The notes under the pieces: model-generated
The model's database searches: none
The model's input: only the letters and a program-made list of their open reading frames with translations
What the model was told of the DNA's origin: nothing
Made by a program: the position numbers and the translations under genes
Origin: Ekhidna sp.
Lineage (GTDB): Bacteria > Bacteroidota > Bacteroidia > Cytophagales > Cyclobacteriaceae
Direction of reading: 5' to 3'
NCBI RefSeq assembly: GCF_040220215.1
Contig: NZ_JAVJTR010000001.1
Coordinates: 974-64,973 of the forward strand
DNA: 64,000 nt
Shown here: piece after piece, positions 1 to 64,000 of the stretch
How positions within the stretch are numbered: position 1 is the stretch's first letter
Layout of the letters: each line of letters begins with the position of its first letter

Positions 1-512
1 AAACCCGTTGAGGATCTGGTCACTCTTACATGGATATCAATTCCAGACCCAACCAAATCATTATCGTCGTTGATTATTGCTGTTGAGCTCCCTGTTTTGA
101 ATAGATCAATTCCATCTGTGCTTCCAGTCTCGCCCATCCCTATATAATAACCAGATGGACTATCTGTGACATCCTCGATATTACTAATAAGAAATACTTC
201 TATCCTATTGCTTCCGCTTGGAGCTCCCCCTTCATACCTTGCTCTAAAGGTCCAAACTACATCATTATTTGCAAAGTCAATTCCTAAGTTTGTGCTCAAA
301 TAAAGGTCTCCACTAGCTGACGGCCCATTTGATTGTACTTCCTCACTTGTAATCAAAAAATCATCCCCACCAGAGGTTTGTGATGCCACCCATGTTAATG
401 GACTTCCATCAGAAAAATCTCCATCTGAAAAATCATCTGTAATCTGGCCGAACACAGGTACGCAAAAGATCACGTAAATAATGATCAATAGACTTCTCTT
501 AATTCTATTCAT
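1..512 (-). CDS. Secreted protein, N-terminal part only (runs off the left edge); resembles Bacteroidota lamin-tail-domain proteins
   Basis: Not in the ORF track. Manual translation from ATG 512: MNRIKRSLLIIIYVIFCVPVFGQITDDFSDGDF..., open to base 1. Signal peptide ending at G|Q. Family call from resemblance only. Confidence 0.65.
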   Translation of the reverse strand, partial: MNRIKRSLLIIIYVIFCVPVFGQITDDFSDGDFSDGSPLTWVASQTSGGDDFLITSEEVQSNGPSASGDLYLSTNLGIDFANNDVVWTFRARYEGGAPSGSNRIEVFLISNIEDVTDSPSGYYIGMGETGSTDGIDLFKTGSSTAIINDDNDLVGSGIDIHVRVTRSSTG

Positions 513-531
513 TGCCACAGGTTAAATGTAG

Positions 532-539
532 TAGTTTTG
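532..539 (+). promoter_or_regulatory. Bacteroidota sigma-A -7 box upstream of asd
   Basis: TAGTTTTG matches TAnnTTTG, 35 nt before the asd ATG. Confidence 0.55.
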
Positions 540-574
540 CTCTAAATCATTATTCACATTGTTTTTAAGCTATT

Positions 575-1567
575 ATGAAAGTTGCAGTAGTAGGAGCTAG
601 TGGTCTTGTTGGACAGAAAATGCTCCAGATCATGTATGAAAGAAATTTCCCACTGGGTGAGCTTTTACCCGTGGCTTCAGAGCGTTCTGTAGGGAAGAAA
701 ATCTCTTATAATGGAAAGGAATTCACAATCATTTCCATGGAAGATGCGATCGCAGCTAAACCGGATATTGCATTGTTTTCTGCAGGGGGTTCCGTTTCTC
801 TCGAATTTGCCCCCAAATTTGCTGAGGCTGGATCTGTAGTGATTGACAATTCTTCCGCATGGCGTATGGATGTCAGCAAAAAATTGATTGTACCGGAGGT
901 TAACGGGGATGTGTTGCGTATAGACGACCGAATCATTGCAAATCCAAACTGCTCGACTATTCAGATGGTTGTAGCCCTGAAGCCACTTCATGATGTCTTC
1001 AAAATAAAGCGAATAGTTGTTTCTACTTATCAATCTGTGACAGGTTCAGGTAAGGCAGCAGTAGATCAGCTTGAAGGAGAGCGAGCAGGCAAGGACATCA
1101 AAAAAGTATACCCGCATAAAATAGACATGAATGCTTTGCCTCACATTGACGTATTCCAGGAAAATGGATACACCAAAGAGGAAATGAAAATGATAAAGGA
1201 GACCATGAAAATCATGGGCGATGACTCAATTAAAGTAACATCAACTTGTGTTCGTATTCCTACGGTTGGTGGCCATTCTGAAGCTGTGAATGTGGAGTTT
1301 GAAAATGAATATACCTTAGAGCAAGTCTATTCTATCCTTTCAAAAGCCCCTGGAGTTACTATTGTTGATGATCCATCAAAGAATGAATACCCTATGCCAC
1401 TCAATGCTCATGATAAAGATGATGTGTTTGTGGGTAGAATAAGAAGAGATGAAACACAAGCCAAAACATTGAACATGTGGATCGTTTCTGACAACCTGAG
1501 AAAAGGGGCTGCTACCAATGCCATTCAAATAGCAGAGTATATGCTCGAGCATAGCCTGGTTTATTAA
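575..1567 (+). CDS. asd: Aspartate-semialdehyde dehydrogenase
   Basis: GASGLVG Rossmann motif, IDNSSAWRM, ANPNCSTIQ catalytic Cys, DNLRKGAA. Confidence 0.97.
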   Translation: MKVAVVGASGLVGQKMLQIMYERNFPLGELLPVASERSVGKKISYNGKEFTIISMEDAIAAKPDIALFSAGGSVSLEFAPKFAEAGSVVIDNSSAWRMDVSKKLIVPEVNGDVLRIDDRIIANPNCSTIQMVVALKPLHDVFKIKRIVVSTYQSVTGSGKAAVDQLEGERAGKDIKKVYPHKIDMNALPHIDVFQENGYTKEEMKMIKETMKIMGDDSIKVTSTCVRIPTVGGHSEAVNVEFENEYTLEQVYSILSKAPGVTIVDDPSKNEYPMPLNAHDKDDVFVGRIRRDETQAKTLNMWIVSDNLRKGAATNAIQIAEYMLEHSLVY

Positions 1568-1569
1568 AA

Positions 1570-2760
1570 ATGTCAGCTCTTTTAGATTTTCTAAAGCAAA
1601 ATGACGTAAGGCAATTTATTAGAGAGAATGTTGATGCTGATCCTAATAGACTGATTTTAAACCCGCCGATAGCGTTTAAAGATGGAATCAAAGACATTGC
1701 ATCACAATTAATAGCCAGAAAGAAAGCGAAAGGAAAGCTGGATCAATGGGCAGACAATTTTGAATTGATTATGCCTCCTCCGCTCTCTATTGAACAGGCT
1801 TCTTCAAAGGCAACATGCGCCTACAAACAAAAGTTGATTGCAGGTAAAAAGCTCGTTGACCTTACGGGAGGTATGGGAATTGATTGCCTGGCGCTTTCCG
1901 AATCATTTGAACACACCATCTATGTAGAAAGAAATAATGAGCTATGTGATGTATTTCGTCACAATTCGGAAGTACTGGGAAGGCAAATTGAGATAGTGAA
2001 TGAAGATGCCAGTGAGTATTTAAAATTGACATATTTCAATCGTAATGACACCATCTTTTATATAGATCCGGCTCGCAGAGATCAGGCTAAAAAACGTGTT
2101 TTTCGGATCGAAGATTGTCCACCCAATTTGATCGAAATACTCCCAAAGCTATCCGAGAAAGGGAAGATCGCTCTTATAAAGTACTCGCCACTGCTTGATA
2201 TAAAAGCGATTCTACAATCCATTTCGCACATCAAAGAAATTCATGTTGTATCAGTGAAGAACGACTGTAAAGAGCTTCTAATTTTAATTGATTTTGGTTT
2301 TGAGGGAACTCCTCAGATCGTTTGTGTAAACCTGGAATCAGGTCAGCCGGATTATAAGTTTTCCATTGAAGAAGAACAAGATTCTGACACTACGCTTGGT
2401 AATGTTCAACAATATATCTTAGAACCCAATACCTCGATCATGAAAGCAGGTGCATTTAATAAAATTGCCAATGACTTTCAAGTAAACAAGTTGGCGGTCA
2501 ACACTCATCTTTATACCACAGATGACTTAACTAAAAATTTTCCAGGAAGGGTGTATGAGATTTTAGCAGAAGTAAACAAAGAGAGTATATCTAAATATGC
2601 GAGCAACGGAAAAATAAACGTGATTACAAGAAACCATCCTCTAACAGCTGCTGAAATCAAGAAAAAGTGGAAACTAAAAGATGGTGGTGAGTATTCATTA
2701 ATCGCTTTTCGAGGATCGAAAAAAGCAAAAATGCTTATTGCTCGACGGGTTTATCCTTGA
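1570..2760 (+). CDS. Class I SAM-dependent methyltransferase with THUMP-like C-terminal domain
   Basis: DLTGGMGID SAM motif, YIDPARR, EPNTSIMKAG. Confidence 0.8.
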   Translation: MSALLDFLKQNDVRQFIRENVDADPNRLILNPPIAFKDGIKDIASQLIARKKAKGKLDQWADNFELIMPPPLSIEQASSKATCAYKQKLIAGKKLVDLTGGMGIDCLALSESFEHTIYVERNNELCDVFRHNSEVLGRQIEIVNEDASEYLKLTYFNRNDTIFYIDPARRDQAKKRVFRIEDCPPNLIEILPKLSEKGKIALIKYSPLLDIKAILQSISHIKEIHVVSVKNDCKELLILIDFGFEGTPQIVCVNLESGQPDYKFSIEEEQDSDTTLGNVQQYILEPNTSIMKAGAFNKIANDFQVNKLAVNTHLYTTDDLTKNFPGRVYEILAEVNKESISKYASNGKINVITRNHPLTAAEIKKKWKLKDGGEYSLIAFRGSKKAKMLIARRVYP

Positions 2761-4555
2761 GTATTATTCTGAAAACTGAGCCCTCACCATATACACTTTC
2801 TACTTCCATTTTACCCCCCAGACTTTTTACAAAATCATTGCAAAGTGCAAGTCCCAGTCCATTTCCTTTTTCTCCGGCCGTTCCAACAGTACTATCCAAC
2901 TCGCCATTAAAAATGCCTTCGCGTGTTTCTGCCGTCATGCCAATTCCACTGTCAATCACTTCAATTACCTTGGTTTTCTGACCCTTGACGCAGTTTATTT
3001 CTATTCGGGATTTCTTGTTCGAAAATTTGATCGCATTCACAATTAGATTTCTGAGAAGTATCCTGACTAAACCACGATTCGAGTACAATTCAAAATTATG
3101 GGCAGAATCATAATCAATGGATATTTCTTTTTCTTCTAACCGGTCACTCAATTCACTTTTTAAATCAGCAAGTACGTAATGAAGTGAAAAGGTCTCTTTT
3201 TGTAGGTTTTCACCCTCCATCTGACCTTCTGCCCAGAGAAAAACATTGTTAAGCAAACTCATCAAATTGGACGTTTTTTCTCTAACCTCCGGTATAAATG
3301 GCTCAATCTCTTCCCTGCTTATTAGCTTTTCGTTGAACATTTCTATGACAGAAGAAACCGATTGTATGGGTGATTTCAAGTCATGAGAAACAATGGCAAA
3401 AATCTTCGCTTTAAATGTATTTAGCCTCTCCAGATCACGTTTTCTTCTACCCAGCTCTCTCACAACCATAAAAATTATGGCAATCAAAATAGCTGCGATT
3501 ACGAGAGCGACGACAAGGCCCTGAATGATGAGTTGGCGCTGATCGGCAAGCGCCGTACTGATTTGATTTTTTTCTTCTAAAACTCTCAATCTAAACAATC
3601 GCTGATAATAGGCCAGTAGCTCCAGTTCGTTTCTAACCTGCACATTTTGAACGCTATCCCTATAAGTTTCATAGCGGATTTGATTCTTATACGCCTTTTG
3701 AAATTCACCTAAATCACCATAGCAATTGGCCATTGTTTTACTGGTCAGGTAGATCAGCTCCTTAATTCCCATTTTCATGGCCATATCACTTGCCAGAATT
3801 GCATGCTCAAGGGCGTGTTGAGGGTTTCCTTTTTTTCTTTCAAGTTCTGCCTTTAACTGGTTTGCAATCAAACTTGTCCTTTTACTATCGTATTTGTTTG
3901 ATGTTCTATATGTCAGCTCCAGCAAGGAGTCCGCGATTTCTAATTTTCCTTGTTTGAGGTAAGTTTCTGCTTGATTCGAATATAGAATGGGTGACAGGTG
4001 AATAAAAGATTCCTCAAGTTGATCAGCTGCCTTATTTAAATAGTAATGGGTAGAATCATATTGACTCAGGTTGAAGTAAGCCTTTGAAATGTTGTTGTAA
4101 ACGGCAAACAAGCGTCTTGGCTGCTGATATTGCTCTTGAATGCTTAGCTCTAGTTTATAATAATTAATAGCATCGAGGTTGAAGCCTACCGCATTGTAGA
4201 CGTTTCCTATATTCCCGTAGTTTTTAGCTACCAGTTCTTCATAGTTATTTATTTCTGACAGCTGAAGTGACTTTTGCAGTGACTCAATCGCATTCATCTG
4301 GTTGCCAATTGACCAATGAGCATTTCCTATCAAATTTAGCGCAGCAGCCTTTAAGGAATCATCATTGATTTCCTCTGCAAGTTCAAGTGCATAAGTCGAT
4401 TTTTCCAAGCTACCTCCCGGATCATCATAAACTTTATCCCTGGCCTCTGAGAGGGTAGTGGAAATTTCTTTTTTAATATCGTTTGCGTCCTGAGCAAAAA
4501 TTGGGATCAGAATGCAACTTATAAATATGAGTACTATGAACCTGGTGAGTTTCAC
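2735..4555 (-). CDS. TPR-repeat sensor histidine kinase
   Basis: Signal/TM segment, TPR repeats, second TM, H-box IVSHDLKSP, N-box RNLIVNAIKF, G-boxes DSGIGM and GNGLGL; GTG start. Confidence 0.92.
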   Translation of the reverse strand: MKLTRFIVLIFISCILIPIFAQDANDIKKEISTTLSEARDKVYDDPGGSLEKSTYALELAEEINDDSLKAAALNLIGNAHWSIGNQMNAIESLQKSLQLSEINNYEELVAKNYGNIGNVYNAVGFNLDAINYYKLELSIQEQYQQPRRLFAVYNNISKAYFNLSQYDSTHYYLNKAADQLEESFIHLSPILYSNQAETYLKQGKLEIADSLLELTYRTSNKYDSKRTSLIANQLKAELERKKGNPQHALEHAILASDMAMKMGIKELIYLTSKTMANCYGDLGEFQKAYKNQIRYETYRDSVQNVQVRNELELLAYYQRLFRLRVLEEKNQISTALADQRQLIIQGLVVALVIAAILIAIIFMVVRELGRRKRDLERLNTFKAKIFAIVSHDLKSPIQSVSSVIEMFNEKLISREEIEPFIPEVREKTSNLMSLLNNVFLWAEGQMEGENLQKETFSLHYVLADLKSELSDRLEEKEISIDYDSAHNFELYSNRGLVRILLRNLIVNAIKFSNKKSRIEINCVKGQKTKVIEVIDSGIGMTAETREGIFNGELDSTVGTAGEKGNGLGLALCNDFVKSLGGKMEVESVYGEGSVFRIILKDKPVEQ

Positions 4556-4586
4556 ATGTAGAAGATAGCTCGTTTTTAAAACTTAC

Positions 4587-4594
4587 CAAAGATA
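4587..4594 (-). promoter_or_regulatory. Sigma-A -7 box for the TPR histidine kinase
   Basis: TATCTTTG on the minus strand about 31 nt before the GTG. Confidence 0.5.
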
Positions 4595-4600
4595 GATAAA

Positions 4601-5254
4601 TCAGAACCTTCCGAAACGGAAGCTGATCATAGCTGTTGTGCCGGATACATCTTCATCCTTAACATTTTCAAGTTCGGTTCCTGAAATATATCTGTAGGTC
4701 ATCCCGGCTCCCAGACGAAAGTACTTCGTGATGTTGAATTCCAACTCTATCCCCGGCTCAGCCACAAAAAAAACAGAGTTCTCAATAGTGAATTCAGAAT
4801 CTGCAGGATTGTTAAGAAAAAAATCTTTGTCAACCACCTCAAGAGAACCAGCTCCTAATACAATTGGAATACTTATATGGACGAGTTCTTTGTGCGCTAT
4901 CGTACCGCCAATTAAAACTCCGCCGTATCCTCCATGCAGATTTAGGTTTTTTGGTTCAGTAGCTCCCGGCACTACACCTTCGAACTCTACCTTAGTAACT
5001 AATCCATAGCCCGCAACCCCAAACAAGTATCTTCTGTTGATGATAAATCCTCCATAAGCTCCTACCAATAATCCACGCTCACCTTTAAAATCTCCTACTT
5101 TAAGGTCTGCTGCACCAAATGCATTGAGGTCATTTTTCGTACTTAAAAGTGATTTCACCTCCTCATCATTGGGATCATTTGTATCCATGTAGCGCTGACC
5201 AAACGCACCGGAAGTGAAAACTAAAATGAGCAAAATGTGGATCAGGTACTTCAT
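4601..5254 (-). CDS. Putative outer-membrane beta-barrel protein
   Basis: Signal peptide, alternating amphipathic strands, C-terminal Phe (RFGRF). ATG 5254 preferred over TTG 5260. Confidence 0.7.
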   Translation of the reverse strand: MKYLIHILLILVFTSGAFGQRYMDTNDPNDEEVKSLLSTKNDLNAFGAADLKVGDFKGERGLLVGAYGGFIINRRYLFGVAGYGLVTKVEFEGVVPGATEPKNLNLHGGYGGVLIGGTIAHKELVHISIPIVLGAGSLEVVDKDFFLNNPADSEFTIENSVFFVAEPGIELEFNITKYFRLGAGMTYRYISGTELENVKDEDVSGTTAMISFRFGRF

Positions 5255-5256
5255 GC

Positions 5257-5766
5257 TCAAAAGACGTATTTAAAAGAAATGGCTGCATCCCAAAACTTGG
5301 CCTTCGAGTGACGCATTCCAATAAAATTAAAATAGGGCTTGACGTCAAATCCAAAAGTTGCAGGAACTTCCAGCCATCTGTATTCTATACCCAAACTAGC
5401 ATCAACCCCCATTGAAAAGAAACTCTTTTCTTCATATATAAATGCATCGCCTTCTGCGTTTGAAAGTGTTTTGGCTATGTCGCCAAACTTCTCATAGCCA
5501 ATATGGCCACCTATCCCGTAGTGTAAGTAAAATCGATCATTGAAAGAGAACTCCATCGGCTCATGAAAAAGGTATTGTGCCGTGAATTGCATCCCTTCAT
5601 TTCTCCCACTAAGAATCATCTCAACCGCTTCATCCTCTGTCACGAACTTTTTGTAAGTAAGCCCGGATGTATGACCCAGTCTGATCCCGGACGATTTTTC
5701 GTAAAGCTGCTGACCTGTCGCTGTGAACGTGACAAGGATAAGAATGACAAGTATGAGTTGCTTCAT
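5257..5766 (-). CDS. Small putative outer-membrane beta-barrel protein
   Basis: Signal peptide ATG|Q, GIRLG...GLTYKKF pattern, C-terminal FKYVF. Confidence 0.7.
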   Translation of the reverse strand: MKQLILVILILVTFTATGQQLYEKSSGIRLGHTSGLTYKKFVTEDEAVEMILSGRNEGMQFTAQYLFHEPMEFSFNDRFYLHYGIGGHIGYEKFGDIAKTLSNAEGDAFIYEEKSFFSMGVDASLGIEYRWLEVPATFGFDVKPYFNFIGMRHSKAKFWDAAISFKYVF

Positions 5767-5789
5767 GGGCTTCCGGTGGTGACGGTGCG

Positions 5790-6893
5790 TTAGTCTTTAT
5801 CTACGAAAATAGGGGTTTCTTTTATGGCTACAATTAATTCGCCACCGTCAGCTTTTACTATTAGCTGGCCATGGCGCGTATTGGTGTTTCCTACAAAACC
5901 GGATAGTGAAATTTTGCCTTCATCTATGAATTGCTCTTTTTGCATGGTGAGCATGCTATTGGGCAAAATCATCCGATCCTCCGGTCCTTTGATGTAGGTT
6001 TTGATGTAAGAAGCTTGATTTAATATCAAATTAATGTCAGTGGATTTACCGGTGATATCTACACTGTTAAAGTCTTTAACTATTCGTCCCAGGAAAATAT
6101 CTCCATAGCTAAAATCCAGCCTGGCAGATCCTTTTAATAAATCAGCCGTCAGGTTTGTAAAGGATCCCTCACACATAATTTCATTGACCTCCAGTATATG
6201 GATTTTATCATTTCGCGAATTGAGTTGAATCCGCTGGATTTTATCTACTCTTATCTCAGAACTACCACTTTCAATATTCAGATTTTTCGCTTCATCCACA
6301 CTCAACTCGGAACCTCGCAGCGTAAAAATTCCATCATTTAATTTTCCGAAAGAAGACTTCCCAAAACTGTGTTTCAGATTTAAAGATTGAGACAAGTCAT
6401 TCGCTTTAATGTCGCCATGTGAAATATCTAAATCAACACGACCATCAAGATTGGTCAAATAAAGATCTCCATATTTGTTTTCTACACTCAGCATGACATC
6501 CTTAGGCAGCCAAACCTGATAGTCAACCTTTAACTTGTTGCTTCCCATTGCTCCCTCGATCTCACTCATCACGCTTCCGAAAAATCCGCTTCCACTGCTA
6601 ATTTCCGTTACAGCAGAAATCACACTTCCGATCTTTCTAAATTTAACATCCACACGAGCCATTGATTTTGCGACAGCTGACGAATTTTTCCCTTCTGCCC
6701 TCACAACTACTTCAAACCGGACAGAATCAAGATTCCAGGTTCGCACGATTACTTCACCGTACTTGCTGACCACTTCCACTTTACCATTCTTTGGCACAGC
6801 ATAGGATCGTTTAAAATCGCGTTCCTGCCTAACCTGTGATAGCAGTGGAGTAGCTATTAGCAAAGCAATCAATATGTTAAAGCACTTCTTCAC
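5790..6893 (-). CDS. DUF4097-like (Toastrack/adhesin-like) beta-strand repeat protein
   Basis: Signal peptide; repeated SKYGEV/NKYGDL/HSFGKS/FSYGDI units typical of DUF4097. Confidence 0.75.
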   Translation of the reverse strand: MKKCFNILIALLIATPLLSQVRQERDFKRSYAVPKNGKVEVVSKYGEVIVRTWNLDSVRFEVVVRAEGKNSSAVAKSMARVDVKFRKIGSVISAVTEISSGSGFFGSVMSEIEGAMGSNKLKVDYQVWLPKDVMLSVENKYGDLYLTNLDGRVDLDISHGDIKANDLSQSLNLKHSFGKSSFGKLNDGIFTLRGSELSVDEAKNLNIESGSSEIRVDKIQRIQLNSRNDKIHILEVNEIMCEGSFTNLTADLLKGSARLDFSYGDIFLGRIVKDFNSVDITGKSTDINLILNQASYIKTYIKGPEDRMILPNSMLTMQKEQFIDEGKISLSGFVGNTNTRHGQLIVKADGGELIVAIKETPIFVDKD

Positions 6894-7356
6894 GCTTCTC
6901 TTTTTCCAGTTCGTTTAATATCTCTTCCAAAATCTGAAGCTTTAGCCGATAATTCTCCATCATTGCACTAACTACTTCCTGATTATCCACATTATCATTA
7001 AGATCCGCTTTTAGCTCCGCGAATGCCGCATCCATATCTTCTAAGTCCTGTAGAATATGATCATCTTCCAATTGCCCTTTTATCAAAGTGATTTTTTGGT
7101 TGATCTCTCCATTGTAAAACTGCTCCAGCTCCGCAATTTCATTACCCCCTTTGCCAGACGGATTCTTATAGAAAACTGTCCCAATAACTATGGCAGCTAT
7201 ACATGCAGCTATGCCGGCAATTTTCCATGGGTCTCTTTTCTCGTTTTCCGGCTTAATTTTTTTGGAAAGCTTCGTCCATTCCTTATCACTATCAAACGGA
7301 TACAGTTCGAAATCCTCTTTGAGATTTTCAATATGATCCTTTAAATTATCCCGCAT
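6877..7356 (-). CDS. Putative anti-sigma factor (single TM, C-terminal helical domain)
   Basis: Overlaps the ECF sigma stop; short cytoplasmic N-terminus, TM IAGIAACIAAIVIGTVF. Confidence 0.65.
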   Translation of the reverse strand: MRDNLKDHIENLKEDFELYPFDSDKEWTKLSKKIKPENEKRDPWKIAGIAACIAAIVIGTVFYKNPSGKGGNEIAELEQFYNGEINQKITLIKGQLEDDHILQDLEDMDAAFAELKADLNDNVDNQEVVSAMMENYRLKLQILEEILNELEKEKREEVL

Positions 7357-7903
7357 TTTGACTCCTCTCTTCTACTAATAACTTTCTGATCCTTGCTTTC
7401 GCTTTGCAATACTGCGCTTTTGATGCTGATTCAGATACACCTAAAATCTGTCCTATTTCCTTATGATCATACCCTTCAAACAAATACAGGTTCAGTACTG
7501 TCTTGCATCCTTCCGGGAGCAGATCAATCACTGACATGATCTGTGATGCCTGAAACTGTGCATATTCGAAATCATCTTCCTCTTCTTCAACAAAATCAGC
7601 ATTCTCTTCCAGCTGAGCAGTATCCAATTTCTTTTTGCGAATGGCATTGATGCAATTATTTATCACAATTCGCTTGATCCATGAGCTAAACGTATTCACT
7701 TCCCGTAGCGATGGGAGCTTCTGGAATGCATCAATAAACGACTCCTGAAGCAAGTCCTTCGCTTCTTCCTCATCACCCATCATCCGGCGGCATATATTAT
7801 ACATTGCCTTGGCGTAGAGGCCATAAAGTGACGACATTGCCGCCTGGTCTCCCTGCTGGCTCTGAATAATCAGATGCTTATGAATGGTCTGTGTCGTGCT
7901 CAC
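7346..7903 (-). CDS. ECF RNA polymerase sigma factor
   Basis: Region 2 DLLQESFIDAF and SWIKRIVINNCI; region 4 LPEGCKTVLNLYLFEGYDHKEIG...SKAQY. Confidence 0.95.
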   Translation of the reverse strand: MSTTQTIHKHLIIQSQQGDQAAMSSLYGLYAKAMYNICRRMMGDEEEAKDLLQESFIDAFQKLPSLREVNTFSSWIKRIVINNCINAIRKKKLDTAQLEENADFVEEEEDDFEYAQFQASQIMSVIDLLPEGCKTVLNLYLFEGYDHKEIGQILGVSESASKAQYCKAKARIRKLLVEERSQNAG

Positions 7904-7914
7904 GATCTATTAAA

Positions 7915-7940
7915 AGACAGTCCTTTTTTTCAAAGGTTTC
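7915..7940 (-). promoter_or_regulatory. ECF-type promoter (GAAACC-N16-GTCT) immediately upstream of the ECF sigma gene
   Basis: Minus strand reads GAAACC tttgaaaaaaaggact GTCT, ending 11 nt before the GTG start. Confidence 0.6.
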
Positions 7941-8532
7941 TATAAAGACGAGAAAAAAGCTGATTTCGATGTAAAAATTTTTCATCAATAAGCTGGAAAC
8001 CACCTGAAATGACAAAATCATCAATTTTCTTCAGGTTTTTTGACTCGAGATTAGATATAAGACTGAAAAATAAGTGCATAATCCCTTGCAGAACTCTACT
8101 TGAGGCGGCTTTTTCAAAGTCTGAAACAATAAGTATTCCTCCATCTTTTGTTAGCTGATTACATTTATTGATAGCCAACTTAAGATTAGTTCTATCAAAA
8201 CAATCCAGAAAGAACGGGCAAACGATTACATCATAAGTGGTAGCAGATTTCCAATTTAAAAAATCGTGATTTACAAAATTGACTGACCTATTCACCAACC
8301 GTCTTTTTGCTATTCGAATCATTTTCTCAGATTTCTCAACATAGTCAACCCTATCACAAAAAGGAATGTGTTCGAGTAGCTTCCCAGTACCGCCACCAAG
8401 AATCAGAACTTGATCATTTTCATTAATTTCTGATAGGTGTGTGGTCTGAGCTTTCAGGATTGCATTTCCAAAAACAATTCTGGCCAGAACATCATAAAAA
8501 GGAGCTATGAAATTGAAATCGTTTACAGCCAT
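7930..8532 (-). CDS. Class I SAM-dependent methyltransferase
   Basis: VLILGGGTG motif I, YVEKS, YDVIVCPFFLDCF, GGILIVSDF. Confidence 0.88.
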   Translation of the reverse strand: MAVNDFNFIAPFYDVLARIVFGNAILKAQTTHLSEINENDQVLILGGGTGKLLEHIPFCDRVDYVEKSEKMIRIAKRRLVNRSVNFVNHDFLNWKSATTYDVIVCPFFLDCFDRTNLKLAINKCNQLTKDGGILIVSDFEKAASSRVLQGIMHLFFSLISNLESKNLKKIDDFVISGGFQLIDEKFLHRNQLFSRLYRNL

Positions 8533-9311
8533 TCGAACAGAATTGGCAATAAAAATACGCCATCGCCAACTGTTCTATACAGATGGTTTTTCTTAAAACT
8601 TACGGGAAAGATCAACATCATTGCATAAATAGAAAACCCTACAAAAAAATAAAGGTGGAGTGTATTGAAAGTGAGCAATGAGAGCGCAAGACCTACTGAC
8701 AATAAAGCTAATATCAACCTCTTCAAGTTATTTTCTGAGAGTTGGGTTGCTATCGAATTAAAACCATCAATTTCATCTTCTTCTCTCTCGTATCGACTAA
8801 AAATGATCAAATTGGTAAAGGTCAAAAGGAATAAAAGAATAAAGGTTCCCCACTCAAAAGATTGGTTGAGCAGCATCGGAACCATTAGAATCCCAAACGA
8901 ATAAACAATGGCAACATACAGTTCTTTGGAAAAAGACTTTGACAGTTTGTGTTGGATCAGTAGGTAGATAAATGAGAAAACCGTTAGGGCAAGCCCACCT
9001 AAGAAAAGAATAATAGGGATGAAAAAGATAAGCGGTGTTATGAGCATCAATACAGAAAGCGCTATCAGCACTAATGCTTTTCTATGCCTCCGATGAAATA
9101 TGTATCGCTCACGCTTTGATTTCACTGATCTCTCCGCATCTCTCAGATGATCTGCTGTATAGATGAGCCAGACAGCTCCCCCTAGTAGTACATACACCTC
9201 CCAGCCGGGAGATACCTGAAATTGGGCACAAAAAAATCGGAGTAGAATAACTACTCCGATTACAATGTCTATAGATAAAATTTGAGCAGCACGATATGCT
9301 CGACTGATCAT
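8523..9311 (-). CDS. UbiA-like prenyltransferase-family membrane protein
   Basis: About 8 TM helices, acidic motifs YTADHLRDAE and YEREEDEIDG; TAATG overlap with atpG. Confidence 0.6.
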   Translation of the reverse strand: MISRAYRAAQILSIDIVIGVVILLRFFCAQFQVSPGWEVYVLLGGAVWLIYTADHLRDAERSVKSKRERYIFHRRHRKALVLIALSVLMLITPLIFFIPIILFLGGLALTVFSFIYLLIQHKLSKSFSKELYVAIVYSFGILMVPMLLNQSFEWGTFILLFLLTFTNLIIFSRYEREEDEIDGFNSIATQLSENNLKRLILALLSVGLALSLLTFNTLHLYFFVGFSIYAMMLIFPVSFKKNHLYRTVGDGVFLLPILFEWL

Positions 9312-10198
9312 TACCCTTGAGCTAGCGCCTCGGCACCACCAACAATCTCGAGAATCTCTTTGGTAATAGCTGCCTGACGAGTTCGGTTGTAAGTCAATCG
9401 AAGCTCCTTCAAAAGATCATCCGCATTCTCAGTTGCTTTATCCATGGCTGTCATTCTAGCTCCATGCTCTGAAGCATTGGACTCCAGCAAAGTCTTGTAG
9501 AACTGAATCTTTAGAGACTTAGGTACAAGCTCATCGAAAATAAATTCTTTAGACGGCTCATAGATATAATCGATTTCTCTAAGATCATCTATCTCTTCCG
9601 TTTCAATTTCCTGAATCGGAAGAAACTGCTCTTTCTTAATAATCTGAGTCGCTACGTTTTTGAATTCATTGTAAACAATATCCACACGATCATACTTCCC
9701 ATCCAGGTAGGCTGCCATCACCATCTCAGCAGCCTCTTTTGCATCTGCAAAGTTCAGCTTCTCAATCAGGTGAGAGTAGGTCTTGATTACATTGTATTTT
9801 CTCTTAGCAAAATGCTCAAAGGCCTTCTTACCAATTGGCAAAATTTCCAAATTCCCGCTTGTCTCTGCATGACTGTATTTTTCAGCAATTAATGCTTTTG
9901 TAGCCTTGAAAACGCTACTATTGAACGCACCGCACAAACCTCTGTCAGAAGAAACCACAACGATCAATACTCGCTCAATAGCTCGCTCTTCAGAAAATGG
10001 ATTGTCACCAGCATCCGTACCACCAGCAGAAACATTCTGAATAATCTCAGAAAGCTTTTGGGAATATGGCCTCATTTGAATGATACGATCCTGCGCTCGT
10101 CGCAACTTTGCAGCTGCCACCATTTTCATGGCTTTAGTGATCTGCTGTGTCGAAACAACCGACTGAATCCTACCTTTTACTTCTTTAAGATTGGCCAT
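9311..10198 (-). CDS. atpG: F1 ATP synthase gamma subunit
   Basis: QITKAMKMVAAAKLRR, SDRGLCG, RMTAMDKAT, NRTRQAAITKE. Confidence 0.99.
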   Translation of the reverse strand: MANLKEVKGRIQSVVSTQQITKAMKMVAAAKLRRAQDRIIQMRPYSQKLSEIIQNVSAGGTDAGDNPFSEERAIERVLIVVVSSDRGLCGAFNSSVFKATKALIAEKYSHAETSGNLEILPIGKKAFEHFAKRKYNVIKTYSHLIEKLNFADAKEAAEMVMAAYLDGKYDRVDIVYNEFKNVATQIIKKEQFLPIQEIETEEIDDLREIDYIYEPSKEFIFDELVPKSLKIQFYKTLLESNASEHGARMTAMDKATENADDLLKELRLTYNRTRQAAITKEILEIVGGAEALAQG

Positions 10199-10206
10199 CT
10201 ATCTCC

Positions 10207-11787
10207 TTATTTTTTATATCTGGAAGCAATGTCTTTAGCGATCTCTTCTGTTTTAGCAACAGCCTCTTCGCTTAGTTTACCAGCTTTAAAGTCTGCCAAA
10301 GCATTCTTACCAGTAGTTCTCATTGCGTTAATAAATTCAGTTTGGAATTCCTTCGCTTTGTTCACAGGAACAGGATCCAAAAATCCTTTCGTAGAAGCAT
10401 AAATTATTGCTACCTGCTCTTCAACCGGAACCGGAGAGAACTGTGGCTGCTTCAAGATTTCCTGGTTTTTTCTACCTCTGTCAATGGTTCGCTGAGTAGC
10501 AGCATCAAGGTCAGAACCAAACTTAGCAAATGCTTCAAGTTCACGGAACTGTGCCTGATCCAACTTCAACGTACCGGCAACTTTCTTCATGGATTTAATC
10601 TGAGCGTTACCACCTACTCGAGATACCGAGATACCAACGTTAATCGCAGGACGAATACCTGAGTTAAACAAGTTTGTCTCAAGGAAGATCTGACCATCTG
10701 TAATCGAGATTACGTTGGTAGGAATATATGCTGAAACGTCACCTGCTTGTGTTTCAATAATCGGAAGAGCTGTCAATGATCCACCACCTTTAACTTTTCC
10801 CTTCAAAGAAGGAGGAAGGTCATTCATTTGCTGCGCGATAGAATCGTCATTAATCACTTTCGCCGCACGCTCTAATAGTCTTGAGTGAAGGTAGAATACA
10901 TCACCAGGGTATGCTTCACGTCCCGGAGGTCTTCTTAGTAGAAGAGAAACCTCACGGTAAGAAACAGCCTGCTTGGAAAGGTCATCATAAACAACTAAAG
11001 CAGGTCGTCCGGTATCTCTAAAGTACTCACCAATCGCTGCACCTGTCATAGGAGCATAGAATTGCATTGGAGCAGGATCAGAGGCAGAAGCATTAACTAT
11101 TACCGTGTAAGCCATTGCGCCAGCTTTCTCAAGCTGAGCAACGATACCTGCTACCGTAGAAGCTTTCTGCCCGATTGCCACATAAATGCAGAATACCGGC
11201 TCTCCTTTGTCGTAAAATTCTTTTTGGTTAATGATCGTATCAATTACCACAGCAGTCTTACCTGTCTGACGGTCACCAATCACCAACTCTCGCTGACCTC
11301 TTCCCACAGGGATCATTGAGTCAATCGCAGTAATACCTGTTTGAAGCGGCTCACTTACCGGCTCTCTGAAGATTACTCCAGGGGCTTTTCTTTCAAGCGG
11401 CATTTCGAAAGTTTCACCTGAAATTGGTCCCTTTCCATCGATGGGCATACCCAAAGTATCCACCACTCGACCGCACATGCCATCACCAACCTTGATCGAA
11501 GCAATCTTACCAGTTCTTTTTACGGTATCTCCTTCGTTGATCCCACTTGACTTTCCAAGAAGCACTGCTCCTACGTTATCTTCCTCAAGGTTAAGTACAA
11601 GGGCATTTAAGCCATTTTCAAATTCTAGAAGTTCTCCAGCTTGAGCATTGGATAATCCGTAGATTCTGGCTACACCATCACCTACTTGTAGTACGGTACC
11701 TACTTCTTCAAGCTCAGCCTGGGTCTTATGACCAGAAAGCTGTTCTCTTAAAATTGCTGAAACCTCATCAGGTCTTACTTGTGCCAT
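10207..11787 (-). CDS. atpA: F1 ATP synthase alpha subunit
   Basis: GDRQTGKT Walker [26 protein letters not shown]. Confidence 0.99.
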
Positions 11788-11802
11788 AATTTTATTTGTT
11801 TA

Positions 11803-11816
11803 TCCCGCAGGCGGGA
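11803..11816. repeat. Short GC-rich palindrome between atpH and atpA
   Basis: TCCCGC-AG-GCGGGA in an otherwise AT-rich 39-nt spacer. Confidence 0.5.
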
Positions 11817-11826
11817 CTGTAGTTAT

Positions 11827-12366
11827 TTATTTTTTCGAAAATTTCAGTTTTATATCTTTCAGTTGTCCACTTACACTATCGTCAAGCTGACGATCGCCCA
11901 TTTTAAGGATGTAACCTCCCACAATCTCAGGATCTACTTTTTCTTTCAAAAGTGGTTCTTTACCAGAAATTTCTTTTGCCAACTTCTCAAATGCCTTTCT
12001 CATATCCGCATCCAGCTCAATGCTGGTGGTTACAGATACTTCCTCAAGTCCTTTCTTCACATTATATAAATGAAGGAATTCTTCAGCGATTTTATCAAGT
12101 AAACTTTCTCTGTTCTTACGAGTAACAATATCGAAGGCCTGTAGAGTTAGTTCGTTTACTTTTCCTGTAAAGATTTTTTTGAGAATCTCAGCCTTCTTCA
12201 GGTGTGAAATAATTGGACTCTTTAGCATCAATGCGAAATCCTTGTTCTCCTCGCAAACAGCAAGAAAAACATCCATGTCTTCCTTGACATTATCAAGGAT
12301 CTTTTTCTCTTCTGCCAATTCTAAGATTGGTGTTGCATAACGAACCGCTATTCTGCCTGCAGACAT
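11827..12366 (-). CDS. atpH: ATP synthase delta subunit
   Basis: RIAVRYA, LKSPII, VDPEIVGG, QLDDSV. Confidence 0.96.
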   Translation of the reverse strand: MSAGRIAVRYATPILELAEEKKILDNVKEDMDVFLAVCEENKDFALMLKSPIISHLKKAEILKKIFTGKVNELTLQAFDIVTRKNRESLLDKIAEEFLHLYNVKKGLEEVSVTTSIELDADMRKAFEKLAKEISGKEPLLKEKVDPEIVGGYILKMGDRQLDDSVSGQLKDIKLKFSKK

Positions 12367-12368
12367 TC

Positions 12369-12863
12369 TTAATTAACTTTTACGTCCTTGATAAATTTAT
12401 CAACCAATGCTTTTTGGGACTTATCATCAGAAAGCTTTTCCCGAAGCACTTTTTCTGCGATTTCCAGTGATAATGAAGCCACTAAATTTTTAACTTCTGT
12501 TAATGCAGCTTTCTTCTCAACCTCAATGGCTTCTCTCGCTTCTTGAATCATCTTTGATGTAATGTCAGAAGTTTCTGATTTAGCCTGCTCCACGATACGA
12601 GTAGCTTCATCTCGTGCTTCTTTCAAAATGGCATCTCGCTCAATTCGTGCTTCCTGAAGTAGGTATTCATTATCGGCCTTGATTTGCTTCATCTCTTCCT
12701 GCGCATGCTCTGCAGCCCGAAGAGAATCTTCTATTTGAAATTCACGCGTTTTCAGGGCGCCTAAAATGGGTTTCCAAACGAATGCTCGAAGGATGATCAA
12801 TACGATCAGGAATACGATCAATTGCCAAATGATCAGTCCAATGTCGGGGGTAACTAGTTCCAC
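12369..12863 (-). CDS. atpF: Fo ATP synthase b subunit
   Basis: N-terminal TM (GLIIWQ), WKPILGALKTRE, long coiled coil. Confidence 0.96.
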   Translation of the reverse strand: MELVTPDIGLIIWQLIVFLIVLIILRAFVWKPILGALKTREFQIEDSLRAAEHAQEEMKQIKADNEYLLQEARIERDAILKEARDEATRIVEQAKSETSDITSKMIQEAREAIEVEKKAALTEVKNLVASLSLEIAEKVLREKLSDDKSQKALVDKFIKDVKVN

Positions 12864-12948
12864 GATATATATTTTTAAAAGTAAATGTCTTTAATAAAAA
12901 CCTGGCCATGCCACCTAATGTGGTCATAGCCAAGTCTTTTCGGAAATC

Positions 12949-13173
<225 letters not shown>

Positions 13174-13190
13174 TTAAAAATTGGTTTTAA

Positions 13191-14240
13191 TTAATGGTGC
13201 TCCTCTACCGCCTGACCGAAGTACATGGCAGAAAGAAGCGTAAATACGTAAGCCTGCAAAACAGCCACAAAAAGTTCAAGCATATTCATGATGGTGGCAA
13301 ACACTGCTCCCGCCATACCTACTGCCAAACTTTGAGTAATGAATACAAGACTTAGAATACTTAATATCAAAATGTGACCTGCTGTGATGTTGGCAAACAA
13401 TCGAACCATTAGTGAAAATGGTTTAGTGAAAATACCAATGATCTCAACCGGCCATAGAATTATATACAATAGTAATTTGCCTGCCCATGGCATGGATTTT
13501 CCTAATGGGTCCACAATGTGTAACCAGTAGGTTTGTCTGCCTGAGAAGAGGGTGAACAATAACGTCAACCCGGCCAAAACAAGTGTTACTGAAATATTTC
13601 CGGTAAGGTTAGCTGCTCCTGGCAAAAGGCCAAGCATGTTACCAAACCAGATGAAGAAAAACACAGTAAGTAGGAAAGGCATAAATCTTTCGTACTTCTT
13701 CCCGATGTTGTCTTTGGCAATATCATCTCTTATGAAAATGATGATCGGCTCAAAGAATGATTGGATTCCTTTTGGAGCTCTTCCTTCATTCTTTTTATAT
13801 CCTCTTGCTACTGCTGTAAAGATCAAGATTAACAGGGCAGCATCGATTAACAAGAACAAGACGTTTTTCGTAAGGGAAATATCAAACACATGTCCGCCAT
13901 TTTCCAGGGTTATGTGTTCGTGATCCATCACATATCCGTTGTAAGGTTTCATCTCGCCATGCTCACCATAAAAGTTAGCAGACGAAAATACATCCAACCC
14001 TTTTTCTTCAGAATAAACGATCACCGGAAGGTGCACCATCATCCCGTGAAAAATTTCCCATGCATGAGAGTCAGAAATGTGATGATCAATCAAACCACTT
14101 GGATTAAAAGTCTCACCTTCACCGTCCTTTTCTGAACCACCACCAGCGAATAAAAGACCTGGCATAATCAACATAATAATTATGAAAAACCTGTTGATTT
14201 TCAGAAAGTTAGATTGCTTCGACATTGAGCCTATTTTCAT
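13191..14240 (-). CDS. atpB: Fo ATP synthase a subunit
   Basis: Bacteroidota N-terminal His-rich extension, SLMVRLFANITAGH, LQAYVF; alternative start at 14225. Confidence 0.97.
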   Translation of the reverse strand: MKIGSMSKQSNFLKINRFFIIIMLIMPGLLFAGGGSEKDGEGETFNPSGLIDHHISDSHAWEIFHGMMVHLPVIVYSEEKGLDVFSSANFYGEHGEMKPYNGYVMDHEHITLENGGHVFDISLTKNVLFLLIDAALLILIFTAVARGYKKNEGRAPKGIQSFFEPIIIFIRDDIAKDNIGKKYERFMPFLLTVFFFIWFGNMLGLLPGAANLTGNISVTLVLAGLTLLFTLFSGRQTYWLHIVDPLGKSMPWAGKLLLYIILWPVEIIGIFTKPFSLMVRLFANITAGHILILSILSLVFITQSLAVGMAGAVFATIMNMLELFVAVLQAYVFTLLSAMYFGQAVEEHH

Positions 14241-14258
14241 CGGATATTCGTTCGTTCC

Positions 14259-14606
14259 TCAATTTCGGCGCAAGTTAGTCAAAGCCATAACTATTTCAAA
14301 GATCATGAATATCAAATAGAGGATAATAAACTGAATTACAAGATTAAATTGATCCGACTGTGTGAACATCAAGACAGTGATGAACACCAATGAAGAAAGT
14401 AATCGGATTACTATTTTAACCAGGGACATCTGAGTGGACCATTCCTTGGGTGTCCAGTGATCTATTCGAAAAAGAACAAAACCTTGAATGGCAAAGAATA
14501 AAACCATAAGGTTGAAGGTGGAGTGTAAGTTTAATTCCACTCCAAAAAAGTACTCAGCCAGCAATAATATTCCTGTTATGAAAATGAGTGATATCCACTT
14601 TTTCAT
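14259..14606 (-). CDS. AtpI-like 4-TM membrane protein
   Basis: Hydrophobic 115 aa protein immediately upstream of atpB. Confidence 0.65.
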   Translation of the reverse strand: MKKWISLIFITGILLLAEYFFGVELNLHSTFNLMVLFFAIQGFVLFRIDHWTPKEWSTQMSLVKIVIRLLSSLVFITVLMFTQSDQFNLVIQFIILYLIFMIFEIVMALTNLRRN

Positions 14607-14842
14607 TTCAAAGATTTTAATAAAAGCCAGATCGTGCCACCCATGGCAAGAAAAGTTGTGATGAGAATTATTACAGGACTTGATGACAAATAGTCATCGA
14701 GGTAGTATCCCCCCATTATTAAGATAAGGTTCATAATGACAAGCTCAAATGCTAATGCATAATGCCGCATAAACGGCTTGTCTTGATTTTCCTCCGGTTC
14801 AGGCTTTGAGGGCCTGGGGTTGTTCTTCTTCGGGCTTTCCAA
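14603..14842 (-). CDS. AtpZ/AtpI-family protein
   Basis: Two TMs with GGYYLDDYL motif; position at the head of the atp operon. Confidence 0.8.
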   Translation of the reverse strand: MESPKKNNPRPSKPEPEENQDKPFMRHYALAFELVIMNLILIMGGYYLDDYLSSSPVIILITTFLAMGGTIWLLLKSLK

Positions 14843-15212
14843 TTTTTATCTCCTTACTCTTTACGCCCATTTTACATTTCCCGTTGAAGGTAGCTCCTGA
14901 TTCCACCAAAAGTTTATTGGTGATGATATCTCCATCAATAGTTGCCGTTGCTTTTAGCACAAGTTGTTCAGTCACTTCAATAGTGCCTGTAATGTGTCCG
15001 GCAACTTCAGCATTTTGTGAAAGTACACTACCATCTACCTGAGAAGAGTGCCCAAATGCTGCTTTGGATTTGGTTTTGATATCTCCAATTACTTTTCCCT
15101 CTACACGAATATTTCCAAAAGTCTCAATGCTTCCGTTTACAATCGTGCCTTTCCCAATTATATTACTAGAGTTGCTTAACTCTTCTACTTCTTTTTGATT
15201 CTTATTCAACAT
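14799..15212 (-). CDS. Bactofilin (polymer-forming cytoskeletal protein)
   Basis: NIIGKGTIVNG, IRVEGKVIGDI, LLVESGATFNGKCKM. Confidence 0.93.
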   Translation of the reverse strand: MLNKNQKEVEELSNSSNIIGKGTIVNGSIETFGNIRVEGKVIGDIKTKSKAAFGHSSQVDGSVLSQNAEVAGHITGTIEVTEQLVLKATATIDGDIITNKLLVESGATFNGKCKMGVKSKEIKIGKPEEEQPQALKA

Positions 15213-15221
15213 AGCCTGATT

Positions 15222-16088
15222 TTAAAGTGCAATATACTCTTGAGGATTTACAGGGTTACCATTGTGCCACAATTCCAAATGTAAATGAGGCCCGGATGTT
15301 AGTTCACCTGTATTTCCAATTGTGGCTACAACTTCTCCAGCCGCCACAAAATTACCAACGTTTTTAAATAATTCCGAATTGTGCTTATAAACAGAAATTA
15401 AATTGCCCGGATGTTGTATTGCTAAAATGTAGCCACCATCCAATGTCCAGGAAGACATTATCACCACGCCATCAGCTACAGACCTGACCGGTTCATTCTC
15501 CTGAGCAACCATATCTACGCCGTAATGATCCTCCTTGGGGTTGAACCCATCAGTAATAATGCCATCCAATGGGCTAAACAAGTAAACATCGCGTAGGTCA
15601 TACACATTGGAAGAAACAGCAATGGGTAATGTGGTGATTTCAGCCAGCTCTGAACCCTCAAATTCTGCTCTAAATTGAGAATCTACTGGTTGAATGCTTT
15701 CACTTAGCTCTGCCGGCTGTAGATCAGATTCAGGACTTACCTCCATGGATTGGTCGATTGGCTCTCCTGCAATAATGCGTCGCACATTTTCAATGTAAAC
15801 GTTTTTATTGTTTACCTCCTGCTCCAGGGAGTCAATCGTCATGGAAAGCTCCAAAACTTGTCTGTTGGCCTCCATTTGAGCATGTCTGGGGTCTAACCAT
15901 TGCTCCAGAGCAATCGTGACCAGATAAACAGCCAATGACAATAAAATCAAGCCAACACCCGCCAATAGAAGAAACAATCGTGCATAATTGAAACTAAATG
16001 TGGTCTTTTCCGCAAAATTTTCTTCATTGCGGATAATGAGTAGGTATTTGTTCGTTAGCCAGTTACTAAATGTCTTTCTTGCAGCCAT
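15222..16088 (-). CDS. M23 family peptidase
   Basis: HYGVD, YKHN and HLHLE zinc motifs, N-terminal TM plus coiled coil. Start refined to ATG 16088 because the -7 box lies inside the longer ORF. Confidence 0.93.
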   Translation of the reverse strand: MAARKTFSNWLTNKYLLIIRNEENFAEKTTFSFNYARLFLLLAGVGLILLSLAVYLVTIALEQWLDPRHAQMEANRQVLELSMTIDSLEQEVNNKNVYIENVRRIIAGEPIDQSMEVSPESDLQPAELSESIQPVDSQFRAEFEGSELAEITTLPIAVSSNVYDLRDVYLFSPLDGIITDGFNPKEDHYGVDMVAQENEPVRSVADGVVIMSSWTLDGGYILAIQHPGNLISVYKHNSELFKNVGNFVAAGEVVATIGNTGELTSGPHLHLELWHNGNPVNPQEYIAL

Positions 16089-16107
16089 AGATTGCAATTT
16101 AAGCCGA

Positions 16108-16115
16108 CAAAGGTA
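16108..16115 (-). promoter_or_regulatory. Sigma-A -7 box for the M23-bactofilin-atp transcript
   Basis: TACCTTTG on the minus strand, 19 nt before ATG 16088. Confidence 0.55.
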
Positions 16116-16190
16116 TGCAAACACCCCTTGTTTATCTTTACACCAATTTTAATTTGAGATCGTTGTTTATAGAGTCTGTCTAAACATATT

Positions 16191-18737
16191 TTGAAAAAAG
16201 TTATCTCCATTTATCTCATTGCGCTAATTGCTGGTTGTTCACCGTACAAAAACAACCCTTTGAGCAATTCATATCACGATCTAACCGCCCACTTCAATGC
16301 GTATTTCATTGCGAATGAGCGAATAAATGAAATTGAGAAGTCCATCTTTGAAAGCCAGGGATGGAACTACAATAAGGTACTACCAATATTCGCGCAGTTT
16401 GACTCCACTAAATCAGCGTCATTAAAAACACAGATAGAAGACTGCATTCAAAAAGCTTCTATTGCAATCCAAAGACACCCAAATAGTAAATGGGAAGATG
16501 ACAGCTATATACTTGTTGGCAAGGCGCGATATTATGCCATGGAGTTTCCAGATGCGATAGAAACTTTCAAGTACGTAAATACACACAGTGAAGACGATAA
16601 TGCCAGACACCATGCATTAGCAGAACTTATAAAGAGTTTTACTGAGTTTGGAGAATTTAAAAATGCAGTAGCAGTCACTGACTATCTGGCTAAAGAAGAT
16701 TTGAATAAGCAAAATCAAAAACGGTATCATCTAAATACAGCATATCTCTATCAGCAAAAAGGGGATCAAAGCAAAATGGTGGGGAGTCTTGTAAAAGCAG
16801 AAGAACTTTTAAATTCTTCAGATAAGGCCCGCATCAATTTCATCATTGGACAAACCTATCATGAGCTTGGTTTTGAAAGTGAGGCATTCCGATACTATAA
16901 TAATGTCTTGAAAAACAACCCAAGCTATGAACTGGAATTTTATGCCAAACTATACATGGCTCAGGTAACGGAATTAGCAGAGGAAAGTGACCTTAAAAAA
17001 ATACAGAAGTACTTTAGAAACCTCCTGAGAGATCCTAAGAATAGGGAATACAGAGATAAAATTTACTATGAACTTGCAGGATTTGAGCTAAAAAATGGCA
17101 ATGTGCAAGAGGCGATTGATAATTATAAACAATCAGTAAAGTTTAGTGAAAGCAACAACCGTCAAAAAGCTTATTCTTATTTGAGCCTGGGCGAAATCTA
17201 TTATGATACTTTAAAGAATTTCGTACTGGCAAAAAACTACTACGACAGCACGGTGAGTACCATGCCGAAAGACGAGGAGAACTTTGCAGCCATACAGGAG
17301 CGTCAGGAAATTTTGGTTGATTTTGTAAAACAAATAGTAACTATTCAAACAAATGATAGCCTTTTGCATCTTGCTACCCTTTCCGAGGATTCGTTGATTA
17401 CCATGTTTGCTTCAAAAATTGAAAAAGAGAGAGAAGTAGAAAAAGAGAAAAAGAAGAAAGAAAAACAGCAAGCGATCAATCGGGCTAGAAACATTACCCA
17501 AAACAGTGGCGAAAACTTGATCACTACAGCATCTACAGGATCAACCTGGTACTTTAACAACTCAAATGCACTCAGCAAAGGAAGAAGCGATTTTATAAGA
17601 AAATGGGGTGACCGTGCGCTGGAAGATGATTGGAGAAGGAAAAACAAATCTGCCATCAACACGCCTATCGAAGAGACTCTTGTGTCCAATGACGTCTCTG
17701 AGGCTAGTGGAGAGGATGAGCCTCAAGAATCTGTAGAAGATGAAGCGCGCAAAATGCTGGCAGCCATCCCCACCACGGAGGAGCAGAAAGAAGCATTGTT
17801 ATCTGAAATTGAAGTCGCTCTATATAGTCTGGGCAATATCTATAATCTGAGGCTTGAGGAAGACAGAAACGCTGCTGTGTCCTTTGAGTCTTTACTGGAT
17901 AGGTTTCCTGAAACGGAATATGAGGCAGAGGTTCTCTATCAACTTTACCTCCTTTACAAAGAAATTGACCCTGATAAGTCCGTTCTTCGTGGCAATCAGT
18001 TGAAGAAAAAATATCCAGAGACCATTTATGCTAAATTAGTTGACAATCCGAACTATCGCGAGGAGAGCTTTGCTATTAGTGAACAACTAAAAAAATTGTA
18101 CAGAAAGCTTTATAATAAATATAAGTCGAGCATTTATGATGAAGTTTTAATGGGAGCTGACAGTGCTCTAAACCTTCATCCCGAAAATGAATTTAGCGAT
18201 AACATCGCCTTACTTCGAGTCCTTGCTGTGGGACAAACGGAAGAAGATCATAAGTATCAATTTGAGTTAGGTGAGTTTATTAAGAGCTATCCTGATAGCG
18301 AGCTGAATGAGTATGCCAAATCACTATTGGTGGCGTCAGAAAATTTTCAACAAAAGAGGTACAACAGTGCCAAAGCGAGATTCATAGAGGACTTCAATCA
18401 AAAGCATTTATTTGTTATTGTTTACGACATTAAATCTGATATGTCTGATAAGGTTCCGGTCTTAGTGGATGATTTTCTGAAAAAGAAAAATTTTGCCAAT
18501 CTAAAAACCGGTAGTTTGATATTAAGTGATGAAAAATCAATGCTCATCGTCAACATTTTTCCCGGTAAGGGCACTGCCACCAATTTTATGGGTTCCTTTA
18601 TGCAGGAAACAGACATGAAAAACATATTTAAGGGACAAAAATTTGACGTATTTACCATTACCGAGGATAACTTTGATATTTTCTATCGAACTAAAGACAT
18701 TTCTGCTTACCTGACATTTTTTGAAAAGCATTATTGA
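16191..18737 (+). CDS. sprE: T9SS TPR lipoprotein PorW/SprE
   Basis: Lipobox LIAGC, YHDLTAHFNAYF, TPR repeats, WYFNN...WGDRALEDDWRR; usual synteny with M23/bactofilin. Confidence 0.8.
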   Translation: MKKVISIYLIALIAGCSPYKNNPLSNSYHDLTAHFNAYFIANERINEIEKSIFESQGWNYNKVLPIFAQFDSTKSASLKTQIEDCIQKASIAIQRHPNSKWEDDSYILVGKARYYAMEFPDAIETFKYVNTHSEDDNARHHALAELIKSFTEFGEFKNAVAVTDYLAKEDLNKQNQKRYHLNTAYLYQQKGDQSKMVGSLVKAEELLNSSDKARINFIIGQTYHELGFESEAFRYYNNVLKNNPSYELEFYAKLYMAQVTELAEESDLKKIQKYFRNLLRDPKNREYRDKIYYELAGFELKNGNVQEAIDNYKQSVKFSESNNRQKAYSYLSLGEIYYDTLKNFVLAKNYYDSTVSTMPKDEENFAAIQERQEILVDFVKQIVTIQTNDSLLHLATLSEDSLITMFASKIEKEREVEKEKKKKEKQQAINRARNITQNSGENLITTASTGSTWYFNNSNALSKGRSDFIRKWGDRALEDDWRRKNKSAINTPIEETLVSNDVSEASGEDEPQESVEDEARKMLAAIPTTEEQKEALLSEIEVALYSLGNIYNLRLEEDRNAAVSFESLLDRFPETEYEAEVLYQLYLLYKEIDPDKSVLRGNQLKKKYPETIYAKLVDNPNYREESFAISEQLKKLYRKLYNKYKSSIYDEVLMGADSALNLHPENEFSDNIALLRVLAVGQTEEDHKYQFELGEFIKSYPDSELNEYAKSLLVASENFQQKRYNSAKARFIEDFNQKHLFVIVYDIKSDMSDKVPVLVDDFLKKKNFANLKTGSLILSDEKSMLIVNIFPGKGTATNFMGSFMQETDMKNIFKGQKFDVFTITEDNFDIFYRTKDISAYLTFFEKHY

Positions 18738-21004
18738 TGAAGCATAAGCTGATTAAATACACGCTAAAAACACTCTGGGTATTATTCATCCTTGGTGTCT
18801 TAGGAATACCCACCATCTTTTTAATGGTCAAAAACGATGCATTTGGATGGTTTGGTGGGCTTCCAAGTTTACAGGCACTGGAACGCCCTGATCCTGATCT
18901 ATCATCTGAATTAATCAGTGCCGATGGGGTGTCATTAGGTAAGTACTTTAGAAAGAACAGAACGCCAGTCACATACGAGGAGTTATCGCCAGAACTGGTA
19001 AATACTTTATTGGTTACTGAAGACGTTCGATTCAAAAACCACTCAGGCATAGACCTCAAGGGGCTTATTCGTGCAGTTGTCGGAAAGCTAACCTTCACTT
19101 TTCAAGGTGGTGGCAGTACACTCACAATGCAGTTAGCTGAAAATCTTTTTAAAACTAATACTGCAGAGCAGGGTACTCTCTATAAATCACGTGCTTTAGG
19201 CCAGATCATTACCAAGCTGAAAGAATGGATAATCGCTGTTCGACTGGAGCAGTCATATACCAAAGAGGAAATTCTGGCCATGTACCTTAATACAGTGGAA
19301 TTCGGTAGCAACTCCTATGGAATTAAAGTGGCTGCAAGTACCTTTTTTAACAAACTTCCATCGCAGCTCAATTATTCAGAGTCAGCTGTCTTAGTTGGTG
19401 CCATTAACGCACCAACCAGATGGAGTCCCGTCCTTAACCCTGATAATGCCCATAGAAAAAGAACGGAAGTGCTATGGAACCTGCACAAGTATGGACTTAT
19501 TGACAAAGCTGAGTATGACACCTTGAACAGGGATTCTATACAGCTCAATTACAGAGTTGAAAATCAGAATGAAGGACTGGCTACCTATTTTAGAACGGTT
19601 GCAAAAAACTATCTGGTGGATTGGGCAATTGACAATGGATACGACCTGTTTGAAGATGGATTAAAAATTTATACAACCATTGACAGTAGAATGCAGCAGT
19701 ATGCTGAAGAAGCAGTTGCAGAGCATATGGATACGCTGCAGCAAATATTTAATGAGCACTGGAAAGGTGAAAACCCCTGGATAAATGATGAAAATAAAGA
19801 GATTCCAGAGTTTCTGGACAATGCAATTAAACGCACAGATGCCTATAAAAGTCTTATCTCCAGGTTTGGAGACAACAAAGATTCGGTCAAATATTATCTG
19901 AACAAAAAGAAACGTATGACTGTCTTCTCCTGGGAGGGTGAGATTGACACACTTTTTAGCTCATATGATTCATTGAACTATTATAAACGATTTCTCCAAG
20001 CTGGATTTATGTCTATGGATCCTCGAACAGGCTATATAAAAGCTTGGGTTGGCGGCATCAACCATCAATATTTCAAATTTGATCACGTACAACAAGGGAA
20101 AAGGCAGCCTGGATCTACATTCAAGCCTATAGTTTATACAGCCGCGATCGATAATGGGTATTCCCCATGTTTTCCGGTGGTAGACGCTCCTGTATCATTC
20201 AGTCTTCCCGGGCAGGATCCACCCACCTGGGTCCCACAAAATTCCAACGGAAAGTTTACCGGAGAAGTAATGACGATCCGTCAGGCAATGGCCCAATCTG
20301 TCAATAGTATAACTGCATTTATGATGAATCGGATTGGTCCTTCCACCGTTGTTGATTATGCGAAGCGTCTTGGGATCGAAAGCAGGCTTGATGCAGTTCC
20401 ATCACTTTGCCTTGGAGCAGGTGGTGATGTTTCCGTTTATGAAATGGTAGGTGCCTATTCCACCTTCGTTAATAAGGGTACGTATATCAAACCATTTTTC
20501 ATATCTAGGATTGAGGATAAAAACGGTAATGTCATTCAACAATTCGTTCCCGATGAGCAAGAAGCAATAAATGAAGAAACGTCCTATTTAATGCTCCATA
20601 TGCTAAAAGGCGTTGTAGAAATGGGGACCGGAAGAGCGATCGACTATACTTTAAAAGTAGATAATGAAATAGGGGCTAAAACCGGAACTACGCAGAATGC
20701 GTCTGACGGATGGTTTATAGGAGTTACGAAAGACCTGGTTTCCGGAGCATGGGTAGGGGGTGATGATAGAAGTATTCGTTTTCGGGAATGGGTTCTTGGA
20801 CAGGGCGGGAGAACTGCCTTGCCAATTTGGGAGCGCTATATGACAAAAATTTATGCTGATGAAACCCTTGGTTATCAAAAAGGATATTTCGAGAAACCTA
20901 CAAAAGCACTAAGAACAATAATAGATTGTGAGCTTTACGATGAGAACATAAATCCGTCGGACACTGTTGATTATGACGTGGTTGATGAAGATGATTTCAT
21001 GTAA
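18737..21004 (+). CDS. Class A penicillin-binding protein (PBP1A)
   Basis: TEDVRF, GGSTLTMQL and KLKE transglycosylase motifs; STFK, SVN and KTG transpeptidase motifs; TGATG overlap with sprE. Confidence 0.95.
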   Translation: MKHKLIKYTLKTLWVLFILGVLGIPTIFLMVKNDAFGWFGGLPSLQALERPDPDLSSELISADGVSLGKYFRKNRTPVTYEELSPELVNTLLVTEDVRFKNHSGIDLKGLIRAVVGKLTFTFQGGGSTLTMQLAENLFKTNTAEQGTLYKSRALGQIITKLKEWIIAVRLEQSYTKEEILAMYLNTVEFGSNSYGIKVAASTFFNKLPSQLNYSESAVLVGAINAPTRWSPVLNPDNAHRKRTEVLWNLHKYGLIDKAEYDTLNRDSIQLNYRVENQNEGLATYFRTVAKNYLVDWAIDNGYDLFEDGLKIYTTIDSRMQQYAEEAVAEHMDTLQQIFNEHWKGENPWINDENKEIPEFLDNAIKRTDAYKSLISRFGDNKDSVKYYLNKKKRMTVFSWEGEIDTLFSSYDSLNYYKRFLQAGFMSMDPRTGYIKAWVGGINHQYFKFDHVQQGKRQPGSTFKPIVYTAAIDNGYSPCFPVVDAPVSFSLPGQDPPTWVPQNSNGKFTGEVMTIRQAMAQSVNSITAFMMNRIGPSTVVDYAKRLGIESRLDAVPSLCLGAGGDVSVYEMVGAYSTFVNKGTYIKPFFISRIEDKNGNVIQQFVPDEQEAINEETSYLMLHMLKGVVEMGTGRAIDYTLKVDNEIGAKTGTTQNASDGWFIGVTKDLVSGAWVGGDDRSIRFREWVLGQGGRTALPIWERYMTKIYADETLGYQKGYFEKPTKALRTIIDCELYDENINPSDTVDYDVVDEDDFM

Positions 21005-22803
21005 TGCAGTTCCAGAGATACGCAAAAGAGGAATACTTAAGGCTTCCTGAAAAACCCGGAGTTTACAAATTTCTGGATGCTGATGAAACTATCATCTACG
21101 TAGGAAAAGCAAAAAGTCTTAAGAAAAGGGTAGCGAGCTATTTTACAAAAGCAAATCTTGATAATCGAAAAACGTACCGGCTTGTTTCTGAAATCCAACA
21201 AATAGAATTTGTCATCGTATCCTCGGAATTTGATGCCCTGTTGCTTGAAAACAACCTAATAAAAGAACACCAGCCGCGTTATAACATTCTTTTAAAGGAT
21301 GATAAAAGTTTCCCGAGTATCTGCATTACCAATGAACGTTTCCCACGCATCTACTCCACAAGAAGAATAGATCATTCAAAAGGAGAATACTTCGGACCAT
21401 ATACAAGTGTGAAAGCTATGAATGGAGTCCTGGAACTCATTAGAAAACTCCATAAAATCAGAACATGCAAGTACAATTTATCAAAGGAAAACGTACGAAA
21501 GAAAAAGTATAAAGTATGCCTTGAATATCATATTGGAAATTGCCTTGGTCCGTGTGAAGGACTACAGTCAGAGGATGACTATTTAAAGGATATTGATGAA
21601 GCGAGGAAAATACTTAAAGGAAAAATTGGAATCGTAGGCAAATCTTATCGTGAAAGAATGCAGGAAGCTGCGGCTAACCTTAAATTCGAAGTGGCACAAT
21701 CCTATAAAGACAAAATCGAAAGGCTCGAAAAATTTCAGTCTCGTTCACTTATTGTGAATCAGAAGATCACGAATACCGATGTATTTTCAATGACTACCTC
21801 AGAAAATGACAAGTTTCTATTTATCAATTATATGAGAATTGAAAATGGGGCAATTGTTAATTCAGAAACCATTGAGGTCAAGAAAAAAATAGAAGAAGAT
21901 AACCAAGAGGTGTTTAGATTCTCTATGTTCGATTTACGGAAAAAATATAATAGTTCAAACCCTCAAATCTTAACAAACCTAGCTGTGGATCCTTGGGAGG
22001 AAGTGGAAATTACAGTTCCTAAAATCGGAGACAAAAAGCATTTGGTAGAGCTTTCGTTTAAAAATGCACTTTACTTCAAGAAAGAAAGGTTCTCGAAGAA
22101 AAGCACACAACCAAATGAAGCATTGCTCCTAAACCTTCAGAAAGACCTCAAACTACCGGATTTACCAGTACATATTGAATGTTTTGACAACTCAAACATT
22201 CAGGGAACAAGCCCGGTTGCCTCTATGGTTTGCTTCAAGAATGGAAAACCCTCAAAATCAAATTATAGAAAATTCAATATTAAGACCGTTAAAGGGCCTG
22301 ACGATTTTGCATCTATGAAGGAAGTTGTAGGTAGAAGATACTCCCACCTTAAAAAAGAAGGTTTAGACCTACCCAACCTTATCGTCATAGATGGGGGAAA
22401 AGGACAATTAAGCGCCGCATGTGAGGCCTTGAAAGGCTTAGACTTATATGGTCAAATTCCGATCATAGGAATTGCCAAAAAACTGGAAGAGATCTACTAT
22501 CCTGAAGACAGCATTCCACTATATATAAGCAAAAAGTCGACATCTCTTAAACTAATACAACAACTAAGAGACGAAGCACACCGGTTTGCTATTAACTTTC
22601 ATAGACAAAAAAGAAGTAAAACTTCCATCGCATCTTCACTGGATTCTATCAAAGGAATCGGAGCAAATACAAGAGATAAATTGTTAAATAAATTCGGAAG
22701 TATCACTCGATTAAAACAGTCTTCTGAAGAAGATTTGATTGATTTGTTGGGGCATTCTAAAGCCCAAACTATTATAGCAGCCATAAAAAAAGGAGACCTT
22801 TGA
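21004..22803 (+). CDS. uvrC: Excinuclease ABC subunit C
   Basis: GIY-YIG IIYVGKAKSL, IECFDNS, IDGGKGQL, RDEAHRFA, HhH. Confidence 0.98.
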   Translation: MQFQRYAKEEYLRLPEKPGVYKFLDADETIIYVGKAKSLKKRVASYFTKANLDNRKTYRLVSEIQQIEFVIVSSEFDALLLENNLIKEHQPRYNILLKDDKSFPSICITNERFPRIYSTRRIDHSKGEYFGPYTSVKAMNGVLELIRKLHKIRTCKYNLSKENVRKKKYKVCLEYHIGNCLGPCEGLQSEDDYLKDIDEARKILKGKIGIVGKSYRERMQEAAANLKFEVAQSYKDKIERLEKFQSRSLIVNQKITNTDVFSMTTSENDKFLFINYMRIENGAIVNSETIEVKKKIEEDNQEVFRFSMFDLRKKYNSSNPQILTNLAVDPWEEVEITVPKIGDKKHLVELSFKNALYFKKERFSKKSTQPNEALLLNLQKDLKLPDLPVHIECFDNSNIQGTSPVASMVCFKNGKPSKSNYRKFNIKTVKGPDDFASMKEVVGRRYSHLKKEGLDLPNLIVIDGGKGQLSAACEALKGLDLYGQIPIIGIAKKLEEIYYPEDSIPLYISKKSTSLKLIQQLRDEAHRFAINFHRQKRSKTSIASSLDSIKGIGANTRDKLLNKFGSITRLKQSSEEDLIDLLGHSKAQTIIAAIKKGDL

Positions 22804-22814
22804 GAGGCCTCCTT
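22785..22814 (-). terminator. Probable intrinsic terminator for the gld/FISUMP transcript (may be bidirectional)
   Basis: AAGGAGACC/GGCCTCCTT stem with one mismatch; A-run at 22785-22791 gives a U-tail on the minus strand. Confidence 0.5.
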
Positions 22815-22837
22815 CTATTGTAACAACAATATTTTTA

Positions 22838-23425
22838 TTAATAATCTTTTACGCATCTACAACTGTTTCTGTGCCAGTCGCCAATCACACTGTGGTATAT
22901 TTCCTTTGATCCTTTTTGTACTGAAATTAAACCGGAAGTATTGTCAGACTTTTTCTCAGCATCCCAATAATTACCGCTGATACCAATATTCTTAAATACT
23001 CTCCCAGGATCACCGAAACCACCTAAGGTTAATTCCAAACCACTCTCACCACCTTTTTGCAAAGCAATTCCAGCATCGTGAATTCCTCCAAATGTTTGAA
23101 ACAGTAGGTTCCATTCGCCTATGGTTGGAATGTGCCATCCGTCAGGGCATGCCGCCTTAGCGGCACTAAAGGTATAAAGCCTTCCAAAGGCTTCACAGTA
23201 AGCAGGTTCATTTTTATAACAGAAAGAATCCGGAACTTCATAAGATAGATTTTCAGCCATCCATGTCCGCTGAACTGTGACGCCTCCTTCTAAAGCAATA
23301 TCTATAGTTACAATCTTATATGTTTTTCCATCTCGAGCATCTGTAAACTCGCCAGGTTCCTGCGCAGTTGCGGCAACTGAGCAGGCAGCTATTAAAAGCA
23401 TGGAGAGTATATTTCTAATATTCAT
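22838..23425 (-). CDS. FISUMP (Fibrobacter succinogenes major paralogous) domain protein
   Basis: FTDARDGKTY, WMAENL, GRLYTF, ACPDGWHIPT, GNYW, SCRCVKD. Confidence 0.88.
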   Translation of the reverse strand: MNIRNILSMLLIAACSVAATAQEPGEFTDARDGKTYKIVTIDIALEGGVTVQRTWMAENLSYEVPDSFCYKNEPAYCEAFGRLYTFSAAKAACPDGWHIPTIGEWNLLFQTFGGIHDAGIALQKGGESGLELTLGGFGDPGRVFKNIGISGNYWDAEKKSDNTSGLISVQKGSKEIYHSVIGDWHRNSCRCVKDY

Positions 23426-23457
23426 TATACGGTGGATTAGGGTTAGGTTAAATCAAA

Positions 23458-24318
23458 TTAATATTCCCAGAGTTCTGATTCATACTCCATTAAATCATAC
23501 TCATATTTCTGCTGGATCACAATCACGTTCAATGGATCCTCCGCCATTTCATCTGCATAAATTTGTCTTATATCCAAATCTTTTGCATTAGATACTTTAA
23601 CGATTGGTGCATTAAAAAGCCTGAGTTCAAAAGCATCACTCATATTCATGTGCTGTCCCGGATTAAAGTTATTATAATAAATAGCCTTGTCCGCATATGG
23701 CCCTCTAAATAATGCAACAACATCATCATACCTGAAATGTGCAACTGGTTTTTCGAACCCGGCCGGATTATACAAAGAACCTGCGTTTCTTGGAAGTGCT
23801 AGAGTTAAAGATCTAATATAGTTATACATCCTCGAACGATTCCGATCAAATATCACTTCTTCTTTCAGGTACAATACCGAAAACAAGTCCTCAGGAATAG
23901 ATTCTTGTCTCGCTTCATCTCCTTGAGAATCACTGGCATCATCGGCACCCGCTTCGTCTCCAAAAGAATCAAACCCTCCGGAATTAAACCCTCCGCCAAC
24001 AAATGGATTTTGCTCCCTTTCGACGGAAATGTTAGATACAAAAATAATATCCGGCATAAAGTTAATGCACGAATCGGATCTGTAAGGTGTAAGGAGGCCC
24101 TCATCAACTGCCTGGATAAGTAATCTTGAAACCTCACCATTCAACGAAAAGAAAGGCAAGTTTTGCTTTTCTTTCATGTCCATTCTCCTCCAAACGGTCT
24201 TCTTAAACATTACCTGTGTCTCATCCACCTCTGGCTTTACCAATGGTGCCAACTCCTCCTGCGCATAACCAAAGGAGAGCGAGAGACCAAACACAATTAC
24301 ATAACCTAGTTTTTTCAT
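23458..24318 (-). CDS. gldN: T9SS/gliding protein GldN (PorN)
   Basis: FKKTVWRRMDMKEKQNLP, KEEVIFDRNRS, ESELWEY; synteny. Confidence 0.92.
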   Translation of the reverse strand: MKKLGYVIVFGLSLSFGYAQEELAPLVKPEVDETQVMFKKTVWRRMDMKEKQNLPFFSLNGEVSRLLIQAVDEGLLTPYRSDSCINFMPDIIFVSNISVEREQNPFVGGGFNSGGFDSFGDEAGADDASDSQGDEARQESIPEDLFSVLYLKEEVIFDRNRSRMYNYIRSLTLALPRNAGSLYNPAGFEKPVAHFRYDDVVALFRGPYADKAIYYNNFNPGQHMNMSDAFELRLFNAPIVKVSNAKDLDIRQIYADEMAEDPLNVIVIQQKYEYDLMEYESELWEY

Positions 24319-24341
24319 AACACTATTTTATTCTGACAAGT

Positions 24342-25973
24342 TTAGTTCAGCGAAATGTTGATATAGCGTTGGAATTTCTGAAAATCTTCCACTTGCTTTC
24401 TGAAATTTTGTCTTTGTACTTTCTTAATTTCAATCACCAATTGATCCCCTTTTCTTCCCGACATACTTCGGAGATTTATTTGTTCTCCGGCACGGATAGA
24501 ACCACGACCAAGCCCACCACTTACAAGCGTAACCTCAGCTTCTGCCACCCTGAATTTTGCATCATCCGGCAGGAACTGTGCGAAGCTTTCATCAGGGATT
24601 GCTCTTAGAAATAACTCAGGAGTTCTCGCTGGAATACCTTCTTTCAGATTTACCTCGCCAGCACTCGTAAAAACTTTAATATCCGGAGCTGGAATACCTC
24701 TTACACTAAATTCCCTTGAGCCAATTACATTTCCCCCAGAGGACACAGTTAATGTTACCTTCTGAGCTCTTGGAACAACTGTAACCTGACCTTTTTGAGA
24801 GCCCTTTATTGCATCACCACCTGAGGCAGTGAAAGAAGGATTATACTGTGTGCCAAGTGCTGGCACCTGCACATCAAGTGCATTACCGCAATTATAGTAC
24901 AATGCGTTAACCGATTGTGACTGGATTTGAATGACAGGACGAACTACGTAATACTCAATTGTATCTGTGAATGTTGTGTCGTTACCACCTCCCTGAGGAA
25001 CTGTAATAGATGCAACAATCTCTTTTTTAGCATTACCATTCGCATCATAATTGCCAGGAGTAGCAGTAAATTCAACTTTACCAACTCCTGCTACAACAGG
25101 AGCTTCTTCACCATTGTAAGTCATTACCATTTTATCATTCAACCCTGAAGCAGAAGCAGCAATAAACATATCTGCTCTATATTTCATACCTGCTGCCACA
25201 TATTGTGATTCAGGCATAACAACAGGTCTGATCTGATCAAAAGTAATATCCTTCAGACCGACTCTTCTAACCAAAAAGTCAAGGGCTGATGTTTCAAAAG
25301 CAAGAACATTTGCCTGAAACTCACTTACAGTAGCCAGTCCGGCATGTGTTGGAGAATTCTCAAATGCGAGCTGGGACCACTTCTTACCTTTTTGATTTTC
25401 ATCTTTACTATAGATTGGATCTTCTTCTGCATCCAGTGCTATTTTATGAAACTGCTTGAGCTTATCAGCATCTGCTCCATTCTTTTTCAATACCTCCTGA
25501 ATGTAATCCGCAAAACCATTTAGCTTTTGCTTCATTTCAGCACCGTTTCCTTCTCCACCTTCCTCAACAGGCATCATGTAGTTCCCTACCTTATCATAAT
25601 CTGTCTTTCCAGCGATGAAACGACGATCTCCTTTATGACCCTCCAGGTAGCCGCCTGTTATCTCAACAAATTTTTCTTTGTATTCCTCTAACTCAGTTAG
25701 CAGCTTGGTTGTTTCAGCTCTTACTTCCTCTGCATCCGCTACTACTTTTAAATCATCCGCTCTATTACCCTTATCCTTTGCGGCAGATTTCATACCAGCG
25801 ATGGTTCGAGCGTTTCGCTCAGATGTTTCAGCATTGGCTCGCTCCAAACTTTCATTGATAAAGGCGAATTTGTCTAAGACTGTGGAGCTAACGTTTAGTG
25901 CCAACAATGCAGTTAGCACCAAATACATCATGCCAATCATTTTGCCCCGTGGTGTTTCTTTTCCTCCTGCCAT
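24342..25973 (-). CDS. gldM: T9SS/gliding motor protein GldM (PorM)
   Basis: MAGGKETPRGKMIGMMYLVLTALLALNVS, LYYNCGN. Confidence 0.97.
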   Translation of the reverse strand: MAGGKETPRGKMIGMMYLVLTALLALNVSSTVLDKFAFINESLERANAETSERNARTIAGMKSAAKDKGNRADDLKVVADAEEVRAETTKLLTELEEYKEKFVEITGGYLEGHKGDRRFIAGKTDYDKVGNYMMPVEEGGEGNGAEMKQKLNGFADYIQEVLKKNGADADKLKQFHKIALDAEEDPIYSKDENQKGKKWSQLAFENSPTHAGLATVSEFQANVLAFETSALDFLVRRVGLKDITFDQIRPVVMPESQYVAAGMKYRADMFIAASASGLNDKMVMTYNGEEAPVVAGVGKVEFTATPGNYDANGNAKKEIVASITVPQGGGNDTTFTDTIEYYVVRPVIQIQSQSVNALYYNCGNALDVQVPALGTQYNPSFTASGGDAIKGSQKGQVTVVPRAQKVTLTVSSGGNVIGSREFSVRGIPAPDIKVFTSAGEVNLKEGIPARTPELFLRAIPDESFAQFLPDDAKFRVAEAEVTLVSGGLGRGSIRAGEQINLRSMSGRKGDQLVIEIKKVQRQNFRKQVEDFQKFQRYINISLN

Positions 25974-25995
25974 AATTAAATCTTTTTAAGGGTTA

Positions 25996-26808
25996 TTATT
26001 GATTACCTCTCATTGCGGTAAGCATGTTACCGTATACTTTATTCAGAGCAGAAATGTTCGATGTAAGCTTATTAAGCTCAGACTGGAATGCAGACGTTTC
26101 TTTACCTGCTTCAGCCATGCTTTCAAGCGCACCGCTAATGTTTGAATAGAATTTATTCAATGCCTTGGTATGGCTTTGAGCATCTTTCAACTCCATTTCG
26201 TATACTGCATTAAGGGCACCAAGACTCTTAGTTACGTTTTGAACCTGACTGTGATACTCTTTCGTATCTTTTGTAGCATCTGCCATTCCTGACATAGCCT
26301 CCATCGCAGAAGCATATGATTTATTCATTTCAGAAAGTGACCTTGAGGCTGACTTTACATTTCCAGCATACTCGTTTGTAGCAACTGCTGCATCGCTCAG
26401 GTTTGACATTTTCTTAGCCGATTCAGCCATATTTCTCATGCCATCCCCCAAACTTTTGATCAATTCAGGGCCAACTTTTGCTTCTGCAAGCATTTTGTCC
26501 ATTTGAGCTGCTACTCCACCAGTTGCCTGAGGAACTGCTTTTCGTGGTGCTGCGGCCGGACCATCATAGTCGTCTGCAAGTTCCGGGTACACTTTAGCCC
26601 AATCAGGCTCAGGGTGCTTAGGCTCGAATGCACTTAAAAAGAAAATAACTGCCTCAGTGGTTAGACCAACCCCAAGCATTAGTGCCGCACCCGGCATGTG
26701 AAGAATCTTAAACATCGCTCCCACGATTACAACTGCAGCTCCTATTCCGTAGATTTTCGGCATTATAGTGGAATAGAGTAGCTCCTGAAATCCGCCTTTT
26801 TTGCTCAT
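25996..26808 (-). CDS. gldL: T9SS/gliding motor protein GldL (PorL)
   Basis: YGIGAAVVIVGAMFKILH, TEAVIFFLSAFEP, WAKVYPEL, VYGNMLTAM. Confidence 0.97.
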   Translation of the reverse strand: MSKKGGFQELLYSTIMPKIYGIGAAVVIVGAMFKILHMPGAALMLGVGLTTEAVIFFLSAFEPKHPEPDWAKVYPELADDYDGPAAAPRKAVPQATGGVAAQMDKMLAEAKVGPELIKSLGDGMRNMAESAKKMSNLSDAAVATNEYAGNVKSASRSLSEMNKSYASAMEAMSGMADATKDTKEYHSQVQNVTKSLGALNAVYEMELKDAQSHTKALNKFYSNISGALESMAEAGKETSAFQSELNKLTSNISALNKVYGNMLTAMRGNQ

Positions 26809-26851
26809 TGTAATAATATTTAGGTTAGTAATTTATTCGTATTTGATTTAA

Positions 26852-27886
26852 CTAAAATTCGTATCCTGATGATCTACCAAGATAAGTCATAGCACATCTA
26901 AATCCTATAGATGCCCTGGTAGTATCCTGATGCTCATATGATCTGGTTCCTGTTTCAAGGTAGTAAGCTATATCTTTCCAGGATCCCCCTCTAATGACTT
27001 TGAATGGAATATTTTCATCAAAGTAAGTAGGGTTCAAATCCCAGGTTAAAGGCATAGCTGAAGGGTTATACGCATCTTCGCACCATTCGGCTACATTTCC
27101 TGCCATATCATACAAACCGTATTCGTTGGCGAAGTAGGTTCCGATAGGAGATGTGTAAGCATAACCATCATCAAAGTAATTTCCTCTTCCAGGCTTAAAG
27201 TTTGCAAGCAAACAACCTTTGGCATTCCTTATATAAGGGTTGCCCCAAGGATATTTTGCCATATCCCTCCCACCTCTGGAAGCATATTCCCATTCGGCTT
27301 CTGAAGGCAATCGGAAGTTTGGCATCACCGGTAATCCAACACTTGTACGGTAGTCGTTCAAGTATTGCGTTCTCCAATCGCAAAAATATTTTGCTGAATT
27401 CCAATCAATTCCAACAACCGGGTAATCGTCGAATGCCGGATGAGACCAATAATATACCACCAGTGGATCCCCCATGTGATGGGTGTAGTCCCTAGTCCAT
27501 ACAGTAGTATCAGGCATCAGGTCAGCGATTGAGTAGCCTGTAGGCAAATCAATCTCTGAACTTTGCTGAAGGTTTTGTGTAAACTGTCGGTATTCATTAT
27601 TGGTGATTTCTGTATCATCCATAAAGAATGCCCCGATGGTCACTTGTTTGTTGAAATTTATCTGGGTGGCCGCCACATCCTCATCTGCTTGTCCCATATG
27701 GAACGTTCCAGATGGCACAGACACCATTCCAAATGGCCGGGTCATTTCCCACCCCTGTCTATCCGGAGCTCCTATAAGCTCTCCTCTGTCACCTTGATTT
27801 CCGCCAAAAAGACCACAACCTGAAAGAATTATGGCGCAGCAAAGGACAATACAATTTGATATTGTAAAAACACGCATTTTATTCAT
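26852..27886 (-). CDS. gldK: T9SS ring lipoprotein GldK (PorK), FGE-sulfatase fold
   Basis: Lipobox LSGC, FMDDTEITN, YPVVG, FRLPSEAEWEYA, GNVAEW, GFRC; start refined from 27925. Confidence 0.93.
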   Translation of the reverse strand: MNKMRVFTISNCIVLCCAIILSGCGLFGGNQGDRGELIGAPDRQGWEMTRPFGMVSVPSGTFHMGQADEDVAATQINFNKQVTIGAFFMDDTEITNNEYRQFTQNLQQSSEIDLPTGYSIADLMPDTTVWTRDYTHHMGDPLVVYYWSHPAFDDYPVVGIDWNSAKYFCDWRTQYLNDYRTSVGLPVMPNFRLPSEAEWEYASRGGRDMAKYPWGNPYIRNAKGCLLANFKPGRGNYFDDGYAYTSPIGTYFANEYGLYDMAGNVAEWCEDAYNPSAMPLTWDLNPTYFDENIPFKVIRGGSWKDIAYYLETGTRSYEHQDTTRASIGFRCAMTYLGRSSGYEF

Positions 27887-28030
27887 AACACCTTTATTGA
27901 ACATGCAAGTATGTAAAATAAACAAACTTTAACAAGAATTATTGCACGATATTCAGCCTAAATATATAATCATAAATCGATTTAGGGCAAGTTTTATTTT
28001 AAAATTGGACAAAGGGAATTATCTGTCGGA

Positions 28031-28984
28031 TTAAAAAGTGAACCTTGGGGTTTTCACAGCCTTTCTTCCTCCGAGCACTAAATCAGGTAAATCATACCTT
28101 ATAAAAACCTCATGAGAGGTGGGTTGCTTCGCATCCTGATTCTTAATTACATAATCAAAAGAATATCCTGCTTTTAATTTATTATCCTCCAAAAAAGAAT
28201 ATCCCATTAGCAAGCTGAGAGATTCTGCTCGCCTGAATGCCACACCTCCCCACATTTTCTCTTGATAGATGGCCACTGCACTAATATCATAGCTATATGT
28301 ATTAAGATCTGATCTAACCATTATAGTAGGATTTAGTACCAATTCTCGCATTAATCCGAATGAAGTGCCACTCATTAATAGATAGTTGATTGGAATTTCG
28401 TTTTTAGCATCTGTTCCGAAATCGAAACCTGGTTGCAAAATATTTTCTGCAGAAACTCCTATAAAATATTCTTTATTGGTTTTGAAGAATAACCCTGCAT
28501 GAAGGTTCGGCTCAAGCTGTGATTCATTACCTGTAGGTATGAGGCCATCATTTGGATCAACTGCCCTGAAATTAGCATCCAGGGATTGTACGTTGATAGC
28601 GGGCATTAGTCCAAGTGATAGCTGACCCAGCCTGAAATCTTTTTTAACTGACACAGAAAGTCGAGCTTGCAGATTATTAAGATTCGCAACTCTATCATTT
28701 GACACAGACAAGCCTACACCTGAAAGGGTGGATTTAACAGGGACCACCAATGAAATTAACTGGGTTGTTGGAGCACCCCCAGGATCAAAAGTGGCATCAT
28801 AGCCTACCCATTGACTTCTATGATGCGCTGCTGCAAAAGCCTGATCTTCCGTTCCAACCCATGCCGGATTATAATAGGACGGGTTGAACATGTAATGATT
28901 AAAAAAGAAATCATTTTGCGCAAAACCGTACTGTGCTGTTGCGAAAAGCAATAAGGATAGCAGGAATTTTGAGACTGTTTTCAT
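28031..28984 (-). CDS. porP: PorP/SprF family T9SS outer-membrane protein
   Basis: YMFNPSYYNPAWVG, HRSQWVG, GYSFDY, SHEVF; directly upstream of gldK; start refined from 29038. Confidence 0.9.
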   Translation of the reverse strand: MKTVSKFLLSLLLFATAQYGFAQNDFFFNHYMFNPSYYNPAWVGTEDQAFAAAHHRSQWVGYDATFDPGGAPTTQLISLVVPVKSTLSGVGLSVSNDRVANLNNLQARLSVSVKKDFRLGQLSLGLMPAINVQSLDANFRAVDPNDGLIPTGNESQLEPNLHAGLFFKTNKEYFIGVSAENILQPGFDFGTDAKNEIPINYLLMSGTSFGLMRELVLNPTIMVRSDLNTYSYDISAVAIYQEKMWGGVAFRRAESLSLLMGYSFLEDNKLKAGYSFDYVIKNQDAKQPTSHEVFIRYDLPDLVLGGRKAVKTPRFTF

Positions 28985-29021
28985 GTGTTTTTTTCTCATA
29001 CAGTTAGCACACATGGAATTT

Positions 29022-29065
29022 AAAAAAATCAACGACAATTCTTTATAAAGATGCCGTTGATTTTT
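29022..29065 (-). terminator. Hairpin between hemD and porP, possible terminator
   Basis: AAAAATCAACG...CGTTGATTTTT inverted repeat. Confidence 0.45.
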
Positions 29066-29175
29066 AGTTCATTTCACATTGTAAGTATAACTCCCACAAA
29101 TAATATACCCTTATTTCATGAGTGTTCATTTGTTTTTAATGCCTCATGGAATGTTCGGGTAGCCGAAAATCATTT

Positions 29176-29970
29176 CTATGAAATGTTATTTGCCTCTTTA
29201 ATATAAACCTCAAGCGCGCCTGTCATGGACGGAGCGTTTGGCAATGGTGCCTGTATATCCAACACCAAACCGGCATCTTTTACCGCCTTAGATGTGGTAG
29301 GCCCGAAAGCAGCAATTCTTGTATTGTTCTGCTTGAAGTCAGGGAAATTCTGCAAAAGAGACTCGATTCCGGAAGGGCTAAAAAACGCAATCACATCATA
29401 AAACACATCATCCAAATCTGAAAGATCTGAAGCCACCGTTCTGTAGATGGTTGCTTCTGACCACTCATATCCATTTTCATTGAGGAAGTCCGGAATATGC
29501 TCAGTTCTGATATTTGAGCACGGGAAAATGAATTTCTCTCCTTTGTGCTTTTTAATCACATTAAGCAAATCTTGAGCTGTGCGCTCTCCGGTAAAGATTT
29601 TTCTTTTTCTTATGACGATGTATTTCTGGAGATAATTCGCAGTTGTTTCAGAAATACAGAAGTATTTCATATCGGTTGGAATTTCGATCTTGCTCTCTGT
29701 CGCTAATCTGAAAAAATGATCAACAGCATTTCGGCTTGTGAAAATTACTGCCGTATGATCAAGGATGTTTACTTTTTGCTTTCTAAACTCCTTTATGTCT
29801 ACAGGATCGATTTCGATGAATTGACGGAAGTCAATTTTCAATTTGTACTTTTCTGCTAATTTGTGATACGGTGAATTAGGGTCAGAAGGCTCGGGTTGTG
29901 ATACTAAAATACTCTTTACCTCTTTCAATCGCTCTTTATCCATTACCAAAAGATCATCAGTCGCACTCAT
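29176..29970 (-). CDS. hemD: Uroporphyrinogen-III synthase
   Basis: ILVSQPEP, VIFTSRNAVDHFF, FFSPSGI, AFGPTT. Confidence 0.88.
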   Translation of the reverse strand: MSATDDLLVMDKERLKEVKSILVSQPEPSDPNSPYHKLAEKYKLKIDFRQFIEIDPVDIKEFRKQKVNILDHTAVIFTSRNAVDHFFRLATESKIEIPTDMKYFCISETTANYLQKYIVIRKRKIFTGERTAQDLLNVIKKHKGEKFIFPCSNIRTEHIPDFLNENGYEWSEATIYRTVASDLSDLDDVFYDVIAFFSPSGIESLLQNFPDFKQNNTRIAAFGPTTSKAVKDAGLVLDIQAPLPNAPSMTGALEVYIKEANNIS

Positions 29971-29991
29971 GTATGTTTCCTCTTTATGTGA

Positions 29992-31074
29992 TTATTTGTA
30001 GAACCACCCTAGCAAAATAATGACAGGTATGATTTCCGTGGCACAAAGGTAGGAAATAATAACAAGTTTTTTACGTGGAGAATTATTAACAAACTTTAAT
30101 GTGAACCACACCACGAAGAGAATAATGATGATTGGAAACAAGATAAGAAACCCATCTGAAATCCATGATTGATCTGAGCTATTAACAATGAAATCTACAG
30201 TTAAGAAAGCTAAAAGAGGAAGTAGCAAAACAAAGTTGAAATTTACAAAATCAAACAGCTGGAAATTTCTCAACCCCCTGAACTTGAATAATTGAGCAAC
30301 AAGTGAAATCATCACCCACTTAAAAATAAAAAGAAAAAAAACACCTGCTGCCAGCCTAACCCATTGTACTAGATAGCCAACCAGAGTCGTTTGATTTTCA
30401 AAGAAATTTAAATCCAAAAGCGCATTCAGGTACACTCCGACAAAGGATAAAGCCAATGAGTATAACACAAGCAAATACATGCTGGCACCATTAAAAAAAC
30501 CTGTGTTTACAAATTCGTATGCACTTACTTTGAAAGTAAATGTTTTCTCTAACAGGTATGCCATTCTTGAAGGGTAATTGGAAGTGATAATTCCAACTAA
30601 TACCAACAGAATGATCAAGGTAATAATGGTGAATTCTATAAATATACTTCTGGGCTCACGTGGGCTAGCTACCTGGTCTTTAATTACAGTCAGTTGCTCA
30701 AATATCACCAAATCACACGTCAGGTCTTCAAGCGAGCTTTTCGAACTCAATGAAATATATATGGTATCAGATTTAACACCACTAAACAGATCAGATGGAT
30801 TGAAAAACTCACACTCCTTCAAAGTGGTAAGCAGCCTTCCATTAACCCACACAAAAAGTTCATAAGGGTTACAAATTCGCACCTGACCACTTGGTCTTCC
30901 ATTCATGAAAAATCCTGCCTGATTAATTCCTTCTAAAGCAGTGATGGGATCCACATTCCCATCCGAATCAGCTCTGACCATCACTTTGGTATAGTCAATA
31001 ACTGTGATAGTGTCCTGCTGAGTGAAGCCAGTAAAAAAGACTACAAAAAGTAAAATCGTTATTACTATCCTCAT
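29992..31074 (-). CDS. DUF4271-family membrane protein
   Basis: Multi-TM C-terminus ending YLCATEIIP; usual neighbour of hemD. Confidence 0.75.
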   Translation of the reverse strand: MRIVITILLFVVFFTGFTQQDTITVIDYTKVMVRADSDGNVDPITALEGINQAGFFMNGRPSGQVRICNPYELFVWVNGRLLTTLKECEFFNPSDLFSGVKSDTIYISLSSKSSLEDLTCDLVIFEQLTVIKDQVASPREPRSIFIEFTIITLIILLVLVGIITSNYPSRMAYLLEKTFTFKVSAYEFVNTGFFNGASMYLLVLYSLALSFVGVYLNALLDLNFFENQTTLVGYLVQWVRLAAGVFFLFIFKWVMISLVAQLFKFRGLRNFQLFDFVNFNFVLLLPLLAFLTVDFIVNSSDQSWISDGFLILFPIIIILFVVWFTLKFVNNSPRKKLVIISYLCATEIIPVIILLGWFYK

Positions 31075-32688
31075 TTAAAATCTAGATATATACCCAAAGT
31101 GTGCTTTCATGGTTGAAAAGGAAATCGATTGGTCTTTTGAATGGCCAACTCCAATCGCAAAGCTAAATTGGCCTGCTGAAGTAGCAAGTGCAAATCCAAA
31201 GCCAATTCCGGACGGATAATCTTTCAAACTTCCCCTTTGATAAAGCATCTGATCATAAAAAAGATAAGCATAGCTTTCCTCTTCGAAGAAGGAACGAAAC
31301 TCAGCCCGACTCAATAAATAGTGTCTTGCAAAAACTGATTTTTCATTAAACCCACGCAGTGAGGTCAGGCCTCCAATTCTGTAAAGTTCATTCCTTAACA
31401 GTTGATCATTTTGAGTGAATCCGGTAGAGATATGATGAAAGAAGGATTGTCTTTTTAACATCCTTACCTGGTAGGCGATCTCACTTTCAAACTGATAAAA
31501 GTTGGTCGAAAGCTCTAATGAATCATAATAAGAATCAGGCACATTCAGGTTTCGATCTACTTCTTTCCTGCCGGCCAACGATAATACACGCCACACCACT
31601 CCATCTTTCAATTTTCCTAATGTAAATAAGTCTCCCTGCGAAAACTGGACGCTATACGTAGCACGAGTAAACCCTGCAAGTCCGGACTGCTCCAGCATAT
31701 TTAAATCTGTTGATAGCAAAGTTCCTTTATTCTGCTCATAAGCCAGTGCCAGTTCAATTCGGGGAGCGATATAGGTATGAATCCCCAGCCCTAATTTTCT
31801 TGTGAGAAATGTGGTGTCCTGTTTCAACAAATCAAACCGAAAGGAGGGAGAGATTTTAGAGTCGAGAAAAAAGGGATGCTTGTAAAAAACATTGAGTCGT
31901 TGTGACTGTTCTGAAAATCGCTCCCACGAAAAAGTGAATTGTTTTCCCGACCTGAAAAGATTTTGAAGATCCAACTCTAAACTTCCAACTGCAGAAGCTT
32001 TACCATTGGCATCTTGTTGTAAACCAAGAACTCCCTGAAAAGAACTGGCAGCTTCCTCTTTTACATCTAGAAAAACTTTTGCCTTGTTGTTTTTGAATGA
32101 TAAATCGACAGGTCTCTGCAAACTCAGATATGGAGATCGTTGAACTTTTTTTGGGATTTGTCCATACGCACGTTCACTAAAATTATCCTCAGGAACTATG
32201 TCCAGCAACTGATAGATATACCCTTTGCCTGTTTTTGTTTCCTTGAAGAAATAAGTTGAATCATAAGTGATCTCCGGACCAGGTTCTAGTAACAGCTTTC
32301 CAGTCAGTCGACCGTCACTCATTCTGGCAGAATCCAATGCAACAGACACGAACGGATAGCCATGATTTGCATATTGCTGTACCTGTTTCGATAAGTAAGC
32401 CTGAAGTTTTCTACCCCGATAATCTGACAATGCAACACGGTGCGCTGCACCTTTGTGCAAATAAATGAGTGAGATACTGTCCTTTCGGAATACAGAATCA
32501 ATTCCCGAAAAATAATACCCTTGATTGACCCATCTCAGCTGAAGCTTCTGCACATAATTTTTAAGGTCAAGTGTGTCAGCAAGTGTTTGACGTTCAAAAG
32601 GCTCACCGTCTACAAATAGCTGTGATTTTACCTGGGCCTGTACCGTGCTGGCACACACAAAAACCAATAGAATTAACATTCTTTGCAT
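31075..32688 (-). CDS. Omp85/TamA-like outer-membrane protein with POTRA-like domains
   Basis: GYPFV, RIGGLTSLRGFNE loop-6 motif, C-terminal HFGYISRF; start refined to ATG 32688. Confidence 0.8.
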   Translation of the reverse strand: MQRMLILLVFVCASTVQAQVKSQLFVDGEPFERQTLADTLDLKNYVQKLQLRWVNQGYYFSGIDSVFRKDSISLIYLHKGAAHRVALSDYRGRKLQAYLSKQVQQYANHGYPFVSVALDSARMSDGRLTGKLLLEPGPEITYDSTYFFKETKTGKGYIYQLLDIVPEDNFSERAYGQIPKKVQRSPYLSLQRPVDLSFKNNKAKVFLDVKEEAASSFQGVLGLQQDANGKASAVGSLELDLQNLFRSGKQFTFSWERFSEQSQRLNVFYKHPFFLDSKISPSFRFDLLKQDTTFLTRKLGLGIHTYIAPRIELALAYEQNKGTLLSTDLNMLEQSGLAGFTRATYSVQFSQGDLFTLGKLKDGVVWRVLSLAGRKEVDRNLNVPDSYYDSLELSTNFYQFESEIAYQVRMLKRQSFFHHISTGFTQNDQLLRNELYRIGGLTSLRGFNEKSVFARHYLLSRAEFRSFFEEESYAYLFYDQMLYQRGSLKDYPSGIGFGFALATSAGQFSFAIGVGHSKDQSISFSTMKAHFGYISRF

Positions 32689-32713
32689 CGGTCTTTGCAA
32701 TTTAGCCCAAATC

Positions 32714-33850
32714 ATGGCTGGCATCTACATTCATATTCCATTTTGCCGACAGGCATGTCACTATTGTGACTTTCACTTTAGCACCAACCTCTCAAAACAG
32801 GAGGAGATAGTAGATGCAATCGCTCTGGAAATTGAAGAAAGGAAAGCGTATCTCAAAGAGGATGTGCAAACAATCTATTTCGGTGGGGGGACTCCATCAT
32901 TGCTTTCTTCTGCTCAGTTAGAAAAGCTTATTAAGGCTGTACTTGATAACTATAATGTCTCTGAAACAGCAGAAATTACCCTGGAAGCCAACCCGGAAGA
33001 TTTGACGAATGGTCATGCAAAAAGCATTCATCAACTTGGAGTAAACCGGCTAAGTATTGGCATTCAGACATTTGATGAGCAAAAGCTTCAATGGATGAAC
33101 CGTATTCACTCTTCAGATGAGGCCAGAACTGCCTTTGAATATGCTCGTTCTGCAGGTTTTCAAAATATTTCGCTGGATCTGATTTATGCGATTCCTGACC
33201 ATAACCGGGAAGCATGGCAACAAGATTTGAATCAAATAACCAAAATGAATCCTGAACACATTTCATTGTACGGTCTCACGATTGAGGACAAGACGGTTTT
33301 TGGAAAGTGGGAGCGAGAGAATAAGCTGATACAAGTGCCGGAAGATGAGGCTGCTGCTCAATATCTGTTCGCAATTGATTTCCTGAAGTCCAAAGGATAC
33401 CGGCAGTATGAAGTTTCAAATTTTGGAAAGGATGGCTGCCATTCACGTCACAACCATGCGTATTGGGCAGGTGTTCCTTATATAGGTGTGGGGCCTGGGG
33501 CACATTCTTTTGATGGCGCATTTACGCGAAGCTTTAATGTCAGGAACAATGCAAAATATCTAAAGGCTATAAACGAGAAATTGGAATACACAGAAAAGGA
33601 ACAGCTTTCGGAAATACAGCGCATCAATGAGCGAATCCTCACTGAGCTGAGAACTGCCAATGGAATTGACCTGAAGGCACTAGCCAAACTGAGTGGAGCA
33701 AACATTGCAGAGATTCATTCAGGTTTTTTGAAACAGATGGCTGATCAGAATTTGATTGAGCTAACAAATGATAACCTGCGATTGCTGCCACAGGGTTTTT
33801 TGGTCGCGGATGAAGTTGCGTTGCGGCTGTTTTTTTCGGAAGGTGAATGA
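32714..33850 (+). CDS. hemW: Radical SAM heme chaperone HemW
   Basis: GIYIHIPFCRQACHYCDF, YFGGGTPS, YEVSNF, GVGPGAHS; start refined from 32645. Confidence 0.93.
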   Translation: MAGIYIHIPFCRQACHYCDFHFSTNLSKQEEIVDAIALEIEERKAYLKEDVQTIYFGGGTPSLLSSAQLEKLIKAVLDNYNVSETAEITLEANPEDLTNGHAKSIHQLGVNRLSIGIQTFDEQKLQWMNRIHSSDEARTAFEYARSAGFQNISLDLIYAIPDHNREAWQQDLNQITKMNPEHISLYGLTIEDKTVFGKWERENKLIQVPEDEAAAQYLFAIDFLKSKGYRQYEVSNFGKDGCHSRHNHAYWAGVPYIGVGPGAHSFDGAFTRSFNVRNNAKYLKAINEKLEYTEKEQLSEIQRINERILTELRTANGIDLKALAKLSGANIAEIHSGFLKQMADQNLIELTNDNLRLLPQGFLVADEVALRLFFSEGE

Positions 33851-33897
33851 TCTAAGAAAATTTAGCTTCTCTAAAATATTCAAAAAAAACAAAAAAC

Positions 33898-34013
33898 CGT
33901 CATTCAGAGGCTCATAGGGCTGGTTGCAGCGGGGCAGCCGTGGAATCTCCTCGAATTGAAAGACTCCACGCCTTTCTCCATCGCACTTCCCAACAGAAAG
34001 GCTCTGAGTGACG
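33898..34013. repeat. CGTC-tagged multi-stem palindromic (REP-like) element
   Basis: Outer arms CGTCATTCAGAG/CTCTGAGTGACG; inner stems GGCTG/CAGCC, CGTGGAATCT/AGACTCCACG and GCCTTTCT/AGAAAGGC. Confidence 0.7.
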
Positions 34014-34041
34014 TTAGCTAGGTTTTTTGCTTTTTATTGAT

Positions 34042-34068
34042 CCTAGCCTACCCTCTCCAAAGAGAGAG
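34042..34068 (-). repeat. CTCTC...GAGAGGG-type short palindromic repeat
   Basis: Minus strand CTCTCTCTTTGGAGAGGGTAGGCTAGG; same architecture as 55277-55304. Confidence 0.45.
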
Positions 34069-34167
34069 ATTTGGCTGCTTAACTTAATAGCATCAGTGTT
34101 TGATATTTTGAAATTCACTTCATGCATCTACCTTTGAAAATAGCTAGGGATAATGCACGTTAAGCCC

Positions 34168-34175
34168 TACTTTTG
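34168..34175 (+). promoter_or_regulatory. Sigma-A -7 box (a second one lies at 34129-34136)
   Basis: TACTTTTG 9 nt before ATG 34185; TACCTTTG further upstream with TTTG 18 nt before it. Confidence 0.5.
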
Positions 34176-34184
34176 CGAACGCAA

Positions 34185-34550
34185 ATGGACGCAACTACTA
34201 AAAAAGCCCTTCTATTACTTAAGTCCCTGATTTTTCATTATCACGGTCTGGACGATGAGGAACGTGAAATGCTGGAGGATGCTGCCGTAAAATTGCAGGC
34301 TTCAGAAGAAATGGAATGGGCCAATAAGTTTATTGCCCAGGATTACCTTTCTGCATTTGAGCGTTCACGCGAATTCCTTTACAAGATCTTCTCGAAAATG
34401 AGCGAACCGGATCGCATCAAATATTTACTGGAGGTGTGGGAAGAGACCCACAAAAAAGGTTACGTGACCGAAATGGAAACCACGGCTATTCTTACGCTAT
34501 CCAAAGACTGGCATGTAGAAAAAGCTTTTCTGGAAGAGGTGAAGGATTAA
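34185..34550 (+). CDS. Hypothetical all-helical protein, possibly TerB-like fold
   Basis: DGLDDEERE-type and KKGYVTEMET segments recall TerB DG..E motifs; start refined from TTG 34173. Confidence 0.6.
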   Translation: MDATTKKALLLLKSLIFHYHGLDDEEREMLEDAAVKLQASEEMEWANKFIAQDYLSAFERSREFLYKIFSKMSEPDRIKYLLEVWEETHKKGYVTEMETTAILTLSKDWHVEKAFLEEVKD

Positions 34551-34635
34551 ATCATTCCGTATGCCCTTGCGGAAACCTTTAAAAAGGGTTGGAGACTTGG
34601 GCATCTTCTGCTTTAAAAAAATGAATAGACCACTG

Positions 34636-34680
34636 AGATTCCCATGTCTCGTTCGTGCCTCACTTCGCAAGGGAATACGG
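34636..34680 (+). repeat. AGATTCCC...GGGAATACGG repeat, copy 1
   Basis: Shares AGATTCCCATGxCTCG and GGGAATACGG with 59531-59582. Confidence 0.7.
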
Positions 34681-34726
34681 GGTTTTTTTGACAGCTGTGC
34701 CTTATCAGGAAGGATTTAGAGTGGTG

Positions 34727-35104
34727 TCAATACTTATATGAGTTGAAAAGCCATACTTTTCGCTCTTGGCCTGAAACAATTGCTTGATACACCGCCATTG
34801 GTATTCCTATCACTCCAACAAAAGCTGAAGTTGCATAAACATCTGCAATCCTAAAAATATAATCCCATACAAGCATTACCATTCCAGCAGTTCCAGCGAG
34901 CAAAATAAGTGATGCAACTAATGCCACTATTTTATTCTTTTCAGCTCTAATATCATTCACATGATATTTATTTGATGTGTTACAATTAGTACATCTCAAT
35001 TCGATCTTTTCATTTAGCTTTTTTGCCAGTGCAAAGCGGTCACTTACCCAGGCAGAGAAGTTGATTTCTTCTCTACATTTAGAACATCTTGTGTAGAGTT
35101 TCAT
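34727..35104 (-). CDS. Zinc-ribbon plus 2-TM hypothetical membrane protein
   Basis: CSKC...CTNC, then two hydrophobic helices. Confidence 0.7.
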   Translation of the reverse strand: MKLYTRCSKCREEINFSAWVSDRFALAKKLNEKIELRCTNCNTSNKYHVNDIRAEKNKIVALVASLILLAGTAGMVMLVWDYIFRIADVYATSAFVGVIGIPMAVYQAIVSGQERKVWLFNSYKY

Positions 35105-35120
35105 GACGCTTTAGATATTT

Positions 35121-35831
35121 TTACAAACTCATCATCTCCCTAAACCTTGCAGACTGGCGTCTGCTTACTTCGATTTTTTCTCCGCCTTTTAGCTGTACCA
35201 ATAAGCCACCATTAAACCAGGTGTCGATGGATTCCACCCAGCCGAGGTTAATGATGTGCTTTCTACTTGCACGGAAAAAGTGACGATCGTCCAGTCGTTC
35301 GTCCAGGGCGTTGAGTGACTTGTGAATCATTGGTTTGAACTTATCAAAATAGACTTTGATGTAGTTTCCATCCGACTCAAACAACCGAACGTCTTCCAGC
35401 TTCACAAACCAACATTTGTCCCCGTCTTTTACAAAGACCTGATCTTTACTGCTCAGCTTTTGATCTTTTGCCGTTTTCTTAGCGGCTTTGATAGACACCT
35501 TATTCAGGCTTTCAGTCAACCTTTCCGGCTGTATAGGCTTTAGCAAATAATCCAGCGCATTGTACTCGAAAGCTTTGAGTGCAAACTCATCATAAGCAGT
35601 GGTGAAAATGACCTGTGGCACACGCTCCATTTCTTCCAGCATCTCAAAGCCTGTTTTCCCCGGCATTTGAATATCCAAAAAGACTACATCAGGATCATGC
35701 TTTTCTATTTTCTCCATAGCCTCATCCGGATTGGCTGCCTCATCTACAATTTCAATCTCCGGGTGATTCGCTAAAAGGGAAGCCAGTTCCTTTCGTGCCA
35801 GTCGTTCATCATCTACAATTATTGCTTTCAT
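35121..35831 (-). CDS. LytTR-family response regulator
   Basis: REC domain (VDDE, LDIQMPG, FTTAY, LLKP) plus LytTR domain (FFRASRKHIINL). Confidence 0.96.
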   Translation of the reverse strand: MKAIIVDDERLARKELASLLANHPEIEIVDEAANPDEAMEKIEKHDPDVVFLDIQMPGKTGFEMLEEMERVPQVIFTTAYDEFALKAFEYNALDYLLKPIQPERLTESLNKVSIKAAKKTAKDQKLSSKDQVFVKDGDKCWFVKLEDVRLFESDGNYIKVYFDKFKPMIHKSLNALDERLDDRHFFRASRKHIINLGWVESIDTWFNGGLLVQLKGGEKIEVSRRQSARFREMMSL

Positions 35832-35851
35832 ACTTTTTGTTAGGTTCTAAG

Positions 35852-36895
35852 TTAATCCAATTCCCGCATTGATTGCTCAATAGGCGGAATAGTAATGGAT
35901 GTTAAAACGGTACTCTTATTTTCATTCTTTATTTCGAATTTGGCTGAATCACCAAATATCAATTCAAGACGTTTCTGGGTATTGGCCAGGCCAAAACCGC
36001 TTTCGATAGTCACATCGCCTGATAGCTGACCCGTATTACGGATTTGCAAGTGCAGTTGTTTTCTTTTTATGGTGGTCTTTATGCTGATCTCTCCACCGTG
36101 TTTCAAATTGGAAATTCCATGCTTAATTCCGTTCTCCACAAGCGTTTGTAGCATCAAAGGTGGTATCATGAATCTGCCTGAATTTCGATCGATATCAAAG
36201 TTGGTGGTAAGTCGCTCTTCGTACCTGATTGTTTCCAGCGCCAAATAATCCATCACCGTCTTTAACTCCTCCATAAATGGAATCAATTTCTTACGGTCAC
36301 TAATCAGGGAGTTTCTTAAAATATGGGATAGTTGAGTAATAGAATCCTTTGATTTTTGTGGGTTTTCATCCACCAGCGCACGTATACTGTTGAGTGCATT
36401 GAATATGAAATGAGGATTTAGCTGTGCTTTCAGATTATTGAGCTCCACCTCCCTGGCGGCAGTTTCTGCCTTTAGTGATTTATTATACCGCTCTACGTAA
36501 TGGAAGGCAAAATAGAAGATCGTCCAGATGAAATAAATCACCCAATAGCCGAGGGTATTGATCAGCACGGTAAGAAACATGAGGTCTTGCTTCGAAATAC
36601 TACCGGTGAAGTATTCGATGACCAACAGGTACCCATAATTCAGCCAACTAAGAACGAAAGCAGAAATTAAAAGGCGAGGGATAAGAAAAGTGAGCCTTAG
36701 ATTCAGCCAGCCTCTTTTGATAATCATTGACCGAAGAAGGTGTGTGGTCGCAATAAAATAGACCACCTGGTAGAAAACACCAAGGACTTGATTTACATCA
36801 AATCGGTTCGCGATGGTGTAAAGGAATATCTGGATGAAACCGTAAAGTCCCCAACCAAAAATCTGACACAGCCAGTATATCCTTGCTTTGTTCAT
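35852..36895 (-). CDS. LytS/YehU-type sensor histidine kinase
   Basis: Four TMs, LKAQLNPHFIFNALN, LQTLVENGIKHG, GFGLAN. Confidence 0.95.
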   Translation of the reverse strand: MNKARIYWLCQIFGWGLYGFIQIFLYTIANRFDVNQVLGVFYQVVYFIATTHLLRSMIIKRGWLNLRLTFLIPRLLISAFVLSWLNYGYLLVIEYFTGSISKQDLMFLTVLINTLGYWVIYFIWTIFYFAFHYVERYNKSLKAETAAREVELNNLKAQLNPHFIFNALNSIRALVDENPQKSKDSITQLSHILRNSLISDRKKLIPFMEELKTVMDYLALETIRYEERLTTNFDIDRNSGRFMIPPLMLQTLVENGIKHGISNLKHGGEISIKTTIKRKQLHLQIRNTGQLSGDVTIESGFGLANTQKRLELIFGDSAKFEIKNENKSTVLTSITIPPIEQSMRELD

Positions 36896-37022
36896 GAGCG
36901 GATAAAGCTAAACAAGTGGTGAATATTTAGCTCATTGAAGTTGCATGGGTGAAAAGATGCCTTGATGAGTGGTTTTTAACAAAACATTAACTAATCCGAT
37001 CTTTTAATTAAGGATAATTAAC

Positions 37023-37047
37023 AAACCTGCCCGGTTATTCATCGTAT
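37023..37047 (+). promoter_or_regulatory. ECF-type promoter candidate (AAACC-N16-GTAT)
   Basis: Same -35 core and spacing as 7915-7940, 40 nt before ATG 37088. Confidence 0.4.
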
Positions 37048-37087
37048 TGATGATCAGGACTAAACTCAAAACAAATAAGGTTAATTT

Positions 37088-37390
37088 ATGAAATCAATAC
37101 TCTTACTGACACTACTAAGCGCCTCCATCACTCTGGGTGCTTCAGAAACTCAATTGCAAGCCGATCAAGGATTGAGCATGCAGCTGGAAACCGATTTGAT
37201 CTTCCAAAAAATGGTTAAAATCTATAGTTATGAAGGATCACTTATCAGGGAGTTTCCTTTGGACGATGTGGCAAACAACCAGATCAGCGTAGCAGATCAT
37301 ATCCTCCTAGAGGAAAGCGATTTTGCTTTCGACTATTTTGGTGACTACTACTATTTCGGGGATGCCAATGGTGCATCATTTCTTAATTGA
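37088..37390 (+). CDS. Small secreted acidic hypothetical protein
   Basis: N-terminal signal peptide, A-rich Bacteroidota-style leader. Confidence 0.7.
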   Translation: MKSILLLTLLSASITLGASETQLQADQGLSMQLETDLIFQKMVKIYSYEGSLIREFPLDDVANNQISVADHILLEESDFAFDYFGDYYYFGDANGASFLN

Positions 37391-37401
37391 ATGGGAAAGT
37401 C

Positions 37402-37436
37402 GAGATTCCCAAGTCTCACTCGAACCAGTTCGCAAG
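37402..37436 (+). repeat. Degenerate AGATTCCC-family repeat copy
   Basis: GAGATTCCCAaGTCTC...TTCGCAAG aligns with 34635-34671. Confidence 0.5.
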
Positions 37437-37537
37437 CCACCGTGTAAAAACACAAGTATTTAGATATAATTTTTTCTGGTTATATGTTACTGTTCAGAGG
37501 GCTTTAGGTCTGTTAACATCCAGAAGTCCATCTAGAG

Positions 37538-37571
37538 CAGCCTCGACGTGAATCGAGGCTGTTATTTTTTT
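37538..37571 (+). terminator. Intrinsic terminator
   Basis: CAGCCTCGA-cgtgaa-TCGAGGCTG followed by TTATTTTTTT. Confidence 0.85.
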
Positions 37572-37751
37572 ATTAGCCTCTTGTTTGTGGATGTTCCAAA
37601 GTCTGTGTTGAAAGCCTGATTTTTCTTCTATAATGTGTAAATGATGACCAGCAACTTTCGCAGAACGGCCACATATCCTTTTATTTTGATCTTTGTTCTT
37701 TCATATACGCTCATAAAACTGGTGAAAAGGTTTGGTTAATACGAGTTACAC

Positions 37752-38675
37752 TTAATCAGGGACTTCCCGAATCGCATCTTCTGTGAATCGTCTACCAAGC
37801 CCTTTGACTGCTGAAACACAGAAAAAGCCTACAACCTGTTCATCATCCTCAGCCTGAATATTGGACTCAACATTTGCGAGGCTGGGGGCAAACAACTCAC
37901 CAAAGCTTCCGGGTCTGTCTGTCTGGATGATTACCTGATTCCAAAAGAACCAGGCTTCAAGTGTGATTGAGTTGATTTCTACGTAGACACTATCTTCACC
38001 CGGTCCTGTAAATGGAGGTATAAACTCATCATTTTCGTCTGTTTCAAAGGGGGTTATGCCATCTCTAATCGGCTGTATGAAGGTGAGTCCATCAGCATTT
38101 CCTCCCGGAGAGAAAGCTCCATCAAAGGATAGATTGATTTCGGTTGGCTTATTTAAATAGGTGCCATTTACCCAGCTTTTAATCCAATAAGCATCTCCTT
38201 CCCCTTCAAAATCTCTCGACCAGAATTCTGCCACATAAAAGTCATCAATTCCAAAGGAGCCCTCTTCAAATCTCCATGTGATACTATCAATCTCTGGGAC
38301 ACGACCCATTCTGCTCACCGAACCGTATTGCTTTCCATTGATCCGCACATCTAAAAAATACGTTTGCCCCACGGTACCAAAAGAATCAGTAGGGTTGGCA
38401 GGAAGCCAGCTATATAGCCCCGGTATTTCCTCATTAAATGGGTACACGGCACCATCTGCATCTACAACTAAGACGGATGCACCGGATATTCCCTCAGGCT
38501 CGGATCCATCAAAATAAGTATTGGTTCTAGTAATTCGGATCGTTTGCTTCTCTGCTTTTCTGTAGATCCAGGCGTCAAACGCCAGCACAGGATCTGCATT
38601 AGCCAATTCCACATTAATGTCATCCTCACAAGAAAGAAGAACAAAAACTGATAATATGATGAATAGCTTTTTCAT
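37752..38675 (-). CDS. DUF4249-family lipoprotein
   Basis: Lipobox LLSC, SNIQ...VVGFF C-terminus; directly after a TonB-dependent receptor. Confidence 0.85.
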   Translation of the reverse strand: MKKLFIILSVFVLLSCEDDINVELANADPVLAFDAWIYRKAEKQTIRITRTNTYFDGSEPEGISGASVLVVDADGAVYPFNEEIPGLYSWLPANPTDSFGTVGQTYFLDVRINGKQYGSVSRMGRVPEIDSITWRFEEGSFGIDDFYVAEFWSRDFEGEGDAYWIKSWVNGTYLNKPTEINLSFDGAFSPGGNADGLTFIQPIRDGITPFETDENDEFIPPFTGPGEDSVYVEINSITLEAWFFWNQVIIQTDRPGSFGELFAPSLANVESNIQAEDDEQVVGFFCVSAVKGLGRRFTEDAIREVPD

Positions 38676-38677
38676 AC

Positions 38678-41050
38678 TTAGAACTTGAAATTGTAGGTGA
38701 TCGATGGAATAAACGATGCAAAAATGGAAACCTGAGTAGCACGGGTATCTGCCAATGCTCCCGGATCTACGCGATCTCCTCCTTGCCAGAAATAAATGGA
38801 AAATGGATTCGCCCGATTGTAAATGTTGTAGACAGTGAAGACCAACTCATCGCGGTTTTTTCGAGGTGTTCCATCTTTACGAACAGCTCTGCCTTTACGG
38901 GTAGCCGAAAAATCTAGTCTATGATATTCCGGTAAACGCACATTATTCCTTGAGTCATTTGCATTGTGAGGAATAGTAATGCCCTGAACCTCATATCGAC
39001 TTGTTGGGAAGGTTGTTGGTGTTCCACTGATATAAGAGAAGGTGGATGATAGTGACCATCTGTTATTCAGCTCATAGAATCCTGTCACCTTAAAATTATG
39101 CGTTTGATCGTATCTGGTAGGATACCATTCGCCTTTATTTATGCCTACTGTCTGAAGCTCAGTTCTACCCAGCGTATAGCTTACCCAGCCATTCAATCTT
39201 CCTGAATTTTTCTTGATATAAAGCTCCATACCATAAGCTCTGCCATCACCGGCTAAAAGGTCTGCTTCCAGTGCCTCATTGATCAATAAATCCGCGCCAT
39301 TGATATACTCTAATTGTCGGGCTGTTTTACGATAATAAAATTCCACAGAGGTTTCATATCGATTACTCTTCAAATTCTTAAATAAACCCACTGCCCATTG
39401 CTGACCAATTTGAGGTTTCAGGTTGTTGGAGCTTGGCGTCCATAAATCCAGCGGATTAGAAGCTGTAGTATTTGAAATCAAATGAATGTATTGTAACATT
39501 CGGTTGTAGCTCCCCTTTATAGATGTGGTTTTATTTAGTTGATATCTGAATGACACCCTCGGTTCCCATCCATTATAGGAGGCTATCGACTCTCCTTTTT
39601 CCACCACTTCAATGTTCTCGATCGGTCGTCTTCTGCCGGGAATTGTATCACCCAAAATAAACTTGTTACCTTCTCCCAATAAGTTGAAATAGGAGAACCT
39701 CAGTCCATATTGAACCGAAAGATTATCTGATATTTTTTGCTCGTTGTTGACATAAAGCGCAGATTCAATTGATCGTTTGTCGGGCACACTGATATCAATC
39801 ACATCTCCATCACTTATTCCCCTTGCCCTGGCTGGCTCAAAGACGTAGTTATAAAACTCACCACCAAAAGTCAGCTCATTTTTTTGATCTATGAAGTAGG
39901 TAAAAGAAGGTTTCAGTGCCAATGTGTTTATATCTGAGTTCCACTCAAAACGATCCCTTGGATTATCTCCAAACGCCAGCTCATATTCATAATCGCTGAA
40001 GAAGAAAGTAAAATTTGAGAACAGACGATCATTGAACAGGTGATTCCACCGAACCGTTGATGTTCTGTTTCCCCAGCTAAATCCCTGATCCGCATCAAAC
40101 ATAAAGTTGTCCTGCCCAAAATATCCCGAAAGGAATATTTGGTCATTATCTGAAAACCGGTAGTTCGTTTTCATGGTGAGGTCATAGAAATTCAAAGCAG
40201 CACCGTTCCTTAATTCCTCTACAAATGGCCTGGCAAGAATATCCGCATACGATCTTCTGGCTGCTATGATAAATGAGGACTTTTCCTTCTTAATTGGTGC
40301 CTCTACTGAAATACGACTGAAAATGGTGCCGATTCCTCCATTTACTTCCAACTCTTTATTGTTTCCTTCTTTCATTCGAATATCAAGAATCGAAGCAAGC
40401 CTTCCTCCAAATTGAGCGGGTATGGCTCCTTTATAGAGCTTCATGTCTTTAACCGCATCCGGATTGAAAACAGAAAAGAATCCTAAGAGGTGAGAAGAAT
40501 TATAAACAGGTGCTTCGTCTAAAAGGATCAGGTTTTGTCCAACACTTCCTCCTCGTACATTAAACCCCGATGCACCTTCCCCTACAGTAGAGACTCCCGG
40601 CAAAAGCTGTAAACTTTTGATGATATCTACTTCTCCCAAAATAGCCGGCATCATTCTGACTGTCTGAATGTCAATCTCCGCCACGCTCATTTCTGTTGAT
40701 GTCACATTTTCATCTTCCGGCCTGGCTGTGACCACAACTTCCTTAAGCTGGGTCTGTTCCTCGGCAAGCTCTATGTCAATCCGTATATTCTGATCTAATG
40801 AAACAGTCTTAGTCTGGGTGACAAATCCAATGTATCTGTATTCAACTGTGTAGTCTCCTTTTGGAAGAGTGATGGAATAGAATCCATAAACATTGGTGAT
40901 GTTGCCGGTTCCCAGTTCCTTTACAAGAACGGTGGCCCCTATGAGGGCTTCTCCATTGGCAGCATCGGTAATATTTCCATTAATGGTGTATTTCTCTTGT
41001 GCAGTCAGAAAGAAAGGAATGACAGCAAATAGCAGTAAAAGTTTTTTCAA
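38678..41050 (-). CDS. TonB-dependent receptor with N-terminal carboxypeptidase-regulatory-like domain
   Basis: GEALIGATV, LPGVST, GFNVRGG, LLDEAPVYN plug, YNFKF end; TTG start. Confidence 0.93.
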   Translation of the reverse strand: MKKLLLLFAVIPFFLTAQEKYTINGNITDAANGEALIGATVLVKELGTGNITNVYGFYSITLPKGDYTVEYRYIGFVTQTKTVSLDQNIRIDIELAEEQTQLKEVVVTARPEDENVTSTEMSVAEIDIQTVRMMPAILGEVDIIKSLQLLPGVSTVGEGASGFNVRGGSVGQNLILLDEAPVYNSSHLLGFFSVFNPDAVKDMKLYKGAIPAQFGGRLASILDIRMKEGNNKELEVNGGIGTIFSRISVEAPIKKEKSSFIIAARRSYADILARPFVEELRNGAALNFYDLTMKTNYRFSDNDQIFLSGYFGQDNFMFDADQGFSWGNRTSTVRWNHLFNDRLFSNFTFFFSDYEYELAFGDNPRDRFEWNSDINTLALKPSFTYFIDQKNELTFGGEFYNYVFEPARARGISDGDVIDISVPDKRSIESALYVNNEQKISDNLSVQYGLRFSYFNLLGEGNKFILGDTIPGRRRPIENIEVVEKGESIASYNGWEPRVSFRYQLNKTTSIKGSYNRMLQYIHLISNTTASNPLDLWTPSSNNLKPQIGQQWAVGLFKNLKSNRYETSVEFYYRKTARQLEYINGADLLINEALEADLLAGDGRAYGMELYIKKNSGRLNGWVSYTLGRTELQTVGINKGEWYPTRYDQTHNFKVTGFYELNNRWSLSSTFSYISGTPTTFPTSRYEVQGITIPHNANDSRNNVRLPEYHRLDFSATRKGRAVRKDGTPRKNRDELVFTVYNIYNRANPFSIYFWQGGDRVDPGALADTRATQVSIFASFIPSITYNFKF

Positions 41051-41162
41051 AACGGTGATAGTGTTTTAAGTGTGACCTTCCGAAAGACGCATGAAAGCGC
41101 AAATAGTTTCGGTGTTAACAAACACTTAATGCAAAAACATGGCGAATGGTTGCTTCAGCTGC

Positions 41163-41663
41163 TTAAATGGCAGCTAAAGCTTGTTCATAGTTTGGCTCCT
41201 GACCCACCTCTGGTACAAGCTCTGTGTACTTTACCACCCCATCTTCATCCAGCACTATGATAGCTCTGGCATTTAATCCTTTAAAAGCGCCATCCACAAT
41301 CTCTACCCCATAGTTTTTACCAAAGTCACCACCATCTCGGAAGTTGGTGAGGTTGTCCAGACTATCAATTCCTTCTGCATCACAATATCGTTTTAAGGCG
41401 AAAGGAAGATCTTTTGAAACGCAAACAATTCGTGTATTCGAAAGTTTGGATGCTTCCTGATTGAATTTTTTTGTAGACATGGCACAAACTCCTGTGTCAA
41501 TACTTGGATAAATATTTAAAATTACTTTCTGCCCATGATAACTTGCCAATGTTTTTTCTTTCATGTCCTTGCTTACAAGTGTAAAATCAGAAGCCTGACT
41601 TCCAACTTCAGGAAGATTTCCAATAGTGTTTGTTTCTGTTCCTCCCAGGGTAATTTTAGCCAT
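41163..41663 (-). CDS. tpx: Thiol peroxidase (atypical 2-Cys peroxiredoxin)
   Basis: PSIDTGVC, SKDLPFALKRYC, ARAIIV. Confidence 0.96.
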   Translation of the reverse strand: MAKITLGGTETNTIGNLPEVGSQASDFTLVSKDMKEKTLASYHGQKVILNIYPSIDTGVCAMSTKKFNQEASKLSNTRIVCVSKDLPFALKRYCDAEGIDSLDNLTNFRDGGDFGKNYGVEIVDGAFKGLNARAIIVLDEDGVVKYTELVPEVGQEPNYEQALAAI

Positions 41664-42222
41664 AGTTGTAGGTTTTAAAAGGTGTAATTAAGTAATCTAA
41701 AGGTACGTCCCATTTTTCAGTTTGAATAATACGATCTACAGGAGGTGATAAGGATAACCCCACTCTCAGGGCTTTTGTTTCCTTCAACAACCTATCATAG
41801 TAGCCACCACCATATCCGATACGGTTTCCATTTTGATCAGCAAGCAATAACGGTACAAAAATTACATCCAGATTATCCAAATGAGTTTCCCTGGCATCTA
41901 CTGGTTCAGGTATGCCCTTGCTGTTTTCGAAGAGATCCGTATGTTCTTCCAGACAATAATGATGCATTTGCTTAAACATGAAATCGGTTTTGGAAACGAC
42001 AATCATGATTCTTTTAGCCCAAAGGGATGGGAAAAGAGAAGAAATGTCAGGTTCATTGTTTTTTGCAATCGCTAAAAAAGTATGCAGCTGTTCAACTCGC
42101 TTTTCTTTTATGAATTCAGCTACTGCCTGACATAGCATTTTATTCCGCTGATCATACCACAAACGATCCATTAGGACTCTGTATTGAAGGATAACTTTCC
42201 GTATGTACGTTTTAGTGATCAT
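41656..42222 (-). CDS. ygfA: 5-formyltetrahydrofolate cyclo-ligase
   Basis: DVIFVPLL, RIGYGGGYYDRLL, WDVPLD; ATG 42222 overlaps the upstream TGA. Confidence 0.93.
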   Translation of the reverse strand: MITKTYIRKVILQYRVLMDRLWYDQRNKMLCQAVAEFIKEKRVEQLHTFLAIAKNNEPDISSLFPSLWAKRIMIVVSKTDFMFKQMHHYCLEEHTDLFENSKGIPEPVDARETHLDNLDVIFVPLLLADQNGNRIGYGGGYYDRLLKETKALRVGLSLSPPVDRIIQTEKWDVPLDYLITPFKTYNYG

Positions 42223-42440
42223 CAATCAGGCAGTTCTTCGCATGAAATTCCAAGACTTTTGAGATAGGCGATCATTTCTCTTTCTTCAGACTCCATATAT
42301 GTCTCTACCTTCAATACCTTATCTACATCTTCTAAATCTACCACCCAACGAGCAATTCGCTTATCTTTTTTCAGATCAATTCCAAGCTTGCGTGCTTGCC
42401 AGTTCGTCCGGATGTTTGTTTTTAAAATGAATAGTTTCAT
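42222..42440 (-). CDS. Small HMA-like hypothetical protein
   Basis: WVVDLEDVDKVLKV and GISCEEL pattern; coupled on both sides. Confidence 0.65.
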   Translation of the reverse strand: MKLFILKTNIRTNWQARKLGIDLKKDKRIARWVVDLEDVDKVLKVETYMESEEREMIAYLKSLGISCEELPD

Positions 42441-42673
42441 TTCTCGACAGTTTCTGTTACGTCATATTCAAATACCTCCTCCAATGGTTTTTTAAATACA
42501 TTGGCAATTTTGAAAGCCAGTTCAAGTGAAGGTGAATACTTCCCTTTTTCGATTGCTACTATAGTTTGACGTGTGACTTTCACCGCCTCTGCAAGCTGCT
42601 GTTGTGTCATTTCATTGCTGTCAAAACGAAGCTTTCGAATGTTGTTATTAATATTTTGTCCACTGTTGCCCAT
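42437..42673 (-). CDS. XRE/Cro-family HTH transcriptional regulator
   Basis: MTQQQLAEAVKVTRQTIVAIEKGKYSPSLELAFKIA; start refined to ATG 42673. Confidence 0.93.
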   Translation of the reverse strand: MGNSGQNINNNIRKLRFDSNEMTQQQLAEAVKVTRQTIVAIEKGKYSPSLELAFKIANVFKKPLEEVFEYDVTETVEK

Positions 42674-42674
42674 G

Positions 42675-43121
42675 CTATACTCCTTTGCTATGGTAATACC
42701 ATTTGGAAAGCTGATCAAAAATCTCAGAAGCAATTCCTGCAACTATTAGCGAGATAAACATATACTTGGGGGGATAGCCAAATGCAAGGACAATCAAAGA
42801 AATAAAAAAGCCAGCACCAAAAATGAAATATGAATTTCTCGTTGATTTTAGCTCAATAAGCTTATCACGCTCATCTTCAAAGCCAGCCGTTTTTTCCCTT
42901 GTAATGATGTAATTGCTAATGGCAAATACAGTCATGACTACTATTTTGGTAACAATGGAAATTGGAATTGCTATAAGAATAGCTTTTGACCAAAACTGTA
43001 GCTGCTCATCTGTGGTCATCTCCTGAGCATCAAATCGCTCAAATACGAACCAATAATAAATGGTAAACACAACTATGGTGCTTAGGATATTGATAATACT
43101 TCTTTTTTCCTGATAGTCCAT
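42675..43121 (-). CDS. 4-TM membrane protein (DERD motif, DUF2178-like)
   Basis: FEDERDKLIELK between TM pairs; start refined to ATG 43121. Confidence 0.7.
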   Translation of the reverse strand: MDYQEKRSIINILSTIVVFTIYYWFVFERFDAQEMTTDEQLQFWSKAILIAIPISIVTKIVVMTVFAISNYIITREKTAGFEDERDKLIELKSTRNSYFIFGAGFFISLIVLAFGYPPKYMFISLIVAGIASEIFDQLSKWYYHSKGV

Positions 43122-43134
43122 TTTTAAAGTAAAT

Positions 43135-43217
43135 AAGTAATAATTTTTTGACAAGATGTCTACTATTACGGACATTAAGTTAAAAATGTTTTACTATATG
43201 TAAAAAATATTTTACAT
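43135..43217. promoter_or_regulatory. Array of four 20-bp GT-N12-AC operator-like palindromes with 21-bp period
   Basis: Sites start at 43135, 43156, 43177 and 43198; best site ATGTAAAA-aata-TTTTACAT. Confidence 0.7.
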
Positions 43218-43310
43218 TGATTGTTTTAATTATATCCTCGAGCACGCACGCTCAAATTTCATTTTAGTATGTTTAGCGACAATTTAGAACTAGTACTGAA
43301 ATCCATTTTC

Positions 43311-44297
43311 ATGAAATTTTTCCCACTTACTTTAATTCTTGTCGTTATATCATGCGTTGATAGCACCACGTCCGAGCAAAAATCTCCCATAGCAAATTCA
43401 CAAACTGTTTGGACAGCAGTTGATACGATTGATATATCGCAAGTAAATGGCAACCTTGAATCAGGCAAATGGACTATGGACGTTGGCATTTATTTTCCCT
43501 CCAATCTTGATCCTAAGTTTGATAAAGTAACGCTACCGAGTGTTATGGAAAGTTTTCGAGCGGCCAAAGAAATTTATGCGCCAACAGGGGTGCAGCTAAA
43601 TCTTTTGTGGGTGAAAACAGGCAAAGTCAATCCTGAATATTTTTCCATTCAGGCAAATGAGGTCCCGGGGATTCCACAAACAGAATATGTGAACATGTAC
43701 GAACATGCTAAAAGACATCCTGCAAGGTTGACCGAGCATGCTAAAGAAGCTTTTGAAAGCATTGTTGAGCCTGCTCCGGATGATCACCGAACGATTTATT
43801 TAGTGGTTTTACAAGATGTTTTTTATCCATTTTTGGAAGTTTCTGAGGGAAGAAACTGGACGATGAGAACTGTCAGAACGGGTGGTCTTTCATTTCCGAG
43901 CTATTCGTATCTAAATACAATTGAAAAGCGATACAGGGGGGTTATTACCCTTACAAACCTGAAGCGGGAAGATCGGCTAAGGGGTACAATTGTTCACGAA
44001 CTGGGACATAAAGTTATGAATGTAAGCCATGAATATAAAAGCACCAATCCGGGGTATGAGATTTTTGCAGATGGAGGTCTAATGCTTTATGGTGATGGGG
44101 AAGATATACCTTCCGGTGAGGAAGGAAGGTGGCACTTAGAAAGGCTACATTTGTCTCCTTATTTATACAAAGAGAATGCTGATGGATCTAAAATTTGGAA
44201 TCCCGATTATGAAGAAGGCGGACATTATTATGATCCGATTTATGGAGAAAAGGTGATCTACTTTGATGCTGTCCCTGAAATTGACGAGGATTGGTGA
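43311..44297 (+). CDS. Lipoprotein with zinc-metallopeptidase motif (metzincin-like variant)
   Basis: Lipobox VISC, HELGHKVMNVSH, downstream GGLMLYG Met-turn candidate; start refined from 43269. Confidence 0.7.
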   Translation: MKFFPLTLILVVISCVDSTTSEQKSPIANSQTVWTAVDTIDISQVNGNLESGKWTMDVGIYFPSNLDPKFDKVTLPSVMESFRAAKEIYAPTGVQLNLLWVKTGKVNPEYFSIQANEVPGIPQTEYVNMYEHAKRHPARLTEHAKEAFESIVEPAPDDHRTIYLVVLQDVFYPFLEVSEGRNWTMRTVRTGGLSFPSYSYLNTIEKRYRGVITLTNLKREDRLRGTIVHELGHKVMNVSHEYKSTNPGYEIFADGGLMLYGDGEDIPSGEEGRWHLERLHLSPYLYKENADGSKIWNPDYEEGGHYYDPIYGEKVIYFDAVPEIDEDW

Positions 44298-44306
44298 GAC
44301 TAAGGG

Positions 44307-44891
44307 CTAGTCCTTTGAATAGCTGTAGTGCCCTATGATTTTATAGTCAAACAAAATATCCTCTATTACTTGCCCCCCACCAATATTATGAACCACCATG
44401 TAGCGCTTTCCATCCATTGATTTCCGATCCACCATTATCCCAATATGGGTAATGGCTCCTCCAAGATTCCAACATACAATATCTCCCACTACATAGTCCT
44501 GAGCATTGCTCGTGATTGATTTTTCCGTTCCAAACCGGGAGAAGTATTTCATAAGGTTTGGCACTCTTCTGTGATCAATATTCCGGTCTGTGCTTGTTAA
44601 TCCCCAAATATCAGGGTAAAGGGAAAAATTTGCCTTCATGTCTTCATGCACTTCTTTCTGTAAATCGATTCCTAGTTTTCGATAGGCACGAATCACAACA
44701 TCAGTACATACCCCTTTTCCTTCAGGCACATCACCATTTGGATAATCAATAGAGAAGTAGGATGGGTCGTAAGTGATCTGATCTTTTGTTAAGGAGATTG
44801 CTGCATCGGACAGTTCATTAGAGAATGTCTCTTGTGCCAAACACCAACTCACTGAAAAAAGCAAAAAGCAAAATGATAATTTCTTTTTCAC
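44307..44891 (-). CDS. DUF1287 (YijF-like) protein
   Basis: YDPSY, GVCTDVVIRAYR, DHRRVPNL, HIGI, VVHNIG (NlpC/P60-like Cys/His); GTG start. Confidence 0.88.
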   Translation of the reverse strand: MKKKLSFCFLLFSVSWCLAQETFSNELSDAAISLTKDQITYDPSYFSIDYPNGDVPEGKGVCTDVVIRAYRKLGIDLQKEVHEDMKANFSLYPDIWGLTSTDRNIDHRRVPNLMKYFSRFGTEKSITSNAQDYVVGDIVCWNLGGAITHIGIMVDRKSMDGKRYMVVHNIGGGQVIEDILFDYKIIGHYSYSKD

Positions 44892-44951
44892 AGCTCTTCA
44901 GAACGTGATTATCAATTCAAATGTTTGAGATCGGTGACATCATTGATTAAG

Positions 44952-45146
44952 CTACTTTCTTTTCCTTAGAAAAAGCCCAACAAGCAGGGCAATTACACTT
45001 ATAATTACTGGTGTCCAGTCAGCACTACTCACAGCAACATCCATACCCAGAAAACTGAAACTTTCAGAATCCTGTATTGCTTGCATGCCATAATAAACAG
45101 TACCAATTAAGCCGATAATAGTTAAAATTAAACCGATCGTTTTCAT
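44952..45146 (-). CDS. Small 2-TM membrane protein
   Basis: 64 aa, two hydrophobic helices, basic C-terminus. Confidence 0.7.
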   Translation of the reverse strand: MKTIGLILTIIGLIGTVYYGMQAIQDSESFSFLGMDVAVSSADWTPVIISVIALLVGLFLRKRK

Positions 45147-45185
45147 AGAGTATTTTTGAGTTTATATAGTTCAATAGACTAATAA

Positions 45186-45210
45186 GTCGGGAAGTTTGAA
45201 ACCGTCTGGC
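45186..45210. repeat. Degenerate REP copy downstream of the RAYT
   Basis: GTCGGGAAGTTTGAAACCGTCTGGC versus GTCTGACGGTTTGGAACCGTCTGAC, 19/25 identical. Confidence 0.65.
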
Positions 45211-45219
45211 CATTTATTT

Positions 45220-45804
45220 TTAATACATTTCCTTCTGCTTCTCTTCTGAGATAATTTGATAAGATTCATCATACAATGTTTTCAAGTCTAGATCCAATAG
45301 CTGAGTAGCCAATGTTTTATCACAAAGAGTCCCATTTCGCATTCCGGTGTAATCCTGAAAAGAACTGAATTCCCAATCTTCCATTTTCGACACCAAACCT
45401 GCTACCATTGGGTTCTGATGAACATAGTTAAAGCAGATGTAAGGATAGTTTTTGCTTTCATCCAAAAGTTTTGACTTGGTTCGCTGGCGAAATAGTGAAC
45501 CTGTTCTATTGATTTGTTTATTAAACGCTTGAGCATATGAACTAAGAAGCATACGGAATCCATTATTCAGAGCCGTAACATTCAACGCCCCAACTTTAAT
45601 TTCTCTTGTTGAGGCCTCCGTTGTACTAATTAGAAAGTGGAAGTGATTCGGCATCAGACAGTATGCCAAAACATTACAGTGCGGAAGTACAAACTTTCGA
45701 AATTTTTCAAGAAAGAATAATTGATTGTCTCTACTGAGAAAAATCCTTTCTTTATTGTTTCCTTGATTGTAAAAATGAAAAAGTTGGTTCTCTTCTAGCT
45801 TCAT
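45220..45804 (-). mobile_element. REP-associated tyrosine transposase (RAYT/TnpA-REP, Y1 HUH superfamily)
   Basis: FHFYNQGNN, YCLMPNHFH (HUH), YAQAFNK...GSLF, YVHQNP (catalytic Tyr), WEFSS; flanking palindromes. Confidence 0.88.
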
Positions 45805-45820
45805 ACTATATCGTTCCTAC

Positions 45821-45849
45821 GCGTCAGACGGTTCCAAACCGTCAGACGC
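45821..45849. repeat. REP palindrome upstream of the RAYT
   Basis: GCGTC-A-GACGGTT-CCA-AACCGTC-A-GACGC; abuts the comM stop codon. Confidence 0.85.
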
Positions 45850-47388
45850 TTATCCAGCCCAACCTTCCCGATCCAGGCTTCTGTACTGAATAGCTTCAGC
45901 CAGATGTTCAATTGCAATCTCCTCCGTTCCGGCCAGATCAGCAATGGTTCTGGATACCCGAAGTATACGGTCATAGGCTCGGGCGGATAGTCCCAGCCGC
46001 TCCATTGCGGTTTTTAGTAATGCTTTTCCAGCTTCATTGATCTGGCAGACTTCCTTTACCATATTGGAACTCATCATCGCATTGTTAAATACGCCCGGTT
46101 GATCTTTGAATCGAACTTCCTGTATTTCTCTTGCACTGATCACCCGATCCCGGATTTCAGCACTGGATTCAGTTTTACGATTCTCCGTCATTTGATCAAA
46201 CGAGACTGGAGTTACCTCTACATGAAGATCAATGCGATCTAGTAGGGGTCCGCTGATTTTGTTAAGGTAGCGTTGTACGACTCCCGGTGCGCAAACACAT
46301 TCCTTTTCAGGGTGATTATAATACCCGCACGGGCATGGGTTCATGCTGGCAATCAGCATAAAGTTTGATGGATAATCCAAAGAAATTTTTGCGCGCGAGA
46401 TAGTCACCTTTCGTTCTTCCAGTGGTTGGCGCATCACTTCCAGCACAGACCGTTGAAACTCCGGCAGTTCATCCAGAAATAATACCCCATTATTGGCCAG
46501 CGAAATTTCCCCCGGCTGTGGAATACCACCACCTCCTACAAGCGCTGCATCCGAAATCGTGTGATGTGGTTGCCGGAACGGTCGTTGGGCAATCAGTTTT
46601 CCATCCGTTCCAAGTTTTCCTGCTACTGAGTGAATCTTTGTTGTCTCTAAAGCCTCGTGTAATGTGAGTGGTGGAAGAATTGACGGCAGTCTTTTAGCTA
46701 ACATCGTTTTGCCCGCCCCCGGTGGGCCAATCATAATCACGTTGTGTCCCCCGGCAGCCGCAATTTCCATCGCACGTTTGATGTTCTCCTGCCCCTGCAC
46801 ATCAGAAAAGTCCGAAGCGTAGTTGTCCAGATCTGCAAAAAACACATCCCGGGTGTCATATCGCAATGGTTCGATGATTTCTTCGCCCTCTAAATGATGA
46901 ATAGCATCCTTGATATTCTCAACTCCAATAATATCCAGCCCATCCACAATGGCTGCTTCCGTGGCATTTTCTTTAGGTAGAATAAATCCTTTAAAACCAT
47001 TCTTGCGAGCTTCTATGGCAATAGGCAATGCCCCTTTAATCGGACGAAGCTCCCCATCTAGCGCTAACTCGCCCATGATTACAAAGTCTTCAAGATTTTC
47101 TGCGATGATTTGTTCGGAGGCCTTTAGGATGCCGAGAGCAATAGGAAGATCGTACGCTGAGCCTTCTTTTCGGATATCTGCAGGAGCAAGATTAACGACC
47201 ACTTTTTGTCGAGGCATCCGATAGCCAAAATTTTTTATAGCTGACTCTACACGCTGCTCACTTTCCTTTACAGCAGAATCCGGCAGGCCCACCATAAAGA
47301 ACTTAGTGCCTTGCCCTACATTTACTTCAACTGTGATTTTATATGCATCCACGCCGTATACGGCGCTTCCATAGGTTTTAGCGAGCAT
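45850..47388 (-). CDS. comM: YifB/ComM Mg-chelatase-like AAA+ ATPase
   Basis: VGLPDSAVKES, GPPGAGKTML, LFLDELPEF, MNPCPCG, ISGPLLDRID. Confidence 0.95.
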   Translation of the reverse strand: MLAKTYGSAVYGVDAYKITVEVNVGQGTKFFMVGLPDSAVKESEQRVESAIKNFGYRMPRQKVVVNLAPADIRKEGSAYDLPIALGILKASEQIIAENLEDFVIMGELALDGELRPIKGALPIAIEARKNGFKGFILPKENATEAAIVDGLDIIGVENIKDAIHHLEGEEIIEPLRYDTRDVFFADLDNYASDFSDVQGQENIKRAMEIAAAGGHNVIMIGPPGAGKTMLAKRLPSILPPLTLHEALETTKIHSVAGKLGTDGKLIAQRPFRQPHHTISDAALVGGGGIPQPGEISLANNGVLFLDELPEFQRSVLEVMRQPLEERKVTISRAKISLDYPSNFMLIASMNPCPCGYYNHPEKECVCAPGVVQRYLNKISGPLLDRIDLHVEVTPVSFDQMTENRKTESSAEIRDRVISAREIQEVRFKDQPGVFNNAMMSSNMVKEVCQINEAGKALLKTAMERLGLSARAYDRILRVSRTIADLAGTEEIAIEHLAEAIQYRSLDREGWAG

Positions 47389-47478
47389 TAATTTTCCGAA
47401 ATCTGTTCCAAATAATTCGCCTAAAGATATGAATTACATAGATATAGCAAAACATCGATTCCGTGTCATGAGACTCTA

Positions 47479-47838
47479 TCAGTCTTCATCATCATCCGCA
47501 TCCTCATCGCCTTTGTCAACGTCCTCAAATGAAATGTCTAATTCTTGCTGAGATTTATCGTACAGCTTGGCCTTAAGGTCCACCACCTCATCCTGCAAAT
47601 CTCCAATATCATTTTTGAGCTTATGAATTCTCATTTGTTGCATGATGTATTCTATGGCCATCAGAATGGAAACAAACAGGAATAAACTCATCACGTACTT
47701 CGGAAACTTGATATATGACGACAGTTTAATCTTGGACAGATATGCTTCTGTATTCATCAAAATATCCACTGAGAAATATAAGATGACCAGAAAAATTAAA
47801 ATGTATACTGTGTGGAAAATGAGTTTAAACCTTTTCAT
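47479..47838 (-). CDS. Hypothetical 2-TM protein with coiled coil and acidic tail
   Basis: ORF translation. Confidence 0.7.
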   Translation of the reverse strand: MKRFKLIFHTVYILIFLVILYFSVDILMNTEAYLSKIKLSSYIKFPKYVMSLFLFVSILMAIEYIMQQMRIHKLKNDIGDLQDEVVDLKAKLYDKSQQELDISFEDVDKGDEDADDDED

Positions 47839-47949
47839 CTGAGTTCTTAAGTGGGGCGGAAAGTTATTAAACTTTTGAAGTTTTGAGTAAGGATAATATT
47901 TCTGTATTCATTTTGGGTATATAACCGCTTAATTCAAGTTCAACCCTAT

Positions 47950-49590
47950 CTAGAATAAATATCTTCTGGAAGGCACATTCCATCTCATAGAAAAACCAAA
48001 GACCGAAGTTGAACTATCGATGAGACCATTTGAATCTGACTCCTGGCGCAACGTAATGTCAGCATCAAAAAATAAGTTGTGCTTCCACATGTATGATGCT
48101 CTGAAAAATGCCATCGTTAAATCTGTCTTGTTCCCTTGTAAATGTTCATTCCCATGTTCCAGGCTTCCACCACTTCCGTCCGGTATTCGCACAGTGTAGT
48201 CCTTCAAAATGTCCCTGCCATAGTTGACGTCACCCATATCATTGCCATAACTGGCCTTCAACATCATTGCTTCAAAGCTCCATTGATCACTCAACCGATA
48301 ATTTGCTCTTCCAATGTATTCTGTAAAATTTGCCCCGAGTGGATGCGCCAGCGATAGGTTGTAGTGACTGTAGTTGGTGAAACCATCTTCATGTGCATAC
48401 ATATATGGTCGAACACGATTAATTTCTCCTTGTACCATCAAATCCTGGAGACCGAATGGATCAACATATTTAGCTCCCAATTGAAACCCTTGTTTGTTCC
48501 CCCACCAGCCATCTCCAGCCAATACTTCACTTATGATCATCTCATCAATCACTAATTGCCCATATAGAGAAATGCGATTTTTGATATTCCATTTAAAATC
48601 CGTACCAATCAATGCATTGTCTTCACTGCCGTTTTGCTGTTCAACAGCCCGATAGAAAATAACCGGGTTCAAATATTCCACCTTGAGGCCACCGGTTGAA
48701 TCTCCATACATGACAGATTCAAACAACCCAATATGAAGATTAGGTTTGATTTTTAAATTCAAGTGATGAAAAGCCATGTATTTCTTTTCAAAACCACCAG
48801 AACCTTCCAATCCGAAAGTTCCTCCTCTAACACCGGCAATGAGCTCCGCGAAAATGTTCGTATAATCAAAAACCTTGGTTGCGGTATTGATTCGCAGGTA
48901 TGGATAATTATTTGAATAATCTGAAAGAACCAGTGAACGTACTCCATTACCAACAAAGTGCTTTCCAAAACCCAGCTGCGCTGAGATGCTTTTTGTAAAT
49001 CCGAAATCAACGTATCCCTGAGCTCTGAAGAAATCAACTCCGGTTTCACTGAACTGCTTCCAAAAACCCTCATAAGGAACTACCAAAGTACTGTCACGAA
49101 CATCATTTACATACACAGGGTAGCGTGCCTGATTTTCAGTGAGCATCGTGTAGAAAGCTACTTTTTTATCAATTCGCCCCCTTATTTCAGCGCCTCTGCT
49201 ATTTACAAACGTGGATCCAAGCGCATCATTTGTCTTACCATAAGAAAAATGAAGAACGGGATTTACGTGCAAATCCAAATTCTCATCTTCATGGTAAATG
49301 AAGTCCGCCGGGTATTTAAAGAACCTACTTAAGATCGGCACCTTTGATCTAGCAGAGTCTGAAGTATATTCACGTAGCTCTATTCGTAGATAAAGTCCGT
49401 CATCTTCACCCATAAAATCATAAGTATCCTTTCTGGACAAAGGCTTTACTGTTGTGTTGAGGCCAGAAGAAGAACGGATATCCTCCATTTCCAGGATCTG
49501 ATATGCTGGGTGGCCTAATGTAAAATCTGTAGATTGCGCTCCTAAAATGTTGGCACTGAGAAGACTAAGAATCCAGAGTGTTTTTCTCAT
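47950..49590 (-). CDS. Outer-membrane beta-barrel, capsule-assembly Wzi-like
   Basis: Signal peptide, GKHFVGNGVRSLVLSD, YLNPVIFYRAVE, LAHPLGANF, C-terminal Phe. Confidence 0.65.
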   Translation of the reverse strand: MRKTLWILSLLSANILGAQSTDFTLGHPAYQILEMEDIRSSSGLNTTVKPLSRKDTYDFMGEDDGLYLRIELREYTSDSARSKVPILSRFFKYPADFIYHEDENLDLHVNPVLHFSYGKTNDALGSTFVNSRGAEIRGRIDKKVAFYTMLTENQARYPVYVNDVRDSTLVVPYEGFWKQFSETGVDFFRAQGYVDFGFTKSISAQLGFGKHFVGNGVRSLVLSDYSNNYPYLRINTATKVFDYTNIFAELIAGVRGGTFGLEGSGGFEKKYMAFHHLNLKIKPNLHIGLFESVMYGDSTGGLKVEYLNPVIFYRAVEQQNGSEDNALIGTDFKWNIKNRISLYGQLVIDEMIISEVLAGDGWWGNKQGFQLGAKYVDPFGLQDLMVQGEINRVRPYMYAHEDGFTNYSHYNLSLAHPLGANFTEYIGRANYRLSDQWSFEAMMLKASYGNDMGDVNYGRDILKDYTVRIPDGSGGSLEHGNEHLQGNKTDLTMAFFRASYMWKHNLFFDADITLRQESDSNGLIDSSTSVFGFSMRWNVPSRRYLF

Positions 49591-49626
49591 AAATCAAACA
49601 TATTCGATTTTAGTTGAATGAATGGG

Positions 49627-49657
49627 TTTGAAGAAGATAAAATAATTCCTATCTTTG
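49627..49657 (+). promoter_or_regulatory. Sigma-A promoter of rpmE2
   Basis: -33 TTTG, 19-nt spacer, -7 TATCTTTG. Confidence 0.8.
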
Positions 49658-49687
49658 CCATCCTTTTTGAAAAAGAGATAGATAGCG

Positions 49688-49933
49688 ATGAAAAAAGACA
49701 TACATCCCGAGTACAAAGAAGTTGTTTTTCTTGATACCACGAGTGAATTCAAGTTCCTCACAAAGTCAACAATGACTTCTAAAGAGACTATTAAATGGGA
49801 AGATGGGAATGAGTACCCTGTAATCAAAGTAGAGGTGAGCTCTGCATCACACCCATTCTACACCGGTAAGAAAATCTTCTTGGATACTGCTGGTCGAGTG
49901 GAGAAATTCAACAAAAAATACAAGAAGAAGTAA
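49688..49933 (+). CDS. rpmE2: 50S ribosomal protein L31, type B (no Cys)
   Basis: [26 protein letters not shown]. Confidence 0.97.
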
Positions 49934-49955
49934 TTTCTTCACAAAAGATTTTATC

Positions 49956-49987
49956 AAAGTCTTCAGGTTTTCCTGAAGACTTTTTTT
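49956..49987 (+). terminator. Intrinsic terminator of rpmE2 (probably bidirectional)
   Basis: AAAGTCTTCAGG-tttt-CCTGAAGACTTT plus T-run. Confidence 0.9.
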
Positions 49988-49995
49988 GTGCCTTC

Positions 49996-50406
49996 CTAAA
50001 TCGTTTTTACAAATTCAGATGGGGTCATAACGCTTATACTGCTATGTTTATAATCTTTTGTGTTTCTAGTGACGATAATATCTGTTTCTAAGGAATTCTC
50101 CGCAGCAGAGTTTTGTAGCGCATCTTCTAAGTCTTTGAATTTAGAATTTAATGCTCTTAAGACATCTTCTTTATTCATAGCTATCACTCCAATAAAAGTC
50201 ATAAGAGCCCTCAATTGCCTTAATACCTCTGAATTTGGATTACTTTTTCGAAGGATGTAATAAACATTGGAAAGGATTAATGGTGTAATAAATCCATTTT
50301 GCTCTCCATTTTCACAAGCTTCCAATACTTTGCGAGAACTGGAAACAAAAGGCTCTCTATAGGTAAGGACATCCAAAAGGACATCCGAGTCAATCAATAT
50401 CCCCAT
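49996..50406 (-). CDS. PIN-domain toxin (VapC-like)
   Basis: ILIDSDVLLD, DLEDALQ, IVTRNTKDY acidic tetrad. Confidence 0.9.
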   Translation of the reverse strand: MGILIDSDVLLDVLTYREPFVSSSRKVLEACENGEQNGFITPLILSNVYYILRKSNPNSEVLRQLRALMTFIGVIAMNKEDVLRALNSKFKDLEDALQNSAAENSLETDIIVTRNTKDYKHSSISVMTPSEFVKTI

Positions 50407-50666
50407 TTTCTTTTTGCCCTTTCTCCTTTAGCTTCTCGTATCTCCTTTTTATAGTCTTCACTGATGTTTTCAGGAAGTTTTAGTGATCCTAAAAGCGACT
50501 TTACCACACTTGTATCACCGAATTCCTCTCTATTCCGCTCTTTTGAGGATAATAACTTTAAATAATTCTCTACTATGCTTGACAGACTCCTACCTTGTTC
50601 TTTCGCATACTTCTTCGCACGCTCAATGGTATCCTTATCCACTGTCAATGTCAATTTAGTTGTCAT
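50394..50666 (-). CDS. Ribbon-helix-helix antitoxin (DUF6364-like)
   Basis: TKLTLTVD...IERAKKYAK...SLSSIVENYL; overlaps the toxin start. Confidence 0.85.
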   Translation of the reverse strand: MTTKLTLTVDKDTIERAKKYAKEQGRSLSSIVENYLKLLSSKERNREEFGDTSVVKSLLGSLKLPENISEDYKKEIREAKGERAKRKWGY

Positions 50667-50712
50667 ATACGTCTAATTATTACAAAAAAGATACGTGTAA
50701 TTTACAAAAAAG
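50667..50712. repeat. Tandem imperfect direct repeat in the TA promoter
   Basis: ATACGTCTAATTATTACAAAAAAG followed by ATACGTGTAATTTACAAAAAAG. Confidence 0.65.
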
Positions 50713-50746
50713 ATTTTCGAATTCCTCCTCATTCTTTAAAACAAGC

Positions 50747-50754
50747 TAAGTTTG
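50747..50754 (+). promoter_or_regulatory. Sigma-A -7 box of the glmU-like operon
   Basis: TAAGTTTG 4 nt before ATG 50759, implying a near-leaderless mRNA if real. Confidence 0.45.
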
Positions 50755-50758
50755 ATTC

Positions 50759-51940
50759 ATGCAAATCACCTTCATAGATACAGAAGAAAGTTGGAAACAA
50801 ATGCTGCCAATGAGCTATACCAGACCTGTAGCTGAGGTTAGGGTAGGCATCCTCAAATTGCATGAAAAGTGGGGTAAACATCTCTCGGCTGAGAAAATAT
50901 ATTTTCGTACCCGGGATTATTTACAAAATCTATTTCACGCTCCTTCTGAAAATTCATTAACCATTCTTGGAAATGTGCTTCCATCTGAGGGTATCATTCG
51001 TTTGATCAAAAACTTGAAAGAAGGTGAGGCGTTGGTCTTTCAGGATCAGGTTATTGCCGGGTTTTACGACAAAGACGAGGAGTTTGGGCTTGGAAACAGG
51101 AAAGCGATACAGCTGAATGAAGCAGAGCAGGTTACCCATCCGTGGGATATTTTTCGCATTAATGGGGCCGAGATTAAAAATGATTTTGAGCTCCTTACAA
51201 AAGGAAGAAAATCACAACCCATAAACGACCCTCACACCAAAACCTATGGCGATCAAATCTTCATTGAAGAAGGAGCCAAAATCAGAGCAGCCATTCTGAA
51301 TGCTGAAAACGGTCCTATCTATATCGGGAAAGATGCTGAAATACAGGAAGGCGCTTTAATTCGTGGGCCATTTGCATTATGTGATCACTCCACTGTAAAC
51401 ATGGGAGCGAAGATCAAAGGAGACTCGACCATTGGCCCTCATTGCAAAGTGGGGGGTGAAATATCTAATTCTGTCATTTTTGGATATTCCAATAAAGGGC
51501 ATGAGGGGTTCTTGGGTAATTCTGTCATTGGGGAGTGGTGCAACCTGGGAGCCGACACTAACAATTCGAACCTGAAAAACAATTACGCCAATGTCAAGAT
51601 GTGGGATTTTGCTACGGGTAGATTTAAAGATACCGGGCTACAATTCTGCGGTTTGATCATGGGAGATCATTCCAAATGTGGCATTAACACCATGTTTAAT
51701 ACCGGAACCACCATCGGTGTTTCGGCTAATATTTTTGGAGATGGATTTCCAAGAACCATCATTCCTTCATTCGCATGGGGTGGTGCCTCAGGATTTTCAA
51801 CTTACCAGGTCAAAAAAGCTTTCGAAACCGCAGAACTAGTGATGGTGCGCCGAAACAAAGAACTAACAGAAGCAGACAAAGGCATGCTTTCACATATCTT
51901 TGAGATGACAGCCGAAAATCGGGTGTGGGACAAGAAGTAA
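50759..51940 (+). CDS. Bacteroidota GlmU-like sugar-nucleotidyl/acetyltransferase
   Basis: LPMSYTRPVAEVRVGIL, hexapeptide LbH repeats, GFLGNSVIGEWCNLGADTN. Confidence 0.85.
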   Translation: MQITFIDTEESWKQMLPMSYTRPVAEVRVGILKLHEKWGKHLSAEKIYFRTRDYLQNLFHAPSENSLTILGNVLPSEGIIRLIKNLKEGEALVFQDQVIAGFYDKDEEFGLGNRKAIQLNEAEQVTHPWDIFRINGAEIKNDFELLTKGRKSQPINDPHTKTYGDQIFIEEGAKIRAAILNAENGPIYIGKDAEIQEGALIRGPFALCDHSTVNMGAKIKGDSTIGPHCKVGGEISNSVIFGYSNKGHEGFLGNSVIGEWCNLGADTNNSNLKNNYANVKMWDFATGRFKDTGLQFCGLIMGDHSKCGINTMFNTGTTIGVSANIFGDGFPRTIIPSFAWGGASGFSTYQVKKAFETAELVMVRRNKELTEADKGMLSHIFEMTAENRVWDKK

Positions 51941-51943
51941 TAC

Positions 51944-53059
51944 ATGCAGTTTTCAGAAATACCAGGTCTTGAAGGGCTAAAAAATCAACTCATCTCAGCC
52001 CATAACAGAGGGAAAGTAGCCCATGCTCAACTTTTTGCCGGAAGGCCGGGTACAGCAGTACTCCCGATGGCGCTCTCCTATGCTACATTTCTCATGTGTG
52101 AGAATAAAACGGACCAGGACAGCTGCGGTACTTGTCCAAACTGTGTCCGCATCAAAAAGCTTGTACATCCGGACATCCATTTGCACTTTCCCAAAATATC
52201 CGCAGCTGAAAGCAAGTATGAAAAGGTGCTTGCGGAGGCAATCCCCCGTTTTCGTGAGTTTGTGATCGAGTCTCCTTTTGGAGATCTGGACGCCTGGACG
52301 AGGAAATATGGTCAGGAAAATAAAAACATTTTAATAAGTCGGGAGGACAGTAGGCAGATGCTCAGAAATGTAAGCATGCGCTCTGTTGAAGGTGGGTACA
52401 AAATCCTGCTCATCTGGGTACCTGAGCTCATGAATCCTAGTTCCGCTAATGCAATCCTTAAAATTCTGGAAGAGCCGCCGGAAAAGACCCTCTACTTGCT
52501 TGTTTCATACAATTATGATAACCTGCTGGCTACCATAACCTCCAGAACTCAATTGGTGAATATCCCGCCAAATACGGAAGAGGAAGTCAAGGCGTATCTG
52601 CTTCAGCGAGGGGCTGACGCTGCAAAAGCAGAACAAGCAGCTAAGTTGTCTGAAGGTAAAATAGGACTTGCAACGCATCTTGCAGAGGCAGGTGAATCTC
52701 AGGAATATGAAGATTTTCAAAAGTGGATGCTGGAATGTTGGAACAAAAACCTGACCGGGCTTGTCCGAAGAAGTGAAGACTTTTCCAAGTCCGGAAAGGG
52801 CGCACAAAAGACTACTTTAAACTTTGCAATCTCGCTTATTCGAAATGCGGTAGTTTCTGCTTCAGGACAAGCTGCGCCTACCCAAAATGACGCTGAGGCT
52901 TCTTTTATCAAAAAATTCTCAGATAAACTGGAGCTCGTAAGGCTTGAAAAAGTATATGCTTTATTAAATGAATCTTTTATTCATCTGGAGCGAAATTCGA
53001 ACCCTCGGATAACACACTTAAATTTGTCGCTGGAAATCATACGGGTGTTGAATGGTTAA
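51944..53059 (+). CDS. holB: DNA polymerase III delta-prime subunit
   Basis: HAQLF, CGTCPNC, HPDIH, ANAILKILEEPP, TITSRTQ. Confidence 0.92.
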   Translation: MQFSEIPGLEGLKNQLISAHNRGKVAHAQLFAGRPGTAVLPMALSYATFLMCENKTDQDSCGTCPNCVRIKKLVHPDIHLHFPKISAAESKYEKVLAEAIPRFREFVIESPFGDLDAWTRKYGQENKNILISREDSRQMLRNVSMRSVEGGYKILLIWVPELMNPSSANAILKILEEPPEKTLYLLVSYNYDNLLATITSRTQLVNIPPNTEEEVKAYLLQRGADAAKAEQAAKLSEGKIGLATHLAEAGESQEYEDFQKWMLECWNKNLTGLVRRSEDFSKSGKGAQKTTLNFAISLIRNAVVSASGQAAPTQNDAEASFIKKFSDKLELVRLEKVYALLNESFIHLERNSNPRITHLNLSLEIIRVLNG

Positions 53060-53477
53060 AAAGGAAAAGTATGTAATCGGACGGCTGGATGTGATTGACC
53101 TCCCGGATTTGGGAGTGCAGGATATACACGCTAAGATTGATACAGGTGCATACCGATCTTCCCTTCATTGCAAAAAAGTACATGAAGAAGAAGGCGTCCT
53201 CTACTTCACTCTTCATACAGATACGGGGTTTCAAGAGTATGCCACAAAAGACTGGACTCAGAAAATTGTGAAGAGCTCCAATGGCAAAGCGCAAAAACGA
53301 TACGTTATTAAAACACGCATGAGGATTTTTGGTAAAAATTTTATGGCTTCCATTTCACTGACAGATAGAAGTGAAATGAAAAATCCATTACTAATTGGAC
53401 GAAAGATTTTAACAAATAAGTTTATCGTGGACGTGTCACAGAAAAACTTATCATACGACCAAAAAAATCAGAACTGA
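53052..53477 (+). CDS. RimK-associated retropepsin-like (putative ATP-dependent zinc) protease
   Basis: AKIDTGAYRSSLH, VKSSNG, DRSEMKNPLLIGRK. Confidence 0.85.
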   Translation: MVKKEKYVIGRLDVIDLPDLGVQDIHAKIDTGAYRSSLHCKKVHEEEGVLYFTLHTDTGFQEYATKDWTQKIVKSSNGKAQKRYVIKTRMRIFGKNFMASISLTDRSEMKNPLLIGRKILTNKFIVDVSQKNLSYDQKNQN

Positions 53478-54407
53478 ATGGAGCGGCAGGTTATTAAAAT
53501 TGGGACGAGGAAAAGCAAGCTAGCCATGTGGCAGGCCAATTATGTAGCTGATCTTTTGGATGCCGGTGGCTTCCAGCCACAATTGATTCCGATCGAAACC
53601 AAAGGAGATAAAATCCAGAATGTAGCTCTATCCAAAATTGGCAGCAAAGGCGTTTTCACTGAGGAATTGGAGTCCATGCTCCGAAGGGGGCAGATTGATA
53701 TTGCGGTTCATAGTGCGAAAGATCTACAGTCCAAACTGCCGGAAGGTTTTCAGGTGCTTTCATTTTGTGAAAGAGAATCACCCGATGATGTGATCGTCTC
53801 TGATAAAGAGATTGATTTAAACAATCCCAAATTAATTCTCGGTACCTCCAGCACACGTAGGATCGCTATGCTCAAGCATTATTATCCTCACATTACGACC
53901 GTTGACGTGCGAGGCAATCTTCAAACCCGTCTGGAAAAGATGAAGACCGGCATTATGGATGGTTTGGTTTTGGCCTACGCCGGTGTGCGAAGGATGAACT
54001 ACGATGACCTAGTTAAGTATTGGTTTGATACAGAGCGCTTCATTCCTCCCGTAGGGCAGGGATCCGTGGCTATCGAGATACATGATAATCTGGATTCTGA
54101 TGTCGCTTCCCGAATTAAGATGGCTACCAATCATCCACTAACTGAAAAAGTATTGTTGGCAGAGCGTGCATTCCTTCGTAGAATGGACGGTGGATGCAGC
54201 ATTCCTGTTTTTGGCCATGCCGAAATGGAATCTGACGGACAGATTATCCTCAAAGGAGGGATCGCTAGTCTGGATGGCAAAGAACTCATCCAGCGGACAA
54301 TGTATGGATCAAATCCGGAAGAACTTGGAACCTCTCTGGCAGATGAAATATTGCAAAGTGGTGGGAAAAAGGTGCTCGACGACATAAAATCAATCATTTC
54401 GAAATAA
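53478..54407 (+). CDS. hemC: Hydroxymethylbilane synthase
   Basis: IGTRKSKLA, AVHSAKD, GTSSTRR, VRGNLQTRL, GGCSIP. Confidence 0.97.
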   Translation: MERQVIKIGTRKSKLAMWQANYVADLLDAGGFQPQLIPIETKGDKIQNVALSKIGSKGVFTEELESMLRRGQIDIAVHSAKDLQSKLPEGFQVLSFCERESPDDVIVSDKEIDLNNPKLILGTSSTRRIAMLKHYYPHITTVDVRGNLQTRLEKMKTGIMDGLVLAYAGVRRMNYDDLVKYWFDTERFIPPVGQGSVAIEIHDNLDSDVASRIKMATNHPLTEKVLLAERAFLRRMDGGCSIPVFGHAEMESDGQIILKGGIASLDGKELIQRTMYGSNPEELGTSLADEILQSGGKKVLDDIKSIISK

Positions 54408-54428
54408 GTTTGAACAAATATTTGAATA

Positions 54429-55259
54429 ATGAAAAAGCTAATACTTTCACTTTTTATCACCAGCATAATCGCAGCTTGCGGCGATAAAAACAAAGACTAT
54501 TTGGTCAAGATCAAAACCGAATACGGTGACATGACAGTGGTGCTTTATGATGACACTCCACTCCATAAAAAGAACTTTCTGGAACTGGCAAAGTCCGGAA
54601 AATACGATAGCACCATTTTTCATCGAGTCATTCAGGATTTTATGATCCAGGGGGGAGATGTAGCCGCCAAAGAAGGTGTTCAGGAAAATGAAGGTGATCG
54701 AATTCCTGCTGAAATTGTTGAAGGCTATTACCACGTAAAAGGCGCTTTGGCTGCCGCTCGTCAGGGTGATCAGGTTAACCCTGAGAAAAAATCTTCATCG
54801 ACTCAATTTTACATTGTAGATGGCATGCCATGGGAAATGATGGCTACTGATGTGCGCTTGTTAAATCAAAAAATGAGTCTCCTGCTCCAGGATACCGCCT
54901 ACAGCGACCTGCTTAAACAATTTCAGGAATTGGCTGCCAATCGTGACAATAAAGGGATGACTGACCTGGCACTTGCCAACAAATCGTTGGTAGAAGAAAA
55001 GTATGGCGTTGACTTAAGTGCGGATGTTTCTCAATATCCTGACGAATACCAGGGAGTTGGCGGTGCGCCACACCTGGATAATGAATACACCGTCTTTGGA
55101 AAAGTGGTGGATGGAATGGATGTCATAGATAAAATTGCGGCCGTCAAGACCGGCCGTGCAGACAAGCCTGTAAATTCTGTTCCATTGACCATGGAAGTAA
55201 TCGAAATGAAGAAGAAAGAAGTTACTGAAAAGTACGGTTACGTTTATCCAGAGCAATAA
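54429..55259 (+). CDS. Cyclophilin-type peptidyl-prolyl isomerase, lipoprotein
   Basis: Lipobox IAAC, FHRVIQDFMIQGGD, QFYIV, PHLDNEYTVFG. Confidence 0.93.
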   Translation: MKKLILSLFITSIIAACGDKNKDYLVKIKTEYGDMTVVLYDDTPLHKKNFLELAKSGKYDSTIFHRVIQDFMIQGGDVAAKEGVQENEGDRIPAEIVEGYYHVKGALAAARQGDQVNPEKKSSSTQFYIVDGMPWEMMATDVRLLNQKMSLLLQDTAYSDLLKQFQELAANRDNKGMTDLALANKSLVEEKYGVDLSADVSQYPDEYQGVGGAPHLDNEYTVFGKVVDGMDVIDKIAAVKTGRADKPVNSVPLTMEVIEMKKKEVTEKYGYVYPEQ

Positions 55260-55276
55260 AAGAAAACACCTTAAAT

Positions 55277-55304
55277 CCCCTCCCCGGAGGGGCTAGGGGT
55301 GGGT
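55277..55304 (+). repeat. CCCCTCC...GGAGGGG short palindromic repeat
   Basis: CCCCTCC-CC-GGAGGGG-CTAGGGGTGGGT in an AT-rich spacer. Confidence 0.6.
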
Positions 55305-55356
55305 TTAAAAAATATTTTTCTTTCCAAACCTCTTCATCATTGACTTTGACAAAAAA

Positions 55357-56256
55357 ATGAAAGTATTAATAACCGGAGCAAATGGACTATTAGGCCAGAA
55401 GTTGGTTCAGCTTTATGAAAGCGACGAAAGTGTCGATGTGATCGCCACCGCTCGAGGAGCGAGCAGAAATCCGTTTGGAACATATACTTATGAACAGATG
55501 GATGTTACTGTCAGGAGTGAAGTTGATAAAATCATCTCCAAGCATTCGCCTGATGTGGTGATCAACACAGCTGCCATGACACACGTGGATGAGTGTGAGC
55601 TAAATCCGGAAAAATGCTGGAAGCTAAATGTAGATGCCGTTTCAAACCTTATTGACGCTTGCCATAAGACCAACAGCTTTATCATTCACCTGTCTACCGA
55701 CTTCATCTTTGATGGAGAAAGCGGCCCGTATGTGGAAGAAGATTTGCCTAACCCGTTAAGCAAATATGCAGAGAGCAAGCTTGAATCTGAAAAGCTCCTT
55801 GAAGCAAGTGGTATAAAACATGCTATCGTTCGTACCATGCTTGTATATGGTATTGTACACGATATGAGCAGGTCCAACATCATCTTGTGGGTAAAGAAAA
55901 GCCTGGAGGAGAAGCAACTGATTAAAGTCGTGAATGACCAATGGCGCACACCAACACTGGCAGAAGACCTGGCAAAAGGATGTGCACTTATAGCACAAAA
56001 ACAAGCTGAAGGGGTTTGGCATATTTCAGGAAAGGATCTTCTTACACCCTACGATATGGCGATTGCCACCGCAGAATTTTTTGACCTGGACAAGGCGCTG
56101 ATTGAAAAGGCTGATGGATCTATTTTTACGCAACCGGCCAAACGTCCGCCCAAAACCGGATTTATTTTAGATAAAGCCAGGCGGGAATTAGGGTACGAAC
56201 CTGTTAGCTTTAAAGAAGGATTAGCCATTTTAAAGTCTCAATTAGCCCATGTATGA
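55357..56256 (+). CDS. rfbD: dTDP-4-dehydrorhamnose reductase-like SDR
   Basis: GANGLLG, NTAAMTHVD, STDFIFDG, YAESK, DQWRTPT, RPPKT. Confidence 0.8.
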   Translation: MKVLITGANGLLGQKLVQLYESDESVDVIATARGASRNPFGTYTYEQMDVTVRSEVDKIISKHSPDVVINTAAMTHVDECELNPEKCWKLNVDAVSNLIDACHKTNSFIIHLSTDFIFDGESGPYVEEDLPNPLSKYAESKLESEKLLEASGIKHAIVRTMLVYGIVHDMSRSNIILWVKKSLEEKQLIKVVNDQWRTPTLAEDLAKGCALIAQKQAEGVWHISGKDLLTPYDMAIATAEFFDLDKALIEKADGSIFTQPAKRPPKTGFILDKARRELGYEPVSFKEGLAILKSQLAHV

Positions 56257-57142
56257 TGTTGTTGTCCTAACCGATGCGCGCTATGTGAACCCCAAAAAGC
56301 GTAACCAGTACATTGATAATGTAATAGAGGAAGACCGCCTGGTGATGGAGGCATTGGAGAAGCTGGGGTTGAAAACTAAAAAAGTAGCCTGGTCAGATGC
56401 TTCATTTGATTGGACACAAACGAAAATTGCGTTGTTCCGCACCACATGGGATTATGCTGAAAAATTCACTGCATTCAGCGACTGGCTGATGGAGGTTTCG
56501 ATGGAATCCAAGCTGGTCAATGACTATGAAACTATCGTCTGGAACCTGGACAAGCACTACATGAACGACCTGAAAGATGCAGGTGTCAATGTGGTGGAAA
56601 CCTATTTCATAGAGCCTAGAGACACGAGAACCCTTCAGGAAATCCATGATGAGCTTGGATGGGAAAAGACGGTGCTAAAACCAGCCATTTCTGCGGCTGC
56701 CAAAGACACTTTCATGCTTTCACCCGAAACGATTGGTAATCTGGAAGAAAGATTCGCCTACCTGGTCAAGGATGAAACCATGATGCTTCAACCCTTTCAG
56801 GAAGACGTCTTGAAACGTGGTGAGCTTTCGCTCATGCTAATCGGAGAGACATATACCCATGCCGTACTGAAGGTAGCCAAGCCGGGCGATTTCCGAGTGC
56901 AGGATGATTTTGGCGGAACGGTAGCGGACTATAAGCCTACTCAAGCCGAAATAGATCTTGCGATTGCTGCTGTAAAAGCCTGCGAGAATACCCCACTCTA
57001 TGCACGAGTGGATATTGTCAATGACAACAACGGCAACCCTGCCGTTTCAGAGCTGGAGCTCGTAGAACCTGAGATGTGGTTTCGAAAGAATGCGAAAGCA
57101 GCAGAGATGCTAGCGGAGAAGGTGAAGGGATTGTTGGGTTGA
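56249..57142 (+). CDS. ATP-grasp ligase, RimK/DcsG-like
   Basis: FRTTWDY, DKHYM, VLKPAISAA, QPFQ, GDFRVQDDFGG, YARVD, ELELVEP. Confidence 0.82.
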   Translation: MYDVVVLTDARYVNPKKRNQYIDNVIEEDRLVMEALEKLGLKTKKVAWSDASFDWTQTKIALFRTTWDYAEKFTAFSDWLMEVSMESKLVNDYETIVWNLDKHYMNDLKDAGVNVVETYFIEPRDTRTLQEIHDELGWEKTVLKPAISAAAKDTFMLSPETIGNLEERFAYLVKDETMMLQPFQEDVLKRGELSLMLIGETYTHAVLKVAKPGDFRVQDDFGGTVADYKPTQAEIDLAIAAVKACENTPLYARVDIVNDNNGNPAVSELELVEPEMWFRKNAKAAEMLAEKVKGLLG

Positions 57143-57154
57143 ATATAGGTCACT

Positions 57155-57182
57155 CGTCTGACGGTTTGGAACCGTCTGACGC
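57155..57182. repeat. Satellite copy of the RAYT-flanking REP
   Basis: CGTCTGACGGTTTGGAACCGTCTGACGC, exact reverse complement of 45821-45848. Confidence 0.9.
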
Positions 57183-57227
57183 TGAATAGGTCAGGAGATA
57201 AGAAGCAGAGCTAGGGATCTTTTTGTA

Positions 57228-57319
57228 ACCGTCATCGCGAGTGCAACGAAGCGATCTTATAATCCAAAGGTTGCTTCGTCGTTCCCTGCCTTGCCGGCAG
57301 CCCTACTCGCAATGACGGT
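57228..57319. repeat. CGTC-tagged long palindromic element with nested hairpin
   Basis: Arms ACCGTCATCGCGAGT/ACTCGCAATGACGGT (14/15), inner ACGAAGCGATCT/AGGTTGCTTCGT, insert CTGCC-ttgcc-GGCAG. Confidence 0.8.
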
Positions 57320-57336
57320 AATATGGATACGGTAGC

Positions 57337-59355
57337 CTACCTGGCCACTACAATTTTCCGGGTTATGGTCTTCCCTCCGCTGTGGATGTTTAACAGATAA
57401 ACACCCTCCTGAAAACCTGCCAGTGATAGACTGGAACGTCCGTTTCTCATTTTCTTTCTCATCAATCGGTTTCCCTGAAGCGAGTAGATTTCCACCTCAT
57501 ACGCATTCCCGTCTTTACTATTGATTGTCAACCTATCATTCACTACCGTGGGGTATACCTCAAACGCAGAAAATTCACCTTCTGTAGCTGCTATGATAAG
57601 CTCCAGCGTTTGATAGGTAGTGTCGCTTGTACAGCCATTGATGGCTACCAGCATGATTTCATACACTCCTTCTCCCGAGTACTCATAAGCCGGAGCTTCC
57701 AAATCTGATTCGCCTCCATCTCCAAAAGACCATAAAAAGGAATCAGCATTTTCTGATTCGTTGGTAAACGTAATATCGGCCGAAAATCCGGTAAGTTCGA
57801 AGGTAAATGCTGCTCTGGGAGAATCCAGTACATGCAAAGTCATTGGGTTAGAAATGATTTCGGCAATTCCATTGGAGATCACGCATCGGTATTGATTTTC
57901 ATTTTGCGACAGCTCCAAAGTATGGGCGTGCATAGTATCCGTTGTGGTGTTTTGGTAACGTTCAAAATTGTCAATGTCCATGAAGCCGGCCCCCTCATCT
58001 ATTTGCCACTGGTATTCAATATTCTCACCTATGGCTGTGATCGGGATATCCACATGAGCACCCACACAAACGGTTACATCTTTTGGTTGATGCTCAATAA
58101 ATATGGACTGCATTTTCAACACGAACAGGCCATTGGTAATATCGCTCACCACGATATTTCCTGAAGGGAAATAGGGGTAATTACTCCAGGTTCCTACAAA
58201 ATCAGTTGCATTACTCGATACATAGGTGTCAAAGAAAGCAACCTCTTTCAGGCTGCCTTTGCTGATCCCAACCGTATCCAGTATTCTCAACCCATTCGAA
58301 TAGTTTGATTCATACACGTAATTATCTTTCACATATAAATTGTGGTCAATGGCTTTCGTTCCATGCTCATGATATCCCAGGAACTGAGGGTTATCCAAAT
58401 CCTGAACATCCCAAATGAGCGTTCTTGAATTCCTATTGAAGCTCAATTCATCCAGTTCATCGTTGGAAAGGAAGTATTTATGATCTTCTGTCAACCAACC
58501 CTGATGGGCATAGGTGGATTCTTCATAATCTGCTTCATAAATTAAAGTTGGAGACCCCTTGCTGGTCACATCCACAATGGTTATGGTATTGGGTCCTCCC
58601 TGATTTCCATTGGAATTAAAGCAGATTTCCTTACCAACGTGATCTTCATCCGGACCCTGGTAAATGACACATTGCGTATCGTGGATATATCCTTCATCGT
58701 CATAGCAGCCGGCATATTCAGGTGCAATCGGATTGGATAAATCGATCATGTGCAATCCTCCAATGGAACAAGTGCTTCCATCATTGGCATTGAAACCCAC
58801 CGCATAAGCGAAACCTGTTTCTTCATTGATTGCCAGGTTGTGCGCTTTCCCAATACCTGCGTAGTGTCCGGCTTCACTGAATTGATTTTCTTTCGATGGG
58901 TTAACCACATCCCTAAGGTCTCTCAGATCAAATACCTGCAGCCCATGGCCCGGATCTTCACTGACAATGTAGGCATGGTTTTGATACACTTTGATGTCTC
59001 TCCAAACAGATTTGGCGCCATCATGCAAAGGCTGGTTGGATGAGTTGTTTTGAGAATTGTGCTCAATAAGTACACCCATTACCACAGGGTTTACAGGGTC
59101 TGTAATATCTACGAAGGAAGTGCCGTTGGTCATGCCTACCAGTGCATATTCCTTGCTGGTTTCCGGGTCAACCCACCCCCAAATATCATTGACCCACCTT
59201 CCGTTCAGTTCTTCAGCCCCCAGATCCGTCGCAGAGATACGTGCCTGGAGATCCAGGCCTAAACAATCATAATTTCCCGCTTTGCCATCTTCGCAAGGAG
59301 TTTGGGCAAATAGATTGACTGTGAGCAAGATGAATGGGAAAAGTAGCTTTTTCAT
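57337..59355 (-). CDS. Choice-of-anchor B (LVIVD-repeat) protein with Ig/PKD domains and T9SS C-terminal signal
   Basis: NDIWGW, WRDIKVY, AHNLAIN, HDTQC, HQGWLTED, IDHNLYV, WSNYPYF; PKD WSFGDG; CTD VYP...GVYLL...TRKIVV. Confidence 0.9.
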   Translation of the reverse strand: MKKLLFPFILLTVNLFAQTPCEDGKAGNYDCLGLDLQARISATDLGAEELNGRWVNDIWGWVDPETSKEYALVGMTNGTSFVDITDPVNPVVMGVLIEHNSQNNSSNQPLHDGAKSVWRDIKVYQNHAYIVSEDPGHGLQVFDLRDLRDVVNPSKENQFSEAGHYAGIGKAHNLAINEETGFAYAVGFNANDGSTCSIGGLHMIDLSNPIAPEYAGCYDDEGYIHDTQCVIYQGPDEDHVGKEICFNSNGNQGGPNTITIVDVTSKGSPTLIYEADYEESTYAHQGWLTEDHKYFLSNDELDELSFNRNSRTLIWDVQDLDNPQFLGYHEHGTKAIDHNLYVKDNYVYESNYSNGLRILDTVGISKGSLKEVAFFDTYVSSNATDFVGTWSNYPYFPSGNIVVSDITNGLFVLKMQSIFIEHQPKDVTVCVGAHVDIPITAIGENIEYQWQIDEGAGFMDIDNFERYQNTTTDTMHAHTLELSQNENQYRCVISNGIAEIISNPMTLHVLDSPRAAFTFELTGFSADITFTNESENADSFLWSFGDGGESDLEAPAYEYSGEGVYEIMLVAINGCTSDTTYQTLELIIAATEGEFSAFEVYPTVVNDRLTINSKDGNAYEVEIYSLQGNRLMRKKMRNGRSSLSLAGFQEGVYLLNIHSGGKTITRKIVVAR

Positions 59356-59408
59356 CCTTCGAATTTAGGAAGAAACGGTTTATCATTTGATCTGGAACGT
59401 CGTATTTA

Positions 59409-59434
59409 AGATGCTGAAATAAATTCAGCATGAC
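59409..59434. repeat. REP-like hairpin (right-half type)
   Basis: AG-ATGCTGAA-ataaa-TTCAGCAT-GAC. Confidence 0.7.
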
Positions 59435-59467
59435 TTTCTGATTTAAATTGAATCTCTTTCTACTTGA

Positions 59468-59491
59468 GTCACCCTGAACTTGTTTTAGGGT
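59468..59491. repeat. REP-like hairpin (left-half type)
   Basis: GTC-ACCCTGAA-cttgt-TTTAGGGT. Confidence 0.65.
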
Positions 59492-59530
59492 ATTTTAAGA
59501 TAAAGATATTTCAAACTCAAAACCTCTAAC

Positions 59531-59582
59531 AGATTCCCATGACTCGGATTTCCTATGGTCATCCTACCAAAGGGGAATACGG
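59531..59582 (+). repeat. AGATTCCC...GGGAATACGG repeat, copy 2
   Basis: Same termini as 34636-34680. Confidence 0.7.
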
Positions 59583-59596
59583 ATTGGGGCAGGCTA

Positions 59597-62416
59597 TTAT
59601 TGGCTAAGCTCTTCTTTCAGGAATTTGGCCGTGTAGCTGCCATCTACTTTCACGATCTCTTCCGGCGTGCCCTGGGCAACAATTTGTCCACCAGCAAAAC
59701 CTCCCTCCGGACCCAAATCGATGATATGATCCGCTACTTTGATGACATCCATGTTGTGCTCTATGATCAGTACGGTATTTCCTTTATTCACCAACTTCTG
59801 AAGTACATCCAGTAAATGTTCTATATCCTGAAAGTGGAGTCCGGTTGTAGGTTCATCGAGGATATAAAAAGTCTTTCCGGTATCTTTTTTAGAGAGTTCG
59901 GTGGCCAGTTTTACCCTCTGTGCCTCACCTCCAGAGAGGGTTGTGGCATGCTGACCAAGAGAAATGTAGCCCAAACCTACTTCGTCTAGTGTCTTTAGCT
60001 TCCTTATAATTCGTGGTTGTTTCTCGAAGAACTCTACAGATTGTGATACGGTCATGTCCAGCACATCCGAGATTGATTTTCCTTTGAACCGCACCTCAAG
60101 GGTTTCGCGGTTATACCGTTTTCCTTTGCATGTTTCGCATGGCACATGCACGTCAGGTAAGAAATCCATCTCAATGAGCCGCATACCTCCACCGCCACAG
60201 GTTTCGCATCTCCCACCTTTTACATTGAATGAAAAACGGCCTGGTTTGTAGCCCCGTATCTTGGCTTCCGGAAGCTGAGCAAACAAGCTTCTGATTTCTG
60301 AAAACACCCCTGTATAAGTAGCCGGATTGGAGCGTGGAGTCCTCCCGATCGGTGACTGATCTACTTCGATAATTTTATCGAATTGATCAACTCCTTCAAT
60401 CTTTTTGAATGGCAATGGTTCTTGCCTACTCTTGTATAAATGCTTTCTGATGATCGGATAAAGCGTCTCATGAATGAGCGTGGACTTTCCACTACCGGAA
60501 ACGCCAGTTACCAAAATGAGGTTACCCAATGGAAGTTTAAGATCAACATTTTTTAAGTTGTGACCAGTTGCTCCATACAGTTCCAGCCACTTGCCGTTCG
60601 TGCTTCGTCTTTGGGCAGGCACTTTTATCTTTCGCTTGCCATTCAGGTAGTCAGCTGTTGAGCTCCCAAGCTTTAGAAATTCCTGGGGTGATCCTTTTGC
60701 CACGATTTGTCCGCCATGTCTTCCTGCTCCTGGACCAATGTCCACCACTTCATCGGACTGCATCATCATGTCTTTGTCATGCTCTACTACAATGACCGTG
60801 TTCCCAAGGTCACGCAGATCCTTTAGTGCCTGGATCAACTTCACATTATCTCGTTGATGCAAGCCGATGCTTGGCTCATCTAAAATGTATAGTACATTGA
60901 CCAATTGTGTACCAATCTGGGTTGCCAACCTGATACGTTGCGCTTCACCTCCTGATAAAGTTTTTAGCGGCCTGTTTAGACTGAGGTAATCAAGTCCGAC
61001 ATCCAGCAAAAACCCAATTCGCTTGCGTAGTTCTTTCAGGATTTCCGTGGCGATAACCAACTGTCTCTCACCCAGCCTTTCCTCCAGATTTTCCATCCAC
61101 CTTCCAAGCGACTGAATATCCATTTCAGCCAACTCTCCAATGTGCCTATCAGCGATTTTATAATGCAACGCTTCCTTCTTCAGCCGATACCCGTTACACG
61201 TAGGACAGGTTCTGATGTCCGTAAACTCTTTGACCCAAGCCTGAATCTTTTCAGAACCACCATCTTTCTGTTTCTCCAGAAAGTTGATAATGCCCTCAAA
61301 TTTGGTATGCCAATCTGTGCCCGGATATTTAACAGAACTAACCGCCACCGGAACACTATCCCCATAAAGCAGCACATCAATAATCTCAGTGGGGATCTTC
61401 TTTATTGGGGTAGATAAATTGACTTTATTCCGTTTCAGAATAGCATCAATTTTCTTGAAAATCCAGATGTCCCGATATTCCCCAAGTGGTGCTATTCCTC
61501 CACGGCTGATACTGAGTGATGGGTCTGGTATCACAGACTCTTTGGAGATTTCCTCTATTTGACCAAGTCCATTACATTCCTGGCAGGCACCATAGGGCGA
61601 GTTAAAGGAGAATGTATTTGGAGCAGGCTCATCATACGCCAACCCCGTCTCCGGGTCCATGAGATTTTTAGAGAAGTGAGAAATTGTTCCATCTTCTTTC
61701 TGGATCATCATCACGCCATCTCCATGTCGCAGTGACATATTCACAGAGTCACGAATGCGCTTTTTATCTTTTTCGGAAACCTTGATCCTGTCGGTGACGA
61801 TTTCAATGTCATGGGTTTTGTACCTGTCGACCTGCATTTTGGGTACCAGGTCCTGGATTTCTCCGTTGACCCTCACTTTAGTGAAACCCAGCTTTCGAAC
61901 CTGAACAAATAATTCTCGATAATGCCCTTTCCTACCTTTCACTACAGGTGCCAGCAAAACGAGTTTCTGACCATCATAATTTTTCAGGATCATTTCAATG
62001 ATCTGATCCTCCGACTGGCGAGTCATTTTATTCCCGGACAGGTAAGAGTACGCTTCTCCTGCGCGGGCGTATAAGAGACGGAAGAAATCATAAATCTCTG
62101 TAACTGTACCAACCGTGGATCGTGGATTTCGAGAGGTCGTTTTTTGCTCAATGGAAATAACCGGGCTCAGTCCTTCGATCTTATCTACATCGGGGCGTTC
62201 CATGTCTCCAATGAAGGATCTGGCATAGGCACTGAAGCTCTCCATGTACCGACGCTGACCTTCCGCATAGATCGTATCGAAAGCAAGCGAAGACTTTCCA
62301 CTACCACTAATTCCTGTGATGGTGATTAGCTTGTTTCTGGGCAGGGTGACATCAATATTTTTGAGATTGTGCTCCCTGGCTCCAATTACTTCGATTACTT
62401 CCGCTCTTTTCTTCAC
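59597..62416 (-). CDS. uvrA: Excinuclease ABC subunit A
   Basis: Two ABC cassettes (GISGSGKSS, GVSGSGKST), LSGGEAQR twice, zinc fingers. Confidence 0.99.
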   Translation of the reverse strand: MKKRAEVIEVIGAREHNLKNIDVTLPRNKLITITGISGSGKSSLAFDTIYAEGQRRYMESFSAYARSFIGDMERPDVDKIEGLSPVISIEQKTTSRNPRSTVGTVTEIYDFFRLLYARAGEAYSYLSGNKMTRQSEDQIIEMILKNYDGQKLVLLAPVVKGRKGHYRELFVQVRKLGFTKVRVNGEIQDLVPKMQVDRYKTHDIEIVTDRIKVSEKDKKRIRDSVNMSLRHGDGVMMIQKEDGTISHFSKNLMDPETGLAYDEPAPNTFSFNSPYGACQECNGLGQIEEISKESVIPDPSLSISRGGIAPLGEYRDIWIFKKIDAILKRNKVNLSTPIKKIPTEIIDVLLYGDSVPVAVSSVKYPGTDWHTKFEGIINFLEKQKDGGSEKIQAWVKEFTDIRTCPTCNGYRLKKEALHYKIADRHIGELAEMDIQSLGRWMENLEERLGERQLVIATEILKELRKRIGFLLDVGLDYLSLNRPLKTLSGGEAQRIRLATQIGTQLVNVLYILDEPSIGLHQRDNVKLIQALKDLRDLGNTVIVVEHDKDMMMQSDEVVDIGPGAGRHGGQIVAKGSPQEFLKLGSSTADYLNGKRKIKVPAQRRSTNGKWLELYGATGHNLKNVDLKLPLGNLILVTGVSGSGKSTLIHETLYPIIRKHLYKSRQEPLPFKKIEGVDQFDKIIEVDQSPIGRTPRSNPATYTGVFSEIRSLFAQLPEAKIRGYKPGRFSFNVKGGRCETCGGGGMRLIEMDFLPDVHVPCETCKGKRYNRETLEVRFKGKSISDVLDMTVSQSVEFFEKQPRIIRKLKTLDEVGLGYISLGQHATTLSGGEAQRVKLATELSKKDTGKTFYILDEPTTGLHFQDIEHLLDVLQKLVNKGNTVLIIEHNMDVIKVADHIIDLGPEGGFAGGQIVAQGTPEEIVKVDGSYTAKFLKEELSQ

Positions 62417-62432
62417 TTTTCGGTTCCCTGAA

Positions 62433-63164
62433 TTAGAAGTTCGGGCTCAGGTTGTATTTACTGTAGAATTCGTCAATTACTTCTACTGCTTCGGTGGCGG
62501 TATCCACTACGTTGAAAAGATCCATGTCTGTCGGGCTGATGTTTCCTTCCATCTCCAGCAAAGTGTCTTTAAGCCAATCTACCAGACCAGACCAGTAATC
62601 CTTGCCTACCAAAACGATTGGGAAGCGGCCTATTTTTTTCGTTTGGATCAAGGTCAATGCTTCGAAGAGTTCATCCATTGTACCAAAACCTCCGGGCAAT
62701 ACAATAAAGCCCTGAGAATACTTTACGAACATGACTTTACGAACAAAGAAGTAATCAAAATCAATACTCTTATCCCTGTCTATGTAGATATTGTTGTTCT
62801 GTTCAAATGGTAGATCTATGTTCAAGCCAACAGATTTTCCACCCTGTGCATTCGCACCTTTGTTACCTGCTTCCATGATACCGGGTCCACCACCGGTGAT
62901 GACTCCATATCCGTGGCGCACTACTTTGGCAGCAATCTCCTCAGCTATTTTGTAGTATTTATTGTCCGGCTTGGTACGTGCAGAACCGAAAATAGAAACG
63001 CAGGGGCCAATCTTAGCCATTTTTTCAAAGCCCTGAACAAACTCTCCCATCACTTTGAAAATCACCCAGGAGTCGGCACTTTTTATTTCATTCCAGTCTT
63101 TTTCTTTGAAGGCCTCAAGTATCCGTGCTTCCTCCTCTTTACTAATCTGTTTCTTTTCTTCCAT
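62433..63164 (-). CDS. LOG-family (TIGR00730) nucleotide phosphoribohydrolase
   Basis: SIFGSART, ITGGGPGIME, FFVRKVMF, PGGFGTMDE. Confidence 0.92.
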   Translation of the reverse strand: MEEKKQISKEEEARILEAFKEKDWNEIKSADSWVIFKVMGEFVQGFEKMAKIGPCVSIFGSARTKPDNKYYKIAEEIAAKVVRHGYGVITGGGPGIMEAGNKGANAQGGKSVGLNIDLPFEQNNNIYIDRDKSIDFDYFFVRKVMFVKYSQGFIVLPGGFGTMDELFEALTLIQTKKIGRFPIVLVGKDYWSGLVDWLKDTLLEMEGNISPTDMDLFNVVDTATEAVEVIDEFYSKYNLSPNF

Positions 63165-63167
63165 TGT

Positions 63168-64000
63168 CTATTGCAGTAAGTCTTGCAGCGCATCGTCTAA
63201 CGCTACAAATTGAAAATTAAATCCCGCGTCCTCAATCTTTTTGCTGGACACGCGATTGCCACCGACTAATATATCTGACATTTCGCCTACAATCAATCGA
63301 AGCGCAAATTTAGGAACATTCGGTAGCCAAAGAGGCTTGTTCAGCTGATTTGCAACAGATTTAGTGAATTCCTTATTTGTTTTAGGTGAAGGTGCCACTC
63401 CATTGAATATTCCTTCCAGCCTATTTTCCAAAACATGAGCAAAGATTCCGCAGAGGTCATTGAGATGAATCCAGCTCATGTGCTGGTTTCCTGAAGCTAA
63501 AGGGGCACCCACCCAGAATTTGATTGGTTTTGCCATCTCGACCAGTGCACCACCCTTCTCACTTAGAACGATCCCGATTCGAACCATCGCAGTAGGTACA
63601 TTGATAGTTTCAAAAGTGCTTGCCTCTTTCTCCCAGTCTATGACCACATCAGCAAGGAAACCATCTCCACTAGCAGAATTTTCATCAACCAACTTTTCCC
63701 CGGAATCCCAGCCATAATATCCAATGGCTGATGCTGAAATGAAATGCTTCAATTTCGGATTGAGTACAGCAACTTTTTCTTTTAAAAGTTTAGTTGAATG
63801 AATACGGCTATTATAAATCTCTTTCTTCCACTCGTTTGACCAGCGCCTATCTGAAACACCTGCTCCTGCCAGATGAATGATCGCATCTGCTGATGTGATT
63901 GCTTCATCTTCAATTTCGCCCTTTTTCACATCCCAATAGAATGTCTGGTAATGTTTTTGCGTTGGGTTTCGTGACAGGTGGGTAACCTTGTAGCCTTTGG
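63168..64000 (-). CDS. TIGR01777-family NAD(P)-dependent epimerase-like protein, N-terminus beyond the right edge
   Basis: Frame is open to base 64000; IHLAGAGV, SASAIGYYG, RIGIVL, SWIHLND. Confidence 0.9.
   Translation of the reverse strand, partial: KGYKVTHLSRNPTQKHYQTFYWDVKKGEIEDEAITSADAIIHLAGAGVSDRRWSNEWKKEIYNSRIHSTKLLKEKVAVLNPKLKHFISASAIGYYGWDSGEKLVDENSASGDGFLADVVIDWEKEASTFETINVPTAMVRIGIVLSEKGGALVEMAKPIKFWVGAPLASGNQHMSWIHLNDLCGIFAHVLENRLEGIFNGVAPSPKTNKEFTKSVANQLNKPLWLPNVPKFALRLIVGEMSDILVGGNRVSSKKIEDAGFNFQFVALDDALQDLLQ

Follow-up and report, generated by a model that had tools for sequence, protein, structure and literature searches.

What is achieved by four palindromes, spaced at exactly 21 bp, that lie between a small operon for a membrane protein and an XRE-type regulator and a divergently transcribed lipoprotein gene? 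This is the question raised by the locus described here, which is located in a 64,000-nucleotide stretch of DNA from an Ekhidna sp. (GCF_040220215.1 NZ_JAVJTR010000001.1:974-64973), the whole of which is called the window below; close relatives place the organism in Ekhidna (Cytophagales). An earlier note on this DNA had interpreted the palindromes as operators through which a lambda-like switch, graded or bistable, would control the two divergent units. We consider it quite probable that dimers of the CylR2-type XRE protein encoded next to the four palindromes use them as operators, and that the sites serve cooperative autorepression by promoter occlusion, nucleated at the site most distant from the operon (site 1). 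Binding by the XRE protein of the window, its cooperativity, and the sign of the regulation are inferred from the sequence of this locus and its relatives.

The operon is a minus-strand chain of five genes, encoding the membrane protein, the XRE protein, a 72-aa protein, 5-formyl-THF cyclo-ligase, and Tpx, and no terminator-like sites were found between them. The genes of the locus are as follows.

41166 to 42225, minus strand: 5-formyl-THF cyclo-ligase and Tpx thiol peroxidase, both with Pfam matches, chained to the cassette
42225 to 42440, minus strand: gene 3, a 72-aa protein with an HMA-like fold (model pLDDT 79)
42440 to 42673, minus strand: gene 2, a 78-aa CylR2-type XRE HTH protein (HTH_3, E 2e-15)
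42678 to 43121, minus strand: gene 1, a 148-aa DUF2178-like membrane protein; four TM helices predicted; DERDKLIELK loop conserved
43311 to 44297, plus strand: divergent 328-aa lipoprotein with an HELGH motif, its signal peptide read from the sequence

The array consists of four 20-bp palindromes with the skeleton GT-N12-AC, which start at 43135, 43156, 43177, and 43198 and thus keep a period of exactly 21 bp. GT at positions 3-4 and AC at positions 17-18 are present in all four, as the earlier note had described, and the pattern proved to be unique in the genome. The array takes up 83 bp of the 189-bp spacer, which runs from the membrane-protein start (43121) to the lipoprotein start (43311), in agreement with the same note, which had it filling much of the spacer, and 13 nt separate the end of site 4 from the membrane-protein ATG. 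A half-site matrix was trained on other genomes only and then scored over this genome; its scores are given below together with the number of palindromic pairs and the position of each site relative to the predicted promoter.

43198 to 43217, no strand: putative operator site 1 (distal), ATGTAAAAAATATTTTACAT; 9 of 10 pairs; 25.1 bits, genome rank 1; overlaps the predicted −33 element
43177 to 43196, no strand: putative operator site 2, AAGTTAAAAATGTTTTACTA; 7 of 10 pairs; 15.5 bits, genome rank 4; its operon-proximal (low-coordinate) half holds the predicted −7 box
43156 to 43175, no strand: putative operator site 3, ATGTCTACTATTACGGACAT; 6 of 10 pairs; 13.9 bits, genome rank 13; over the predicted transcription start
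43135 to 43154, no strand: putative operator site 4 (proximal), AAGTAATAATTTTTTGACAA; 5 of 10 pairs; 13.7 bits, genome rank 17; in the leader

The GT-N12-AC skeleton occurs 128 times in the whole window (~0.002 per bp, i.e., about one per 500 bp), and the only copies in the 189-bp spacer are the four array sites. When all periods from 16 to 32 bp were tested, runs of at least three sites were found in the 4.37-Mb genome at the array locus only. Among 100,000 dinucleotide-preserving shuffles of the spacer, a run of four did not occur and a run of three occurred in five. Chance does not account for the four-site phased array. Because the skeleton motif was picked post hoc, conservation in other genomes is the decisive evidence. 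An RNA element was also considered for the array and rejected: an Rfam search at E values up to 1 returned no match, and the array RNA folds only into weak A/U hairpins, which are made by the palindromes.

In the Ekhidna-like genomes (about three to four were compared, with ~80% membrane-protein identity), an 84-bp block with all four sites aligns nearly base-for-base, and the DNA flanking this block is unalignable. Site 2 is invariant in four Ekhidna-like genomes, and the GTCCGTAAT half of site 3 is kept in Cytophagales. Cytophagales with 30-36% membrane-protein identity, as well as other Bacteroidota classes, have two to five GT-N12-AC sites 21 bp apart, the proximal GT being located about 30 nt before the ATG.

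With the XRE protein as query, 80 loci (68-84% identical) were obtained from Bacteroidota, Ignavibacteriota, Chlorobiota, Bacillota, Chloroflexota, Spirochaetota, Verrucomicrobiota, and Gammaproteobacteria, and in 80 of 80 an open frame, roughly 140-260 aa in length and in most cases about 150-190 aa, ends at the XRE gene. The phasing, whose presence in orthologous promoters the earlier note had singled out as a test, was kept in at least eight phyla: at least two exact phased sites were found in 70 of the 80 loci, nearly all directly upstream of the membrane-protein ORF, at least three in 38, and at least four in 21, while downstream control DNA showed a run of two in 1/80. When three of the four skeleton bases were allowed to suffice, four-site arrays became modal (37 loci), followed by three-site arrays (26 loci). 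The unit profile built from 75 distinct arrays, numbered from the distal end, was as follows.

Unit 1: consensus ATGTAAAAtATATTTtACAT; GT 99%, AC 97%; 28 bits
Unit 2: GT 87%, AC 85%; 21 bits
Unit 3: GT 80%, AC 93%; 16 bits
Unit 4, in about half of the arrays: GT 53%, AC 49%; 8 bits

The units flanking the array on both sides were at background level, so that arrays open with GT and close with AC. This pattern supports the reading of GT-N12-AC as a single dimer site against the alternative AC-N5-GT pairing. A reverse test, a scan of public genomes for the four-site skeleton, found at least eight homologous membrane-XRE operons among the first 120 matches listed, in four other phyla (Bacillota, Chloroflexota, Planctomycetota, and Pseudomonadota); the matches listed were mostly chance occurrences and tandem repeats, and the test is anecdotal only.

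The array coincides with a predicted promoter. A sigma-70 scan of the spacer gave promoter-like sites no more often than in shuffles; because the organism belongs to Bacteroidota, the sigma-70 consensus is the wrong one for this purpose. Two boxes could be assigned with the Bacteroidota consensus, and both are degenerate in this window.

43175 to 43182, minus strand: predicted Bacteroidota −7 box, TAACTTAA (consensus TAnnTTTG), at the junction of sites 2 and 3
43202 to 43204, minus strand: −33 element position in site 1, reading TTT (consensus TTG), with a 19-nt spacer to the −7 box

Of the 42 Bacteroidota arrays, 19 have a perfect TAnnTTTG between position 15 of unit 2 and position 1 of unit 3, and 26 have TAnnTT there, with the −7 box 19 nt after the TTG position of unit 1; this TTG-19-TAnnTTTG form is the −33/−7 grammar of Bacteroidetes. 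The −33/−35 position reads TTG or TTGACA in 10/42 Bacteroidota, 7/7 Ignavibacteriota/Chlorobiota, and 11/11 Bacillota arrays. All 11 Bacillota arrays have TTGAC(A/G) in unit 1 (positions 14-19) and TAnnnT in unit 2 (positions 16-21), boxes that with their 17-bp spacer form a canonical sigma-A promoter. The operator positions are thus constant, and the boxes embedded in them take the form of each lineage, which makes these arrays, with fixed operators and boxes switching between sigma-70 and Bacteroidota forms, a neat case of promoter-operator co-evolution. From the consensus only, a minus-strand transcription start around 43165-43170 is predicted for the operon, so that site 1 would lie over the −35/−33 element, site 2 together with the site 2/site 3 junction over the −10/−7 element, site 3 over the start region, and site 4 in the leader. 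The conservation of sites 1 and 2 is partly due to the promoter boxes.

The site consensus is a 20-bp inverted repeat, ATGTAAAA-N4-TTTTACAT, in which the centres of the GTAAAA/TTTTAC hexamers are separated by 10 bp inside a site and by 11 bp from one site to the next. With this spacing, eight half-sites that alternate in orientation follow one face of the helix for 83 bp. Two dimers on neighboring 20-bp sites, which are 1 bp apart, would touch. The scores of 13.7, 13.9, 15.5, and 25.1 bits from the proximal to the distal site bear out the claim of the earlier note that the match improves away from the XRE operon; judged by these bit scores, which are sequence proxies for affinity, site quality drops monotonically toward the gene. 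Site 1 is the best match genome-wide, 9 bits above the runner-up (16.0 bits), and the remaining matches lie mostly within long open frames; no further convincing intergenic site was found in the whole-genome search for a wider regulon. The regulator thus appears to serve its own promoter alone. Under the autorepression that we favor, the XRE protein would nucleate on the near-perfect site 1, a rising XRE concentration would fill the weaker sites 2 to 4 cooperatively, and the filled array would occlude RNA polymerase and block the start, switching the operon off by sharp, cooperative negative autoregulation.

The XRE protein resembles CylR2, the regulator of the Enterococcus faecalis cytolysin locus, in sequence and predicted fold. 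It matched CylR2 (1utx) over residues 9-71 (phmmer E 1e-12), and its AF2 model (pLDDT 86.9; strands 7-10 and 68-71, five helices) superposed on 1utx with a TM-score of 0.89 and an rmsd of 1.2 Å at 45% identity in the structural alignment. The model superposed equally well on DR_2454 of Deinococcus radiodurans (9k3w), for which we found no citing paper. In the 80-locus set, the recognition helix TRQTIVAIEKGKYSPS does not vary as long as the site consensus is retained, a constancy that fits the near-invariant consensus of site 1 and rules out a covariation test of helix against half-site. In six loci from Alteromonadales, SRQTV was found in place of TRQTI, together with GTC in place of GTA half-sites and irregular spacing (e.g., 27 bp); this pairing, which is confounded by phylogeny, is a possible change of specificity.

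CylR2 was described as a repressor that binds at its promoter region, and cylR1, located upstream, encodes a small membrane protein needed for induction; CylR1 is thought to relay a signal without phosphotransfer (PMC3709268). The window resembles this system in that its regulator is a single-domain XRE protein of the same size class (about 66-78 aa) and in that the XRE gene stands right behind a gene for a small polytopic membrane protein. Unlike CylR1, with three predicted TM helices, the partner here has 148 aa and four TM helices and is DUF2178-like; unlike at the cytolysin locus, the divergent gene encodes an HExxH lipoprotein, and there are no lanthipeptide genes among the neighbors. We found no literature report of a four-site 21-bp array for CylR2.

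Experimental data exist for a palindrome of the same type. In a survey of XRE proteins, palindromes upstream of XRE genes were clustered and some were put to EMSA, and Motif_24/25 is given as WATGTAAAGTWWACTTTACATW, with about 2.2 per upstream region (PMC12565409). According to the same survey, the XRE protein G4P54_09295 binds ATGTAAAGTACACTTTACGT (probe ttataATGTAAAGTACACTTTACGTtaagg), and with G-to-A and C-to-T changes in the skeleton the shift became weaker or disappeared (PMC12565409). The exact probe sequence is absent from species-representative genomes. In Paenibacillus, ATGTAAAGTACACTTTACGT, near-identical to the probe, lies directly upstream of a 54%-identical XRE gene that is followed by a gene for a 164-aa membrane protein, and from this look-alike locus we infer that G4P54_09295 is related to the XRE protein of the window. 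The sites described here share with Motif_24/25 a 20-bp palindrome of the form ATGTAAAG-N4-CTTTACAT with ATGT...ACAT ends and GT-N12-AC, located beside a homologous XRE gene, and site 1 matches the Motif_24/25 core at 17 of 20 positions by direct count. Neither the 21-bp phasing nor the promoter register is mentioned in the passages of that paper available to us (PMC12565409).

The other genes of the locus are conserved to different extents. Homologs of gene 1 were found in 90 of 96 loci; its match to Pfam DUF2178 is marginal (23.6 bits against a cut-off of 22.8), and in a whole-genome search the Pfam model, which is too weak for a phylum-wide search, misses the membrane protein of the window itself. 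The stop of gene 1 lies 4 nt inside the start of the XRE gene, i.e., the two overlap. A homolog of gene 3 follows the XRE gene in 46/96 loci, those recognized belonging to Bacteroidota, Ignavibacteriota, or Chlorobiota. The predicted model of gene 3 has the topology beta-alpha-beta-beta-alpha-beta and compares with copper-chaperone/HMA domains at TM-scores of 0.72-0.81; the protein is without the MxCxxC metal site (no CxxC motif), C67 is the one Cys that is nearly invariant, and a Pfam search gave no match. The cyclo-ligase and Tpx genes are located downstream of the cassette solely in 8 Ekhidna-like loci of the 96, and they may be read through from the array promoter. In several Bacteroidota relatives (three loci), the cassette is followed by a medium-chain dehydrogenase/quinone oxidoreductase-like gene, and in Ekhidna by Tpx, a faint hint of redox-related cargo behind the cassette.

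The lipoprotein adjoins the cassette in 3/96 loci, which come from two other Ekhidna-like genomes (two loci from one genome), and judging from this distribution it is outside the conserved module. Searches of Pfam and NCBIfam assigned it to no family. It bears HELGHKVMNVSH and gave a weak capP match only (E 0.001, over 32 residues around HExxH); the protein may be a member of an undescribed family of exported zinc peptidases. A repressor-cleaving partner of the ImmA/IrrE or CapP type (as in ImmR/ImmA and CapH/CapP) was considered and rejected, because the HExxH protein is a lipoprotein with no Pfam match and the pairing is not conserved. A defense system was also rejected, as PADLOC returned generic HTH matches only.

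Three other explanations of the array deserve comparison with cooperative autorepression. The lambda-like switch, in which an array common to the XRE operon and the HExxH lipoprotein gene would set both graded or bistably, draws on the 189-bp spacer common to the two divergent genes, on graded sites of which the best is nearest the lipoprotein gene, and on the same divergent arrangement in the two other Ekhidna-like genomes. What decides against it is that the locus has one HTH gene only and no Cro-like antagonist, that all four sites fall inside the promoter and leader of the XRE operon, and that the 93 bp from site 1 to the lipoprotein ATG are unconserved. The lipoprotein is not beside the cassette in the remaining Ekhidna genomes or at any other locus, the family profile shows only background at unit 0, which faces the lipoprotein gene, and cooperative negative autoregulation alone does not give bistability. 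We therefore regard such a switch as highly unlikely: with one regulator, one overlapped promoter, and a divergent gene that is not a conserved neighbor, the bistable control of two units put forward in the earlier note is unsupported, whereas its reading of the palindromes as graded operators of the adjacent XRE protein is probably right, judging from the sequence. An incidental effect of the array on the lipoprotein promoter is possible in this genome.

The remaining two explanations concern the promoter itself. Phased A/T tracts might curve the DNA or act like an UP element with no dedicated repressor, and a G+C content of 25% in the array region, AAAA/TTTT tracts recurring each 10-11 bp, and core boxes embedded in sites 1 and 2 speak for such an intrinsic architecture. 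The invariant positions are, however, the skeleton G, T, A, and C and not the A-tracts. Conservation and symmetry also extend to parts without a promoter role, namely the left half of site 1 and the whole of sites 3 and 4; nowhere else in the genome does the pattern occur, and it is always found with one regulator family. In addition, the site of a relative is bound in EMSA via those same skeleton bases. We give this explanation hardly any weight. There is also a slim chance that the XRE protein binds but activates, or acts both ways, site 1 recruiting polymerase and full occupancy repressing, as for CI at PRM. The weak promoter boxes of this window (TTT and TAACTTAA) would suit an activator, and GakR, a homologous CylR2-like regulator, was reported in a preprint to regulate positively even though its site and the −10 element overlap. 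Against activation, CylR2 itself was described as a repressor (PMC3709268), and sites 1 and 2 lie directly over −33/−35 and −7/−10 in every lineage, which is the classical geometry of occlusion.

By analogy with what is thought of CylR1 and CylR2, the co-translated 4-TM protein may modulate the repressor from the membrane, a suggestion that we put at somewhat less than an even chance and that draws on context, namely translational coupling and the conserved DERDKLIELK loop; the distribution of positive charges predicts that this loop is cytoplasmic. A 4-TM partner of this kind would make the cassette a phosphorelay-free sensor-regulator pair. A broader proposal, which we consider rather unlikely as a whole, is that of a portable, phosphorelay-free module present in many phyla, in which the 4-TM loop would hold or release the repressor and the 84-bp promoter-operator block would give a sharp on/off response through nucleation at site 1 and spreading along one face over sites 2 to 4. 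Since derepression would raise both partners, the circuit could be pulse-generating or switch-like. If the proposal is true, the block has been rewritten from sigma-70 to Bacteroidota grammar with no operator moved.

Autoregulation by XRE dimers on promoter palindromes is textbook knowledge. In lambda OR1-3, 434, P22, and PBSX Xre (with four operators), HTH dimers bind cooperatively to adjacent, unequal palindromes over a promoter. The array resembles that of lambda CI/Cro in having adjacent operators of graded quality (sequence proxies in our case); it differs in that there are no two antagonistic divergent repressors and that the operators are not common to two promoters. Phage-type switches have two antagonistic regulators or two promoters on common operators, and irregular spacings, whereas the locus described here has a single regulator and a single promoter, its sites keep to a strict 21-bp period, and it is a chromosomal cassette of non-phage type that includes a membrane partner. 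The ARG boxes of ArgR, two 18-bp palindromes 3 bp apart and thus 21 bp centre to centre, are similar to the present sites in that the palindromes are two helical turns apart, with all subunits on the same side of the promoter DNA; ArgR itself is an unrelated, winged-helix hexamer that typically uses two boxes and depends on a co-repressor.

For the sister YoaS (DUF2975)-YozG operon, inverted repeats in an AT-rich upstream region were read in a 2026 preprint as autoregulatory operators (10.64898/2026.09.15.751765). That operon likewise combines a membrane protein with a small Cro/C1-type HTH protein; it differs in the families of both proteins, and its repeats are sequence-diverse, with neither phasing nor site number given. 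As an element kind, a multi-operator XRE autorepressor is ordinary, and the palindrome type is already catalogued and, in a paralog, EMSA-tested (PMC12565409); the gene family is uncharacterized, and no paper that mentions DUF2178 was found in the literature searched. Earlier descriptions of a strict 21-bp array of three to four sites, of a fixed register with lineage-changing boxes, or of the spread across phyla were not found either. What the analysis adds is a precise cis-regulatory map, covering four sites, the promoter register, and a predicted nucleation site, for a very widespread and unstudied pair of a small membrane protein and a CylR2-like XRE protein. It turns annotations of the type "hypothetical protein plus HTH" into a directly testable autoregulatory circuit and offers a tractable non-pathogen model for how CylR1-type membrane proteins signal to CylR2-type repressors.

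The relatives with Motif_24-like sites are differently organized. When genomes were scanned for the Motif_24 core, 61 of 120 loci had a CylR2-like XRE gene no farther than 1.5 kb away, among them loci of CPR bacteria, Asgard archaea, and Methanocellaceae. In these loci the XRE gene mostly comes first and the membrane gene second, and the sites are for the most part single or in overlapping pairs offset by 16 bp; the 21-bp array of three to four sites thus marks a membrane-gene-first subfamily, to which, judging from its gene order and sites, this window belongs. In five XRE-first relatives from Bacillales, two sites at the 16-bp offset share ACGT (e.g., ATGTAAAGTACACTTTACGTAAAGTTAGCTTTACAT; L253:4453-4493 among them). 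Metagenome-assembled genomes (MAGs) of Pseudomonadota contain recurrent ATGTAAAGTCGACTTTACAT or ATGTAAAGTCAACTTTACAT, mostly within CAAA...TTTGG (13 loci; several copies in one MAG). No CylR2-like XRE gene was found within 1.5 kb of these copies, which may represent a different kind of repeat or be targeted by a more distant regulator. On six Asgard/Methanocellaceae contigs, the ATGTAAAG...CTTTACAT core stands beside a CylR2-like XRE gene, so that the regulator/operator pair extends into the archaea, and on three of these contigs a weak membrane-protein match was found behind the XRE gene.

What the first reader, a model, noticed from the sequence alone, without database searches (positions are those of the whole stretch)
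45186..45849. Intact RAYT nuclease bracketed by its own CGTC-tagged, doubly palindromic REP
Seen: the HUH and catalytic Tyr motifs are intact. A 29-nt palindrome sits 16 nt upstream of the ATG and a degenerate inverted copy sits 9 nt past the stop. The REP is unusual: one long hairpin with a single A-A mismatch whose ends (CGTC-A-GACG) are themselves mini-hairpins, so it can fold two ways and carries a CGTC tag at both termini. A GTAG follows it on the coding strand. Established: characterised RAYTs (E. coli, Pseudomonas, Stenotrophomonas) use GTAG-tagged REPs, and CGTC-tagged repeats are a separate described class. Inference: a Bacteroidota RAYT-REP system with a different guide/recognition rule; I cannot confirm it is undescribed.
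Basis: partly seen in the sequence, partly recalled or inferred. Interest (0 to 1): 0.72.

Follow-up and report, generated by a model that had tools for sequence, protein, structure and literature searches.

The report
RAYT nuclease cassette with symmetric hairpins
A small gene for a hairpin-cutting DNA enzyme (a RAYT) sits between two copies of its own DNA hairpin in an Ekhidna genome; this is a known kind of system, but the hairpin type, with GTCTGAC in both arms and a built-in T·T mismatch, seems undescribed, and it is not a "CGTC tag".

Summary
Window 45220-45804(-) encodes an intact 194-aa HUH/Tyr protein. Its predicted fold best matches E. coli TnpA_REP (4ER8). A 29-nt hairpin lies 16 nt upstream and a decayed inverted copy lies about 8 nt past the stop.

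The genome holds just three intact copies plus the decayed one, so this is not a repeat population. CGTC and the trailing GTAG are not conserved.

What is conserved is GTC-N-GAC in both arms of the flanking hairpins. It is seen next to the homologue in about 40% of 79 related loci that I classified (Chitinophagaceae, Cyclobacteriaceae, Balneolaceae and others). The central base is usually the same W on both arms, giving a T·T or A·A mismatch. Such hairpins are about 95 times denser beside the gene than elsewhere in the same loci. They reach 10-31 copies in some genomes.

The 664-bp hairpin-gene-hairpin unit is a clean insertion between a comM-like gene and a small membrane-protein gene. Three sister species have the empty site. 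The unit is 91-95% identical to the E. lutea copy, against about 77% for the flanks, so it arrived recently. dN/dS is 0.08.

The protein is not the canonical Bacteroidota RAYT subclass 2.6. Verdict: a new variant of a known kind, of moderate interest.

The parts
45821..45849 (-). 5' REP: a 29-nt hairpin with a 13-bp stem, a 3-nt loop and GTCTGAC in both arms on the coding strand, giving a central T·T mismatch. It starts directly after the stop codon of the upstream gene.
   Evidence: Sequence. Fold -14.0 kcal/mol, z -6.9. Identical in E. lutea.
45220..45804 (-). RAYT-like Y1 HUH nuclease gene, 194 aa: HUH = H54-F-H56, catalytic Tyr127 in YVHQNP, a conserved GSLFRQ.TK motif where other RAYTs have WQ/WE, and a DWEFSSF tail motif.
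   Evidence: (NF047646, 50.5 bits, below the 80 cut-off). AF2 model pLDDT 91.8. Best PDB match 4ER8, E 4.3e-7. dN/dS 0.08 against E. lutea.
45186..45211 (-). 3' REP remnant in inverted orientation (A-type on the coding strand), degenerate: 19 of 29 positions match and it no longer folds.
   Evidence: The E. lutea ortholog has the better copy TCGTCAGACGGTTTCAAACTTTCTGAC.
45186..45849 (-). The whole 664-bp REP-RAYT-REP' cassette. It is an insertion relative to three sister species, with its ends at the outer feet of the two hairpins.
   Evidence: The empty site ...ggataa|TTATT... is seen in G052, and also in G056 and G005. The cassette is 91-95% identical to E. lutea at the nucleotide level, against about 77% for the flanks.
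57154..57182 (+). Solo REP copy TCGTCTGACGGTTTGGAACCGTCTGACGC, matching the 5' REP at 28 of 29 positions. It lies 11 nt after the stop of ORF 56249-57142.
45850..47388 (-). Upstream neighbour, not part of the element: a comM/YifB-like Mg-chelatase-family ATPase whose stop codon abuts the 5' REP.
   Evidence: Pfam PF01078, PF13541 and PF13335.
44952..45146 (-). Downstream neighbour, not part of the element: a 64-aa predicted membrane protein. In the empty-site species it directly follows the comM-like gene.

Best explanation
This is a REPtron-like unit. A single-copy gene for a RAYT (a REP-associated tyrosine transposase, an HUH/Y1 single-strand DNA nuclease) is flanked by inverted copies of its cognate hairpin.

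Shown here:
- The catalytic motifs are intact and the predicted fold best matches TnpA_REP.
- The gene is under purifying selection.
- The flanking hairpins are inverted relative to each other.
- The unit is a discrete 664-bp insertion whose ends coincide with the hairpin feet.
- It is much younger than its flanks.
- The protein belongs to a large, mostly Bacteroidota clade. Members of the clade are very often flanked by hairpins that carry a 7-nt mini-palindrome, mostly GTC-W-GAC, in both arms, with the same central base on both arms. The stem is therefore two-fold symmetric with a central T·T mismatch (A·A on the other strand).

Inferred, by analogy with E. coli TnpA_REP, IS608 and ISDra2:
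- The enzyme binds the hairpin when the DNA is single-stranded, for example on the lagging-strand template.
- It tells the two strands apart by the T·T versus A·A mismatch and by the pyrimidine- or purine-rich loop.
- It cuts near the foot of the hairpin with Tyr127 and the HUH-bound metal, then rejoins strands, which moves or copies hairpins.

In this Ekhidna genome the system is minimal: three intact hairpins, one of them translated in frame inside an ABC-F gene. It probably arrived by lateral transfer.
For: - Motifs and family: PF01797 matches 13 of 14 family members; profile hits 4ER8 at E 0.0057.
- Structure: pLDDT 91.8. The top PDB match is 4ER8, followed by ISDra2 and IS608 transposases.
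- Copy counts: 3 exact cores in 4.37 Mb. There are 6 closely spaced GTCNGAC pairs against 0.6 expected, and 3 of them are the REPs.
- Family-wide link: 32 of 79 homolog loci have GTCNGAC-armed hairpins within 200 nt of the gene. That is 57 such hairpins in 31.0 kb of flank against 7 in 360.9 kb of the rest of the same loci.
- Central pair: same-base W·W in 32 of 50 hairpins, Watson-Crick in only 11 of 50.
- Dispersed families: 0-31 copies per genome (10-31 in 12 of 25 genomes carrying a homolog), against 0-2 for the reversed-pattern control. Clear consensus in two genomes, for example ccG GTCTGAC GG YCT CC GTCTGAC Cg, with TT or AA in 48 of 52.
- Hairpin type tracks the protein tree: 15 changes against 24.5 in shuffles, with 0 of 500 shuffles as low.
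- Empty sites.
- Age and selection: cassette 91-95% against flanks about 77%. pS is 0.29 for the RAYT and 0.785 for the comM-like gene; dN/dS is 0.08. In other syntenic pairs of the family the gene is no more conserved than its flanks.
Against: - No activity was measured.
- There are only three intact hairpins in this genome and one in E. lutea.
- The 3' flank copy here is decayed and no longer folds.
- The E. lutea gene has a C-terminal frameshift, so the system may be idle or dying in this genus.
- 26 of 79 homolog loci showed no flanking hairpin of 8 bp or more.
- The score against NCBI's RAYT model is below its cut-off and Pfam Y1_Tnp is below threshold for this protein.
- The right edge of the high-identity tract is not sharp. 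The spacer and the 64-aa gene are also less diverged than the comM-like gene (pS 0.455). Transfer by homologous recombination rather than transposition is therefore not excluded.
Confidence: 0.75

Rival explanations
1. The cassette is an autonomous IS200/IS605-like insertion sequence that moves as a whole, not a domesticated RAYT serving solo hairpins.
For: - It is a discrete insertion with hairpins exactly at both ends.
- It is far younger than its flanks.
- It is present in 2 of 42 species of the genus.
- The protein tree is incongruent with taxonomy.
Against: - There is one copy per genome.
- The two end hairpins are inverted, whereas IS200/IS605 ends are read on one strand.
- The Tyr motif is Y...NP (class 2, RAYT) and not Y...Q (PMC6006769).
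- There is no tnpB.
- Solo hairpins exist away from the gene.
- In other genera the gene is syntenic and diverges in step with its flanks.
Confidence: 0.12
2. It is a relic. The system was acquired and is now inactive in this genus, so the hairpins are inert remnants and the gene has no current role.
For: - There are only 3 intact hairpins here and 1 in E. lutea.
- The 3' hairpin is decayed.
- The E. lutea gene has a frameshift in its tail.
- RAYT fragments lie elsewhere in the genome.
Against: - dN/dS is 0.08 over 170 codons.
- The ORF here is full length with all invariant family residues.
- The solo copy at 57154 matches the 5' copy at 28 of 29 positions, which suggests recent copying.
Confidence: 0.1
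3. One reading: the hairpin belongs to the published CGTC-tagged REP superfamily and this gene is its missing dedicated transposase.
For: CGTC occurs at both ends of the 29-mer on both strands. The CGTC families are reported to lack a transposase (PMC3733652).
Against: - In the published families CGTC is an unpaired terminal tag. It is followed by an 8-9-bp stem that starts with A/T pairs, a 4-5-nt loop and a CCA tail. None of these holds here.
- Across the clade the base before GTC is not conserved, and the copy on contig C22 of this same genome has GGTC.
Confidence: 0.02
4. The hairpin is only a transcription terminator or RNA-stabilising structure of the upstream comM-like gene and is unrelated to the nuclease gene.
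For: It starts directly after a stop codon, and so does the copy at 57154. The related copy in species G019 is followed by a T run.
Against: - There is no T tract after the hairpin, and the terminator scan does not call it.
- There is no Rfam match.
- Hairpins of the same architecture are enriched about 95-fold beside homologs of the gene in many genera.
- One copy lies inside a coding region.
Confidence: 0.01

Closest known systems
E. coli TnpA_REP (RAYT, YafM) with its REP/BIME 'REPtron' (PDB 4ER8; PMC8266576; subclass 2.2 of PMC6006769)
   Same: - HUH plus Tyr(Y...NP) catalytic set.
- Best structural match.
- Single-copy gene flanked by inverted hairpins.
- A stem irregularity as the likely strand-specific determinant.
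   Different: - About 16% sequence identity.
- No 5' GTAG guide.
- The W of the WQ/WE motif is replaced by an invariant F in GSLFRQ.TK.
- An extra beta-hairpin follows the HUH strand in the model.
- The stem is two-fold symmetric with a single W·W mismatch instead of an A12A13-G26C27 bulge.
- There are very few hairpin copies.
TnpA_Y1 subclass 2.6 of Quentin et al. 2018 (= Bertels RAYT group 5): Bacteroidota RAYTs flanked by 'atypical secondary structures'
   Same: - Same phylum.
- Y motif YIH[QN]NP and a serine-containing tail motif.
- Non-GTAG hairpins with 3-nt loops and 9-10-bp stems, with a few copies elsewhere in the genome.
   Different: - RAYTs beside a canonical 2.6 REP (GTCGCTTGGCTYTGCCGAGTGAC) are 46-47% identical to a different gene of this genome (C27:99736-100170). 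They are only about 21% identical to the window's protein.
- The HUH-Tyr distance is about 73 aa against a median of 82.
- FRQ instead of WQ.
- None of the GTCNGAC, GTGSCAC or ATGSCAT hairpins appears in that paper's Table S1.
TnpA_Y1 subclass 2.1 / TIRYT (Bertels group 1)
   Same: The published motif variants NH[YF]H, FQ and Y[IV]HLNP, and the long proximal tail with SS, resemble NHFH, F(R)Q, YVHQNP and DWEFSSF.
   Different: - Only 25% identical to the one reference I could fetch, a Granulicella gene beside the REP that Table S1 lists for subclass 2.1 AEU35143.1.
- No C-terminal HTH domain.
- Subclass 2.1 is reported as having no REPs, or long TIRs, whereas this clade has short hairpins.
IS200/IS605 transposases (IS608 TnpA, ISDra2 TnpA)
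   Same: Same fold. Recognition of sub-terminal hairpins with an unpaired or mismatched base. The element's ends coincide with the hairpins.
   Different: Y...NP rather than Y...Q. Single copy. Inverted rather than same-strand end hairpins. No tnpB.
CGTC-tagged REP families CGTC-1 to CGTC-4 (Di Nocera et al. 2013, PMC3733652)
   Same: Short palindromic repeats that contain CGTC.
   Different: The tag is paired rather than unpaired, and the stem, loop and tail rules are not met. Those families have no associated transposase.

Membership tests
RAYT / TnpA_REP (class 2 TnpA_Y1) | HUH metal-binding motif | tested here: met
   N53-H54-F55-H56. H56 is invariant and H54 nearly invariant in 50 homologs.
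RAYT / TnpA_REP (class 2 TnpA_Y1) | Catalytic Tyr in the class-2 signature Y---NP | tested here: met
   Y127-V-H-Q-N-P. Y127, H129, Q130 and N131 are invariant. The signature is as given in PMC6006769.
RAYT / TnpA_REP (class 2 TnpA_Y1) | HUH/Y1 transposase fold | tested here: met
   AF2 pLDDT 91.8, pTM 0.89. Foldseek top hit 4ER8, E 4.3e-7, TM 0.54/0.62, followed by ISDra2, IS608 and IS200 transposases.
RAYT / TnpA_REP (class 2 TnpA_Y1) | Score above curated family thresholds | tested here: not met
   NF047646 scores 50.5 bits against a cut-off of 80. PF01797 scores 16 bits against 23 for this protein, although 13 of 14 relatives match at E of 1 or less, the best at 4.9e-6.
RAYT / TnpA_REP (class 2 TnpA_Y1) | Single or low copy per genome | tested here: met
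   One full copy of this clade. The other hits are about 25% identical paralogs or fragments.
RAYT / TnpA_REP (class 2 TnpA_Y1) | Gene flanked by cognate hairpins in inverted orientation (REPtron) | tested here: met
   T-type copy 5' and A-type remnant 3'. In the family, most loci with a hairpin close on both sides carry opposite types on the two sides (my reading of the rows).
RAYT / TnpA_REP (class 2 TnpA_Y1) | Cognate hairpin dispersed in many copies in the host genome | tested here: not met
   3 intact copies here and 1 in E. lutea. It is met in other hosts of the clade, with 10-31 copies.
RAYT / TnpA_REP (class 2 TnpA_Y1) | 5' GT[AG]G guide at the foot of the hairpin (canonical subclasses) | tested here: not met
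   No GTAG 5' of the hairpin. The GTAG 3' of it is not conserved in the ortholog, and there is none in the family consensus.
RAYT / TnpA_REP (class 2 TnpA_Y1) | Hairpin-specific ssDNA cleavage and strand transfer | not testable with these tools
   Needs purified protein and oligonucleotides.
Quentin subclass 2.6 | Sequence clustering with reference 2.6 members | tested here: not met
   RAYTs beside a 2.6 REP from Table S1 are 46-47% identical to paralog C27, and only 21% (E 5.6e-4) to this protein. I had no access to the authors' HMMs.
CGTC-tagged REPs (Di Nocera 2013) | Unpaired terminal CGTC tag, an 8-9-bp stem starting with A/T pairs, a 4-5-nt loop and a CCA tail | tested here: not met
   CGTC is paired within a 13-bp stem, the loop is 3 nt and there is no CCA tail.
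IS200/IS605 insertion sequence | Y---Q motif, multiple near-identical copies, same-strand end hairpins, often a tnpB partner | tested here: not met
   Y---NP motif, one copy, inverted hairpins and no tnpB-like ORF in the cassette.

The most novel reading that the evidence does not exclude
This RAYT clade may use a recognition rule not yet described for RAYTs. There would be no unpaired 5' guide. Instead there is a two-fold symmetric stem in which both arms read GTCWGAC. The single central T·T (or A·A) mismatch, together with the loop, would be the strand-specific determinant. It would be read by the clade's invariant GSLFRQ.TK segment and its extra beta-hairpin.

In addition, the hairpin-gene-hairpin unit itself may still be mobile. 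In Ekhidna it is a clean insertion, far younger than its flanks, at the same site in two species. That would place it between IS200-like elements and domesticated RAYTs.
Probability: 0.3. Interest if true: 0.6.

Novelty: new variant of a known kind. Interest (0 to 1): 0.42.

Why it matters
RAYT-REP systems are the best-studied case of a domesticated transposase living with its own non-autonomous repeats. Biochemistry exists only for proteobacterial, GTAG-guided enzymes.

A large Bacteroidota clade whose hairpins are symmetric, lack any guide tag and carry a conserved single mismatch gives a simple substrate of about 25 nt. It could be used to ask how such enzymes choose strand and cleavage site without GTAG.

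The Ekhidna case also shows a RAYT kept under purifying selection with almost no repeats to serve. It was moved recently as a hairpin-bounded unit. That bears on whether RAYTs are maintained for repeat propagation at all.

It does not identify the missing transposase of the CGTC repeat class.

Tried and rejected
- A genome-wide 16-mer census found no abundant repeat (maximum 11 copies, none related to this hairpin). The idea of a REP population in this genome was rejected.
- I looked for an empty site for the solo copy at 57154. The region downstream of ORF 56249-57142 is not syntenic in E. lutea or other species, so there is no clean comparison.
- The intragenic copy in the ABC-F gene lies in a hypervariable linker. 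E. lutea lacks about 19 nt of it, but the alignment is too loose to call it a clean insertion.
- Subclass assignment was only partly successful. Fetching a subclass 2.1 reference through its REP found no RAYT genes beside 47 REP copies. A family search of the Granulicella genome then found one, but it is equally distant from my protein and from the 2.6-like paralog. The B. litoralis locus from the look-up of encoding contigs could not be used as a genome handle.
- A single-sequence search against the PDB was not significant. Only the profile search and the fold search were.
- Rfam found nothing for the hairpin region or for two other repeats.
- 'RAYTs simply evolve slowly' as an explanation for the high cassette identity was rejected, because in other syntenic pairs of the family the gene is no more conserved than its flanks.
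- Literature searches for GTCTGAC-type REPs found nothing relevant. That is absence in the searchable library only.

Full report
**What is there**

The window comes from an Ekhidna species. The closest named relative is E. lutea DSM 19307. The window is C1:974-64973 of a 4.37-Mb, 27-contig assembly.

On the minus strand, ORF 45220-45804 encodes 194 aa with NHFH at residues 53-56 and YVHQNP at 127-132. The 29-nt palindrome GCGTCAGACGGTTCCAAACCGTCAGACGC occupies 45821-45849. It lies 16 nt from the ATG and starts directly after the stop codon of the upstream comM/YifB-like ATPase gene at 45850-47388 (Pfam). On the coding strand it reads GC-GTCTGAC-GGTT-TGG-AACC-GTCTGAC-GC, which is a 13-bp stem with one central T·T mismatch and a 3-nt loop.

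As single-stranded DNA it folds into that one hairpin on either strand. The energies are -14.0 and -12.5 kcal/mol, with z -6.9 and -5.9. No alternative fold appears, and the proposed CGTC-N-GACG mini-hairpins would need a 1-nt loop.

Eight nucleotides past the stop lies an inverted, decayed copy at 45186-45211. It matches at 19 of 29 positions and no longer folds. The E. lutea ortholog keeps a better one, TCGTCAGACGGTTTCAAACTTTCTGAC, so it is a true remnant. The GTAG that follows the 5' hairpin here is TTAA in E. lutea.

**The protein**

Pfam gives nothing at E of 0.01 or less. NCBI's RAYT model NF047646 scores 50.5 bits, below its cut-off of 80.

There are more than 3,000 homologs of about 195 aa, mostly from Bacteroidota. 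They are annotated as 'transposase' or 'REP element-mobilizing transposase RayT'. Thirteen of 14 relatives match Pfam Y1_Tnp, and a family profile finds E. coli TnpA_REP (4ER8) at E 0.0057.

An AlphaFold2 model built from 50 homologs is confident, with pLDDT 91.8. Its best PDB match is 4ER8 (E 4.3e-7), followed by the ISDra2, IS608 and IS200 transposases. Thg1-like guanylyltransferases also appear high in that list.

Two features set the clade apart. It has an invariant GSLF-R-Q.TK.K segment where other RAYTs have the WQ/WE motif. The model also shows an extra beta-hairpin at residues 68-77, after the HUH strand.

**How many hairpins**

- the 5' flank of the gene;
- window 57154-57182, 11 nt after the stop of ORF 56249-57142, matching at 28 of 29 positions;
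- a copy on contig C22.

The C22 copy is read in frame (RSDGSKPSD) in the variable linker of an ABC-F-type ATPase gene. No 16-mer in the genome exceeds 11 copies.

Across 42 species of the genus, exact cores occur only in this genome (3), in E. lutea (1, the gene's flank) and in one species without the ortholog (1). One-mismatch hits are at the level of the control. So there is no repeat population in Ekhidna.

**The family-wide picture**

I fetched 80 loci that encode homologs 40-93% identical to the window's protein and looked for hairpins within 150-200 nt of the gene. Of the 79 loci classified, 32 carry hairpins whose two arms both contain GTC-N-GAC. Examples are CGGTCTGACGG-CCT-CCGTCTGACCG and AAGCGTCAGACACCT-CAA-AGGTGTCAGACGCTT.

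There are 57 such hairpins in 31.0 kb of gene flanks, against 7 in 360.9 kb of the remaining sequence of the same loci. That is roughly a 95-fold difference in density.

The central base is the same W on both arms in 32 of 50 hairpins. It forms a Watson-Crick pair in only 11 of 50. The mismatch is therefore the rule, not decay.

Smaller sub-clades use other 7-nt mini-palindromes in the same architecture: GTG-S-CAC, ATG-S-CAT and GT-CCT-AC. Hairpin type is clustered on the protein tree (15 changes against 24.5 in shuffles, 0 of 500 shuffles as low). This fits co-evolution of enzyme and hairpin.

Where a hairpin lies close on both sides of the gene, the two sides usually carry opposite types (T then A, or A then T).

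In 25 genomes that carry a homolog, GTCWGAC-N5-13-GTCWGAC occurs 0-31 times, against 0-2 for the reversed-pattern control. Twelve genomes have 10 or more. In two Chitinophagaceae genomes the copies form clear families, often as inverted pairs. Both arms carry the same W in 48 of 52 copies, and the loop is pyrimidine-rich on the T strand.

The window's hairpin is thus a member of this type, with a longer inner stem (GGTT/AACC) and a TGG loop. The base before GTC varies across the family, so CGTC is not the conserved element.

**The cassette as a unit**

In three other Ekhidna species (G052, G056, G005) the comM-like gene is followed after 29-50 nt by the 64-aa membrane-protein gene. In this genome and in E. 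lutea the spacer is 703 nt.

G052 has exactly the same comM end (…gctggataa), followed by TTATT. Here the 664-bp hairpin-gene-hairpin unit lies between those two points. Its ends therefore coincide with the outer feet of the two hairpins.

Between this genome and E. lutea, the flanking genes are 66-83% identical at the nucleotide level (mean about 77%). The cassette is 91-95% identical. Synonymous difference is 0.29 in the RAYT gene against 0.785 in the comM-like gene, which is saturated. dN/dS for the RAYT is 0.08.

The left edge of the high-identity tract is sharp and lies at the first base of the hairpin. The right edge is not sharp: the 40-nt spacer and the 64-aa gene are intermediate (pS 0.455).

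In five other syntenic pairs of the family the gene is as diverged as its flanks or more so. The Ekhidna pattern is therefore not a general slow rate. It points to recent lateral arrival of the unit in at least one of the two lineages. The data do not tell whether this happened by transposition to the same site or by recombination. Only 2 of 42 species of the genus have this ortholog.

**Comparison with the literature**

Di Nocera et al. 2013 define CGTC REPs by an unpaired terminal CGTC, 8-9-bp stems that start with A/T pairs, 4-5-nt loops and a CCA tail. They report no transposase for these repeats (PMC3733652). None of those features holds here.

Quentin et al. 2018 describe Bacteroidota RAYTs (subclass 2.6 = Bertels group 5) flanked by 'atypical secondary structures' without GTAG (PMC6006769). 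A Bacteroidota RAYT with non-GTAG hairpins is therefore not new in kind.

Two points remain new:
- Their table of manually curated REPs contains no GTCTGAC, GTCAGAC, GTCCGAC, GCCACGGTT or TGCCATAC.
- RAYTs found beside one of their subclass 2.6 REPs are 46-47% identical to a different RAYT of this genome (C27:99736-100170, which has its own hairpins GGTCTTAGCG-TCT-CGCTGAGACC). They are only about 21% identical to the window's protein.

A subclass 2.1 reference (Granulicella) is equally distant at 25%. The subclass stays unresolved. The motifs are a mix of the published 2.1 and 2.6 signatures.

Full-text searches found no paper that links GTCTGAC hairpins to a transposase.

**Mechanism (inferred)**

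E. coli TnpA_REP needs the stem bulge and the GTAG guide. Other RAYTs rely on loop bases. IS608 and ISDra2 transposases contact an unpaired or mismatched stem base. All of them act strand-specifically on folded single-stranded DNA (PMC8266576).

By analogy, the conserved W·W mismatch and the strand-biased loop are the likely determinants here. They distinguish the T strand from the A strand of an otherwise symmetric hairpin. Tyr127 and the HUH motif would carry out cleavage and rejoining. The cleavage site is unknown.

**Verdict**

Most of the interest lies in the clade-wide symmetric, mismatched hairpin and in the recently transferred, hairpin-bounded cassette.

Noticed in passing
genome contig C27:99736-100170 (outside the window): A second, unrelated RAYT system in the same genome. 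The 183-aa protein (SHAH, FWQQ, YIHQNP, WTYSSARDY) is flanked on both sides by GGTCTTAGCG-TCT-CGCTGAGACC hairpins. It is 46-47% identical to RAYTs that sit beside the published subclass 2.6 REP.
   Followed up: partly
window ~33895-34030 (+), with about 14 more copies on other contigs: A family of 120-140-nt elements with complementary conserved ends AACCGTCATTCAGAGGCTC ... AAGGCTCTGAGTGACG, often preceded by AAACCAACAAAA. These are among the most repeated 16-mers of the genome. No Rfam match at E of 0.1 or less.
   Followed up: partly
window 57227-57330 (+): Directly after the solo hairpin copy lies a roughly 100-nt unit with inverted ends AACCGTCATCGCGAGTG ... CTACTCGCAATGACGGT. Short 83-94% matches to part of it occur several times in two other Ekhidna genomes. 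No Rfam match.
   Followed up: no
genome contig C22:56143-56171: A hairpin copy is translated in frame (RSDGSKPSD) inside the variable linker of an ABC-F-type ATPase gene. E. lutea lacks about 19 nt of it at the same place.
   Followed up: partly
L002/L033 (E. lutea) 2020-2090: The E. lutea ortholog has a 1-nt insertion that cuts the protein to 178 aa. The old C-terminal reading frame is still recognisable downstream.
   Followed up: yes
genome contigs C16:609390-609527, C13:499-864, C8:43232-43732: Truncated RAYT-like fragments. The C16 fragment is 43% identical to the N-terminus of the window's protein and stops right at the HUH motif.
   Followed up: no
loci L196-L263: The exact 23-mer GTCGCTTGGCTYTGCCGAGTGAC, a published subclass 2.6 REP of Bernardetia litoralis, occurs in 68 stretches from many genera (Roseivirga, Runella, Spirosoma, Siphonobacter, Arcicella, Mucilaginibacter and others). 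That is unusually wide conservation for a REP sequence.
   Followed up: no
L035 vs L036: A homolog in a MAG labelled Verrucomicrobiota (Methylacidiphilales) is almost identical to one in a Bacteroidetes MAG, and the flanks are 82% identical. This is either lateral transfer or a binning error.
   Followed up: no
L026 (species G019, contig C14:13814-13840): A lone copy of the Ekhidna hairpin (GTCTGACGGTTCCAAACCGTCTGA, with the loop flipped relative to the mismatch) is followed by a T run, in a species that lacks the ortholog of the gene.
   Followed up: no
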